Shown in pieces: positions 1-43,075 of a DNA stretch of 43,075 nucleotides; position 1 is the first letter of the stretch; each line of letters starts with the position of its first letter. This DNA is from a virus (Duplodnaviria > Caudoviricetes). The DNA is taken from positions 1 through 43,075 of the IMG/VR virus record IMGVR_UViG_3300033417_000020, one strand, 5' to 3'. The notes under the pieces were generated by a model that was not told the DNA's origin, did not search any database, and was given only the letters and a program-made list of their open reading frames with translations. Position numbers and translations under genes: made by a program.

Positions 1-417
1 CCTGCAGCTGCAGCTGCAGAGGTAGTTGTAGTAGGTGTAGAGAGGGGGGTCCAGGGGGGGGAGGCTGTCCCCCGATCCCTCGACTACGCCCTCCGCTGCT
101 GCGCCGCCGTCAATGGGGTGCTCGACCGCCAGCTCGCCGGCGGCTATGCCCGGCTCTACCCGAACGTGGAGCGCCCGACTGCTGCGGCCTGGCAAGCTGC
201 CGGCATTCCGATCGAGTTCGCGGAGGCCACGCTCGCCGAGCTGGCGGGCCGGTTCCCGAACGGCCGCTCCAAACAGCCCAATTCGCTCGGCTATTTCACT
301 GCGGCGCTGCACGAAGCCTGGACAAGCGGTCCGGCGGCTACCGGCATGCCCGCCCTCTCACCTGGCGATCGCGCCCGGGCCCGCGCCGCCGAGCTTGAGC
401 GGGAGGCGGCGAAGTGA
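1..417 (+). CDS. Phage replication initiator, C-terminal part (5' truncated by window edge), allele A
   Basis: Frame is open from base 1 (PAAAAAEVVVVGVERGVQGGE..., a low-complexity linker typical of lambda O/DnaD-like initiators). Ends in a GTGA overlap with the loader-like gene, in the same position as 41464..42285. Confidence 0.6.
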   Translation, partial: PAAAAAEVVVVGVERGVQGGEAVPRSLDYALRCCAAVNGVLDRQLAGGYARLYPNVERPTAAAWQAAGIPIEFAEATLAELAGRFPNGRSKQPNSLGYFTAALHEAWTSGPAATGMPALSPGDRARARAAELEREAAK

Positions 418-980
418 GAGGCACCGCGATCGCCCCCGTCCTCGTCCTCCGCGAGCTCGGCCGGCTGCTCGACGTGTACTCGCGTCCGAAGCACTGGCCG
501 CCGAGCGACGACGAAGTCGCCCGCCTGTGGGCCGAGCTCCTGGGTGACGTGTCGAGCGAGCAGCTCGCCCAGGCGGTCACGACCTACCTGCGCGACGATC
601 ACCAGTTCATGCCGCGCCCCGGGACGCTGCGGGTCCTCGCGTTAAAGCAACGCGGCGGCGGGATGGTGGACACCGAGACTTTGGAGGCGCGCTACTGGGC
701 ATGGGAGCAGCACGGCTACGCGGACGCTGTCGCCGGATCTGGCTTCAGCCCGTGCCCGGTTTGCCATGCCGTCGTCGAACCCGGGACGCATGGCCGGGTG
801 GAGGTACGGCACGATCACGACCGCCACTTCGCAGCAGGTGTGTCCTACGTCGGTCCGCGCACCGGACCCGTCCGGTATCCGCCTGGCGGCATCCCGTACA
901 TGGTGCCTAGTGGCGGGACGACCAGCACGACCGTCGCGCACGCCGAGCGGGAACCGGGAGAGGAGCCCGTCACCCCATGA
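414..980 (+). CDS. Helicase loader/inhibitor-like protein (G39P-like), allele A
   Basis: Motif WAELLGDVSSEQLAQAVTTYLRDDHQFMPRPGTLR. Follows the initiator and is a homologue of 42282..42911. Confidence 0.55.
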   Translation: MRGTAIAPVLVLRELGRLLDVYSRPKHWPPSDDEVARLWAELLGDVSSEQLAQAVTTYLRDDHQFMPRPGTLRVLALKQRGGGMVDTETLEARYWAWEQHGYADAVAGSGFSPCPVCHAVVEPGTHGRVEVRHDHDRHFAAGVSYVGPRTGPVRYPPGGIPYMVPSGGTTSTTVAHAEREPGEEPVTP

Positions 981-1144
981 GCGTTATGTCCGCGCGCCGC
1001 AGCCGGCGACCGCAGTACACGGAAGCCGACGTGGCGGAGCTCCGCCGGCTGGCGCGCTGGTACGAGGCGATCGCGGACGACTACGGCGCGGCGACCGGGA
1101 CGACCAGCGATCGGGCGAAGCTGGCGGAGCTGTGCCAGCACGCG
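977..1144 (+). repeat. Direct repeat copy 1 (copy 2 at 42908-43075)
   Basis: 168 bp with 5 mismatches (985, 1001, 1009, 1024, 1036), then 108 identical bp. Offset 41931. Confidence 0.95.
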
Positions 1145-1198
1145 CGCGCGGCCCGCCGGTGGGCCGCCCAGCTGCGTGCCAAGGTAGCGGACCGATGA
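977..1198 (+). CDS. Hypothetical protein
   Basis: ATGA-coupled at both ends. The second copy at 42908 differs mostly at synonymous sites, which supports coding. Confidence 0.7.
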   Translation: MSVMSARRSRRPQYTEADVAELRRLARWYEAIADDYGAATGTTSDRAKLAELCQHARAARRWAAQLRAKVADR

Positions 1199-1557
1199 AG
1201 ACGCTCACGTTGGTCTTCCCGATGCCGCTGAACCTGGCGAACGCGCGGATGCACTGGCGTCAGAAGACGCGCTCGCACGATGCCTGGAAGATGCGCGCGC
1301 TGGTGGGGGAGCGTGGGCTCCGCGTGCGGCCGAAGCGCCCGATGGAGCGCGTCCGTGTCACTGCCATTCTGTACCTCGGCCGCGGCGTGATGGACCACGA
1401 CAATGCGGTGGCGCGCCTCAAGTGGTGCCTCGATTTCCTGAAGGAGCGCGGGCTCATTGTGGACGACGCGCCTAAGCACCTGACCCTGACGGGCATCCCC
1501 GAGCAGCGCCAGGGCACGCCGAAACGCGTCGTGCTGACGCTCGAAGAGGTCGCATGA
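1195..1557 (+). CDS. RusA-like Holliday junction resolvase
   Basis: MKTLTLVFPMPLNLAN...DHDNAVARLKWCLDFLKERGLIVDD matches the RusA DxDN..K...D..L...G.I.DD pattern. ATG at 1195 overlaps the upstream TGA. Confidence 0.7.
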   Translation: MKTLTLVFPMPLNLANARMHWRQKTRSHDAWKMRALVGERGLRVRPKRPMERVRVTAILYLGRGVMDHDNAVARLKWCLDFLKERGLIVDDAPKHLTLTGIPEQRQGTPKRVVLTLEEVA

Positions 1558-2009
1558 TCTTCCCCGTGCCGAAACCGCAGCGCCAGCCGAAGCGCCCGCC
1601 GAAGCCAAGGAGCCGGAGCGTGCGGTCCAAGACATCAGGGGGGCACCTGTTCCCGAAGCACGTCAGCCTCTCGCGCCGCGCGTTCATCCGCAAGCAACGC
1701 TGCGTCGCCACGGGGGCGCGGACGGGCGACTGGGTGACGGCCCAGCCGTGGATGTCGCCGAGCCTCACGGCGCTGTGTCCCTATAAGGCCCGCGTCGTCG
1801 CGGCGCACGTCGATGCGCGCGGCCCCGGCCATCCCGACGCGGCGAACATGGTGCCGCTCGAGTGGATGCTCCACGAGTGGCAGGGGCAGATTGGGTGGGG
1901 CGCGTTCCGCAAGCGGCTGGCGCTGATGCCGCCGAAGGAGCTCGCGCAACACTTCGAGGGGCGCTACCAAGCGGCGAACGCAACCTATCAGCGGGAGGTC
2001 GGCGGGTGA
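1554..2009 (+). CDS. Nin-region HNH-like (DUF968-like) protein
   Basis: FIRKQRCVATG...AAHV...ANMVPL...LHEWQGQIGWGAF pattern, located after RusA. Confidence 0.45.
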   Translation: MIFPVPKPQRQPKRPPKPRSRSVRSKTSGGHLFPKHVSLSRRAFIRKQRCVATGARTGDWVTAQPWMSPSLTALCPYKARVVAAHVDARGPGHPDAANMVPLEWMLHEWQGQIGWGAFRKRLALMPPKELAQHFEGRYQAANATYQREVGG

Positions 2010-2034
2010 GGCCCGGTCGTCAGGACGCCCCCCA

Positions 2035-2349
2035 ATGAGCGTGCGATCAGCAGCCGTCGAAGCCGCCGCCAAGGTACGGTGGGTGCGCTCTGAGGAGAAG
2101 TACGCCACGACGGCATGGGAAGATGCGCCCGCGTTTGTACGGAAGGCGTATCTCGAAACGGCGCTCCTCCAGCTCCGCGCTGCGCAGGAAGCCGTCGCAC
2201 CGGGATGGGAAGAACTGCGCCGCGTCGTGGAAGCCTACGTCACGAACGCCAAGGCACCGGGCGCGACGGATTCGCCCCGAGAGATTGTGCTGGCCGCGAT
2301 TGATCGCGTGCGAGCGGTAGGCGTGGGCAACGTGGGAGGTTTGTCGTGA
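2035..2349 (+). CDS. Hypothetical protein
   Basis: ORF in a chain of coupled genes, ending with an SD (GGAGG) and GTGA overlap. Confidence 0.6.
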   Translation: MSVRSAAVEAAAKVRWVRSEEKYATTAWEDAPAFVRKAYLETALLQLRAAQEAVAPGWEELRRVVEAYVTNAKAPGATDSPREIVLAAIDRVRAVGVGNVGGLS

Positions 2350-2388
2350 CTGACTCTGGGTCCCTCGCCCCCCAACCGGAGACCGCGC

Positions 2389-2592
2389 GTGGATGAGCCG
2401 CAAGTCGTCCACGGCGTGCGCTGCCCGAAGTGCAATGCCCGTGTTGGGAAGGGGTGTTGGTGGTTCTACGGCTACGACCTGGCGGCGTCGCACCCGGAGC
2501 GGTGGGACCAGTACAACCTGTACAACGCGGAGCGCGAGAAGTTGAGGCAATGGAACGCCGGCGCGAAACCTGAAGGCGAGGCATCACAGTGA
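2389..2592 (+). CDS. Small Cys/His zinc-finger-like protein
   Basis: CPKCNARVGKGC...SHPER motif. Confidence 0.55.
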   Translation: MDEPQVVHGVRCPKCNARVGKGCWWFYGYDLAASHPERWDQYNLYNAEREKLRQWNAGAKPEGEASQ

Positions 2593-2798
2593 ACACCGGC
2601 GACGGGTTCTGCGTCGAGTGTGGGGACACTTTCCGCGAGGACGACACGGGCGGCTACAACCCGGAGTGCCGTTGCGGCAAGGAGCATTGCGTGAGCCTCT
2701 GTCGCTCGTGTTGCGACGCCATCGAATCGAGCTACGCCGACGAGGATGAGTACGAGCGCCCCGAGGAATCCTATCCCGACGCGGAGCCTGGGGCGTGA
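2589..2798 (+). CDS. Small Cys-rich acidic protein
   Basis: CVECG, CRCG and CRSCC motifs with an acidic tail. GTGA-coupled. Confidence 0.6.
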   Translation: MNTGDGFCVECGDTFREDDTGGYNPECRCGKEHCVSLCRSCCDAIESSYADEDEYERPEESYPDAEPGA

Positions 2799-3040
2799 CG
2801 GCCCTCTCCGCGCACGTCGCGGCCCCCCAACCGGAGACGCGCTGCCCGTCGGTGCATTACTGGTCGGGGATGCATTGCCAGCACAACGCGGGGCACGCGG
2901 GCTGCTGCGTGGCGGACGTGTGGGTCGATAAACCGTGGATCAGCAACGGCCAGCGCCACGTATTCCTCTGGTGGGCCGCCGAGCCTCGGTGCAATCAGCG
3001 TGACGCGAACGCCACCGATTACGTGGAGGCAATTTCGTGA
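2795..3040 (+). CDS. Hypothetical protein with shared MTxLSAHVAAP leader
   Basis: GTGA-coupled. The 5' 29 bp are nearly identical to the start of 3037. Confidence 0.6.
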   Translation: MTALSAHVAAPQPETRCPSVHYWSGMHCQHNAGHAGCCVADVWVDKPWISNGQRHVFLWWAAEPRCNQRDANATDYVEAIS

Positions 3041-3309
3041 CGGACCTCTCCGCGCACGTCGCGGCGCCCCGATTGGATCGCGCAGCACGCGGAGCCACCG
3101 CTAGGTATCGCGCCGCGAGGGAAGTCCTTGATGCGGCACGCAAGACCGCGCTCACCCCAGGCCGGGAGGTGTCGTGGGAGCACGGCGATCATGTTCGCTG
3201 GGGACGTGTCACGGATTACGCCTTCGGGCGCGTCAAGGTTCTGCGCGAGACTACGGGGCTGGAATATTGGGTTGATTGTTGGCGGATTCGTGAGATCAAC
3301 TCCCGATGA
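3037..3309 (+). CDS. Hypothetical protein with shared MTDLSAHVAAP leader
   Basis: GTGA-coupled with an upstream SD (GGAGG). Confidence 0.6.
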   Translation: MTDLSAHVAAPRLDRAARGATARYRAAREVLDAARKTALTPGREVSWEHGDHVRWGRVTDYAFGRVKVLRETTGLEYWVDCWRIREINSR

Positions 3310-3599
3310 CTGACCTCGCTGCTTCCGTCGCGGCGCTGCTCCACGACGCAGCCGAACGTGAGCCGCACGCAGAGAACTGCACGGCGCATCCGCGTTATGC
3401 GAGTGCCGCATTTGAAGCGTGTACCTGCGACCGTGGGGCGCGGCTCGAAGCGCGCACCGCTCGGGCGATTGTCGCAGCCATCGAGGCGGCAGGACGCCAC
3501 GGGCACGGCAGCCTATTCGCATCGTCCACGGTACGCGATGCTTGCGAAGGCGATGCGCTGGCGGCGTTGGCGCGTGGGCTCACCGAGGGGGCGGCGTGA
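3306..3599 (+). CDS. Hypothetical protein (MTDLAASVAA leader)
   Basis: ATGA-coupled. Contains an HAENC...CTC motif and ends EGAA. Confidence 0.6.
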   Translation: MTDLAASVAALLHDAAEREPHAENCTAHPRYASAAFEACTCDRGARLEARTARAIVAAIEAAGRHGHGSLFASSTVRDACEGDALAALARGLTEGAA

Positions 3600-3817
3600 G
3601 TGAGCGCGCCGGATGGACGCGGCATGAAACGGTGTGGGGTCAGCGGTGGTGGAAGCATACGAGTGGCGGCCTCGTGACTCGTCGGAGCGGTGACTGGAGA
3701 TATGTCGCATGTGACCGCCAGGTGCGCGTGCGCTCCCGTCTCGGGACAGCGCAGTACGAGCTTGGCTATCGGTGGACGTTGCGCGGCGCGATGCGATTGG
3801 TTGAGGGCGCGGCGTGA
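3596..3817 (+). CDS. Hypothetical protein
   Basis: GTG at 3596 overlaps the upstream TGA (MSERAGWTRH...). Ends EGAA. Confidence 0.55.
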   Translation: MSERAGWTRHETVWGQRWWKHTSGGLVTRRSGDWRYVACDRQVRVRSRLGTAQYELGYRWTLRGAMRLVEGAA

Positions 3818-4122
3818 GCGACCACGAGACCACGCTCGAGCGCGGCGTCCCCGCCGGCGCCGGCCTCAACCCCGGGCAGCTCGGCATCCTGCTGACCAGT
3901 CCGTACAGCGAGGACCTGGTCGAGACGCTGAAGACCCTGCCCCGGGGCGACCGCTGGTGGGACGAGCAGCGCGAGGGCTGGTGGGTCGCCGCCGCGCACG
4001 AGGCGTTCGTGATCGAGGCCGCGATCGCCGCGCTCGGCGGCGTGAAGGTCCTCGGGCTCGAGGGCGAGTCGGATTACTACGTCGATCGGCACGGGCGGTC
4101 GGTGCAAGAAAGGTTGCTCTAG
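3814..4122 (+). CDS. Hypothetical protein (HARP-like PY...K...R.W...W.V motif)
   Basis: SPYSEDLVETLKTLPRGDRWWDEQREGWWV with strong high-GC codon bias. Confidence 0.6.
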   Translation: MSDHETTLERGVPAGAGLNPGQLGILLTSPYSEDLVETLKTLPRGDRWWDEQREGWWVAAAHEAFVIEAAIAALGGVKVLGLEGESDYYVDRHGRSVQERLL

Positions 4123-4192
4123 TGATGGTCGCCAGCGTCTTTGACCAGAAGTTTCCCCTCTGGGCGGGGGCATTAGATTGACGGGTAGACAT

Positions 4193-4462
4193 ATGCCGCT
4201 GCGCCCCCGGGGGCCGCGCCCAGCCAGTTGGGTGATGGCCCCTCTTGTCGTTCGGCCCTTTGTGCAGCTCTACTGCCCGCACCCCCGGGACGGGGGCACG
4301 TGCGGCCACGGGCTGCTGGGGCGCGTGCGCTTCCCCCCCACCATTCACGCCTACCCGGTGGCGATGCGGACGGAGACGGACGAGACGGGCCGCGGCTTCG
4401 TGAAGCCCTGCCCTAGATGCGGCGGGCTGGTGGAGATCGTCCTGCAGCGGAGGACCGCGTGA
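4193..4462 (+). CDS. Zinc-ribbon protein resembling the Mu Com family
   Basis: LYCP...CGHGLLGRV...VKPCPRCGGLVEI. First gene after an AT-richer gap containing TAGATT (4174-4179). Confidence 0.4.
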   Translation: MPLRPRGPRPASWVMAPLVVRPFVQLYCPHPRDGGTCGHGLLGRVRFPPTIHAYPVAMRTETDETGRGFVKPCPRCGGLVEIVLQRRTA

Positions 4463-5160
4463 TCCGCGTCGATACCTCCGAGGCCGAAACGTTCCTCGAT
4501 GCGCTCTACCGCGACCAGGTCCCGTTCGCGGCCAGCCTGGCGCTGAACCAGACCGCGAAGGACGTGCGGGCGGCCGAGCAGCAGGAGATCGCGGCCAACT
4601 TCGTCCTCCGGCAGGCGGACTTCAACCTGCGCCACGTCCGCATCCCCAAGTTCTCGAATAAGGCCGACGACCCCATGAGCGTGACGGTCGAGATCGGCGA
4701 GCGCGGCAAGTACCTGCAGAAGTTTCAAGCCCCTGGGGTCAAGACGGCGCTCGATCCAGCGATGCCGATCGCCATCCCCTCCACCAACATCCGCCCGGGG
4801 TTCAGTGATCTCGCGCCGCGCGCGCTCTACCCGAAGAACCTCCGCCTCGTCCCCCGCAAGGGCGTGACGGGCATCCTCCCGGCCAAGCGTCACGTCACGG
4901 CTCGGGGGGTGCTGCAGCTGAAGGGGAAGCAGCGGACGTTCGTGCTGGATCCGAAGGAGCACTTTGGCGTGAAGACCTGGGGCGTGTACCAGCGCACTGG
5001 TCCCGGGAAGCAGGACGTGCGGTTGCTGTGGACGTTCAAGAGTAGGATCCCCATTCCGAAGCGACTGGACTTCTTGGCCGTGGGCGAGCGCGTCGTGAAC
5101 GAGCGGTGGCAGGAGAATTTCACCGCCGCCTTTGCGCGGGCGATCCGGTCGGCGCGGTGA
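4459..5160 (+). CDS. Phage morphogenesis/neck (gpZ-like) protein
   Basis: RDQVPFAASLALNQTAKDVR N-terminus and F..A..RAI C-terminus, typical of the gene found upstream of lambda-type terminases. Confidence 0.5.
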   Translation: MIRVDTSEAETFLDALYRDQVPFAASLALNQTAKDVRAAEQQEIAANFVLRQADFNLRHVRIPKFSNKADDPMSVTVEIGERGKYLQKFQAPGVKTALDPAMPIAIPSTNIRPGFSDLAPRALYPKNLRLVPRKGVTGILPAKRHVTARGVLQLKGKQRTFVLDPKEHFGVKTWGVYQRTGPGKQDVRLLWTFKSRIPIPKRLDFLAVGERVVNERWQENFTAAFARAIRSAR

Positions 5161-6515
5161 TGCAGCCGATTCGTGGGGTGGGCCTCGCGCAGCGGTGGGC
5201 CGCGCAAGCGGATACGCTGCACCGGGAGGGCAAGCTGCCCGAGGCGTTGACGCTCTACCGACGGGTACTGAAGCTGAAGCCGCCTCGAGACATCGCCACC
5301 CTGATGCAGTATCGCATCGCCGTGATCTCGTGGCAGATCCAGGAGCACGAAGGCGCGCTGCGCATCTTGGCTCCGCTCGTGGCGCAGAACCCCACGTTCG
5401 TGGAAGCGCACCACCTCCTCGGCGTGATTCACGAGACGCGTGGCGAGTACACCCAAGCCGTCGCCGCCTATGAGACGGCGCTGAAGCTCAACCCGCAGCT
5501 CGGTGACGTTTGGGAGGGACTCGGGAAGTGCGTGCATGCGTTCGGCGATTCGGAGCTGGCGATCCACTGCCTCGAGAAGGCGATCGCGCTCGCGCCGGCG
5601 AGCGGGCCCGTCACGGCCGAGCGTCGCTACAATCTCAGCTACCCCCTGATGGCACTCGGTCGCTGGCAGGAGGGCTGGGCTGCCTACGAGGCGCGCTTCG
5701 ACTCGCCCGTGTTCATGGGCACCTACGTGATGCGGCACCATGAACCCGCTTGGGATGGCTCGCCGCTGAACGGGCGCCGGCTGATCGTGCACGCCGAGCA
5801 GGGCTTCGGGGATTCGCTGATGATGGCGCGCTACCTGCCGCTGATTGAGGGGGACGTGCACATCGAGGTGCAACGGCCGCTCGTGCGACTATTTGAGCAG
5901 AGCTTTCCGTTCCGTGCGGTGACCGCTCAAGGTGAGCCCTACCCGCCGTGCGATGGTCAGGTGGCGATGATGAGCCTCCCCCATCGCTTCGGGATGACCG
6001 CCGATAACGTGCCAAGCACCCCATGGCTTCATACTTCATGGTCGCTGCCAGGACCAGACCTCCCGGCCGGTGATGGGCTGAAGGTGGGGTTCGTCTGGGC
6101 CGGCTCGCCGGATCATCGGAGCGACAGGCGCCGCTCGATCGGGCTCGCGCACTGGACACCGCTCTGGAGTATCCCCGGCGTGACCTGGTACTCGCTCCAG
6201 GTGGATCAGGAGCCCGTGAGCGTGCCCTGCCACAACCTGAAGCCGCTCATCAAGGATTTCGCCGACACGGCGGCGCTGATCAGCCAGCTCGACCTCGTGA
6301 TCTCGTGCGACACGAGCGTCGCGCACCTCGCCGGCGCGCTGGGGAAGCCCCTCTGGCTCCTCCTGCCCACGATCCCCGATTACCGCTGGGGGGTCGTAGG
6401 CGAAACGACGCCGTGGTACAAGACGGCGCGCCTCGTGCGACAACCAGCGCAGGGGGACTGGGGCAGCGTGATGCGTGAAGTGAAAGCAGCTCTGGAAGCA
6501 CTCACCGATGACTAA
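5160..6515 (+). CDS. TPR-repeat glycosyltransferase (GT9/heptosyltransferase-like C-terminal domain)
   Basis: N-terminal TPRs (AHHLLGVIHETRGEYTQAVAAYETALKLNP), followed by HAEQGFGDSLMMARY, KVGFVWAGSP and DFADTAALISQLDLVISCDTSVAHLAGALGKP. Confidence 0.85.
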   Translation: MQPIRGVGLAQRWAAQADTLHREGKLPEALTLYRRVLKLKPPRDIATLMQYRIAVISWQIQEHEGALRILAPLVAQNPTFVEAHHLLGVIHETRGEYTQAVAAYETALKLNPQLGDVWEGLGKCVHAFGDSELAIHCLEKAIALAPASGPVTAERRYNLSYPLMALGRWQEGWAAYEARFDSPVFMGTYVMRHHEPAWDGSPLNGRRLIVHAEQGFGDSLMMARYLPLIEGDVHIEVQRPLVRLFEQSFPFRAVTAQGEPYPPCDGQVAMMSLPHRFGMTADNVPSTPWLHTSWSLPGPDLPAGDGLKVGFVWAGSPDHRSDRRRSIGLAHWTPLWSIPGVTWYSLQVDQEPVSVPCHNLKPLIKDFADTAALISQLDLVISCDTSVAHLAGALGKPLWLLLPTIPDYRWGVVGETTPWYKTARLVRQPAQGDWGSVMREVKAALEALTDD

Positions 6516-7020
6516 CCACTCGTTTCGGCCCGTCCCTACCATGGTCGCTTCAGACAGTGACTGTGCGTATGCCGCCGGTCTTTTCGATGCTCGTGGGGCC
6601 ATCCAAGCGCGGTCGCATCCCACCCGTCGCGGCGGCGTAATGCTGCACGTTGTTATATGGGACGAAGAGGCGGCGCTGTTGGTGGCCTGGCTCAATGACC
6701 GTTGGCCGATGCAGACCAGGAAGCCGAAAATTATAGCTCCTGGGCCTAGTGGTTTTCTTCCTGGGGCATTTCACATGAGGCCACGGGCTAGGTGGATACT
6801 TTCTCACACTACTGATATTTCCCGTTTTGCAAAGGCAATCTTGCCTTATACCCGCAGGCGGCGCCAGCAACTATTGCTCACACTTGAGTTGTCTGAGCGC
6901 GTGGTCCTGACAAATCATTCCACGACCAAGCTCGACGACATCGAGCTGGATCGACGCGTGGCGTTGGCAGAACGGATACGTGACTCAGGCCCGCGCGCCT
7001 TCAAGGTTCCCACGCGCTGA
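6508..7020 (+). CDS. LAGLIDADG homing-endonuclease-like protein (single, degenerate motif)
   Basis: AYAAGLFDARGAI motif plus W......I..F...ILPY...RRQQ. Lower GC than its neighbours. Confidence 0.6.
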   Translation: MTNHSFRPVPTMVASDSDCAYAAGLFDARGAIQARSHPTRRGGVMLHVVIWDEEAALLVAWLNDRWPMQTRKPKIIAPGPSGFLPGAFHMRPRARWILSHTTDISRFAKAILPYTRRRRQQLLLTLELSERVVLTNHSTTKLDDIELDRRVALAERIRDSGPRAFKVPTR

Positions 7021-7514
7021 TGGATCGTGCCGACGGAAAGCTCATAGCCTGCCAGCATTGCGGGGAGGACTTCACTCGCAAGCCCATGGGCTGCGCTCCG
7101 AAGTTCTGCTCGAAGCGTTGCTACGAGCGGGACAGGTACAAGCGGAAGTCCACTCAGATTCAAGCGCGCATGAAGCTCTGGCGGGACACACATCCAGAGC
7201 GCGCTCGTGCGCACGCCCGGAAGGCGCTGCGAAACCGCGACCTCAAGGTGTACGGGCTAACCGTTCAATCATTCAACGAGATGTTGGCCGCACAGGATGG
7301 CCGGTGCCTCATCTGCGGCGAGGTGCCGAAGCGGACGCCCCATGTCGACCACTGCCACGAAACTGGGCTTGTGCGCGGGCTGCTCTGCTCGAAGTGCAAC
7401 ACTGCGCTAGGGCTCCTGGACGAAGACCCCGCACGATGCCAGAGGGCCGCGCTGTACCTAGAGAACTTCGTAGCGCGGATGCGCAGGGAAGCCATGCGGC
7501 AGGAGGGGGCGTAA
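7020..7514 (+). CDS. Recombination endonuclease VII family protein
   Basis: YGLT...MLAAQDGRCLICG...HVDHCHETGLVRGLLCSKCNTALGLL. Confidence 0.85.
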   Translation: MDRADGKLIACQHCGEDFTRKPMGCAPKFCSKRCYERDRYKRKSTQIQARMKLWRDTHPERARAHARKALRNRDLKVYGLTVQSFNEMLAAQDGRCLICGEVPKRTPHVDHCHETGLVRGLLCSKCNTALGLLDEDPARCQRAALYLENFVARMRREAMRQEGA

Positions 7515-8302
7515 TGGATCGCGCTGACGCCTCCCTGATTGGTGTGTCGGATTGTCGCTACGGCCGAATGATGTATTTGCGCCAAGACCGCTACATGGGA
7601 CGCGCGCTGCAGAAGTTCGGCGAGTACTCGGAGAGCGAGGTCGACCTATGGCGGCAGCTCATCCGGCCCGACTGGGTCGTGGTGGATGCGGGGGCGAACA
7701 TCGGCGCGCACACGGTGGCCCTGGCCCGGCTGGCCGGCCACGTCATCGCCTTCGAGCCGTTCAAGTTCATGTATCACATTCTCTGCGGGAACCTCGCCCT
7801 CAACGGCCTAACGAACGTGACAGCGTTCAACTACGCCCTGGGGGCAGGGCATCGCACCATCAAGGTACCCTTCCTGGACTACACCATCGACGGCAACTAC
7901 GGGGGCCTGGCCCTCGGAGGGTTCGAGCAGGGGGCCACCGTGCCCGTGGTGCCCTTGGATGACGTGTGCCCCGTGGTGCAGCTCATCAAGGCGGACGTCG
8001 AAGGGATGGAGGGGGACGTCCTCAAGGGGGCCGAGCGTCTCATCCGGGAGTGCCGGCCCATCCTCTACGTGGAGAACAACCCGGGGCCAGGGATGCCCGC
8101 CCTCATCGACCAGATCCATGGCTACGACTACGAGCTGTACTGGCACTACGCCCCACACTTCAACCCCGAGAACTACAAGCAGTGCAGCGTGGAGGACGAG
8201 CCTGGCGTGGTGAGCTTCAACATGCTAGGACTACCCCGAGGACATCGCATCAACCTACATGGACTGACGATGATCCCCGAGGGAGAGGCTGTGCATGGCT
8301 AA
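7514..8302 (+). CDS. FkbM family methyltransferase
   Basis: VVDAGANIGAHT, AFEP, IKADVEGMEGDVLKGAERLIRECRPILYVEN. SD AGGAGG and TAATG overlap at 7514. Confidence 0.88.
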   Translation: MDRADASLIGVSDCRYGRMMYLRQDRYMGRALQKFGEYSESEVDLWRQLIRPDWVVVDAGANIGAHTVALARLAGHVIAFEPFKFMYHILCGNLALNGLTNVTAFNYALGAGHRTIKVPFLDYTIDGNYGGLALGGFEQGATVPVVPLDDVCPVVQLIKADVEGMEGDVLKGAERLIRECRPILYVENNPGPGMPALIDQIHGYDYELYWHYAPHFNPENYKQCSVEDEPGVVSFNMLGLPRGHRINLHGLTMIPEGEAVHG

Positions 8303-8537
8303 CGATCGACTGCTCCTGCGGTGCCGCGTTTGCCTAGATACCACGCTCCTCGCGAAGTGGTGGGGTAACGGTTTCTCTGCAGCCCAGCGTGAGGATACGC
8401 TGTTGGCGTTTGTGAAGAAGCACTGGCTCTGTGAGGGCAACAGCACGAAGGCTGGAGTAGCAGATATGTTCGAGCTTCTAGACGAGCGCGCACTCGCTGC
8501 ACCCTACCCAACTTCCGTGCCAGCGGGTCCTTCCTGA
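8295..8537 (+). CDS. Hypothetical protein
   Basis: Overlaps the methyltransferase stop region and carries a CRVC motif. Confidence 0.45.
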   Translation: MANDRLLLRCRVCLDTTLLAKWWGNGFSAAQREDTLLAFVKKHWLCEGNSTKAGVADMFELLDERALAAPYPTSVPAGPS

Positions 8538-8590
8538 GCCCGTCAACGCGGGTAACCGCAGACGGCACTACTTTACTAGATAAAGTGATT
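8525..8590 (+). promoter_or_regulatory. Putative cos packaging region (cosQ-like GGGTCCT)
   Basis: GGGTCCTTCC (8525-8534) matches lambda cosQ GGGTCCT. It is followed by CGCGGG and an AT-rich inverted repeat ACTTTA/TAAAGT (8570-8586), immediately before the small terminase. Confidence 0.5.
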
Positions 8591-8613
8591 TTTGGTAGAG
8601 GGTTTCGGTAGGA

Positions 8614-9000
8614 ATGGCCAGACCACGGAAGAACTCTGCGCAAGACGGGCTAACGGCGGCGCGACGGCGGAAAATGGTCGCCGATGCGAAGCTCGCCGAA
8701 CTCTCCCTCTTGGAGCGGGAGGGGAAGTCGCTGCCGCTCGAATCGTTCAAGCGCCTGCTCGGGCTGGTGGTGGCCGAGCTGCGGGCGCGGATCACGGCGT
8801 TCCCGGGCAAGTACGCGCCGCGCATCGTCGGGCTAAAATCCATCGGCCAAGCCCAGGCCATTCTCGAGGAGATCGCCAACGACTTTCTAGCGACGCTCCG
8901 ACAAGCAGGAGGGGATGTTCGGGATGTTGCAACTCGCGGAAGTGAACGCGCTCAACCTCGCCGCCGCGGTCGTCCACGCGGGCCTACCGCCCGCCCCTAA
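8614..9000 (+). CDS. Terminase small subunit (Nu1-like)
   Basis: ADAKLAELSLLEREGKSLP...ELRARITAFPGKYAP coiled region, overlapping the large subunit. Confidence 0.75.
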   Translation: MARPRKNSAQDGLTAARRRKMVADAKLAELSLLEREGKSLPLESFKRLLGLVVAELRARITAFPGKYAPRIVGLKSIGQAQAILEEIANDFLATLRQAGGDVRDVATRGSERAQPRRRGRPRGPTARP

Positions 9001-10810
9001 ACTCACCGTCTCGGAGTGGGCGAACGCCAACCGGATTCTCACGGGGCACGCCTCGGCCGAACCCGGTGAATGGCGAACGGATCGGGCTCCCTACCAGCAG
9101 GAGATGATGGACGTCTTCACCGACCCCATGGTAGAGGCGGTCGTGTTTATGTGCGCCTCGCAGATCGGAAAGACGGAGATCGTCAATAACATCGTCGGCT
9201 ACTACATCGACCAGGACCCAGCGCCGATCCTGGTCGTGCAGCCGAACGTGGACCCCATGGCCAGGACGTGGAGCACCGACCGACTGGCCCCCATGCTGGC
9301 GGCGGCGGCCTGTTTGCGGGGCAAAGTCTCAGACCCCAAGTCCCGGGACACCTCGAACACCGTGCTGCACAAAGTCTTCCCCGGTGGGCATATCACCGTC
9401 ATCGGCGCGAACTCGCCGTCGGGACTCGCCTCTCGACCGATCCGCATCGTGCTGTTTGAGGAGATCGACCGCTACGATGAATCCATCAGCACGGAAGGCG
9501 ATCCGATCAAGCTCGGGGAGCAGCGGGCGGCGAACTTCTGGAACCGCAAGACCCTGAAGAACTCCACGCCAACGCTCAAGGGATTCTCACGGATCGAGAA
9601 GGAGTATGCGAAGTCTGACCAGCGGCGGTATCACGTTCCCTGCCCCGCCTGTGGCGCGTTCCAGGTGCTCATCTGGAAGAACCTCCACTGGGAGGAGGGA
9701 CAGCCGGAGACGGCGGCCTATGCGTGCGACCACTGCGGAACGCTCATCGCTGAGATCGACAAAGCCCAGCTGTTGGCGGGAGGAAAGTGGATCCCCGAAA
9801 ATCCCGGTTCGCGGATTCCGGGTTTTCACATCAACGCGCTCTATTCGCCGTGGCAGCGGTGGGGGAAGCTCGCGGCCGAGTGGCTGGATTGCCAGCAGGA
9901 ACTCGGCGCCCTTCAGGCGTTCATCAATCTGAAGCTCGGTGAGACGTGGGAGGAACGTGGCGGGATGGACACCGATGACTTGGAGGGCCGCAAGGAAGCC
10001 TATGTGGCTGACGTCCCGGCCGGCGTGGGACTGTTGACCGCAGGGGTGGACGTCCAGGACGACCGGCTGGAAGTCATCATCCGTGGCTGGGGGCACGGGG
10101 AGGAGTCCTGGCTCATCACGCGGACGATCATCCTCGGGGATCCGAGTGGGGAGAGCAAAGACAGAACGAAGCCCTCGGTCTGGGCGCAGCTCGACACCCT
10201 CCTCCACACGGACTGGCGACACGAAGCAGGGGCCACGATTCGCGTCGACACGACCTGCGTGGACTCTGGCGCGCACACCGACGCGGTCTACCGCTTCTGC
10301 AAACCTCGCTACGGGTTTCGAGTGTTCGCCACGAAGGGGTACTCGGGGCCCGGTCATCCCATCGTGAATCACAAGCCATCCGTCAGCAACCGGGGCCGCG
10401 TGCGGCTGTTCTTCGTCGGGACCGACGCGGCGAAGGACTCGGTCTACGGGCGGCTGCGCATCTCGACCCCCGGGCCGCAGTTCATGCACTTTCCACTCGC
10501 GGCGGATGCCGATTACTTCGACCAGCTCGTCGCGGAGAAGGTGGTCAAGGAAATGGTGAACGGTCGCTGGTTCCGGCGCTACAAGCTGCCCCGCGGCCGG
10601 CGCAACGAGGTGCTGGACTGTGAGGTGCTGGCGCTCGTGGCGCTCGAGCTGTCGAGCGCGCGGAAGGAGCAGCTGGGGGTGCTGGCTCGGCGATTGGGCG
10701 GCGCACCCGCGCCTGCCGTCCCGGAGCCGCCCCCGACGACGATGGCGGCAGAGAAGCTGAAGAAGATGCGCCGGACCCCGAAGCGGCGGAACTGGATCAA
10801 CGACTACTAG
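8915..10810 (+). CDS. Terminase large subunit, lambda GpA family
   Basis: TVSEWA, WRTDRAPYQ, ASQIGKTE (Walker A), LASRPIRIVLFEEIDRY (Walker B), STPT, LTAGVDVQDDRLE, RNEVLDC. Start may be ATG 8924. Confidence 0.95.
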   Translation: MFGMLQLAEVNALNLAAAVVHAGLPPAPKLTVSEWANANRILTGHASAEPGEWRTDRAPYQQEMMDVFTDPMVEAVVFMCASQIGKTEIVNNIVGYYIDQDPAPILVVQPNVDPMARTWSTDRLAPMLAAAACLRGKVSDPKSRDTSNTVLHKVFPGGHITVIGANSPSGLASRPIRIVLFEEIDRYDESISTEGDPIKLGEQRAANFWNRKTLKNSTPTLKGFSRIEKEYAKSDQRRYHVPCPACGAFQVLIWKNLHWEEGQPETAAYACDHCGTLIAEIDKAQLLAGGKWIPENPGSRIPGFHINALYSPWQRWGKLAAEWLDCQQELGALQAFINLKLGETWEERGGMDTDDLEGRKEAYVADVPAGVGLLTAGVDVQDDRLEVIIRGWGHGEESWLITRTIILGDPSGESKDRTKPSVWAQLDTLLHTDWRHEAGATIRVDTTCVDSGAHTDAVYRFCKPRYGFRVFATKGYSGPGHPIVNHKPSVSNRGRVRLFFVGTDAAKDSVYGRLRISTPGPQFMHFPLAADADYFDQLVAEKVVKEMVNGRWFRRYKLPRGRRNEVLDCEVLALVALELSSARKEQLGVLARRLGGAPAPAVPEPPPTTMAAEKLKKMRRTPKRRNWINDY

Positions 10811-10839
10811 TGGCGCTAGTGAGGTGCTCCACCTAAGTT
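10811..10839 (+). promoter_or_regulatory. Putative sigma70-type promoter
   Basis: TGGCGC-N17-TAAGTT in the intergenic gap after terL. Confidence 0.35.
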
Positions 10840-10857
10840 AGAGACTGATGCACGACC

Positions 10858-10892
10858 GCCCCCTGGGGATGTCCCCGGGGGGCTTTTTCGTT
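10858..10892 (+). terminator. Intrinsic terminator-like hairpin
   Basis: GCCCCCTGGGG-ATGT-CCCCGGGGGGC followed by TTTTTCGTT. Confidence 0.7.
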
Positions 10893-11472
10893 GGGGGGAT
10901 CTCTGCACAACGAACGACCGGCTTCCGAACCAACGGTCGCCCGCGCGGGCGATACCTGGGCGTGGACGAAGCACGTCCCCGGCCATCTGTCGGGGGACGG
11001 CTGGACCTTGAAGTATGCCTTCCACAACGTCGGCTCGGCCTCCGCCACGGGGACGAAGCTCGAGATCACCGCTGGCGCCAACCCCAACGGCGTCGACCAT
11101 GACGTCGATGTCACGGCCGCCAATACCGCGGCCCTCGTGCCCGGCAACTGGAAGTGGGTGGCCTACGTCGAGTCGGGGACGCAACGCTACACTGTCGACA
11201 ATGGCGTGCTCTTCCTCGAGCCGAACCTCGCGACGGCCGGCGCCGGCACCCAGCAGACCCACAACGAGAAGATGCTCGCGGCGATCCAGTCTGTGCTCGA
11301 GGGCCGGGCGGCTGCGGACATCGAGTCCTATCAGATCGCTGGCCGCGCCGTGAGCAAGATCCCCGTCGCCGAGCTCGTGAAATGGCACAACGTGTACCTC
11401 GTGCGCGTGCAGCGCGAGCGGAACCCGCAGCAGTTCGGCACGATGCATCTCACCACGTTCGTGCGGCCCTGA
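10891..11472 (+). CDS. Head-tail joining protein (gpW-like with N-terminal extension)
   Basis: IESYQIAGRAVSKIPVAEL motif, located between terL and portal. Start codon is uncertain. Confidence 0.65.
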   Translation: MGGSLHNERPASEPTVARAGDTWAWTKHVPGHLSGDGWTLKYAFHNVGSASATGTKLEITAGANPNGVDHDVDVTAANTAALVPGNWKWVAYVESGTQRYTVDNGVLFLEPNLATAGAGTQQTHNEKMLAAIQSVLEGRAAADIESYQIAGRAVSKIPVAELVKWHNVYLVRVQRERNPQQFGTMHLTTFVRP

Positions 11473-13070
11473 TGGCCCGGCGCCGCCTGCCGCCCGCCCC
11501 GCTCCGCAAACTGCTCTGGTGGGAGCGCCTGGCCCCCGCGCCCGTCCAGGCGATGGCGCAGCGCGCGGTCATCGGCCTCGAGGGCGGCGGCACCTCTGGG
11601 TGGTCGGGCTTTGCCGGGGCGCGGATCAGCCGGCTGCTGATGGACTGGGTGATGGGGACGCTCTCGGCCGACAAGGAGATTCAGGGCGACCTCTTGATCC
11701 TGCGGGCCCGCTCGCGCGAGCTCTGCCGGAACTCCGCCTACGCGAAACGCTTCCTGCAGCTGCTGCGCGCCAACGTCGTCGGCCCGATGGGGATCCGGCT
11801 GCAGGCGCGGATCCGCTCCGCGGACGGCCGGCCATTCCAGACCGTGAACGCCACGATCGAGGACGGCTGGGCGCGCTGGTGCCTGCGCTGCACAGTGGAC
11901 GGCCGGCACTCCTTCCGCGACGTGCAGGGGTTGCTCGCCACGTCGCTCGGGCAGGATGGCGAGTTCATCCTCCGCTTCGTCCGCGGGTTCGACAATCCGT
12001 TCCGCTTCGCGCTCCAGCTCATCGACCCCGATCTCCTGGACGTGACCTACAACATCCCCCGCGGGAACGGCCAGAACGAAGTGCGCATGGGGGTCGAGAT
12101 CGACCAGTGGGGCAAGCCAGTGCGCTACTGGCTCTGGAATCGCCACCCGTCCGAGACAGGCCTCGACCGCAAGCGCGAGCCGGTGGCGGCGGCCGACATC
12201 ATCCACGACTTCCTCCCCCTGCGCGTGAATCAGACGCGCGGGGTGCCCTGGTTCCACCCGGTGCTCGTGCCGCACAAGATGCTCGAGGGTTACCAGGAGG
12301 CGGAGCTCGTCGCCGCCCGCACCGCCGCCGCGAAGCCGATCTTCTACGAAACGACGCCTGACGCGGCGATCACCGGCACGCAAGACGAGGCCATCGACTC
12401 CGTGCCCGAGGAGATCGCGCCGGGCATGGCGCACGAGCTGCCGCCCGGCTACAAGGCGGTCCAGAACGATCCCACACATCCGACGCAGGCGTATGGCGAC
12501 TTCGTGTCCTCGATCCTGCGGTCGATCGCCGCGGGACTCGGGGTCTCCTATCACTCGCTCGCGAATGACCTCTCGGGTGTGAACTACTCCTCGGCGCGCG
12601 TCGGGGAGCTCGCCGACCGGGACGAGTGGCGCGCGCTGCAGCAGTGGATGGTCGAGCACGTGCATACGCGCGTCTATGAGGAGTGGCTCAAGATCGCCCT
12701 GCTCACGGGCGAGCTGCCGGGGCTCTCCGTCGATCCGCGGAACTACCTCCGGGTCGCGTGGCGTCCCCGCGGGTGGGCCTGGGTGGATCCGCGCAACGAG
12801 CTCGACGCCTCGGAGAAGGAACTGGCGCTCGGGTTGAACTCGCGCACCCGGCAAGCCGCGGAGCAGGGGCGCGACTTCGAGGAGATCCTCGAGGACTTGG
12901 AGGAGGAGCAGAAGCTTGCCGCGGAGCACGGGCTGATCCTCGGGCCGGTGGGTGGGCAGACCCCTGGGCCGAACCAGCAGGGCCTCAAAGAGGACGACGC
13001 GGTCACTGGGGCCGACAAGCAGGGGAATGGAAACGGCAACCGCGTCGCCGCTCATTTGAGGGAGGGCTAG
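11472..13070 (+). CDS. Portal protein, lambda family
   Basis: LRARSRELCRNS, MGVEIDQWGKPVRYW, QTRGVPWF, DLSGVNYSSAR, PRGWAWVDP. ATG at 11472. Confidence 0.95.
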   Translation: MARRRLPPAPLRKLLWWERLAPAPVQAMAQRAVIGLEGGGTSGWSGFAGARISRLLMDWVMGTLSADKEIQGDLLILRARSRELCRNSAYAKRFLQLLRANVVGPMGIRLQARIRSADGRPFQTVNATIEDGWARWCLRCTVDGRHSFRDVQGLLATSLGQDGEFILRFVRGFDNPFRFALQLIDPDLLDVTYNIPRGNGQNEVRMGVEIDQWGKPVRYWLWNRHPSETGLDRKREPVAAADIIHDFLPLRVNQTRGVPWFHPVLVPHKMLEGYQEAELVAARTAAAKPIFYETTPDAAITGTQDEAIDSVPEEIAPGMAHELPPGYKAVQNDPTHPTQAYGDFVSSILRSIAAGLGVSYHSLANDLSGVNYSSARVGELADRDEWRALQQWMVEHVHTRVYEEWLKIALLTGELPGLSVDPRNYLRVAWRPRGWAWVDPRNELDASEKELALGLNSRTRQAAEQGRDFEEILEDLEEEQKLAAEHGLILGPVGGQTPGPNQQGLKEDDAVTGADKQGNGNGNRVAAHLREG

Positions 13071-13074
13071 GCCC

Positions 13075-13506
13075 ATGGCCGCCTACAACAAGTTCCAGGA
13101 CTTCATCGAGCAGGTGTTCCTCGGCAAGCACATCGTCGGCACGCATGTCTTCAAGCTCTACCTGTCGAATGAACTGCCCCTCGCCGCCGACACCGTCAAA
13201 CTGGACATCGCCGACATCACCGCCGGGAACGGGTACACGGCTGGGGGCACGGATGCCGCGCTCACCGAAGCCGAAGCATCTGGCACGCTCACTGTCACGG
13301 GCACGTCGATTCTCTGGACAGCTACGGGCGGCACGATCGGGCCGTTCCAGTACGCCGTGCTCTACAACGACACGCAGACCGCGCCGGCCGATCCGCTGGT
13401 GTCTTGGTGGGACCGCGGCGCCGCGCTGACGTTGCAGGATGGCGAGTCGTTCCGCTGGAAGCCCAACAACTCGGCGACGACGGGCACCGTCTTCACGGCG
13501 GCATGA
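13075..13506 (+). CDS. Virion structural protein (head accessory)
   Basis: FKLYLSN...ITAGNGYTAGG...GPFQYAVLYNDT beta-rich pattern with SD GGAGGG. Confidence 0.6.
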   Translation: MAAYNKFQDFIEQVFLGKHIVGTHVFKLYLSNELPLAADTVKLDIADITAGNGYTAGGTDAALTEAEASGTLTVTGTSILWTATGGTIGPFQYAVLYNDTQTAPADPLVSWWDRGAALTLQDGESFRWKPNNSATTGTVFTAA

Positions 13507-13742
13507 CGGTCGGCGAGCGGGTCTATCGCTGGGGCTGGCGGCTGGCGAACTGCCTGCGGGTGCGCCTGGGTTGCCCCGCCATCCCGAAGCGGTGCTGCCG
13601 GAATCCTCGCAACCTCGGGCCGGTCATCACGGACACGGCCAACGCGCAGGGCACGCTGACGTATCGGCGCTGCCAGGTTTGCGCCTGTCGGCACTTCGAG
13701 TTGACCGCTGCGCCGGGACACTTCGGCGTCACGGGGGCCTAG
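13503..13742 (+). CDS. Small Cys-rich protein
   Basis: ATGA-coupled. CCRNP...CQVCACRHFEL. Confidence 0.5.
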   Translation: MTVGERVYRWGWRLANCLRVRLGCPAIPKRCCRNPRNLGPVITDTANAQGTLTYRRCQVCACRHFELTAAPGHFGVTGA

Positions 13743-13743
13743 C

Positions 13744-13995
13744 GTGGAATGGGAGGCTTATCTCGCCGGCGGCGAAGTGGTCACGTCGCAGGAGCGTCCG
13801 TGGGTGGACGTGCCGCCGCGCATCCTCGTGGTGCGGTCGTGGGACGGCCCCCGCAAGGGGATCCACTGGGGCGACAGTCTCTACGGCGACCCGGCTACGT
13901 GGGTCGCGGGGGTGATCGTGTCTGACGGGGAGTTCACGCGGACGATGGAGCGCGCGCGCCGCAACGTCCTTCCACCCTCGCGACGGGGCGCCTAA
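13744..13995 (+). CDS. Hypothetical protein
   Basis: Fills the gap between coupled genes. Confidence 0.55.
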   Translation: MEWEAYLAGGEVVTSQERPWVDVPPRILVVRSWDGPRKGIHWGDSLYGDPATWVAGVIVSDGEFTRTMERARRNVLPPSRRGA

Positions 13996-13998
13996 CTC

Positions 13999-15249
13999 GT
14001 GTCCGTTATCACCCTTCGCCCCTCGGGCGACGGCACGACGACCGGGTGGTCGGTCACCGGCGGCACGGGATCGCACGCCTCCGCCATCGTGGACGATCCC
14101 GATGCGAACGATGGGGACACGTCCTACGTCCTGAGCCCAAACGCGCTCGACGGCACGATGTTCGTGGACCTGGACGACGTGCCGGCGGACTTCGACCCGG
14201 CCGCCATCAACAGCATCACCATCAAGGTGGCGCATCGGCGGCTGAACACGCCGGTCATGGCGGTCGATCTCGGGACGGTCAACGCCTTCCTGACCCGCGC
14301 CGACGAGCTAACGGCGATCAGCACCACCCCTACAGCGGTCAGTTCCCCGATTCAGGCGGGCTACCTGCTGACGAGTTTCACCCCGAGCCCGACGGGCACG
14401 CACACGGTCGCGGAGTGGAATGGGGCGCGGCTGGCGTTGGTGTTCGACCACACCAGCAGCCAGACCATCGACACGGTCAATCAGAGCCGCATCACGGCGG
14501 CGGAAGTCGTCATCGACTACACGCCCGCGGCCCCCCAGGTCTTCGACTTGGACGCGCAGCCCGGTTCCTACGCTGTAACGGGTGCGGTCGCTGGTCTCGT
14601 GGCAAACTTCGTGCTCGCCGCCGAGGTCGCGGCCTATGCGCTGACCGGAGCGGTTGCGACGTTCGGCGTCGAGCAGAACAACGCGCCAGGCAGCTATAGC
14701 GTCTCGGGCGCGGCGGGGGGGTTCGTCGCCAGTTACGTCGAGAACGCGGTGCCGGGTTCCTATGCCCTGACGGGTCAGGCGGCGACGTTCGCCCTCGAGT
14801 TCCCGGCGACCGCTGGGGTCTACAGCCAGACGGGCGTCGTCGCCGATCTCGAATACACGCCCCTCGGGCCGGCGGAGTTCCCGCTCGATGCCCAGCCTGG
14901 CGCGTACAGTCTGACCGGCGCCCCTGCCGGCCTCGTGGCGGCGTATCTGTTCCCCGCCGATCCTGGGAGCTACAGCGTCACCGGCGTCACGGCCGGGCTG
15001 GTGGCTGGATATGTCGTCGAAGCCGTGCCCGGGGTGTACCTCCTCACCGGGACCGCAGCGGAGTTCGCCTTCCTGGCGGGCGGGGCCTTCGAGCTGGATG
15101 CCGCCCCCGGCGTGTACGTCGTGACCGGGTATGCGGACGGCGCGGTGATTGTCGAGCCCGTGACCGGCACCGCCCGCTACCGGGTGACCCAGGGTCTCGT
15201 GGCTCGCACGCTCATTGCCAAAGTGGGCGGGCGGTCGCGGAACGTGTAG
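13999..15249 (+). CDS. Putative head fibre/decoration protein with PGxYxxTG repeats
   Basis: Thr/Ala/Gly-rich. About 9 imperfect (P/A)G(S/V/A)Y(A/S/V)(L/V)TG repeats in the C-terminal half. Confidence 0.6.
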   Translation: MSVITLRPSGDGTTTGWSVTGGTGSHASAIVDDPDANDGDTSYVLSPNALDGTMFVDLDDVPADFDPAAINSITIKVAHRRLNTPVMAVDLGTVNAFLTRADELTAISTTPTAVSSPIQAGYLLTSFTPSPTGTHTVAEWNGARLALVFDHTSSQTIDTVNQSRITAAEVVIDYTPAAPQVFDLDAQPGSYAVTGAVAGLVANFVLAAEVAAYALTGAVATFGVEQNNAPGSYSVSGAAGGFVASYVENAVPGSYALTGQAATFALEFPATAGVYSQTGVVADLEYTPLGPAEFPLDAQPGAYSLTGAPAGLVAAYLFPADPGSYSVTGVTAGLVAGYVVEAVPGVYLLTGTAAEFAFLAGGAFELDAAPGVYVVTGYADGAVIVEPVTGTARYRVTQGLVARTLIAKVGGRSRNV

Positions 15250-15254
15250 GGGCG

Positions 15255-15283
15255 TTGCGCGAATCGCCGCCCGGCGTTACCGT
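15255..15283 (+). promoter_or_regulatory. Putative sigma70-type promoter
   Basis: TTGCGC-N17-TACCGT upstream of the capsid gene. Confidence 0.45.
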
Positions 15284-15348
15284 AGAGGCAACGTAGGACA
15301 CCATCGCCCTCGGGGGCTCATCCCTCCGCGGGCGTTTCCGTTGCCGCC

Positions 15349-15382
15349 ACCCCCAGGGGTTCTCCTGGGGGTTTTGTCTTTT
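15349..15382 (+). terminator. Intrinsic terminator-like hairpin
   Basis: Arms ACCCCCAGGG / TCCTGGGGGT followed by TTTGTCTTTT. A second hairpin with a short T run lies at 15306-15342. Confidence 0.65.
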
Positions 15383-15393
15383 CGGGAGTCGAG

Positions 15394-17316
15394 ATGACCA
15401 AGCGTCAAGCGAGTCCCACGCTCTACCGCACCGCGCCCTTGGAAGTCGTGCGCGCGAGCGACGGCAAGAGCGATCCGGAGGTCCGGGTCGCGCTGTCGTC
15501 GGATACGCCGATCGAACGCACTGATTGGTGGGGCGAGCGGTGGATCGAAATCCTCGAGCACTCGAAAGACGCGATCGACTTCTCGCGCGCGAAGCAGGGC
15601 CTCCCCCTCCTCCTGAATCACAACACCAATCAGCAGGTGGGGCGCATCGAGAATCTGAAAGCCGACGAGGACGGCGTCCTCCGCGGGACCGTGCGATTCA
15701 GCCGCGGTGCGCAGGGCCAAGAAGTCCTCCAGGACGTCCTGGACGGGATCCGCGTCGAGACCTCCATCGGCTACACGATCCAGGACCGCAAAGAAGAGCA
15801 GGAGAAAGGCAAGATCCTCACCATCCGCGCCACGCGATGGATGCCGATGGAAGGGTCGCTCGTGCCCGTGCCGGCCGACCATACGGTGGGCGTCGGCCGT
15901 GCCGCAGACCCCCAAGCCCCCGTACCTCTCGAGGAGAAGCGAACCATGGAACCGACCTCCCCTCCGGCCCCGGCCCCAGCCCCGGTCGTGACGGTCGCCG
16001 CGGACGCCGGCGCCGTGGAGCGCACGCGCGTCTCCGAGCTCCGCGCCCTGCAGCGGTCGCACAAGGTCAGCGACGCGAAGTTCGACGAGTGGCACAGCAA
16101 GGGGACGACTGTCGAGCTCGCCACCCGCGAAGTGCTGGCGGGCTACGAGCAGTCGGTGCGGCCGGGCTTCATGGCCTCCGCCGACTCGCCGGTGGTGTCG
16201 ACCGCGGACCTCGAGCGTGGACGGTACTCGCTCTGCCGCGCCCTGTTGGCGATGGCCTCCGGGAAGGAGACCGATCCCCGCAGCATCGCGCCGTTCGAGA
16301 TGGAGGTGCACGACGCGATCGTCGCGGCGCGGGGCCAGCCCAAGAACGCCACTGGGCTCTACGTCCCGGTCAACCTCTGGGTGAAGCCCGCGGGTGCCCA
16401 GGCCATCCGGGAACAGCTCTACTTCCAGCGCGGGGCGCACGAAGTCGCGACCGCCTCGAAGGGCGGCGAGCTCAAGTTCACCGAGCCCGGGCCGTTCATC
16501 GAGCTCCTGCGCAACCGCATCTTCACGCGGGCGCTCGGGGCGCGCTTCCTCGCCGGCCTGAACGGGGACGTCCAGTTCCCGCGTCAGACGGGGGCGCACA
16601 CCGTCGCATGGGTGGGCGAGTCGCCGACGGCCGACGCGTCCGAGTCGAACCTCACGCTCGACAACCTGAACCTCGCGCCGAAGCTCGCGACGGCGACCAC
16701 GTCCTACACGCGGAAGCTCTTGGCGCAGGCGGTCGTGGACATCGACAACCTGATCCGCGACGACTTCGTCCAGGTCTTCGCGATCGAGGCGGACCGGGTC
16801 GGCATCAATGGGCTCGGCACGTCGAACGAGCCGCGCGGCATCCTGAACACGGTCGGCATCGGGTCCGTCGCCGGCGGGACGGACGGTCTCGCGCCGACCT
16901 ACAACCACGCGGTGGATCTCGAAAAAGAGGTGGCGATCGACAACGCCGACCTCGGGTCGCTGGCGTACCTCACGAACCCCAAGGTCCGGGCGGCGCTCAA
17001 GAAGGTGGCGCAGATCAGCGCGACCACCGGCATCCCCGCCTGGTTCAAGGGCGAGCTGAACAGCTACCGCGCCGAGGCGACGAACCAGGTGCCCTCGAAC
17101 CTCACGAAGGGCACGAGCACCACGATCTGCTCCGCGATCATCTTCGGCAACTGGCCGGAGCTGCTGTACGGGCAGTGGGGCGACATGGAGGTCGTGGTCG
17201 ATCCCTACACCCAGGCGCGGCGCGGCAACATCCTGATCACGCCGTACCTGATGCTGGACGTCGGGGTGCGGCACCCGGTCTCCTTCGCGGCCATGAAGGA
17301 CGCGCTGGCGTCCTAA
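15394..17316 (+). CDS. HK97-type prohead protease fused to major capsid protein
   Basis: Protease motifs PLLLNHN, ETSIGY, EGSLVPVPADHTVGVGR. Capsid motifs FIELLRN, FPRQTG, WVGE, EPRGILN, IIFGNW, VRHPVSF. Confidence 0.93.
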   Translation: MTKRQASPTLYRTAPLEVVRASDGKSDPEVRVALSSDTPIERTDWWGERWIEILEHSKDAIDFSRAKQGLPLLLNHNTNQQVGRIENLKADEDGVLRGTVRFSRGAQGQEVLQDVLDGIRVETSIGYTIQDRKEEQEKGKILTIRATRWMPMEGSLVPVPADHTVGVGRAADPQAPVPLEEKRTMEPTSPPAPAPAPVVTVAADAGAVERTRVSELRALQRSHKVSDAKFDEWHSKGTTVELATREVLAGYEQSVRPGFMASADSPVVSTADLERGRYSLCRALLAMASGKETDPRSIAPFEMEVHDAIVAARGQPKNATGLYVPVNLWVKPAGAQAIREQLYFQRGAHEVATASKGGELKFTEPGPFIELLRNRIFTRALGARFLAGLNGDVQFPRQTGAHTVAWVGESPTADASESNLTLDNLNLAPKLATATTSYTRKLLAQAVVDIDNLIRDDFVQVFAIEADRVGINGLGTSNEPRGILNTVGIGSVAGGTDGLAPTYNHAVDLEKEVAIDNADLGSLAYLTNPKVRAALKKVAQISATTGIPAWFKGELNSYRAEATNQVPSNLTKGTSTTICSAIIFGNWPELLYGQWGDMEVVVDPYTQARRGNILITPYLMLDVGVRHPVSFAAMKDALAS

Positions 17317-17528
17317 TGCGGATCCGGATGACGCGAGGGGTTGGCTGGCAGAACGGCCAATCCCTCGACCCCGGCACCGAGCACGACATCCCCGACTACT
17401 GGGCGAAGCAGTTCATCGCGCAGGGTCGGGCGGTGCCGGTGCCGAGCGAGGCGGTCGAGGTGCGGGAGCCCGACGCCGAGCACCGAGACCCTGCGCCGGC
17501 GAGGAAACGTGGCGCTCGGAGACAGTGA
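17316..17528 (+). CDS. Small post-capsid protein
   Basis: TAATG overlap. MRIRMTRGV...AKQFIAQGRAVP pattern is common right after capsid genes. Confidence 0.65.
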   Translation: MRIRMTRGVGWQNGQSLDPGTEHDIPDYWAKQFIAQGRAVPVPSEAVEVREPDAEHRDPAPARKRGARRQ

Positions 17529-17805
17529 CATCACCCCGATCCTCGCAGATCTCAAGGCGCGCGGCGAGGCGGTCGACGTGGTCCTGGGGGGAACGACGAC
17601 GCAAGGCGTCCTCCGGCAGAGCCAGGAGCTCCTGACGGGGGACGGGGGGCAGGTGGAGCGGGTGAGCTTCGTCACGGTCAAGGCGGGGTCGCTGCCCGGG
17701 CTCGCGATCGGGAGCGCGTTGACGGTGGGGGGCGTGAGCCACACGGCGCGGGACGTGGTGCCGGGCGACGATGCGGGGCTGACGGACATCATCATCGCCC
17801 CGTGA
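17509..17805 (+). CDS. Head closure/head-tail joining protein (gpFII-like)
   Basis: GTG at 17509 with SD GAGGA. Size, position and the LAIGSALTVGGVSHT..DVVPGDDAGLT pattern fit. Confidence 0.55.
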   Translation: MALGDSDITPILADLKARGEAVDVVLGGTTTQGVLRQSQELLTGDGGQVERVSFVTVKAGSLPGLAIGSALTVGGVSHTARDVVPGDDAGLTDIIIAP

Positions 17806-18302
17806 TCTACGCGCTCCGCAAGCTCGTCGAGGCCGACTTCACGGTGGCGGCGATCAACGCCCAACTCGCCATCCTGAACACGCTCTACACGCTCACGGTG
17901 CCGAACATCGTGACGGTCGCAGACGGGGCGGTGACGGTGGTCGGCGGGTTGCTGCCTGCGGCATTCCCGCTGGTGCTGCACTACATCGGGACGCAGCCGG
18001 TGAATGGGGAGCCGGCGAGCTTCGGGAAGCGCGACGTGCCGGACTGGCCGCTGCTCTTCACGTACCACACGCGGCGGCAGGATCTGGCGCTGGCGCGGCG
18101 GGACAGCGAAGTGACGCTCGAGGCCCTGCTCCCGCTCTACGAAGGGCTGATGGGGAAGGCGTTCGGGGCGACGCTCCGGCAGATCGTGGAGATCGGCACG
18201 TTCAGTCCCACGATCGAGGTGTTCGACACGAAGGACCAGGCGGTGGTGCGGATCGGTGGCGTGCTGCGCGGCAGCGTGATCGGCCGCACCCAAGGAGTCT
18301 GA
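17802..18302 (+). CDS. Putative tail terminator protein
   Basis: Position before the tail tube and size (166 aa). Confidence 0.45.
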   Translation: MIYALRKLVEADFTVAAINAQLAILNTLYTLTVPNIVTVADGAVTVVGGLLPAAFPLVLHYIGTQPVNGEPASFGKRDVPDWPLLFTYHTRRQDLALARRDSEVTLEALLPLYEGLMGKAFGATLRQIVEIGTFSPTIEVFDTKDQAVVRIGGVLRGSVIGRTQGV

Positions 18303-18305
18303 GCG

Positions 18306-19283
18306 ATGCCCCAGGTCAAGCGGTTCCAGGTCGTCTTCGCGAAGACGGAATCTGTGGAGGGCACGGATCCCGTCCCCACGGGGCCCGACGCCCTGCAGCT
18401 CGTGCAGCCCGCGGCCATCACCTGGGGCGCTTACCAGAACAACGAGCAGGACGACAAGGACAACGAGAAGCTCGAGCCGGACGCGCCCCTGGCCCCGAGC
18501 TACCCCTGGGCGGAGATCGCCTGCCGGCTCTACATCCGCGGCAAGGGCGCCGCCTACTCGACGACCGCCGGCCCCGAGCCCCACGCCGTGATCCCCGCGG
18601 CGGGGTTCTCGTCCACCCTCACGGCGTCGGAGTGGATCTACGACACGCTCTCGGCGGTCGCCGGCGGCTTGAAGACGCTGACGTTCTACGCCTTCAAGGG
18701 CCTCGATACCAACGTGTACGTCCTCCACAAGATCCTGGCCGCGCGGGTGAAGAGCCTCCGGTTCTCGGGCGAGGCGGGCCGGCCGGGGTTCCTCGACGTC
18801 GTGGCCCGGGGGGAGTACGTCGAGCCGACGGATACCGCGATCATCGCCCCGACCTACTTCACGAGCATCGCACCGCGGTTTGCGGCGGCGGGGTCGTGGG
18901 CGCTCGGGGCCTTCTCGACCGGGTTTGTGAAGCGGGCGAGCGTGACGATCGAGAACACCGTCGCCTTCCGCGAGAACGCGAACGCTGCGACGGTGCGGCA
19001 CCTCATCACCGGCCGGCGGCTCCTGTGGGACGTTGGGGTCGAGGCCGCGCGGGTGGCCGACTACAACCCCTGGCTCAAGTGGACCACGCGCGCGCAGGAG
19101 GCGCTGACGATGGTCTTCGGCACGGGCGGGGGCAACAACAAGCTCACGATCGCCGCCGACCGCGCGCAGATCACCGAGGAGCCCGCGAGCTACGAGGAGG
19201 AGAACGGCCTCATCCGCTTCGCGGCCAAGGGCGTGCTCGACCCCGGCGGGACGAACCGCATCAAGCTGACCTACAACACCTGA
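18306..19283 (+). CDS. Major tail tube protein
   Basis: VVFAKTESVEGTDPVPTG N-terminus, 325 aa, directly upstream of the chaperone and tape measure genes. Confidence 0.75.
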   Translation: MPQVKRFQVVFAKTESVEGTDPVPTGPDALQLVQPAAITWGAYQNNEQDDKDNEKLEPDAPLAPSYPWAEIACRLYIRGKGAAYSTTAGPEPHAVIPAAGFSSTLTASEWIYDTLSAVAGGLKTLTFYAFKGLDTNVYVLHKILAARVKSLRFSGEAGRPGFLDVVARGEYVEPTDTAIIAPTYFTSIAPRFAAAGSWALGAFSTGFVKRASVTIENTVAFRENANAATVRHLITGRRLLWDVGVEAARVADYNPWLKWTTRAQEALTMVFGTGGGNNKLTIAADRAQITEEPASYEEENGLIRFAAKGVLDPGGTNRIKLTYNT

Positions 19284-19666
19284 TGCCTTTCGATACGCGC
19301 GCGTGGGTGGAGGCGAACAGCCCCCCGGTCTTCATCGACCTGGACGGGAAGACGTACACGGGGCGGCTGTGGTCGCATCTCGAGTACATCAAGTGGCTGC
19401 GCGTCTTCCAGGCGTGGGTCGCCGGCGACCGCGACGAAGCGACCTACGAAGCCAAGCTGCGCGAGCTGATCGCGTCGATGGGGTTCTCCGAGGAGGCGAT
19501 CGCGCGGATGCTGAAACTGCCCGATGGGGCCTTTGAGGGGGTGCTGGCGGATTTTTTCGACCGCCAGCGCGCGGGGCGGACACGCTCGCCCTCAACGCCG
19601 GAGCCCCTGCCCCCAGCCCCGACGAGCCCGACGACCGCACCTGCGTCAGTACCCTCCGCTTCCTGA
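19283..19666 (+). CDS. Tail assembly chaperone (gpG-like)
   Basis: ATG at 19283 (MPFDTRAW...). Contains slippery T TTT TTC at 19552-19558. Confidence 0.75.
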   Translation: MPFDTRAWVEANSPPVFIDLDGKTYTGRLWSHLEYIKWLRVFQAWVAGDRDEATYEAKLRELIASMGFSEEAIARMLKLPDGAFEGVLADFFDRQRAGRTRSPSTPEPLPPAPTSPTTAPASVPSAS

Positions 19667-19794
19667 AGCACTGGCCCGGACTCTACTGGAGTCCGGTGTG
19701 GCAGACCACCGACGGCATCATCCCCTGGAAACTGTTCGCGCTCCTCTCGGACGATGAGCTGTTGAGCGAGGCCTTTCCCGAAGGAACGGAGTAG
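19552..19794 (+). CDS. -1 frameshift extension of tail chaperone (gpGT-like)
   Basis: The -1 frame is open from the slippery site to TAG 19792-19794, directly abutting the tape measure ATG 19795. Confidence 0.75.
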   Translation, partial: FFRPPARGADTLALNAGAPAPSPDEPDDRTCVSTLRFLKHWPGLYWSPVWQTTDGIIPWKLFALLSDDELLSEAFPEGTE

Positions 19795-21243
19795 ATGGCG
19801 AGCACCCCTGAAGCCCGGCTGAAGATCATCGCCGAGAACCTGGCCCGCGCCGCGCTCGCCGAGCTGAAGCGCGACGTGCAGGGGACCGGCACGGCCGCCT
19901 CCGGGGCGTCGATCGGGTTCGGGAAGATGGTGTTCGCCAACGGCCAGCTGATTGCCTCGACCGCCACCGCGCGCCGCGGTCTCGGGCTATTCCAGAACGG
20001 GCTCCAGCTGCTCGCCTTCCAGGCGGCGGGGATCCCCGGACCGCTCGGCAGGGCGGCGGCGGGCATCGGGCTTCTCGGCGTGGGGTCGCTCGTCGTGACC
20101 GGAGGGATCGCGGGGCTCGGCGCGCTCGCCCTCGGGTGGAACGTCCTGACGAAAGACGTCACCGCCTCGACGGCCGCGATCACCAAGTTCGGTGAAGGCT
20201 TGAACACCGCGAGCACCCCGGGCCAGCGGTTCAAGGTGCTGATCGCCGACCTCGACCAGGACCTCGACAAGATGACGGGTCGCTTCCGGGGGATGGCGGA
20301 CTTCCTCGCGCACGTGCCCGGCGGCGGCGCGGCCTTCATCGATCTGCTCGAGGTGTTGGAACGCCGGCAGCGCACGAAGGGCGAGGAGGCGGGCGTGGGG
20401 GCGGCCCTGGCGGTGCGGCAAGCCCGGCTCGCGCAGGGTGAGGCCCTCATCGACAAGCTCCGGCTCGAGGCCGACGCCGTGGGGAAGACGGCTGCCGAGA
20501 CTGCCCGCCTGCACGCGGCCGAGCTGGGCCTGAGCGCCGATCGCACGGCGGCGCTCGTGGCGGAGGCGACCCGCCTCGAGCGGCGCAAGGAGGAGAACCG
20601 CGTCCTCGCGGCGCAAAAGGATCTGCTCCAGGAGATCGCGGACATCAGCCGCGAGACCGAGCAGTTCGGCGCCTTCGACGTGCAGCGGCTCCGCGTGCCC
20701 GGGCTCGCGGACTTCCAGGCGCAGGAAGTGGCGCGACGGGCGACGTTGGACGTCGCCGCGCTCGAGCGGCAGGGAGGCGCCTTCGGCTTTGGTCTCGGCC
20801 AGGACTTCTTCGACCGCGCCCAGGCGGACGTCGATGCCGCGATCGCCAGCTTCCCCGAGAAGGCGGGGAAGCCGGCCGGCCAGCTCATGGCCCTGAGCTT
20901 CCTGCAGGCCATCGCAGCGTCCCAGCAGGGGGGCGCCGCGGGCGTCTTCGGTGCGTTGGGGGGCATCGCGACTGGCGCCTCTGCCCTGAAAGGCGCGCCG
21001 GACTTTCTCGGCCCGTTGGGCTTCGGCTTGTCGCTCGTGGGGAGCGCGTTCAGTCTGTTCGACCGGAAGTCCGATGAGCGCGAGCGCAACGAGGAGCGCC
21101 GGCACCGGCAGCTCCTGGGGACGCTGCATGACGGATTCCTGCGTGTCCAGTTCCTCAACGCCGACGGCACCCCCGAAGGCGGGCTGTACGAGCTCCGCCG
21201 CGCCGAACGCCTGGGCGGTGAGCCGCGGCTGGGGGGCCTGTGA
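19795..21243 (+). CDS. Tape measure protein (short, 482 aa)
   Basis: Ala/Gly-rich helical protein after the G/GT genes. ARLKIIAENLARAAL start and hydrophobic segments. Confidence 0.7.
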   Translation: MASTPEARLKIIAENLARAALAELKRDVQGTGTAASGASIGFGKMVFANGQLIASTATARRGLGLFQNGLQLLAFQAAGIPGPLGRAAAGIGLLGVGSLVVTGGIAGLGALALGWNVLTKDVTASTAAITKFGEGLNTASTPGQRFKVLIADLDQDLDKMTGRFRGMADFLAHVPGGGAAFIDLLEVLERRQRTKGEEAGVGAALAVRQARLAQGEALIDKLRLEADAVGKTAAETARLHAAELGLSADRTAALVAEATRLERRKEENRVLAAQKDLLQEIADISRETEQFGAFDVQRLRVPGLADFQAQEVARRATLDVAALERQGGAFGFGLGQDFFDRAQADVDAAIASFPEKAGKPAGQLMALSFLQAIAASQQGGAAGVFGALGGIATGASALKGAPDFLGPLGFGLSLVGSAFSLFDRKSDERERNEERRHRQLLGTLHDGFLRVQFLNADGTPEGGLYELRRAERLGGEPRLGGL

Positions 21244-22064
21244 GCGCCCTCCTCTGCGTAGACAACCTGTTCGACACCGTCGAGCAGTATCCGGACCACA
21301 CGGTCACGGCCGAAGAGGAGCCGGCGGGGTTCGAGGCGCATCGTTTCGCGGCGGGGCGGCGCGACCAGCACGCGTCCGCGACGACGGCCGACTCCGACTG
21401 GTGGATCAAGAGCGTCTTCGACCGCGTGCGGGCCTTCGATTTCATCTGCCTGTGGGATCACAACCTGGCGGGCGAGACCGTCCGCATTCAGGCGTCGGAC
21501 GACGACTTCGGGACGATCCAGACGGTCTTCGACGCGGCGCTGCCGACGGTGCCCGGGACCGGCGACGTGGACGACGCGCTCGGCGTGCTGTGCGAGGACG
21601 GCATGATGTGGCTCAAACGGGTGCCGGTCCGCGCGGCGGCCGCCGTGCGCATCTACTCGGTGGCGATGGGCGCGGGGCTCAAGCCCCTCCTGAACGGCCT
21701 CGTCGGCCTGTCCTACAGCTTCGATCGCGACATGGGCGAGCTCGTGGAGGCCAACGATCTCCTCGCGACCCGGGAGCGCAACGAGGCGGGCTACGTGGGC
21801 CAGGGCCGCCGCACCGTGTTCCCGTCTGGTGTCGTGCCGATCCACCACACCACGTTCGATGCCTACGAGCAGTTCCGGTATCACCTCAAGCGGTACGGGG
21901 CGGGGTCGTCCGCCGTCCTGATCTTCGACGAAGCCCGCGCCGAGCAGGCCTTGATGGTGCGGCGGCCGGACCAGCGGCTCGGGTTCCGCCAAGACCGCTC
22001 CTACTTCTATCCGTTCGGCCAGCTGCCCTATGAGGTGCATGAGCCGAAGGAAGGGGCGCTCTAA
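21240..22064 (+). CDS. Minor tail protein (distal-tail position)
   Basis: GTGA-coupled to the tape measure gene. DHNLAG..VRIQASDD motif. Confidence 0.55.
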   Translation: MSALLCVDNLFDTVEQYPDHTVTAEEEPAGFEAHRFAAGRRDQHASATTADSDWWIKSVFDRVRAFDFICLWDHNLAGETVRIQASDDDFGTIQTVFDAALPTVPGTGDVDDALGVLCEDGMMWLKRVPVRAAAAVRIYSVAMGAGLKPLLNGLVGLSYSFDRDMGELVEANDLLATRERNEAGYVGQGRRTVFPSGVVPIHHTTFDAYEQFRYHLKRYGAGSSAVLIFDEARAEQALMVRRPDQRLGFRQDRSYFYPFGQLPYEVHEPKEGAL

Positions 22065-23362
22065 TGGCCGCCGTGCAGACCCGGGACATCCTGCTCCGCG
22101 TGGGGGGCCGGACGCTGCACCGCCTGGGCGTGCTCGCGGCGGCGGGCGCGGGGCGCGGGTACGTCGAGGTCAAGGAGACCTTCACCCGGGCAGCGGTGCG
22201 GCGGTTCCGCGACCGCGACGGGATCGGCAAGAAGGCCGCCGCAGACAAGGTCGCGATCGAGTACCCGGGCGAGCTGTCGGGGCTGGTGGATCAGTTCGGC
22301 TATCCCTACGGCGGGCCGGTGCTGAACGGGGCGCGGACGCAGCTCGTCACGGACCCAGAAAACTTCGGCGCGTGGAGCGTTGACGGAACGCCGGTTCTTA
22401 CGAGCGCCCAAGCAGACCCCTTCGCCGCGACGGCGGCGTATCTATTCGATGATAACGACGCGGCTGCTGCGGAGCGCGTGTGGCAGATCGTCGGTTTCAC
22501 TGCCGACGCGACGAAGGCACTCTCGATCTTCATGCGGGCGGGCACCTCGGCCAATAGCATGTTTGGGCTATTCGACCTGACCGCAGGCGTCTGGCGCCAC
22601 AGGGTCAATGTAGCGTGGAGCGGCGGTGTGCCAACGCTGTCCACGGACCAGGGAACCGGGACACTCTTCGCCGTCGAGAATTGGGGCGGCGGGTGGTATC
22701 GGCTCTCGGCCAGCGTCAACGCGGTGGTTGCGGCGAACACCAATCGGTTTTACCTCCTGCCGACGCAGGACATCGTTGGACAGACTGGCACGGCCTACTT
22801 CTTCGGCGCCAACGCCTGGAACGCGCCCTTCCCGTCGAGCTACCAGGGGCCGGGCGAAGCGGCCGGGGCGGGGGACAGCCTCACGCTCCCGTTCAACTTC
22901 GGGCCGATGGACCTCACCGTGCTGGCCCGAGTCGCCAGGCCGGTGTGGGCGGATGCGAGCGGAAGCATTCCGACAGTCAACGTTTTCTCGCTTGGGGTAG
23001 ATGCCAGTTTTGTCAAAGGCCTTGAGCTTGGCGGACTCGCCTCGGCGCGCCAGTGGGATGCCACGCTGTACGGCAACACCGGGGCCTTCTCGCGGGTGCT
23101 CACGAATATCGCCGCCGGTGCGGAACAACGGGTCAGCCTCCAAGCCAAGAACATGGGGACGGCTGCTCCACTCGTTGCGATGGATGTAGGAACGGGACTC
23201 TCTGCGTTCGACGATGGTGCGGATAGCATTAGCGCGTGGGACAACCAGACGCTGTATGTGGGCAGGCACGGCGTTGCTGGGCAGGAACTCGAAAGCGTCC
23301 TCCTCGACTTGATCTTCGCCAGAAATCTCCACTCTCTACAGGAGATGCTTGAGATCCCATGA
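22064..23362 (+). CDS. Tail spike/fibre-type protein with carbohydrate-binding-like domains
   Basis: VENWGGGWYRLS...YFFGANA...PSSY motif. Internal segments have lower GC. Confidence 0.55.
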   Translation: MAAVQTRDILLRVGGRTLHRLGVLAAAGAGRGYVEVKETFTRAAVRRFRDRDGIGKKAAADKVAIEYPGELSGLVDQFGYPYGGPVLNGARTQLVTDPENFGAWSVDGTPVLTSAQADPFAATAAYLFDDNDAAAAERVWQIVGFTADATKALSIFMRAGTSANSMFGLFDLTAGVWRHRVNVAWSGGVPTLSTDQGTGTLFAVENWGGGWYRLSASVNAVVAANTNRFYLLPTQDIVGQTGTAYFFGANAWNAPFPSSYQGPGEAAGAGDSLTLPFNFGPMDLTVLARVARPVWADASGSIPTVNVFSLGVDASFVKGLELGGLASARQWDATLYGNTGAFSRVLTNIAAGAEQRVSLQAKNMGTAAPLVAMDVGTGLSAFDDGADSISAWDNQTLYVGRHGVAGQELESVLLDLIFARNLHSLQEMLEIP

Positions 23363-23451
23363 AGACGAAACGGTGCAAAGACTGCGGGCAGGAGGCGGCA
23401 ATCTCCTATCTGAGGCTCCACTCGTTGGCCGAGATGGAGGCCGTGCCCTAG
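23359..23451 (+). CDS. 30-aa micro-ORF
   Basis: MKTKRCKDCGQEAAISYLRLHSLAEMEAVP*. ATGA overlap upstream and its TAG abuts ATG 23452. Confidence 0.4.
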   Translation: MKTKRCKDCGQEAAISYLRLHSLAEMEAVP

Positions 23452-26400
23452 ATGCGGCCGGTCCATCCCAACCTGCTGGCGCTGCTCCGGCGGGAGCCGT
23501 CGCGCCTGCGCTACCCCGTCGAAGCGCATGGCATTACCAGCGCCGCCATCAAGCAGACCAAGGCGCACTGGCTCGCCGGCGACGGCCCGCCCTCCGGCGC
23601 GGACTTCGAATTCGTCGTGGACGGGGGCTTGCGGCTGGCCTCGACCATCGCCGCCCTGATCAGTTCCTCCACGGGATCGAGCTTCTTCACCGACCTGAAC
23701 CGCGCCGACCCGTTTACGGTGGGCGTCGTCTCGCTCGGGGGGACGGAAGATCCCAACGTCGAGATCATGCGGGTCAAGGCCAACCTGCACCCCAACCGCG
23801 ACGGCAGCGGCAAGACCGTGGTGTGGTGGGTCTGCGAATTGTATCGCGTCTTCAGTTACCACCGTTCGGCCCCCGTGGGGGCCGCCATCGGCCTCATGCC
23901 CCTCTGTGCGCCGCTCCGGGTGCCAGCCCTCGGGGAAGCGGCTGGCGACGTGACGTTCGACTTCTCGACGCTCGCCGTGCGGCCACGTCCGAAAGCCTTG
24001 GGGTCGGCGGAGCTGTATAACGCGCCTGACAACGTCTGGCAGCGCGATCCGACCGTCGTCGTCTTCATCTACGGCCTCAAGGCCGATGGGAGCGGCGCCA
24101 CCAACGTCGGCTGGGGTTGCGACAACACGATCACGAGCTTCGGCACGGGCAACGTGCTGCGGGGCTGGACGCTGCGGTACCCGACCGTCCGGGCCCGGGA
24201 GCCCTGGCTCGTGGATGGCGCCGACGCCGGCGTCACGAACGTCCCCAAGCTCACCATCGAGACGGGCAGCTTCACTGAGGCGACGATCACGTTCTCCAGC
24301 GGCAACCTCCTCGGCCTCGGGGCCGCGCCGACGGGCCGCGTCTATCTCGCCGGGCTGGCCGACACGCCACCCGGGACGTCGGTGACGTTCCGGATCCGCA
24401 ACGACGCGGACTCGGCCTTTGTGGCGTACCTGGACGGCCAGGCGTTTGATGAGATCGGCCTCACCGCGACCCAGCTCCGGAAGGTGCAGGCGACGCTCAC
24501 GCCCAACGCCGCCGGGAACCTCACGCCCACCCTCCGCAAGCTCGGCATGGAAGAGAAGACGATCGTCGATCTCTCCCATGTCGCGCACATCGTGCGGTAC
24601 AACAGCCACGTGGACCCGGTGACCCTCGAGGGCCGGATCACCACCGCTACACTGCGCGCGGTGAAGAATGGCGTCCGGGATTTTCGCTCGACGATCGAGG
24701 ACCTGCTGACCACCTACGATCTCGTCAATCTCGAGTTCCGCTGGTACGCCGGGGCCACGGCGCTGCCCAGGAGCCAGTGGACGCTGATCGAGAGCTTCGT
24801 CGTGGTGGACGACTTCGAGCCCGACGCCGCCGCGGTGGGAATCGAGCTGCTGGGGGCCAACGCCCTGATCGCCGCCGCGCTGCCCAAGTACGACCTCTCG
24901 GGCTCGGGGGTCGAGACCCCGGACAGCACGGTGACGAACCCGGGCGCCTGGACGGACCAGGGCGGCGGCTCGACCAACATCCACCTGACGATCGACGAGG
25001 CCGTCTCGGACGACACCGATTACGTGCGGTCCCCCACGTCCCCGAGCAACGCGGCGGTGGAGTTCGGTCTCTCCAATCTCGCCGATCCGAACCGTGACAC
25101 CGGGCACTTCGTGGACTTCCGGTTCAAGAAGGACGCGACGGGGGGCGAGGTCCTGTCGCTCGTCGTCGAGCTGCGCCAAGGGGCCGTGGTCAAGATGACG
25201 AGCGACCCCCTCACGGTGCCGGATGAGTGGACGGACCAGTCGCTCGCGCTCTCGGCCGCCCAGGCGCAGAGCATCTCGGACTACACCGACCTGCGGGTAC
25301 GGCTGATCGCCACCGTCGTCTCGGGCTCCGGGGCGCGCCGGGTGCAGGTCTCCTGGGCCCAGCTCCGCGTGACGGGCCAACGTGCCGCGCTCGTCTACAC
25401 GAACCAGCCGGCGGACGTGGTCTATGCGGATCTGCTCAATCAGGCGGAGGTGCCGGGCCGCCACCAGGGCCCTGGGATCCTGGACACCCTGACGGTCTCA
25501 AAGACGATCACGGACGCGAACGCCATCGACGAGCTGCAGGTCCTCACCGCGGCGTTCGGCAAGGCCGTCGTCTCGTCCCAGGGGCGGATCGTCGCGGTGG
25601 ATTTCTTCGACAAACGCGCCCCGGTCGCGCACTTCCCGGAGGAGCGGGTGATCCCCCTGCGCATCGTGCCCGGCTTCCGCGAACGGCGGCCGCGGGTGTC
25701 CGTGCGCTGGAATTGGGATCCGGCGAACAGCCGGTTCCTCGACGAGGCGATCTGGCAGAGCACGGTCGCCCTGACCAAGCTCGGCCCCGGGCGCGTCGAT
25801 GCCGAGGAGCGATGGTCCGACGAATCCGGGAAGTGGATCTATTCGGGCGCGCAGGCCAAGGAGATCGCCCGGCGCACGGGCGAAGCCCTCGCGACCGGCC
25901 TGCTGCTGTGGCAGTATCGGGCGCTCGACGCGTACCCCGAGATCGAGCCGGCCGATCCCGTGACGATCGGCACGACGCGCTTCCTCGCGAAGGACCCGCA
26001 CTCCGCTCGGGCGCTCCGCGGCGTGCTCGTCGCCCTCGCGCGCGTGACGGATGTGACGTTCGAGCACGGGGTCTGGGGGTTCACCGGCTGGTTGACCAAC
26101 GGCTACGCCGACATCTTCGCGGCCGGCGCGGAGAATTACCTCTCGAGCATTGGGCCGAAGCCCCGGATCGTGGAGCTCGAGCCCAACGTCAGCCAGACGG
26201 GCGCGGTGACGGCGAAGGTCAAGGTGGAGGAGGGCACGTCGATCCGCGTGGCGGCCGCGGCGGGCAGCGCCCCGAGCGATGCGACGGTCCGGGCGGCCAC
26301 GCTCGTCGTGCTGGATACCCAGGGGGTCGGGGTCACGGGCTCGCTGGTGACGCTCACCGCCGGCCAGAAGGGCGTGCTCCGGGCCTTCGCCTACGAGAAG

Positions 26401-27156
26401 GCGGACGGCGCGGGCGCGGAATCGCTCGCGGCGGAGACGGAGATCAGTCACTACGAGGGCGGCGTCACGATTGAGGCGGTGGAGAAGTCGCGCACCGCCT
26501 ACCAGATCACCTACCGCGCGACGGCGCGGGATGCCGACGGGGACCAGGTCCGCATCGCGTACCGCACGCGCCTCGTGAGCGCCGGTCCGTCCGAGGACTA
26601 CGCCAGCCCGGCGCCGAGCTTTGACCCCACCTCGAACTACGGGACGCAGCCGCGGGGCTTCGACATCGTCCTCGACCGGACGTTCGGCGCGGGGAGCGAC
26701 CGCTGGCTCGAGTGTTGGGCGGAGGAACAGAACGGCAACCGGGGGCCGATCATCCGGGAGCTCATCCCGGCCATCAGCTCGAGCGATGCGGAGAGCGCGA
26801 TCACCAGCTTTGGCGCCAGCGGCGCGTTTGGCGGCACCTGTCCCACCCGGCAGATCACGGACACGATTACGTGGAGCGAGACGGGCGGGCCGGTGACGAC
26901 GCCGGCGGCGTGGCTCGCCAAGCTCTACGTGTGCGAGCAGGACACGTCCGGCTGCTCGCCACCGGATGTCGGGCCCTTCAACAGCGACGCCGTGAGCGGG
27001 GCGACGCGCGCCCCGGTGGGCGACCCCGGCATCACCGAGGGCGCGACCTTCAGCGTCTTCCGGAAGTACCGGATCAGCCTCGAGAACGCCTACGGGGACA
27101 TCGTGGATGACGACGTGAGTAGCGAGCTCTCGAACACTTACAACTTCTGCGCATAG
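23452..27156 (+). CDS. Large tail tip/host-recognition protein
   Basis: 1234 aa, beta-rich, strong codon bias, at the end of the tail module. Confidence 0.7.
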   Translation: MRPVHPNLLALLRREPSRLRYPVEAHGITSAAIKQTKAHWLAGDGPPSGADFEFVVDGGLRLASTIAALISSSTGSSFFTDLNRADPFTVGVVSLGGTEDPNVEIMRVKANLHPNRDGSGKTVVWWVCELYRVFSYHRSAPVGAAIGLMPLCAPLRVPALGEAAGDVTFDFSTLAVRPRPKALGSAELYNAPDNVWQRDPTVVVFIYGLKADGSGATNVGWGCDNTITSFGTGNVLRGWTLRYPTVRAREPWLVDGADAGVTNVPKLTIETGSFTEATITFSSGNLLGLGAAPTGRVYLAGLADTPPGTSVTFRIRNDADSAFVAYLDGQAFDEIGLTATQLRKVQATLTPNAAGNLTPTLRKLGMEEKTIVDLSHVAHIVRYNSHVDPVTLEGRITTATLRAVKNGVRDFRSTIEDLLTTYDLVNLEFRWYAGATALPRSQWTLIESFVVVDDFEPDAAAVGIELLGANALIAAALPKYDLSGSGVETPDSTVTNPGAWTDQGGGSTNIHLTIDEAVSDDTDYVRSPTSPSNAAVEFGLSNLADPNRDTGHFVDFRFKKDATGGEVLSLVVELRQGAVVKMTSDPLTVPDEWTDQSLALSAAQAQSISDYTDLRVRLIATVVSGSGARRVQVSWAQLRVTGQRAALVYTNQPADVVYADLLNQAEVPGRHQGPGILDTLTVSKTITDANAIDELQVLTAAFGKAVVSSQGRIVAVDFFDKRAPVAHFPEERVIPLRIVPGFRERRPRVSVRWNWDPANSRFLDEAIWQSTVALTKLGPGRVDAEERWSDESGKWIYSGAQAKEIARRTGEALATGLLLWQYRALDAYPEIEPADPVTIGTTRFLAKDPHSARALRGVLVALARVTDVTFEHGVWGFTGWLTNGYADIFAAGAENYLSSIGPKPRIVELEPNVSQTGAVTAKVKVEEGTSIRVAAAAGSAPSDATVRAATLVVLDTQGVGVTGSLVTLTAGQKGVLRAFAYEKADGAGAESLAAETEISHYEGGVTIEAVEKSRTAYQITYRATARDADGDQVRIAYRTRLVSAGPSEDYASPAPSFDPTSNYGTQPRGFDIVLDRTFGAGSDRWLECWAEEQNGNRGPIIRELIPAISSSDAESAITSFGASGAFGGTCPTRQITDTITWSETGGPVTTPAAWLAKLYVCEQDTSGCSPPDVGPFNSDAVSGATRAPVGDPGITEGATFSVFRKYRISLENAYGDIVDDDVSSELSNTYNFCA

Positions 27157-27173
27157 GGGGAGGGCTGGTCCAT

Positions 27174-27602
27174 ATGGCGCGCCGACTCTGGATCTACGTC
27201 AGCAAGACCGACCTGGCCGAGACCTATGCGACGATCGCCGAGCAGGCCGTCGCGCAAGCGGAGGCGGACGCGCACCTCGGCGTCGCGAACTGGCGGGAGT
27301 GGGACTTCACGCCGCGGATCGGCGGGCCGCTCGGGGAGCTCGTCAACCTCGCCCGCGAGCGCGTGCCCAGCGCCGACGGCACGGGCCGCTGGCGCTGGCG
27401 CACCGTCGCCGACGTCATCAAGCACTGGCTTGGGGAAATGGCGGTGGTGGTCTGCCCTGCCTGCGATCAACCCACGACCGAGGACAAGACGCTCGAGATC
27501 CGGCAGCTGATCGCGGAACATCGCGCCCGGGTGGCGGCGCTCGAAGCCCGCGTGGCCGACCTCGAGGCGGAGCTCGCCGCGGCGCCGGCGGACACCGGCT
27601 AA
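27174..27602 (+). CDS. Hypothetical tail-associated protein with C-terminal coiled coil
   Basis: SD GGAGG. RVAALEARVADLEAEL heptads. Confidence 0.6.
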   Translation: MARRLWIYVSKTDLAETYATIAEQAVAQAEADAHLGVANWREWDFTPRIGGPLGELVNLARERVPSADGTGRWRWRTVADVIKHWLGEMAVVVCPACDQPTTEDKTLEIRQLIAEHRARVAALEARVADLEAELAAAPADTG

Positions 27603-27603
27603 G

Positions 27604-28359
27604 CTAGGGCGTGACGAGCACGCTCCAGGTGACTTCTTTCGCTTCTGAGCCGGCCGCGGCCGCAATACAGGTGCCGTAGAACCCCCAGGCCTTCTCGCGG
27701 GAATCCACGGCCGTGACGTACACCAGGCGGTCGAGGTCGGCGGTCACGCCGTGCAGCCACGTCCCGACTTCTCCCCGTTCATTGATCCTCGTCGTGTCCG
27801 GGAACGCAAGGGTAGAGTCGCTTCCCCAAGCGATGAGATCCCCCGGGCCGCGATCGGCGCAGGGCGCGCCAGCGTTGCCGTGGGCATCGTGCCGCTCAAG
27901 CCACAGCCAGGCCGAGTCACCAACGGCCACAGTCACCCCGCCGGCGGGGTGCTGCCAGAACCCCCAGGCGACGTCGGGCATCGCCTCTGCAGTCACGGTG
28001 TCGTCCACGAGCACGGCGCCGGTCTCCGGGTCGAGCGCCCGCGCCACGAGCCGCTGCTGTCCCGCCACCGTGCCGAGCGTCCACTTCTGCCGCGCCACGC
28101 CGTCGGTCCCCGAGTACGCCACGGGCGCGAAGACGCTCCCGCCGTCGAGCGCCGTCCAGTTTATGGGATAGTTAGGCACCGGCCCCGCGTCGGCCGCGAG
28201 GACGCGGAGCGCGATCATGTCCTTCAGCTCGCGCGCGACCGTGTCCACTTGGGCGGCGCCGGCGACCACCTGGAACGCGGTGGGCGTGAGCCGGGCCGAG
28301 GGGCCGCCGGCGTCGCTGCAGGCGGCGAGTAGGACCAGTAAGGGCAGGGAACGTCTCAT
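27604..28359 (-). CDS. Moron lipoprotein with Ig-like (Big_1-type) domain
   Basis: Lipobox MRRSLPLLVLLAA-C. VVAGAAQVDTV..L...RV.....PV....NW...GG.......TDG.A...WTLGT.AG.Q motif. SD GGAGG, start 28359. Confidence 0.75.
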   Translation of the reverse strand: MRRSLPLLVLLAACSDAGGPSARLTPTAFQVVAGAAQVDTVARELKDMIALRVLAADAGPVPNYPINWTALDGGSVFAPVAYSGTDGVARQKWTLGTVAGQQRLVARALDPETGAVLVDDTVTAEAMPDVAWGFWQHPAGGVTVAVGDSAWLWLERHDAHGNAGAPCADRGPGDLIAWGSDSTLAFPDTTRINERGEVGTWLHGVTADLDRLVYVTAVDSREKAWGFYGTCIAAAAGSEAKEVTWSVLVTP

Positions 28360-28490
28360 ACAAACACCCTCCATATGAAGGCGACAATCACCATCACAGC
28401 CCCGACGAGAAAGCAGGCCAGTGTCCACTTGGCTAGGCCCGCTACGACGGCCCGGGCGATCACCTGCTCGTCCTCTGGGGTGAGTGGCAT
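28356..28490 (-). CDS. 44-aa single-transmembrane peptide
   Basis: MPLTPEDEQVIARAVVAGLAKWTLACFLVGAVMVIVAFIWRVFV*. SD AGGAGAG and ATGA-coupled to the lipoprotein. Confidence 0.6.
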   Translation of the reverse strand: MPLTPEDEQVIARAVVAGLAKWTLACFLVGAVMVIVAFIWRVFV

Positions 28491-28648
28491 CTCTCCTACG
28501 ATGGACCGTAGGCCCGGTTTCGGCAACTCGGGGCGTCACGGGTCCGGAGTAACGCAGCGCACACCGCCCACGAGGTCTTAGCCTGGGCTGGTTCATTGCG
28601 CTGCCAGTCCCTAGATTGGAAGCATAGTCGGTTAGGCTAAACGTCGGC

Positions 28649-28689
28649 GAGGGCCCCAGGGGGCAATCCTCTGGGGCCCTTTTCGTTTT
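28649..28689 (+). terminator. Intrinsic terminator-like hairpin
   Basis: AGGGCCCCAGGGG-GCAAT-CCTCTGGGGCCCT followed by TTTCGTTTT. Confidence 0.7.
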
Positions 28690-28699
28690 CCGGGGGGTC

Positions 28700-28957
28700 G
28701 TGCTGATCCAAGCCACGGAGATCATCGGGGGCCTCGGGCTCGTGCCCAACGTGGCGGCGGCCGTCTGGCTCGTCTACGGCGGGGCGAAGCTGTGGCAGAC
28801 GCTCCGCGGCGGGAACGGGAACGGCAAGGCCGTCGCCGCCCAGCTCCGGTGGCTGCGCGAGCAGCTGAAGGAGGACGTCGCCGACGCGAACACGCTCTTG
28901 TTGGCGCGCTTCGAGCTCCTCATCGGCAACGCGATCCGGGAGGCCCGCCGTGGCTAG
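28700..28957 (+). CDS. Holin/antiholin-like membrane protein
   Basis: One hydrophobic segment plus a helical tail. First gene of the lysis cassette. Confidence 0.45.
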   Translation: MLIQATEIIGGLGLVPNVAAAVWLVYGGAKLWQTLRGGNGNGKAVAAQLRWLREQLKEDVADANTLLLARFELLIGNAIREARRG

Positions 28958-29258
28958 GGTCCTCGTGGTCGACGACGATCCCAGCGTGCTCCGCCTGATG
29001 CTGACCTGGCTCGCCGAGGCGGGCTATGACGCGATCGGCGCGAGCCGGGTCCGCGAGGCCCAGCTGCTGCCGGGCCCGTTCGCGGCGCTGGTGCTCGACA
29101 TCGGGTTGCCGAACGGCCAGCCGCGGGACGTGCAGGCGGCGCATCCGGGCGTGCCGACGCTCACCGTCTCGGGCGATCTCCAGGCCGGGTTGCGCAAGCC
29201 CTTCGTCGGCCGGGACCTGGTGGCGGCGGTGCAGGCGGTGATCGGAGGCGGCGCGTGA
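28950..29258 (+). CDS. Stand-alone response regulator receiver (CheY-like) domain
   Basis: RVLVVDDDPSVLRLM, LVLDIGLP (phospho-Asp), TVSG (Ser/Thr) and LRKPF (Lys-Pro). Confidence 0.85.
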   Translation: MARVLVVDDDPSVLRLMLTWLAEAGYDAIGASRVREAQLLPGPFAALVLDIGLPNGQPRDVQAAHPGVPTLTVSGDLQAGLRKPFVGRDLVAAVQAVIGGGA

Positions 29259-29617
29259 AGCCACCCGAAGAGACCGACAGTTTTGCGCAGCTGCGCGACA
29301 TGGGCGTGCCGCGGGAGCGGGCGCGCGTGAAGGTGCACAGCACCCGCCGCGGCTGGCTGTTCCTGTTCGCCGGGAGCATCTGCATCGCGGCCGCGTTCGC
29401 GTTCATCATCTGGACGATGCACGTCACGAAGGGCGCGCCGAGCGTGGCGCTCCTGATCTTCGCGGCGCTCCCCGGGTTGCCGGGGGCGTACTTCCTCCTC
29501 GCCGGCGGGCACCTGATCAGCGGGGACGCCATGCGGGCGGCCGAAGCCTCGGGCGGCATCGTGGCCCGCACGGCAGCGCGGGCGCTGAAGATCGCCCGCG
29601 TGAAGGACCCGACATGA
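29255..29617 (+). CDS. Two-transmembrane protein, putative holin
   Basis: Two hydrophobic helices and a basic C-terminus, directly upstream of the lysin candidate. Confidence 0.55.
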   Translation: MKPPEETDSFAQLRDMGVPRERARVKVHSTRRGWLFLFAGSICIAAAFAFIIWTMHVTKGAPSVALLIFAALPGLPGAYFLLAGGHLISGDAMRAAEASGGIVARTAARALKIARVKDPT

Positions 29618-30108
29618 GGCTCCAGATCCTGCGCAAGGAGCGGATCCCCGACGGCGTCTTCGGCGAGCTGCTCGTCCTGGGCGACGAGCTGGACGCCGAG
29701 CCACCGGCACCGTTGCAGCTGCAGACGATCGAGGATGACTGGCGCGACAACGCGCCCAAGATCTCGTGCATCCCCGCGGGGATCTACACGCTGCAGCGAA
29801 CGATCTATCACAAGCACGGCTACGAAACGTTCGAGGTCGTCGGGGTTCCGGATCGCTCGCGCATCCTGATTCACCCCGCGAACACCGAGGAGGACCTCGA
29901 GGGCTGCATCGGCGTGGGCCTGCGCCGTGGGAAGATCCGTGTCGCGAAGGACGAGGACACGGGTGAAGTCAATGTCTTGAAGCACGCCGTCGTCGCGAGC
30001 CGCGAGGCGTTCCGGCGGCTGATGGAGGTGATGGCGCCCGTCGATGCCGCAACGATCGAGGTCATCTGGATCGGCGACTTGGGTCCTTCGCCCGCGGTGC
30101 CGGCGTGA
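29614..30108 (+). CDS. DUF5675 family protein, putative endolysin
   Basis: TIEDDWRDNAPKISCIPAGIY...VPDRSRILIHPANTEEDLEGCIGVG. Confidence 0.8.
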   Translation: MRLQILRKERIPDGVFGELLVLGDELDAEPPAPLQLQTIEDDWRDNAPKISCIPAGIYTLQRTIYHKHGYETFEVVGVPDRSRILIHPANTEEDLEGCIGVGLRRGKIRVAKDEDTGEVNVLKHAVVASREAFRRLMEVMAPVDAATIEVIWIGDLGPSPAVPA

Positions 30109-30440
30109 GACTCCGCGACCTGCTCGACCCCGACCGCGACTGGCGCACCCTCGCGACGATCCTGCACTACGCCGGCTGCTTCGTGCTCTGCGCGCTGTTC
30201 GACGCGCTGCCTGGGTTCGTCGGGATCTCCCTGCTCGGCGCGTTCCTCCTGACCGTGTGGACCGCGGCGGTCTACGAGGCGGGCCAGACCGACGCCGCCT
30301 ATAGCATCAAGGATGCCGGCGGCAAACGCTACGCGGGTCGGCCGGGCTTCGGGTTCGGGCTCATGGACCTCGCGGCGGGGATCCTCGGGGCACTGACGTG
30401 GGCGATCCCCCGCTGGTTCCTCGCTGCGGTGCTCGGATGA
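30105..30440 (+). CDS. Multi-pass membrane protein
   Basis: About three hydrophobic segments. LHY...YE..Q...DLAA motif. Confidence 0.65.
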   Translation: MRLRDLLDPDRDWRTLATILHYAGCFVLCALFDALPGFVGISLLGAFLLTVWTAAVYEAGQTDAAYSIKDAGGKRYAGRPGFGFGLMDLAAGILGALTWAIPRWFLAAVLG

Positions 30441-30502
30441 CCTGGTGGGAGGCGGTGCTCGTCATGTGGGCGACGTGGTGGACGGCGATCGCGCATGAGT
30501 AA
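30437..30502 (+). CDS. 21-aa Trp-rich micro-ORF
   Basis: MTWWEAVLVMWATWWTAIAHE*. ATGA-coupled and bridges to 30495. Confidence 0.35.
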   Translation: MTWWEAVLVMWATWWTAIAHE

Positions 30503-30728
30503 ATCGGCGCTGTTCTGGACCAGCTGTGCGGCGGCGCTGCTCGCGAGTGCGGCCACGGCAGCGGTGATCCCGCACCAGGTTCCCCGGGTGTGCTGCCGGG
30601 CAGTCCTCCCCGCGAAGGGCGACACCGTGCGACTGGCCGTGATCTGTGCCGACGTGTACCCCCGGGATTCGCTGGGGGCTGTGCGGATCACGCGGGCATG
30701 GGCGCTCGAGAAAGAGGGGGCACGATGA
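30495..30728 (+). CDS. Small secreted protein
   Basis: Signal-peptide-like N-terminus, coupled to the next gene. Confidence 0.5.
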   Translation: MSKSALFWTSCAAALLASAATAAVIPHQVPRVCCRAVLPAKGDTVRLAVICADVYPRDSLGAVRITRAWALEKEGAR

Positions 30729-31252
30729 CGTTGAGCGGACGGGTTACGGGATACATCGTCGCCGGCGCGATCGCCGCGGCGCTATTGTTCTGGACCTTCG
30801 GGCGCATCTCGGCGTTCCTGGGGCACCAGGACGCGATGATCACCGAAGCCTCGCGGGCGCAACTGAAGGTGCACGCGACGCTCGTGCGCCAGCGCCAGCA
30901 GCTCCTCGCGCTCGAGCGCCGATTCGCCACCCAGGCGAGCGCCAGCCGCACGGCCGCCGACTCCCTACGCCGGCTCCTCGCCACCGGGCAGCGGGTGGAT
31001 ACCGTGCAGGTCCTCGTCGAGATCGCGACCCGCGACTCGAGCGCCGCGGAGAGCTGCGGGCGGGCGCTGGTCACCTGCCAGGCCCGGGCCGCCTCGGCCG
31101 AGGCGGAAGCGGACTCCCTGCACAAACGGCTCACCGACCAGGTCACGGTGCGGGACCGGCGCTGCGGGCTATTCGGCGGGGTTGGAACGGCGGCGGGCTG
31201 GAAGGCTGGCGCCGGCCTCACCCTCGGCGTGGGGTGCCGACTCTGGCCCTGA
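30725..31252 (+). CDS. Spanin-like protein
   Basis: N-terminal TM, long Ala/Arg coiled coil and Gly-rich beta-like C-terminus. Last gene of the lysis cassette. Confidence 0.5.
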   Translation: MTLSGRVTGYIVAGAIAAALLFWTFGRISAFLGHQDAMITEASRAQLKVHATLVRQRQQLLALERRFATQASASRTAADSLRRLLATGQRVDTVQVLVEIATRDSSAAESCGRALVTCQARAASAEAEADSLHKRLTDQVTVRDRRCGLFGGVGTAAGWKAGAGLTLGVGCRLWP

Positions 31253-31277
31253 GCCCGCAGACGTCTGCACTCAGGGC
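31246..31277. repeat. Inverted repeat between convergent genes, with palindromic core GCAGACGTCTGC
   Basis: GCCCTGAG...CTCAGGGC arms. The 16-mer CCGCAGACGTCTGCAC recurs at 37283-37298. Confidence 0.7.
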
Positions 31278-31867
31278 TCGGCGCTGGGCTTCTCCTTCGC
31301 GAGATCCGCTGCCATCGCCTTGAGCATCTCCGACCGGATCTCGCGCGCCATCGCCGGATAGCCCAGGTCGTCGAGCGCCCCGCACAGCGACACCATGGCC
31401 CGCAGGAGGCTCGGACCCTGGAGTTCCTGCGCCTCGATGCCCTGGCGCACGGCGCGGACCGCTATCTCTCGCTGCACGTCCTTCGGCAAGCGTTGGAGTA
31501 CCTCAAGCACCGCGCCCCAGGCCGACGCCGGCCCTGTTAGTGGGTGGCGGCACGTCTTGGTCCGCAAGTACGGCGGGGCCATCACGGTCGCCCCGGTAGT
31601 GGACGCGCCGGCGGGGGTTTCTTGGGCTCCGCGCAAGTCGTCAGCGACGGCGATATGTAGCTGCCGTAGCGTCAACCCGAAGGCGCGCGCAAGTCGTTTC
31701 AGCGTATCGCTATCGGGGGCTGTCTCCCGCTTGAAAGTACGGGACAAGACGTCCGGCCCCACCCTTGCACGTCGTCCAAGTTCGGCCTGCTTCCACTCCC
31801 GCCGAGCCATCTCTCGCTCGATCCACTGCACGTACAGTTCCGCTAACTCGTTATCCTGCTGGCCCAT
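31271..31867 (-). CDS. XRE/CI-like HTH repressor
   Basis: WKQAELGRRARVGPDVLSRTFKRETAPDSDTLKRLARAFG. Divergent from the early operon. Likely start is ATG 31867. No S24 peptidase domain is visible. Confidence 0.8.
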   Translation of the reverse strand: MGQQDNELAELYVQWIEREMARREWKQAELGRRARVGPDVLSRTFKRETAPDSDTLKRLARAFGLTLRQLHIAVADDLRGAQETPAGASTTGATVMAPPYLRTKTCRHPLTGPASAWGAVLEVLQRLPKDVQREIAVRAVRQGIEAQELQGPSLLRAMVSLCGALDDLGYPAMAREIRSEMLKAMAADLAKEKPSAEP

Positions 31868-31978
31868 AGCTCGGGGGTTGACTCTGCTTGGACGACACGC
31901 AATATTCTTGGCCGTCATACAACTGTTAACCGTTCCTCGACGGCTGCTAACAAAACGCGAGGCAGCATAGCCCCTCAC
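31868..31978. promoter_or_regulatory. Divergent immunity/control region
   Basis: AT-richer gap between the repressor and the first rightward early gene. Contains TTGACT-N17-AATATT on the + strand. Confidence 0.55.
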
Positions 31979-32236
31979 ATGGCCCGTCGCAAGTCACACA
32001 AACGGCATCCGCTGGCCAAGGGGCCCCCGGTCGGCGTGCGCCTGAATGAGCAGGAGATGGCCGATCTCACGGAATGCGCCTCGCTTGAGAGCGTGTCGCG
32101 CGACGAGATCGTCCACGAAGCGACGCTCCTGCGGGACCTGGGGATGCCCCGTGTCCGCGAGCGGCTCGCCGAGCTGAAGGCCGCCGAGCAGGCGCGGCGC
32201 GAGCAGCTCTCCCTCGAGCCCGCGGTCAACCAGTAG
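31979..32236 (+). CDS. Cro-position small DNA-binding protein (ribbon-helix-helix-like)
   Basis: PVGVRLNEQEMADL strand-helix pattern, divergent from the repressor. Confidence 0.5.
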   Translation: MARRKSHKRHPLAKGPPVGVRLNEQEMADLTECASLESVSRDEIVHEATLLRDLGMPRVRERLAELKAAEQARREQLSLEPAVNQ

Positions 32237-32239
32237 CCC

Positions 32240-32815
32240 ATGCCGACCACTCTCCCCGCTGGGAGTCCTGTCGCCATCGCCGAGCCTGTCGCGCCGCCGC
32301 CATGCGTCGGGGCCTTCTGGGCCAAGGTCACGAGGACGACAAGCTGCTGGCTTTGGAACGGGGCCACGGATGGCCGCCACTACGGTGTCTTTCACGTTCC
32401 TGGGACCAAGAACGGCGTTGAGAAAGCCCACCGCTTCGCATGGCGCCTGACACATGGGCCAATCCCCCCCGGATCCTGCGTTTGCCATCACTGCGACACA
32501 CCAGGCTGCGTCCGACCAGATCACCTGTTCCTCGGCGATCACACCGCCAACATGCGGGACGCCGCGCAGAAGGACCGCTTCCCGCGCGGGCTTCGGAGTG
32601 CGCTTCAGCGCGAACGGATGGCCGACCCCCGGAATCGCGCTGCCATCGCCGCGAAGTTGAGGGGCCCGAGGCCACCCAAGACGCATTGCCGCCGCGGGCA
32701 TCCCCTCTCCGGATACAACGAGGTGATCGCCAGAGACGGCAAGCGGAGTTGCCGGACCTGTAAGGTCGAATGCACGAGATCGTGGCGCCGTCAACGCGCC
32801 GTGGGGACGACATGA
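32240..32815 (+). CDS. HNH homing-type endonuclease
   Basis: CWLWNG, YGVF, AHRFAW, VCHHCDTPGCVRPDHLFLGDHTANMRD and C-terminal THCRRGH...CRTC. Confidence 0.88.
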   Translation: MPTTLPAGSPVAIAEPVAPPPCVGAFWAKVTRTTSCWLWNGATDGRHYGVFHVPGTKNGVEKAHRFAWRLTHGPIPPGSCVCHHCDTPGCVRPDHLFLGDHTANMRDAAQKDRFPRGLRSALQRERMADPRNRAAIAAKLRGPRPPKTHCRRGHPLSGYNEVIARDGKRSCRTCKVECTRSWRRQRAVGTT

Positions 32816-33132
32816 GCGGCATTCTCGTTCAAGTGGAAACTCCCGCCGAGCATTGTAGGAACGCGCTGCAGACGCTGCGCGGCGCCGAGGTCGACGCCAC
32901 GGCCCACATCCGGCTCACGGCCGCCGAGTACGCCGGGATTTGCTCGCGGCTGCACCGCGCCATCGAGCAACTGGAGACCCCTGCGTCGGGAGAACGCGAG
33001 ATCGCACGCTCGCGTGTTGCTCCAACAGGCATCGGCCCGGCGCAGGCTCCGCTCGATTATGCCGTCAACGACGGCGGTGATGGCACCGACGGCATCGAGC
33101 CCTACTCCGACGCGGAGTACACCGGGCTATGA
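32812..33132 (+). CDS. Hypothetical protein
   Basis: ATGA-coupled at both ends. Confidence 0.6.
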   Translation: MSGILVQVETPAEHCRNALQTLRGAEVDATAHIRLTAAEYAGICSRLHRAIEQLETPASGEREIARSRVAPTGIGPAQAPLDYAVNDGGDGTDGIEPYSDAEYTGL

Positions 33133-33566
33133 CGCCGCCGAACGTCGCCCGCCTCCCGCGCTGGGGCCAGTCAGGACGCGCCGACCCCGTAGCGAAATAC
33201 GTTGCGCCACGCCTCGGGATGCGACCTGGCGCGGTCGAGCAGCTCATGAAGCAGGTGAATCATCGGTGCGCGGCCATCGTCGCCGCCTTCGTCGCCCTCG
33301 GCGACCTGGAGCGCGGCGAGCGGTTCGTCCGGCCGATCCTCACGGCGTGGGACGGGCGCCAGGCCCCGCCGCTCGTGGCCGCGACGTGGCACCTGGCCCA
33401 GCAGGCGGACGCGGGCGAGGACGTGGACGAGCTCGCGTATCAGCTCGACCCCTCGGACGCGAATCTCGACCGGCTAATCCGGGCGAAGGACCGCGCCATC
33501 CTGCGCGAAGTGGCGTTGCGGGATGCGTTGGTGGCCAAGCAGGCCAAGCGCAGACTGGCGCGATAA
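33129..33566 (+). CDS. Hypothetical protein
   Basis: Coupled ORF with strong codon bias. Confidence 0.65.
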   Translation: MTPPNVARLPRWGQSGRADPVAKYVAPRLGMRPGAVEQLMKQVNHRCAAIVAAFVALGDLERGERFVRPILTAWDGRQAPPLVAATWHLAQQADAGEDVDELAYQLDPSDANLDRLIRAKDRAILREVALRDALVAKQAKRRLAR

Positions 33567-33569
33567 CCG

Positions 33570-34250
33570 ATGCCCATGACAGAGAGCGAGAAGGACACGA
33601 TTCGCAAGCTCCCGTGCGGGCAGTGCGGGGCGGTCCCGCCCTTTGCTGACGGCAGCCTTTGTCATCCGCACCGCCTCGTGCCCGCGCGGGGATACGCCTC
33701 AGGCAACGTGGAGCCGCGGTGTCCAACCTGTCATGCGGGCGAGGCTGGCCACCGCGCGTTCACAGCACACGCCCGGGCGGCTGGGCTGCAAGTACATGAA
33801 GTACATCCGACACTCGCTCGCGAGAATGGCCTCAAGGGGTTTGGCTCCAACCGTGAGGCCGCGAAAGCAGCGAGTCTGCGCGCGCATTCGCTACACCCGA
33901 CACTCTCCCACGAGGGTGGGCGCGCGAGTTTCGGGGCAGACCGGCAACGAGCAATTGAAGCCGGGCGGAAGGGCGGGCGCCGTTTTCAATCCGTTGACCC
34001 CGCTCGGGCTGCAGCGCAGCGGCGTCGTGCGGTGGGCGCATACATGGCGACGATGACGCCCGAGGATCACGCCGCCAAGATGGCGGAGGCACGGAAGGCA
34101 CGGTGGGCCAAACCCCGCACCCATTGCAAGCGCGGTCACGAACTGACGCCCGAGAATAGGTATCAGTGGCCGAACAGCCCCCGGTGGAGTTGTCGTATGT
34201 GTGCCCGAGACCGGCGTGAAGCATATGTCGCCCGGCGGGGGCTCCAGTGA
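33570..34250 (+). CDS. HNH-like protein with KGG-like repeats and THCKRGH zinc domain
   Basis: CGQCG...HPHRLVP...GNVEPRCPTCH, AGRKGG and THCKRGH...CRMC. Confidence 0.55.
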   Translation: MPMTESEKDTIRKLPCGQCGAVPPFADGSLCHPHRLVPARGYASGNVEPRCPTCHAGEAGHRAFTAHARAAGLQVHEVHPTLARENGLKGFGSNREAAKAASLRAHSLHPTLSHEGGRASFGADRQRAIEAGRKGGRRFQSVDPARAAAQRRRAVGAYMATMTPEDHAAKMAEARKARWAKPRTHCKRGHELTPENRYQWPNSPRWSCRMCARDRREAYVARRGLQ

Positions 34251-34420
34251 TCGGGCATGTGATCGACACGATCGGCCCGCTCTGGCGCATGTCCCTCGCG
34301 ATCGCCGTGTTCGTCGCGGTCGTCCTCGGGGTCGAGTGGTGGCTGGCGCAGGAGGACGATGTGCAGCGGCTGCTCGACGAGCGCCGCGAGCAACTCCGCA
34401 GCGGGACGCGGGACGTATGA
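34247..34420 (+). CDS. Small membrane protein
   Basis: GTGA/ATGA-coupled 57-aa ORF with TM segment LAIAVFVAVVLGVEWWL. Confidence 0.55.
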   Translation: MIGHVIDTIGPLWRMSLAIAVFVAVVLGVEWWLAQEDDVQRLLDERREQLRSGTRDV

Positions 34421-34815
34421 CCCTGCTCTCCTGGCGGAGCGGGCGCTCGTGGTCCCAGTGGCATATCGCGGACCTTGGCCTGCCGCTCTGCGGGACGCCC
34501 GTCCCCGACGCCATCCAGGGGTTCTCGCACCGCGCGGCGCGGCCGCGCGACTGGTTCCACATCTGCGCCCGATGCCGCGAGCTCGCGCTCCGGCGGAGCC
34601 GGCCGGCCGGCGAGCCCCAGTGGCGGCTGTCGGCCCGCGATCCGCGCGACGGCACGTTCCGGGAGATCCTGGTCGTCGCCGCCGACACGCACGAGGCGGC
34701 GCTCGCTTTCATCCGCGCCAGCGCCGCGCAGAGCGTCCTGGCCTGCAGTCCGGACGACTACCGGCTCGAACCCATGCAGGAATCGATCCCCACCCTCACC
34801 GGAGGTAACCCATGA
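34417..34815 (+). CDS. Hypothetical protein with H..LCG..C..C motif
   Basis: WHIADLGLPLCG...ICARC. Coupled at both ends. Confidence 0.55.
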   Translation: MTLLSWRSGRSWSQWHIADLGLPLCGTPVPDAIQGFSHRAARPRDWFHICARCRELALRRSRPAGEPQWRLSARDPRDGTFREILVVAADTHEAALAFIRASAAQSVLACSPDDYRLEPMQESIPTLTGGNP

Positions 34816-35708
34816 CGGAAGCCTCGAAGTCCAAGGCGGTGGCCACGCAGCCCGAGCCGCCGCAGATCGCCGAAGCGCCCGACGCGCTCGAGCAGCAGCT
34901 CCTTGCCGATGCGAAGACGCCCCAAGAGCGGGCGCTGGCCTACCAGCTCGCCACCACGGCGCGGCAGCAGACGATGCTCCGCCGGACGGCGATGGCCGTC
35001 GCCGAGACGGGCTGGGGGAAGGATGTCTCGCCCGTCGCGCGCCAGGCGGTCGTGCGCTACTGCATGGAGATCGGGGCCGACCCGGTGCGGCACGTGCACA
35101 TCCTGGGCGGCACCGTCTACTTGAACGCCGCCTTCTGGATGGAGCTCGTCGCCGCGAACCCGAAGTTCCTGCGCGCCGCGCCGACGGAGTTCATCCACGA
35201 CGACGACCGGGCCACGCCCGAGGAACGCCAAGCGCGGAAGGCGCGGCGGGTCGAGTTCGGGGTGCCCGAGCAGGTCAAGGGCGCGGCCGTCGTCACGCTG
35301 TTCTACGCGGGCGACCGCGGCCCGTTCATCGGCGTCAACTGGGCGGGCTCCTACGGGAAGAAGCAGGACCCCGTCGGCGATCAGGACCCGACCAAGACGG
35401 CCGAGACGCGCGCCTACCGCCGGGCGGCGATCAAGGCCGAGCCCGCGTGGTTCCGCGATCACCCCCGGCTGCAGGCGGCGCAGGAATTGATCGTGCAGGG
35501 TCGCGAGCTCGAGCGGGCGGTGGACGCGCTGCCGCCGCTGGGCTTGAAGCCTGTGGCGACCGACGGCGGGTACGCCGAGGAACCCAGCGCGGCGTTGCCC
35601 GCGAAGGTGGGCGTGATCGAGAAGCATCAGCCGAACGCCATCTGCGGGCGCGAGGGCGAGCATCCGCGCGAGGAGTGCGGGCACTTCAAGGCCAAGGCGA
35701 CGGCGTGA
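34812..35708 (+). CDS. RecT/Red-beta-like single-strand annealing protein
   Basis: C...GADP..HVHIL, ELVAANPKF and DPTKTAETRAYRRAAIKA resemble the M..KT..R.A.R.A motif. SD GGAGG. Confidence 0.55.
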   Translation: MTEASKSKAVATQPEPPQIAEAPDALEQQLLADAKTPQERALAYQLATTARQQTMLRRTAMAVAETGWGKDVSPVARQAVVRYCMEIGADPVRHVHILGGTVYLNAAFWMELVAANPKFLRAAPTEFIHDDDRATPEERQARKARRVEFGVPEQVKGAAVVTLFYAGDRGPFIGVNWAGSYGKKQDPVGDQDPTKTAETRAYRRAAIKAEPAWFRDHPRLQAAQELIVQGRELERAVDALPPLGLKPVATDGGYAEEPSAALPAKVGVIEKHQPNAICGREGEHPREECGHFKAKATA

Positions 35709-36109
35709 GTCCTTGCCCGCTCTGCGGCGACACGGCGACGCCGCGCCTCACCTACCACCAGGGCGCGCCGGGAACCCCTGACGGGGTCGTGCATCAGAAC
35801 TGTGTCGTGTGCGGCCGCCACTGGCTGGAGCCGTGGGAGCCGCCACCCGCCCGCGCGTGCGGGTGGTGCGGGGCGGAAACGGTGCGCCGAATGTCGGTGC
35901 CCGCGCCGGAGGGCTGGGAGCCGGCCCGCGGGTGGCAGAAGGGGGACGCGCCGCTCGTCCTGGTGCCGGAGTGTGAGGGCTGTGCGCGGACGCGGGCGAT
36001 CGCCCAGCTGCGCGCGCGCCAGGAGAACCCGGCGATCCTGGACCGGGTGCGGGTGGCGGAAGCGGCGATGCTGGCGGAGGTGGGTGGGAGGACTGCCGCT
36101 GCAGCGTAG
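35705..36109 (+). CDS. Zinc-finger protein
   Basis: Four CxxC pairs (CPLC, CVVC, CGWC, CEGC). GTGA-coupled. Confidence 0.6.
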   Translation: MSPCPLCGDTATPRLTYHQGAPGTPDGVVHQNCVVCGRHWLEPWEPPPARACGWCGAETVRRMSVPAPEGWEPARGWQKGDAPLVLVPECEGCARTRAIAQLRARQENPAILDRVRVAEAAMLAEVGGRTAAAA

Positions 36110-36614
36110 CGGACCTGGTATGCGTGAGCCGTCCGTCTTGCGCGAATCTCGACGGTCGGTGCTCTGCCGGGGAAGCGAACAGCGTGGGTGACCGGCGACA
36201 GGCGTTCATAACGCAACGTCGGCCGGTTGATGCAGGGGTCACACCCGACCGCGCCCTGGCTGGTGGCGTAAAGCATCGGAGCGAGTAACGCACAGCTCGA
36301 GGGACGGGCAATGCCTCTAGGCCGAGGCGACGCGGTGAGTCAACGCGTGCGTGAAACCGGGGAGCGCGAGGACGCCCTTCACCAGCGTCCGGCCGATGCC
36401 CAGAGCTGCGCCGAGACGGACGAGCGCAGGCACCAGCCAACGTAGACACCCCAGGAAGGGGGCGGGGCTCATTCGGGAGCCGGAGTCAGTCCGCCCCCAC
36501 GTTGGGACCAGAGTACCGCCCCGGGGCTGGCCAGGACGCCGGTGGACGGCCGCGCCTGAGCCGTTGCGTGAGGGCTGCCGGCACGGCCCAGGGCTTCGAC
36601 CACCCGCTGCACCA
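36100..36614 (+). ncRNA. Candidate large structured non-coding RNA with tRNA-like termini
   Basis: The only ~500-bp gap in a tightly coupled operon. Many nested helices are visible, with terminal TGCAGCG/CGCTGCA followed by CCA and a TTCGA motif. Confidence 0.55.
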
Positions 36615-36626
36615 CGAGGACGACCC

Positions 36627-37256
36627 ATGACGACCGCGACCCGATCCGCCGCCCTGAAGTTGCCCCAGGTCCTCGCCGACCTGGACCTGAAGCTCGGCAA
36701 GGCGCTGAACGCGCCGCTCCGGGAGCTCTGGCCCGAGGGCGACAAGTTCCTGAAGGCCGAGCAGCCGGAGGAGATCGCCAAGATCCTCATCCGCACCCAT
36801 CTGCACGAGCGGCTCATCAACGCGAAGATCGCCTACCTGTTCCGGCCGGACATCCTGTCGCGCGGGGACTCGAAGCTCACCGTCGCGGCCAAGGCCAGCG
36901 GGCCGCTCGCCTTCCTCACCGGGATGGATTTCGTCGTCGCGTTCAATCACAAGCTCTGGCTGCGGCTGACGCCGGAGCAGCGCCTCGCCTGCGTCGATCA
37001 CGCCCTGTCCGCGTGCGAGCGGGATCCCGACTCGGGCGCCTACGCGGTCCGCCTGCCCGACGTCGCTGAGTACTCGGGCGTCGTGCAGCGGTGGGGCCTC
37101 TGGACGCCGCCGCTCCGCGGCTTCGGCGTGGCGATCGAGAGCGCGCAGCTGGAGATCTTCGTGCCGATGGAGCAGTTCGAGGACGCCGAGGAGGAGGATC
37201 CACCGCACGACCAGGCGGACGCCGAGCGCCGGCGGATCCAGCGGGGGGGCAAGTGA
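36627..37256 (+). CDS. Phage putative metallopeptidase family protein (degenerate HExxH)
   Basis: IAYLF, DFVVAFNHKLW..LTPEQRLACVDHALSAC, PDVAEYSGVVQRWGLW. SD GAGGA, ATG 36627. Confidence 0.65.
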   Translation: MTTATRSAALKLPQVLADLDLKLGKALNAPLRELWPEGDKFLKAEQPEEIAKILIRTHLHERLINAKIAYLFRPDILSRGDSKLTVAAKASGPLAFLTGMDFVVAFNHKLWLRLTPEQRLACVDHALSACERDPDSGAYAVRLPDVAEYSGVVQRWGLWTPPLRGFGVAIESAQLEIFVPMEQFEDAEEEDPPHDQADAERRRIQRGGK

Positions 37257-38854
37257 CCGCCGGCGCGGCTGTGCGGCCCACGCCGCAGACGTCTGCACCG
37301 ACGCCCCCGGGCGAGGTGCGACTGATCCCACTCACCGAGCTGTTCGAGTCACCCTGGAATCCGCGCAAGCACTTCGACCCGGCGAAGCTGCGCGAGACAG
37401 CCGAGTCCCTGCGCGTGAGCGGGCAGCTGACGCCGATCACCGTGCGGCCGTGGACGCACAAGGAGCGGGGCGACAAAGTCGCCACGCCGTACTACGAGAT
37501 CGGCGCCGGTCACCGGCGCTTCCGCGCGGCGCCGCTCGCCGGCCTGACGAGCCTCTTGGCCGTCGTGCGGCCGCTCGACGACGTCGCCTTCCTCGAGCTG
37601 CTGACGATCGAGAACAAGCAGCGCGAGGACGTGACGCCGCTCGACGAGGCCGCCGGGTTCCGGATGCTGATGGAGAAGGCCGGCTACGACGTCGCCAAGC
37701 TGGCCGCGCGCATCGGGCTCTCGATGAAGTACGTCTACGACCGGCTCAAGCTGCTGCAACTGCGCCCCGAGGCGAGAAAGCTCCTCGAGGACGGGACGAT
37801 CACCCCGGGCCATGCCATCCTCTTGGCCCGCTTGTCGCCAACGGATCAGCAGCGCGCGATCGGGAATCGGACGCGCAGCTGGCACGGGATCGATGGCGGC
37901 CTCTTCGAGACCGAAGACGCCGACGGCCTGGACTTGAAGGACGCGGTGAAGCCGCGCAGCGTGCGCGAGCTGCAACAGTGGATCCACGACAACGTGCGGA
38001 TGAAGCCCGAGACCGTGGATCCGTTCCTGTTCCCCGAGACCGTCCAGGTCCTGGCCGAGGCAAAGGAGACCAAGGACAAGGTCGTCCACATCACCTACGA
38101 GTACCGCGTTCCGGACGGCGCGCGAGACCCGAACGAGAAGACCTACGGGAAGGACGGCTGGAAGCGCGCCGACGGGCGCGAGCGGTCGAAGAAGTGCGAT
38201 CGCAGCGTCATCGGGCACGTCGTCGCCGGCCCGCACCAGGGCGACGCGTTCCGGGTCTGCGTCAACAAGAACCGGTGCAAGGTGCACTGGAAGGAGCAGG
38301 CGACCGCCTATGAGCGGCGGGAGAAGGCCGCCAAGGCCGAAGCCAAGCGTCAGCGCACGGCGGCGGCCAGCGGGAAGGCCCGGAAGGCGCCGGCGCCGTC
38401 GGAGCGCGAACGCGCGCAGGCCGCCGTCAACCGGGAGGCCACTGAGGAGGCGGCGCGCGAAGTCGAGCGCCTGCGTTGGGATAAGGCGACACCGGCCCTC
38501 CTCCAAGCCCTGGCCGATCGCATCGAGAATTGGGGCCAGCCCGGGGCGACGAGCCAGATCGGCAAGTACATCCTAAAGCATACCGATGCGGTCGCCGGCC
38601 GGAGTCGGAACCTCGAAAAGGTGATGAAGCCCGGGCGCTCGGCCGACGACTTCGTCCGGTACATCGCCTTCGTGAATGCTGGCGCGCAAGTCAAGAACGC
38701 CTATGACGCGGACGACATAACCGCCGAGCTGCAGCTGTTCGGTCTCGACGCCCAGAAGATTGTCGACCGGGTCGCGCCTAAGCCGACGTCGGAAAAGAAG
38801 CAGCCCGCCAAGAAGCCGGCGAAGAAGAAGGCGAAGAAGAAAGGGGGCCGCTGA
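37253..38854 (+). CDS. ParB/RepB/Spo0J family protein
   Basis: SPWNPRKHFD, GQLTPITVRP, YEIGAGHRRFRAA, IENKQREDVTPLDEA and HTH LAARIGLSMKYVYDRLKLL. Confidence 0.9.
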   Translation: MTAGAAVRPTPQTSAPTPPGEVRLIPLTELFESPWNPRKHFDPAKLRETAESLRVSGQLTPITVRPWTHKERGDKVATPYYEIGAGHRRFRAAPLAGLTSLLAVVRPLDDVAFLELLTIENKQREDVTPLDEAAGFRMLMEKAGYDVAKLAARIGLSMKYVYDRLKLLQLRPEARKLLEDGTITPGHAILLARLSPTDQQRAIGNRTRSWHGIDGGLFETEDADGLDLKDAVKPRSVRELQQWIHDNVRMKPETVDPFLFPETVQVLAEAKETKDKVVHITYEYRVPDGARDPNEKTYGKDGWKRADGRERSKKCDRSVIGHVVAGPHQGDAFRVCVNKNRCKVHWKEQATAYERREKAAKAEAKRQRTAAASGKARKAPAPSERERAQAAVNREATEEAAREVERLRWDKATPALLQALADRIENWGQPGATSQIGKYILKHTDAVAGRSRNLEKVMKPGRSADDFVRYIAFVNAGAQVKNAYDADDITAELQLFGLDAQKIVDRVAPKPTSEKKQPAKKPAKKKAKKKGGR

Positions 38855-38943
38855 TGCCGCGCGGCGTCTACGCTCACAAGCCAGGCCGTCAGGCCAGACC
38901 GACCGACCGACCGACCGACCGACCGACCGGGTGTCCCCGGTGA
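38854..38943 (+). CDS. Leader peptide / frameshifted N-terminus containing the (GACC)8 tract
   Basis: MPRGVYAHKPGRQARPTDRPTDRPTGCPR*. ATG overlaps the parB stop and TGA overlaps GTG 38940. Confidence 0.5.
   Translation: MPRGVYAHKPGRQARPTDRPTDRPTGCPR
38897..38928 (+). repeat. Simple sequence repeat (GACC)8
   Basis: Eight perfect tetranucleotide units read directly from the sequence. Confidence 0.97.
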
Positions 38944-39413
38944 GCGCGATTGATTGGCCGGCCATGCTCGCCCAGCTCGAGCAGCAGCGCATCCTGCTCG
39001 ATCAGGAACGTGCGGACGTCGACGCCGTGATCGAGACCGTGCGCCGGCGGGCGGGGCTCGTCGTGCCGGCCGGCCTTCGGCTGCCCCCGGCGCTCAACGA
39101 CGGCCCGAAGCGGAAGCCTGCGAAGGCTGCCGCAGCGAGCAACGGCAAGAGCAAGATCACGCCCGCACAGATCGCCACCATGCGCCGGTTGTTCGAGTCG
39201 GGCGCGTCGAGCGCGGAGATCTGCAAGGCCGCCAAAGTCACGGACGCGACGATCTACCGGCGCGCAAAGATGGAGGGCTGGAAGCGGCCGAAGGCCGAGA
39301 AGCCGCCGAAAGGGGAGCAGCTCTCGGGGAGCGTGCGGTGCAACCACTGCGGGACGATGACGGACTACGACCCCTGCAGGTCCTGCGGCAAGAAGCTCAC
39401 GCGGAAATGGTAA
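38940..39413 (+). CDS. HTH plus zinc-finger regulator
   Basis: Coiled coil, HTH MRRLFESGASSAEICKAAKVTDATIYRRAK and CNHC..CRSC. Confidence 0.7.
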   Translation: MSAIDWPAMLAQLEQQRILLDQERADVDAVIETVRRRAGLVVPAGLRLPPALNDGPKRKPAKAAAASNGKSKITPAQIATMRRLFESGASSAEICKAAKVTDATIYRRAKMEGWKRPKAEKPPKGEQLSGSVRCNHCGTMTDYDPCRSCGKKLTRKW

Positions 39414-39706
39414 AGAAGCGCCCAGGGCCCGCGGCGCAGGCTCCCTACGGCCACAAGTGCGCCGCTGAGGGCTGCGAGAAGATCGTGCCGAGCGACATGC
39501 TGATGTGCCGCAAGCACTGGTTCAAGGTGCCCAAGGATATCCGCGACCGCGTCTGGGCGAGTTACCGCGGCGGCATGGATGCCGAGTACGACGTGGCGGT
39601 CGCCGCCGCCGTCGACGCAATCCGCAAGCGCGAAGACGATGCCGAAGACGAGGGCGGCTACCACGACGAAGCCCCGCTTTTCGATCCCGAGGACGCTGGC
39701 CGGTGA
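39407..39706 (+). CDS. Small Cys/His phage protein
   Basis: HKCAAEGC...MLMCRKHWFKVPKDIR motif. Confidence 0.65.
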   Translation: MVKKRPGPAAQAPYGHKCAAEGCEKIVPSDMLMCRKHWFKVPKDIRDRVWASYRGGMDAEYDVAVAAAVDAIRKREDDAEDEGGYHDEAPLFDPEDAGR

Positions 39707-40284
39707 TCGTGCTCGACTGGATCGTGCGGCTCTGGCTCGCGGTGGCCTGGCTGACCATGACGGCGGTCGTGGCGCTCCTCGCGCTGCTGCTGTGGCCGTT
39801 CCTCCGCGCGGCCCCGCATCTGCCCCGTCGGGGGATCGCGCCGGTCGACAAGCGGCAGGCCCGGCTCGACGCCGGACTCTTGCCGCCCCCAGGCGACGGC
39901 TGCGGCTGCTGCGGCCAGGACTGCCCCCCAGGCGAGCTGTGGTGCTACGCCTGCCGCGGGCACGTCGGGAGCGAAGGCCAGCCGCACGACCGCACGTGGT
40001 ACGCGATGTATGGGGTCGACTGCCCCTACACGCCAGAGCCCGACCGGCCGATCGAGGAGACCCGCCTGATGCCCCGCGCCGAGCAGCGAGACCTAGGGGA
40101 CGAGGATCAGGTTGCCGAGGGGTTGGGCATGGAGGCGAGGCCGGTGCCTGCGTGGGAATGGGGCTCCGGTCCCAACGGCCGGCGCTACGTCCGCACCGCA
40201 TGGCCGTCGTGGACCACGCCGCTCGAGCTGCTGCCGCGCGCGGAGCGGGAGCTCTGGCGCGAAGCGGTGAAGGCGAGCCTGTGA
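39703..40284 (+). CDS. Membrane-anchored Cys-rich protein
   Basis: GTGA-coupled. N-terminal TM, CGCCG and WCYAC. Confidence 0.55.
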   Translation: MIVLDWIVRLWLAVAWLTMTAVVALLALLLWPFLRAAPHLPRRGIAPVDKRQARLDAGLLPPPGDGCGCCGQDCPPGELWCYACRGHVGSEGQPHDRTWYAMYGVDCPYTPEPDRPIEETRLMPRAEQRDLGDEDQVAEGLGMEARPVPAWEWGSGPNGRRYVRTAWPSWTTPLELLPRAERELWREAVKASL

Positions 40285-40604
40285 GCGCACCACGAATCGT
40301 CGATGCGATCGCCGCCGTGATGCTGGTGCTCGAAAAGAAGGACGCGCCCCGCCGGGATGTCGTGGCGGCGTTCGAGGGCGTGGCCCCTGAGCCCGACGAC
40401 TGGTGGTACGTCGTGGTGGTGCACGAGCACGACGATGAGTGGAACCTCTATCTCGTGTGGCCGGATGGCGACGAGACCGCGCCGGCCAGCGAGTACGACC
40501 GCGTGGAACGCGGGATGGTCGTCCGGGACCGTGGCAACTCTCTCTCGCAGCCCGAGGCGCTCTTCCAGGCGCTCGGTATGGCCACGGGCATCATCGATCA
40601 ATGA
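40281..40604 (+). CDS. Hypothetical protein
   Basis: GTGA/ATGA-coupled. Confidence 0.6.
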   Translation: MSAPRIVDAIAAVMLVLEKKDAPRRDVVAAFEGVAPEPDDWWYVVVVHEHDDEWNLYLVWPDGDETAPASEYDRVERGMVVRDRGNSLSQPEALFQALGMATGIIDQ

Positions 40605-40918
40605 GCGACTCGTCGCTGCAATTGGGATTCCAGGCCCTCGAGGAGACCGCGGCGCGCGAGGCGCATCAGCGGCTCCTTGCGCAGCTCGTGCCGATCGCCC
40701 AGGGCCTCGCGCGGATGCGACCCGAGGGCATCACCGTGGCCGACGTCCGCCGCGAAGCCGCGCGCTACGGCCTCGTGCCGGCGAGCGGGCCCGGCCGCGA
40801 GCTGAGCTTCCTCGGCGCCGTCATGCGGAGGGCGGGGCTCGTCGGCACCGAGGAGTTCCGGCGCAGCGACGTGGACGCCAGCCACGGGAACCTGCATCGT
40901 GTGTGGAAACGGCCATGA
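40601..40918 (+). CDS. Hypothetical protein
   Basis: ATGA-coupled. LSFLGAVMRRAGL...SHGNLHRVW. Confidence 0.6.
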   Translation: MSDSSLQLGFQALEETAAREAHQRLLAQLVPIAQGLARMRPEGITVADVRREAARYGLVPASGPGRELSFLGAVMRRAGLVGTEEFRRSDVDASHGNLHRVWKRP

Positions 40919-41463
40919 GTAAACGGAAAGCCCTGTCGAAGAAACTCCGGTTCACGGTCTTCGCCCGTGATGGTTTCCAGTGCCAATACTGTGGGCGGAA
41001 TCCTCCCGCTGTCATCCTGCAGGTCGATCATGTCGTGCCGGTTGTGGAGGGTGGGGAAGATACCGAAGACAACCTCATCACGTCCTGCCAGGAGTGCAAT
41101 CAGGGGAAGGGCCGTGACCCGGCCACACGCCCCCTGCGGCCTGCCGTTCCCGAGCGCAGTGCGCAAATCGCGGAAGCCGAGGAACAGCTCGCCGAGTACC
41201 GGAAGCTGCTCCAACAGCGGGCCTCGCGCGTCGAGGAGGACGTCGAGCTGATCGTTTCGCAGTACGAGGATATCGCCGGGGCACCCTGGACACTCACCGA
41301 ATCCGGGAAACAGAGCGTTCGCCAGTGGTTGCGGGACTGGACAGTCGAAGATCTAAGGGAGGCCCTCTCGATTGCCGTGGCGTGGCTCGGTCCCGGCAAC
41401 CAAGGGCTCTTCGCCTACGTTGGTGGCATTCTGCGGAAGTGGCGCACAGAAGGACGGCGGTAA
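40915..41463 (+). CDS. HNH endonuclease
   Basis: LRFTVFARDGFQCQYCG...LQVDHVVPVVEGGEDTEDNLITSCQECNQGK. Confidence 0.9.
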   Translation: MSKRKALSKKLRFTVFARDGFQCQYCGRNPPAVILQVDHVVPVVEGGEDTEDNLITSCQECNQGKGRDPATRPLRPAVPERSAQIAEAEEQLAEYRKLLQQRASRVEEDVELIVSQYEDIAGAPWTLTESGKQSVRQWLRDWTVEDLREALSIAVAWLGPGNQGLFAYVGGILRKWRTEGRR

Positions 41464-42285
41464 GTGGCGCGCGCCCGCTGGCTCAAGCCAGAGTTCTTCA
41501 CCGATCGCAAGATCTGCCAGGTCTCCGATCGGGCGGCGTTCGTGTTCTCCGCCATCTGGGTCGAGGCCGACGACGGAGGGGTAGCGCCCGGCGATGCCCA
41601 GGACCTGTTCGGCCGGCGGTTCATCAAGCGCGCCCGCTGGGGGTGGGACGTGACCGCCGTGGAGAACGCACTGGTCGAGCTCGAGAGCGCAAACCTCCTG
41701 CGGCGGTTCGAGCACCGCGGCGAGCCGTTCGTGCTGATTCCGGAGTTCGCCCGCAAGCAAGGGATCAAGCCGAAGCTGTGGCGGCACTTGGGCGAGGATC
41801 ACAGTGCCGTGGTGGACGAGGTTCTATCGCGTTCGAACGGGGCAGGACGGCAGACGAACGGCGTTTTACTGCCATCTACCCCTAAGCCGTTAGCCGTAGC
41901 CGGTAGCCATAAGCCGGAGCCAGAGCCGCAGCCGAAGCCGTTGCGCAGCGCAGCCGCACAACAGGCGTGGAACGAACTCATCCGGCAGGTGCCCGAGGCG
42001 TACCGGGATGCGATCGTCGGCCTCGTGCGCGCCGCTTCAAGCCCGGAGGCGGTGGTCGCCAGCATCCGGGCCGCTGGCCCCGATGGGGTCAATCAGTGCG
42101 CCCCAACCTGGGAGATCGTGGGGCGCGCCGTGCTCGAGCTTCAGGCGGCGGGTGGCGGCTTCTCACCGCTGCGGCTCGCGGCGTTCTGCCGGAAGCTGCT
42201 CGAGACCCCGCCGCCCGCGAAGGGCAAGGAGTACGAACGCATGGAGCAGGAGGCCCGGCGCCTCGAATCGCAGGCCGGCCGATGA
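41464..42285 (+). CDS. Phage replication initiator, allele B
   Basis: MARARWLKPEFFTD...ADDGG N-terminus of replisome-organizer-like proteins and a PEPEPQPKP linker encoded by AGCC-rich repeats. Confidence 0.75.
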   Translation: MARARWLKPEFFTDRKICQVSDRAAFVFSAIWVEADDGGVAPGDAQDLFGRRFIKRARWGWDVTAVENALVELESANLLRRFEHRGEPFVLIPEFARKQGIKPKLWRHLGEDHSAVVDEVLSRSNGAGRQTNGVLLPSTPKPLAVAGSHKPEPEPQPKPLRSAAAQQAWNELIRQVPEAYRDAIVGLVRAASSPEAVVASIRAAGPDGVNQCAPTWEIVGRAVLELQAAGGGFSPLRLAAFCRKLLETPPPAKGKEYERMEQEARRLESQAGR

Positions 42286-42911
42286 GGGGCACCCAGCTGT
42301 CCCGCGCGTACATGATGCTCGAGCTCGCGCGGCTGCTGCGCGTCCACAAGCGCCCCGCCTGGGCGCCTGACGACATCCAGGCCTTCGCCGGCGACTACGT
42401 CGCGATCTGCGATGACGTCTCGGCCGAACAGATGACCCAGGCGGTCACCAGCTACCTCAAGAGCTCGGCGCGATTCTTCCCGAAACCGGGCGAGCTCCGC
42501 GTACTGGCCCGCGACCAGCGCGGCCTCGACATCCCCGGCGCGGATCCGGAGTCCTTCGACGAGTGGATGCGCCGCGGCTGCGAGGACCAGCACGGCCGGT
42601 TCAGTCCCTGCCCCGCGTGCGGCCGGGCCTGGCAGGCCCAGCCCCGGGTGACCCTGGTGCACGACCACGCGCGCCACCGGGCGGCGGGGCTCCCCTGTAT
42701 CGGGAGCTGCGACGAGCCGACGTGCCTCGGCACCTACGCGGTGCCGCAGCGGTGCGCACCGACCGCGGTCAGTGCGGGCGAGGTCTGGGTGGCGCCGGGC
42801 AGCTGGACGTCGGACCTCCCGGCGCGCGCGAAGGATCCACGGCCGTCGTTGGAGCTCGTGACGGCGAGCCCGGCTCGCGAACGGGAACCCGGCGAGGAGC
42901 CGACGCCATGA
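42282..42911 (+). CDS. Helicase loader/inhibitor-like protein, allele B
   Basis: DDVSAEQMTQAVTSYLKSSARFFPKPGELR. Homologue of 414..980. Confidence 0.6.
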   Translation: MRGTQLSRAYMMLELARLLRVHKRPAWAPDDIQAFAGDYVAICDDVSAEQMTQAVTSYLKSSARFFPKPGELRVLARDQRGLDIPGADPESFDEWMRRGCEDQHGRFSPCPACGRAWQAQPRVTLVHDHARHRAAGLPCIGSCDEPTCLGTYAVPQRCAPTAVSAGEVWVAPGSWTSDLPARAKDPRPSLELVTASPAREREPGEEPTP

Positions 42912-43075
42912 GCGTCATGTCCGCGCGCCGCGGCCGGCGGCCGCAGTACACGGAGGCCGACGTGGCAGAGCTCCGCCGGCTGGCGCGCTGGTACGAGGCG
43001 ATCGCGGACGACTACGGCGCGGCGACCGGGACGACCAGCGATCGGGCGAAGCTGGCGGAGCTGTGCCAGCACGCG
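42908..43075 (+). repeat. Direct repeat copy 2 / partial second copy of ORF 977..1198
   Basis: Matches 977-1144 with 5 substitutions. Confidence 0.95.

Follow-up and report, generated by a model that had tools for sequence, protein, structure and literature searches.

The window, i.e. the whole stretch of 43,075 nucleotides that was analyzed, is a 43-kb virus record that is 66% complete and contains gpA terminase, lambda-type portal and capsid genes. Its non-coding stretch of interest belongs to a rightward operon of closely packed genes and is flanked by a Cys-rich ORF, to which family searches assigned no family, and by a PF18894 gene followed by ParB (Table 1). A preliminary description, made from the letters of the window, had presented this stretch as the only long gap of an operon otherwise joined by 4-bp overlaps. 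The gap indeed measures 517 nt (36110-36626), the next largest being 37 nt, and 12 of 18 checked junctions are overlaps of 4 bp. Searches for sigma-70 promoter and terminator patterns at the element were negative.

Upstream of the Cys-rich ORF, a 298-aa protein (34812-35708, + strand) belongs to no Pfam or PHROG family and has 87 relatives, SbcD-like genes being neighbors in relatives; a RecT-like assignment was unsupported by the family searches. Because relatives of this protein (47% identity) occur in two Gemmatimonadales MAGs, the phage host is probably a member of the Gemmatimonadales (Gemmatimonadota). The RNA is absent at these two MAG loci, which bear the 298-aa gene and its SbcD-like neighbor. 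Three HNH-type ORFs are located elsewhere in the same operon (32240-32815, 33570-34250 and 40915-41463). At 28510-28690 (+), a stretch of about 180 nt in which no ORF is clear precedes a small ORF at 28700 and ends in a strong, G+C-rich hairpin and a T run; all Rfam matches on this hairpin were sub-threshold, and the region is possibly a small RNA or a terminator.

Table 1. Features at the locus, with their coordinates in the window
Feature	Position	Strand	Basis or remark
Cys-rich ORF, 134 aa	35705..36109	+	TAG falls inside the conserved 5' end of the RNA
Whole predicted ncRNA, ends inferred	36100..36614	+	Copy comparison
Possible closing helix, 5' strand (pairs with 36605-36611)	36100..36106	+	Probability 0.94; weak comparative support
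5' domain, irregular hairpin 36114-20/36165-71 and 36128-36/36152-60	36114..36171	+	RNAalifold, 4 copies
Core common to all copies, CGAACA and three-way junction	36176..36257	+	10/10 distinct copies
P1 36182-87/36249-54; long arm 36190-36228; short hairpin 36235-46	within core	+	Copy comparison
Likely CAU anticodon stem-loop mimic, GCG / UUCAUAA (36205-11) / CGC	36202..36214	+	CUCAUAA in the other nine copies
YUGGU / GGCGUAA motif, possible 7-bp kissing partner of 36431-36437	36259..36271	+	Pairing inferred
Variable multibranch segment	36273..36399	+	z -0.15; no homologue support past 36287
Module common to window and L066 (85%), hairpin 36406-11/36424-29 and GCACCAG	36400..36446	+	One compensated pair, two sequences only
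3' module, long stem closed by 36518-25/36587-94, inner hairpin 36545-50/36560-65	36512..36601	+	5/10 copies
Tail CGACCACCCGCNGCACC	36597..36613	+	Common to L011 and L126, neither ending in CCA
Ribosome-binding site GAGGA for the next gene	36616..36620	+	Sequence
Phage metallopeptidase, putative	36627..37256	+	PF18894, E 3e-19
ParB-like protein	37253..38854	+	PF02195 and PF17762

Homologue collection and core structure

Since a single sequence at 70% G+C is not decisive, relatives of the element were sought. Protein searches led to the copies designated L002 and L011, a pattern derived from these and from the window led to L066, and a pattern scan of metagenomes returned 103 loci. A profile of four copies retained 12 loci at E<=6e-8, the next locus standing at 0.17. 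These loci represent ten distinct copies, the contig of the window itself accounting for one and relatives on phage and metagenome contigs for the other nine, with elements of 480-650 nt and a core identity of 0.62-0.93 (median 0.70). The covariance model scored the ten copies, which are also its training set, at 67-93 bits and the other loci at 33 bits or less. The sequence CATAA was part of both the pattern that found L066 and the metagenome pattern, and the invariance of the loop described below is therefore partly selected. Support free of this bias is provided by L002 and L011, obtained through proteins, and by a CAU-free viral scan in which the three true copies among nine loci (L002, L011 and L066) all carry the loop. 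The other viral pattern scans gave, as true over found, 0/0, 1/7, 2/9 and, with the CATAA pattern, 3/45.

The element was not found in the sampled Gemmatimonadota chromosomes. The core pattern occurred in 20 of 401, matches that were judged to be due to chance since a reversed control behaved similarly and none matched the profile; a further scan for the element, on overlapping samples, gave 0/401, as did the pattern of the Gly-like module described below; and model R1 produced a single weak match on 151 host chromosomes, in apparent coding sequence. Blastn and tblastn searches of cultured phages and plasmids gave chance-level matches only. Two DNA sequencing runs, possibly of the source samples, contain contigs with the version of the window (364 nt, identical) and with an HNH version. 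The latter is that of L002, which is 93% identical to the window across 36098-36287, then carries an HNH ORF (L002 3190-3663, +; phrog_374, E 1e-67) in place of the middle and finally matches the 3' module. The core is retained there despite the loss of the middle segment, and the joint is also present in run X2.

Genes flanking the element are separate and differ among copies, with their own stops and ribosome-binding sites, and include SbcD-like, Gam-like and ParB-like neighbors; the L079 copy is truncated by the contig end and contributes none. The element begins at a stop codon in five of the ten copies and ends 10-45 nt ahead of a start codon in the nine copies examined. The SbcD-like ORFs of L066 and L089, unrelated to the Cys-rich ORF of the window, terminate in the identical CGTAG.

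The best-conserved part of the element, 36176-36257, had been overlooked in the preliminary description. Its layout is the same in the ten copies and can be summarized as follows: CGAACA, a 6-bp P1, a long bulged arm, a GANGNN linker, a hairpin of 3-5 bp and GA. Unconstrained folding formed the junction in all copies but L095 and L079, i.e. in 8/10, seven of them displaying an open 7-nt loop; the long arm measures 12-14 bp in these eight. As a chance control, 76 loci matching the same pattern were used, after 17 duplicate rows had been dropped. The four P1 positions lying outside the search pattern are paired in 10/10 copies versus 0/76 chance loci, the three pairs beneath the loop are closed in 9/10 versus 2/76, and the loop starts with YU in 10/10 versus 7/76. 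Covariation was assessed with pairs fixed by anchors and no fitted alignment: 49 of the 50 variable cells pair, the null mean being 37.3 and none of 20000 shuffles being as good, figures that overstate certainty since the statistics ignore the kinship of the copies and the true copies were selected by a sequence profile made with four of the copies. An RNA on the + strand is favored by the six G-U cells, against no A-C cell, in P1 and the anticodon stem, and core lengths varying by non-multiples of 3 argue against protein coding. Taken as a structure, the core is well supported by these comparisons. The proposal that the stretch encodes a novel large structured phage RNA outside Rfam is upheld by the nine relatives and their covariation.

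An ATG-initiated frame of 13 codons ending in LVA-stop is located at 36230-36271 (+) and, by eye, is in frame also in L066 and shifted in L002. This ending is present in three copies and absent from the other seven, and the ORF was rejected as a coding feature for lack of conservation, as was a CAU-AUG pseudoknot.

The remainder of the earlier structural model was examined in the same manner. All 16 of its motif strings that were checked stand at the positions given for them. Folding of 36100-36614 proved no better than that of shuffled sequences (z -0.39, 37/100 shuffles as good), and the whole-element z-scores range from -2.7 to +0.3 across copies. Eight of the proposed helices were tested in the single-sequence ensemble, where the 7-bp closing helix (0.94) and the 11-bp helix 36130-40/36412-22 (0.96) are well populated and the other six are not. 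The partner of the 11-bp helix is however absent in L002 and uncompensated in register in L066, and a local alternative pairs 8-9 of 9 positions in all four alpha-type copies. The closing helix is missing its 3' partner in L002; the best match to the 5' boundary ranks 6/380, 8/369 and 1/383 among overlapping segments in three copies, and 83/430 in L002. An end-to-end closing helix is considered possible. At the same ends, an 8-bp direct repeat CCGCTGCA is found at 36096-36103 and 36604-36611; loss of one repeat copy along with everything between the two would join the neighboring ORFs in frame, and the repeat is not preserved in L002.

In the 5' domain, the four-copy RNAalifold prediction includes one compensated pair and several one-sided changes; the isolated domain of the window folds likewise (z -1.5) and is not populated in the full-length ensemble. 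Neither are the helices of the 3' module, where 3 of 25 pairs are compensated in the three closest copies. The strands of the hairpin at about 36558-36587, previously compared to group II domain V, pair otherwise in the alignment displaying these three compensated pairs. The motifs on which tRNA-like ends had been proposed did not withstand comparison either: the D-loop-like TGGTA is located inside a stem predicted in 4/4 alpha-type copies, the T-loop-like TTCGA occurs in one of the five copies having the 3' module, and the terminal CCA occurs in one of the three having the tail, both of these motifs being private to the window. A link to tRNA does exist elsewhere than at the ends, in the internal CAU arm (10/10) and in a Gly-derived cloverleaf (7/10).

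Likeness to host tRNAs and to known RNA families

The long arm of the core is capped in 10/10 copies by a 7-nt YUCAUAA loop standing on G-C-type pairs. Across the ten copies, the 29 pairs beneath the loop are without exception G-C or C-G, nine copies having three of them, and their order varies (GGG, GCG, CGC, CGG). The anticodon arm of the host initiator tRNA-fMet (RF00005, Gemmatimonadota) reads GGG CUCAUAA CCC. The loop CUCAUAA is exact in nine copies, the window having UUCAUAA (U32) on GCG/CGC; GGG/CCC is exact in 4/10, as is GGGCUCAUAACCCG. Four copies match host tRNA-fMet across 14 nt, individually within the shuffled range. In the Gemmatimonadota genome G132, whose 47 tRNAs display 45 distinct loops, the initiator and one further CAU tRNA have the loop CUCAUAA; of the three CAU tRNAs, the initiator alone has GGG/CCC below the loop, the other two having GGA/UCC. 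The 5' strand of the core, GCGYGGG, moreover resembles the acceptor 5' strand, and the short hairpin occupies the place of the T arm. Unlike the initiator, the core lacks both a D arm and a free 3' end, its arm of 12-14 bp is bulged, GA is inserted before the closing strand, and it is embedded in an element of about 500 nt that is missed by ARAGORN and Rfam. In the absence of a D arm and of a free acceptor end, such a structure would not decode. Its loop is likely to be an anticodon mimic. A tRNA-Pro-like 5' end in the window was also considered and dropped; it did not rank with the best alignments, and none of the matches in the window scored above shuffled sequences.

A shrunken tRNA-Gly cloverleaf is present in seven of the ten copies. 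The window is not one of them: 36100-36614 has no match to the Gly-module model R2, a collapsed tRNA-Gly was rejected there, and the 47-nt piece shared with L066 stands in its place. Unguided RNAalifold recovers the cloverleaf, with 8 of 22 pairs compensated, and the best of the seven host tRNAs of L212 is Gly(GCC) with 45.7 bits, the others reaching at most 35.3. All seven modules display by sequence G1-C72, C2-G71, G3-C70, U73, C35 and C36, the bacterial tRNA-Gly identity set being listed in a passage of PMC9976931. The features of a decoding tRNA are lacking, as the loop CCACCAG has C33 instead of U33 and the D loop is of 4-5 nt in 5/7; D and T loops are shortened in 5/7, and the anticodon-type loop has 8 nt in 3/7. 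The module ends in CUC, CUA or CUU as in the host gene, is the last module in 4/7 and is called a tRNA by ARAGORN in 2/7.

The Gly copies can be ordered from a nearly canonical form (L089) to shrunken ones, and the series makes visible how tRNAs are remodeled into parts of a larger RNA. L089 (1580-1650, -) and L097 (3352-3422, +) bear a near-canonical tRNA-Gly with anticodon ACC, C32/C33 and G38 directly at the 3' end of the element, with an 8-nt loop in L097. On the host side, 5/5 Gemmatimonadota genomes (L212-L216) contain an Ala-Gly-fMet-Val-Arg-Pro(-Arg) tRNA cluster in which tRNA-Gly(GCC) adjoins tRNA-fMet and both genes lack an encoded CCA. A further tRNA-like sequence, of which the 3' part with a CUUUUAA (Lys-type) loop is found at L271 1500-1565 (G004), is probably the attachment site of L011's phage.

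Searches against known families agree with the earlier statement that no canonical tRNA or tmRNA is present, Rfam and ARAGORN being negative on the window. On the nine homologue loci, Rfam reported only a tRNA in L089. The window copy has no cloverleaf with D and T loops and 3' NCCA as in RF00005, its core having no D arm. Resemblance to tmRNA is limited to a similar size, the possible end-to-end helix and the frame ending in LVA-stop in 3/10 copies, a short frame that is not conserved and does not qualify as a tag; in contrast to tmRNA, the element has an anticodon loop and has no G3-U70, no conserved T loop or T arm and CCA assembled from two ends, and no ARAGORN or Rfam match. No description of this RNA family was found in the literature, although the core could be among the 10,006 viral candidate RNAs (<=151 nt) of PMC10690425. 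The element represents a real and apparently uncatalogued family of phage RNAs, the core of which bears an anticodon arm like that of the initiator tRNA. Whatever its function, this is a family of about 500 nt whose covarying 80-nt core has been missed by tRNA finders and Rfam.

Proposed function and competing explanations

In a domain that does not decode, the CAU is kept while the letters of the stem change, and the simplest reading is that of a ligand for a loop-reading protein; such a protein fits better than the ribosomal P site because the stem order varies while the loop stays. The function favored here, with a probability of roughly 0.35, is that of a modular phage RNA acting as a decoy that would soak up a tRNA-fMet-directed host enzyme, e.g. 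a VapC-type anticodon nuclease. The non-coding stretch would be transcribed together with the operon, the CAU loop would be displayed on its 12-14-bp arm and bound by the loop-reading protein, and the host enzyme that attacks or reads tRNA-fMet would thereby be titrated. Passages of PMC7180214 and PMC8522696 describe VapCs that cleave tRNA-fMet within the anticodon stem-loop, AtaT, which acetylates Met-tRNA-fMet, and TacT, which prefers Gly-tRNA-Gly. PIN domains were found in three of five candidate host genomes and not in the other two, their link to tRNA-fMet being only putative. Against the decoy, high abundance would be needed, and the phage counter-measures presented in passages of PMC10264068 are cleavage-resistant tRNAs rather than decoys.

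Anti-phage defense has tRNA as one of its main targets, and the answers of phages in the cited papers are resistant tRNAs or repair enzymes. If the decoy reading holds, the element shares with the anti-defense tRNAs treated in parts of PMC10264068, PMC11464382 and PMC11555353 a connection between phage RNA and host systems attacking tRNA. Those molecules are however working tRNAs with altered loops, whereas the element keeps a host-type loop and cannot decode, so that it would compete with the host tRNA and not replace it. A non-decoding RNA keeping the initiator loop of the host would constitute a different phage answer. The broader and more tentative proposal, doubtful at present, is a new class of phage counter-defense RNA derived from captured host tRNAs, in which swappable modules unable to decode, mimicking tRNA-fMet invariably and tRNA-Gly frequently, would titrate translation-stopping toxins or nucleases that attack those tRNAs.

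Foremost among the alternatives, yet unlikely, is a cis-acting operator in the operon mRNA, whose CAU arm would bind methionyl-tRNA synthetase (or TilS) and tune the downstream genes in the manner of thrS and ThrRS. Passages of PMC9976931 on the E. coli thrS operator, and of PMC6542539 on other mRNA anticodon mimics, describe anticodon stem-loops offered outside tRNA to anticodon-reading proteins; recognition by MetRS relies mainly on the anticodon, and fitting a thrS operator with the Met anticodon brings it under MetRS control (PMC9976931). The boundaries of the element, close to stop and start codons as reported above, would suit such a regulator, and an upstream GGTCG can pair with the CGACC of the core in 6/10 copies to give an alternative fold, but this pair never varies and is thus without covariation support. 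Unlike the thrS operator, the element is phage-borne, carries CAU and does not precede a synthetase gene: PF18894 and ParB follow in the window and other genes elsewhere, unconnected to methionine. The CAU arm is, in addition, some 400 nt away from the next start codon, and a terminator-like site was not found.

Also unlikely, and ranked just behind, is an ornate phage RNA of the GOLLD/ROOL kind, which would fold and perhaps oligomerize by kissing loops and in which the tRNA-derived parts would be structural modules and not mimics. The size, the phage location and the variable middle are in line with it, and embedded tRNAs are known in some GOLLD copies, large structured phage ncRNAs with a variable interior being described for GOLLD and ROOL in parts of PMC12286853 and PMC12990946. 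In the element, YTGGT is found 79-91 nt from the core start in 6/10 copies, GGCGTAA likewise in 6/10, and YUGGU just 3' of the core co-occurs with ACCAG farther on in 5/10. The CACCAG-bearing loop may therefore be a kissing loop, the Gly-like CCACCAG with its non-standard C33 being complementary to YUGGU in these five. CUCA also fits the YUNR kissing-loop motif, but no conserved internal partner of CUCAUAA was seen by eye. No GOLLD, ROOL or OLE covariance model matched, GOLLD and ROOL being negative at E<=10 on the window region and at E<=1 on the nine homologue loci, and a tRNA array is missing nearby, no tRNA exceeding the cut-off in 4/4 phage records (66-95% complete); ARAGORN calls one anticodon-odd tRNA in L066. 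The element differs further in residing inside a protein-coding operon, in having an anticodon mimic as its most conserved part and in gaining and losing modules freely, unlike a fixed cage.

Less probable still are tRNA-like processing or stability signals, at which RNase P/Z-type cuts would divide the polycistronic phage mRNA or protect it, setting small RNAs free. The Gly-like module would be the natural substrate, given its preserved acceptor pairs, its U73 and host-like end, its frequent terminal position and the two ARAGORN calls. It is nevertheless absent from the window, its D and T loops are mostly shortened, and an invariant anticodon loop is not required for processing.

There is little to recommend either a ribozyme, such as a self-splicing intron, in which an HNH homing endonuclease would be optional, or the earlier suggestion that the RNA is excised by way of tRNA-like ends. 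The HNH ORF of L002, the closing helix predicted in the window and the 8-bp repeat capable of joining the flanking ORFs in frame would be compatible with these readings. However, no Rfam intron or ribozyme matched; a pattern for group II domain V, with its AGC triad and bulge, occurred in 0/10 copies; and group I patterns (P7 with R and S elements) gave no S element, the single R-like hexamer lying inside the HNH ORF. The flanking genes are separate and differ among copies, unlike the halves of an interrupted gene, conservation is lacking for CCA and TTCGA, and the HNH ORF replaces the middle instead of occupying a loop.

Finally, functionless, decaying remains of captured host tRNA genes, which the host arrangement of tRNA-Gly(GCC) beside tRNA-fMet and the graded Gly series might suggest, are very improbable: the stems show covariation within a topology that is new and unlike tRNA, the arm being of constant length, and the window and L002 share 93% identity across the 5' 190 nt, in contrast to the upstream Cys-rich ORF and the middle, both of which have diverged.
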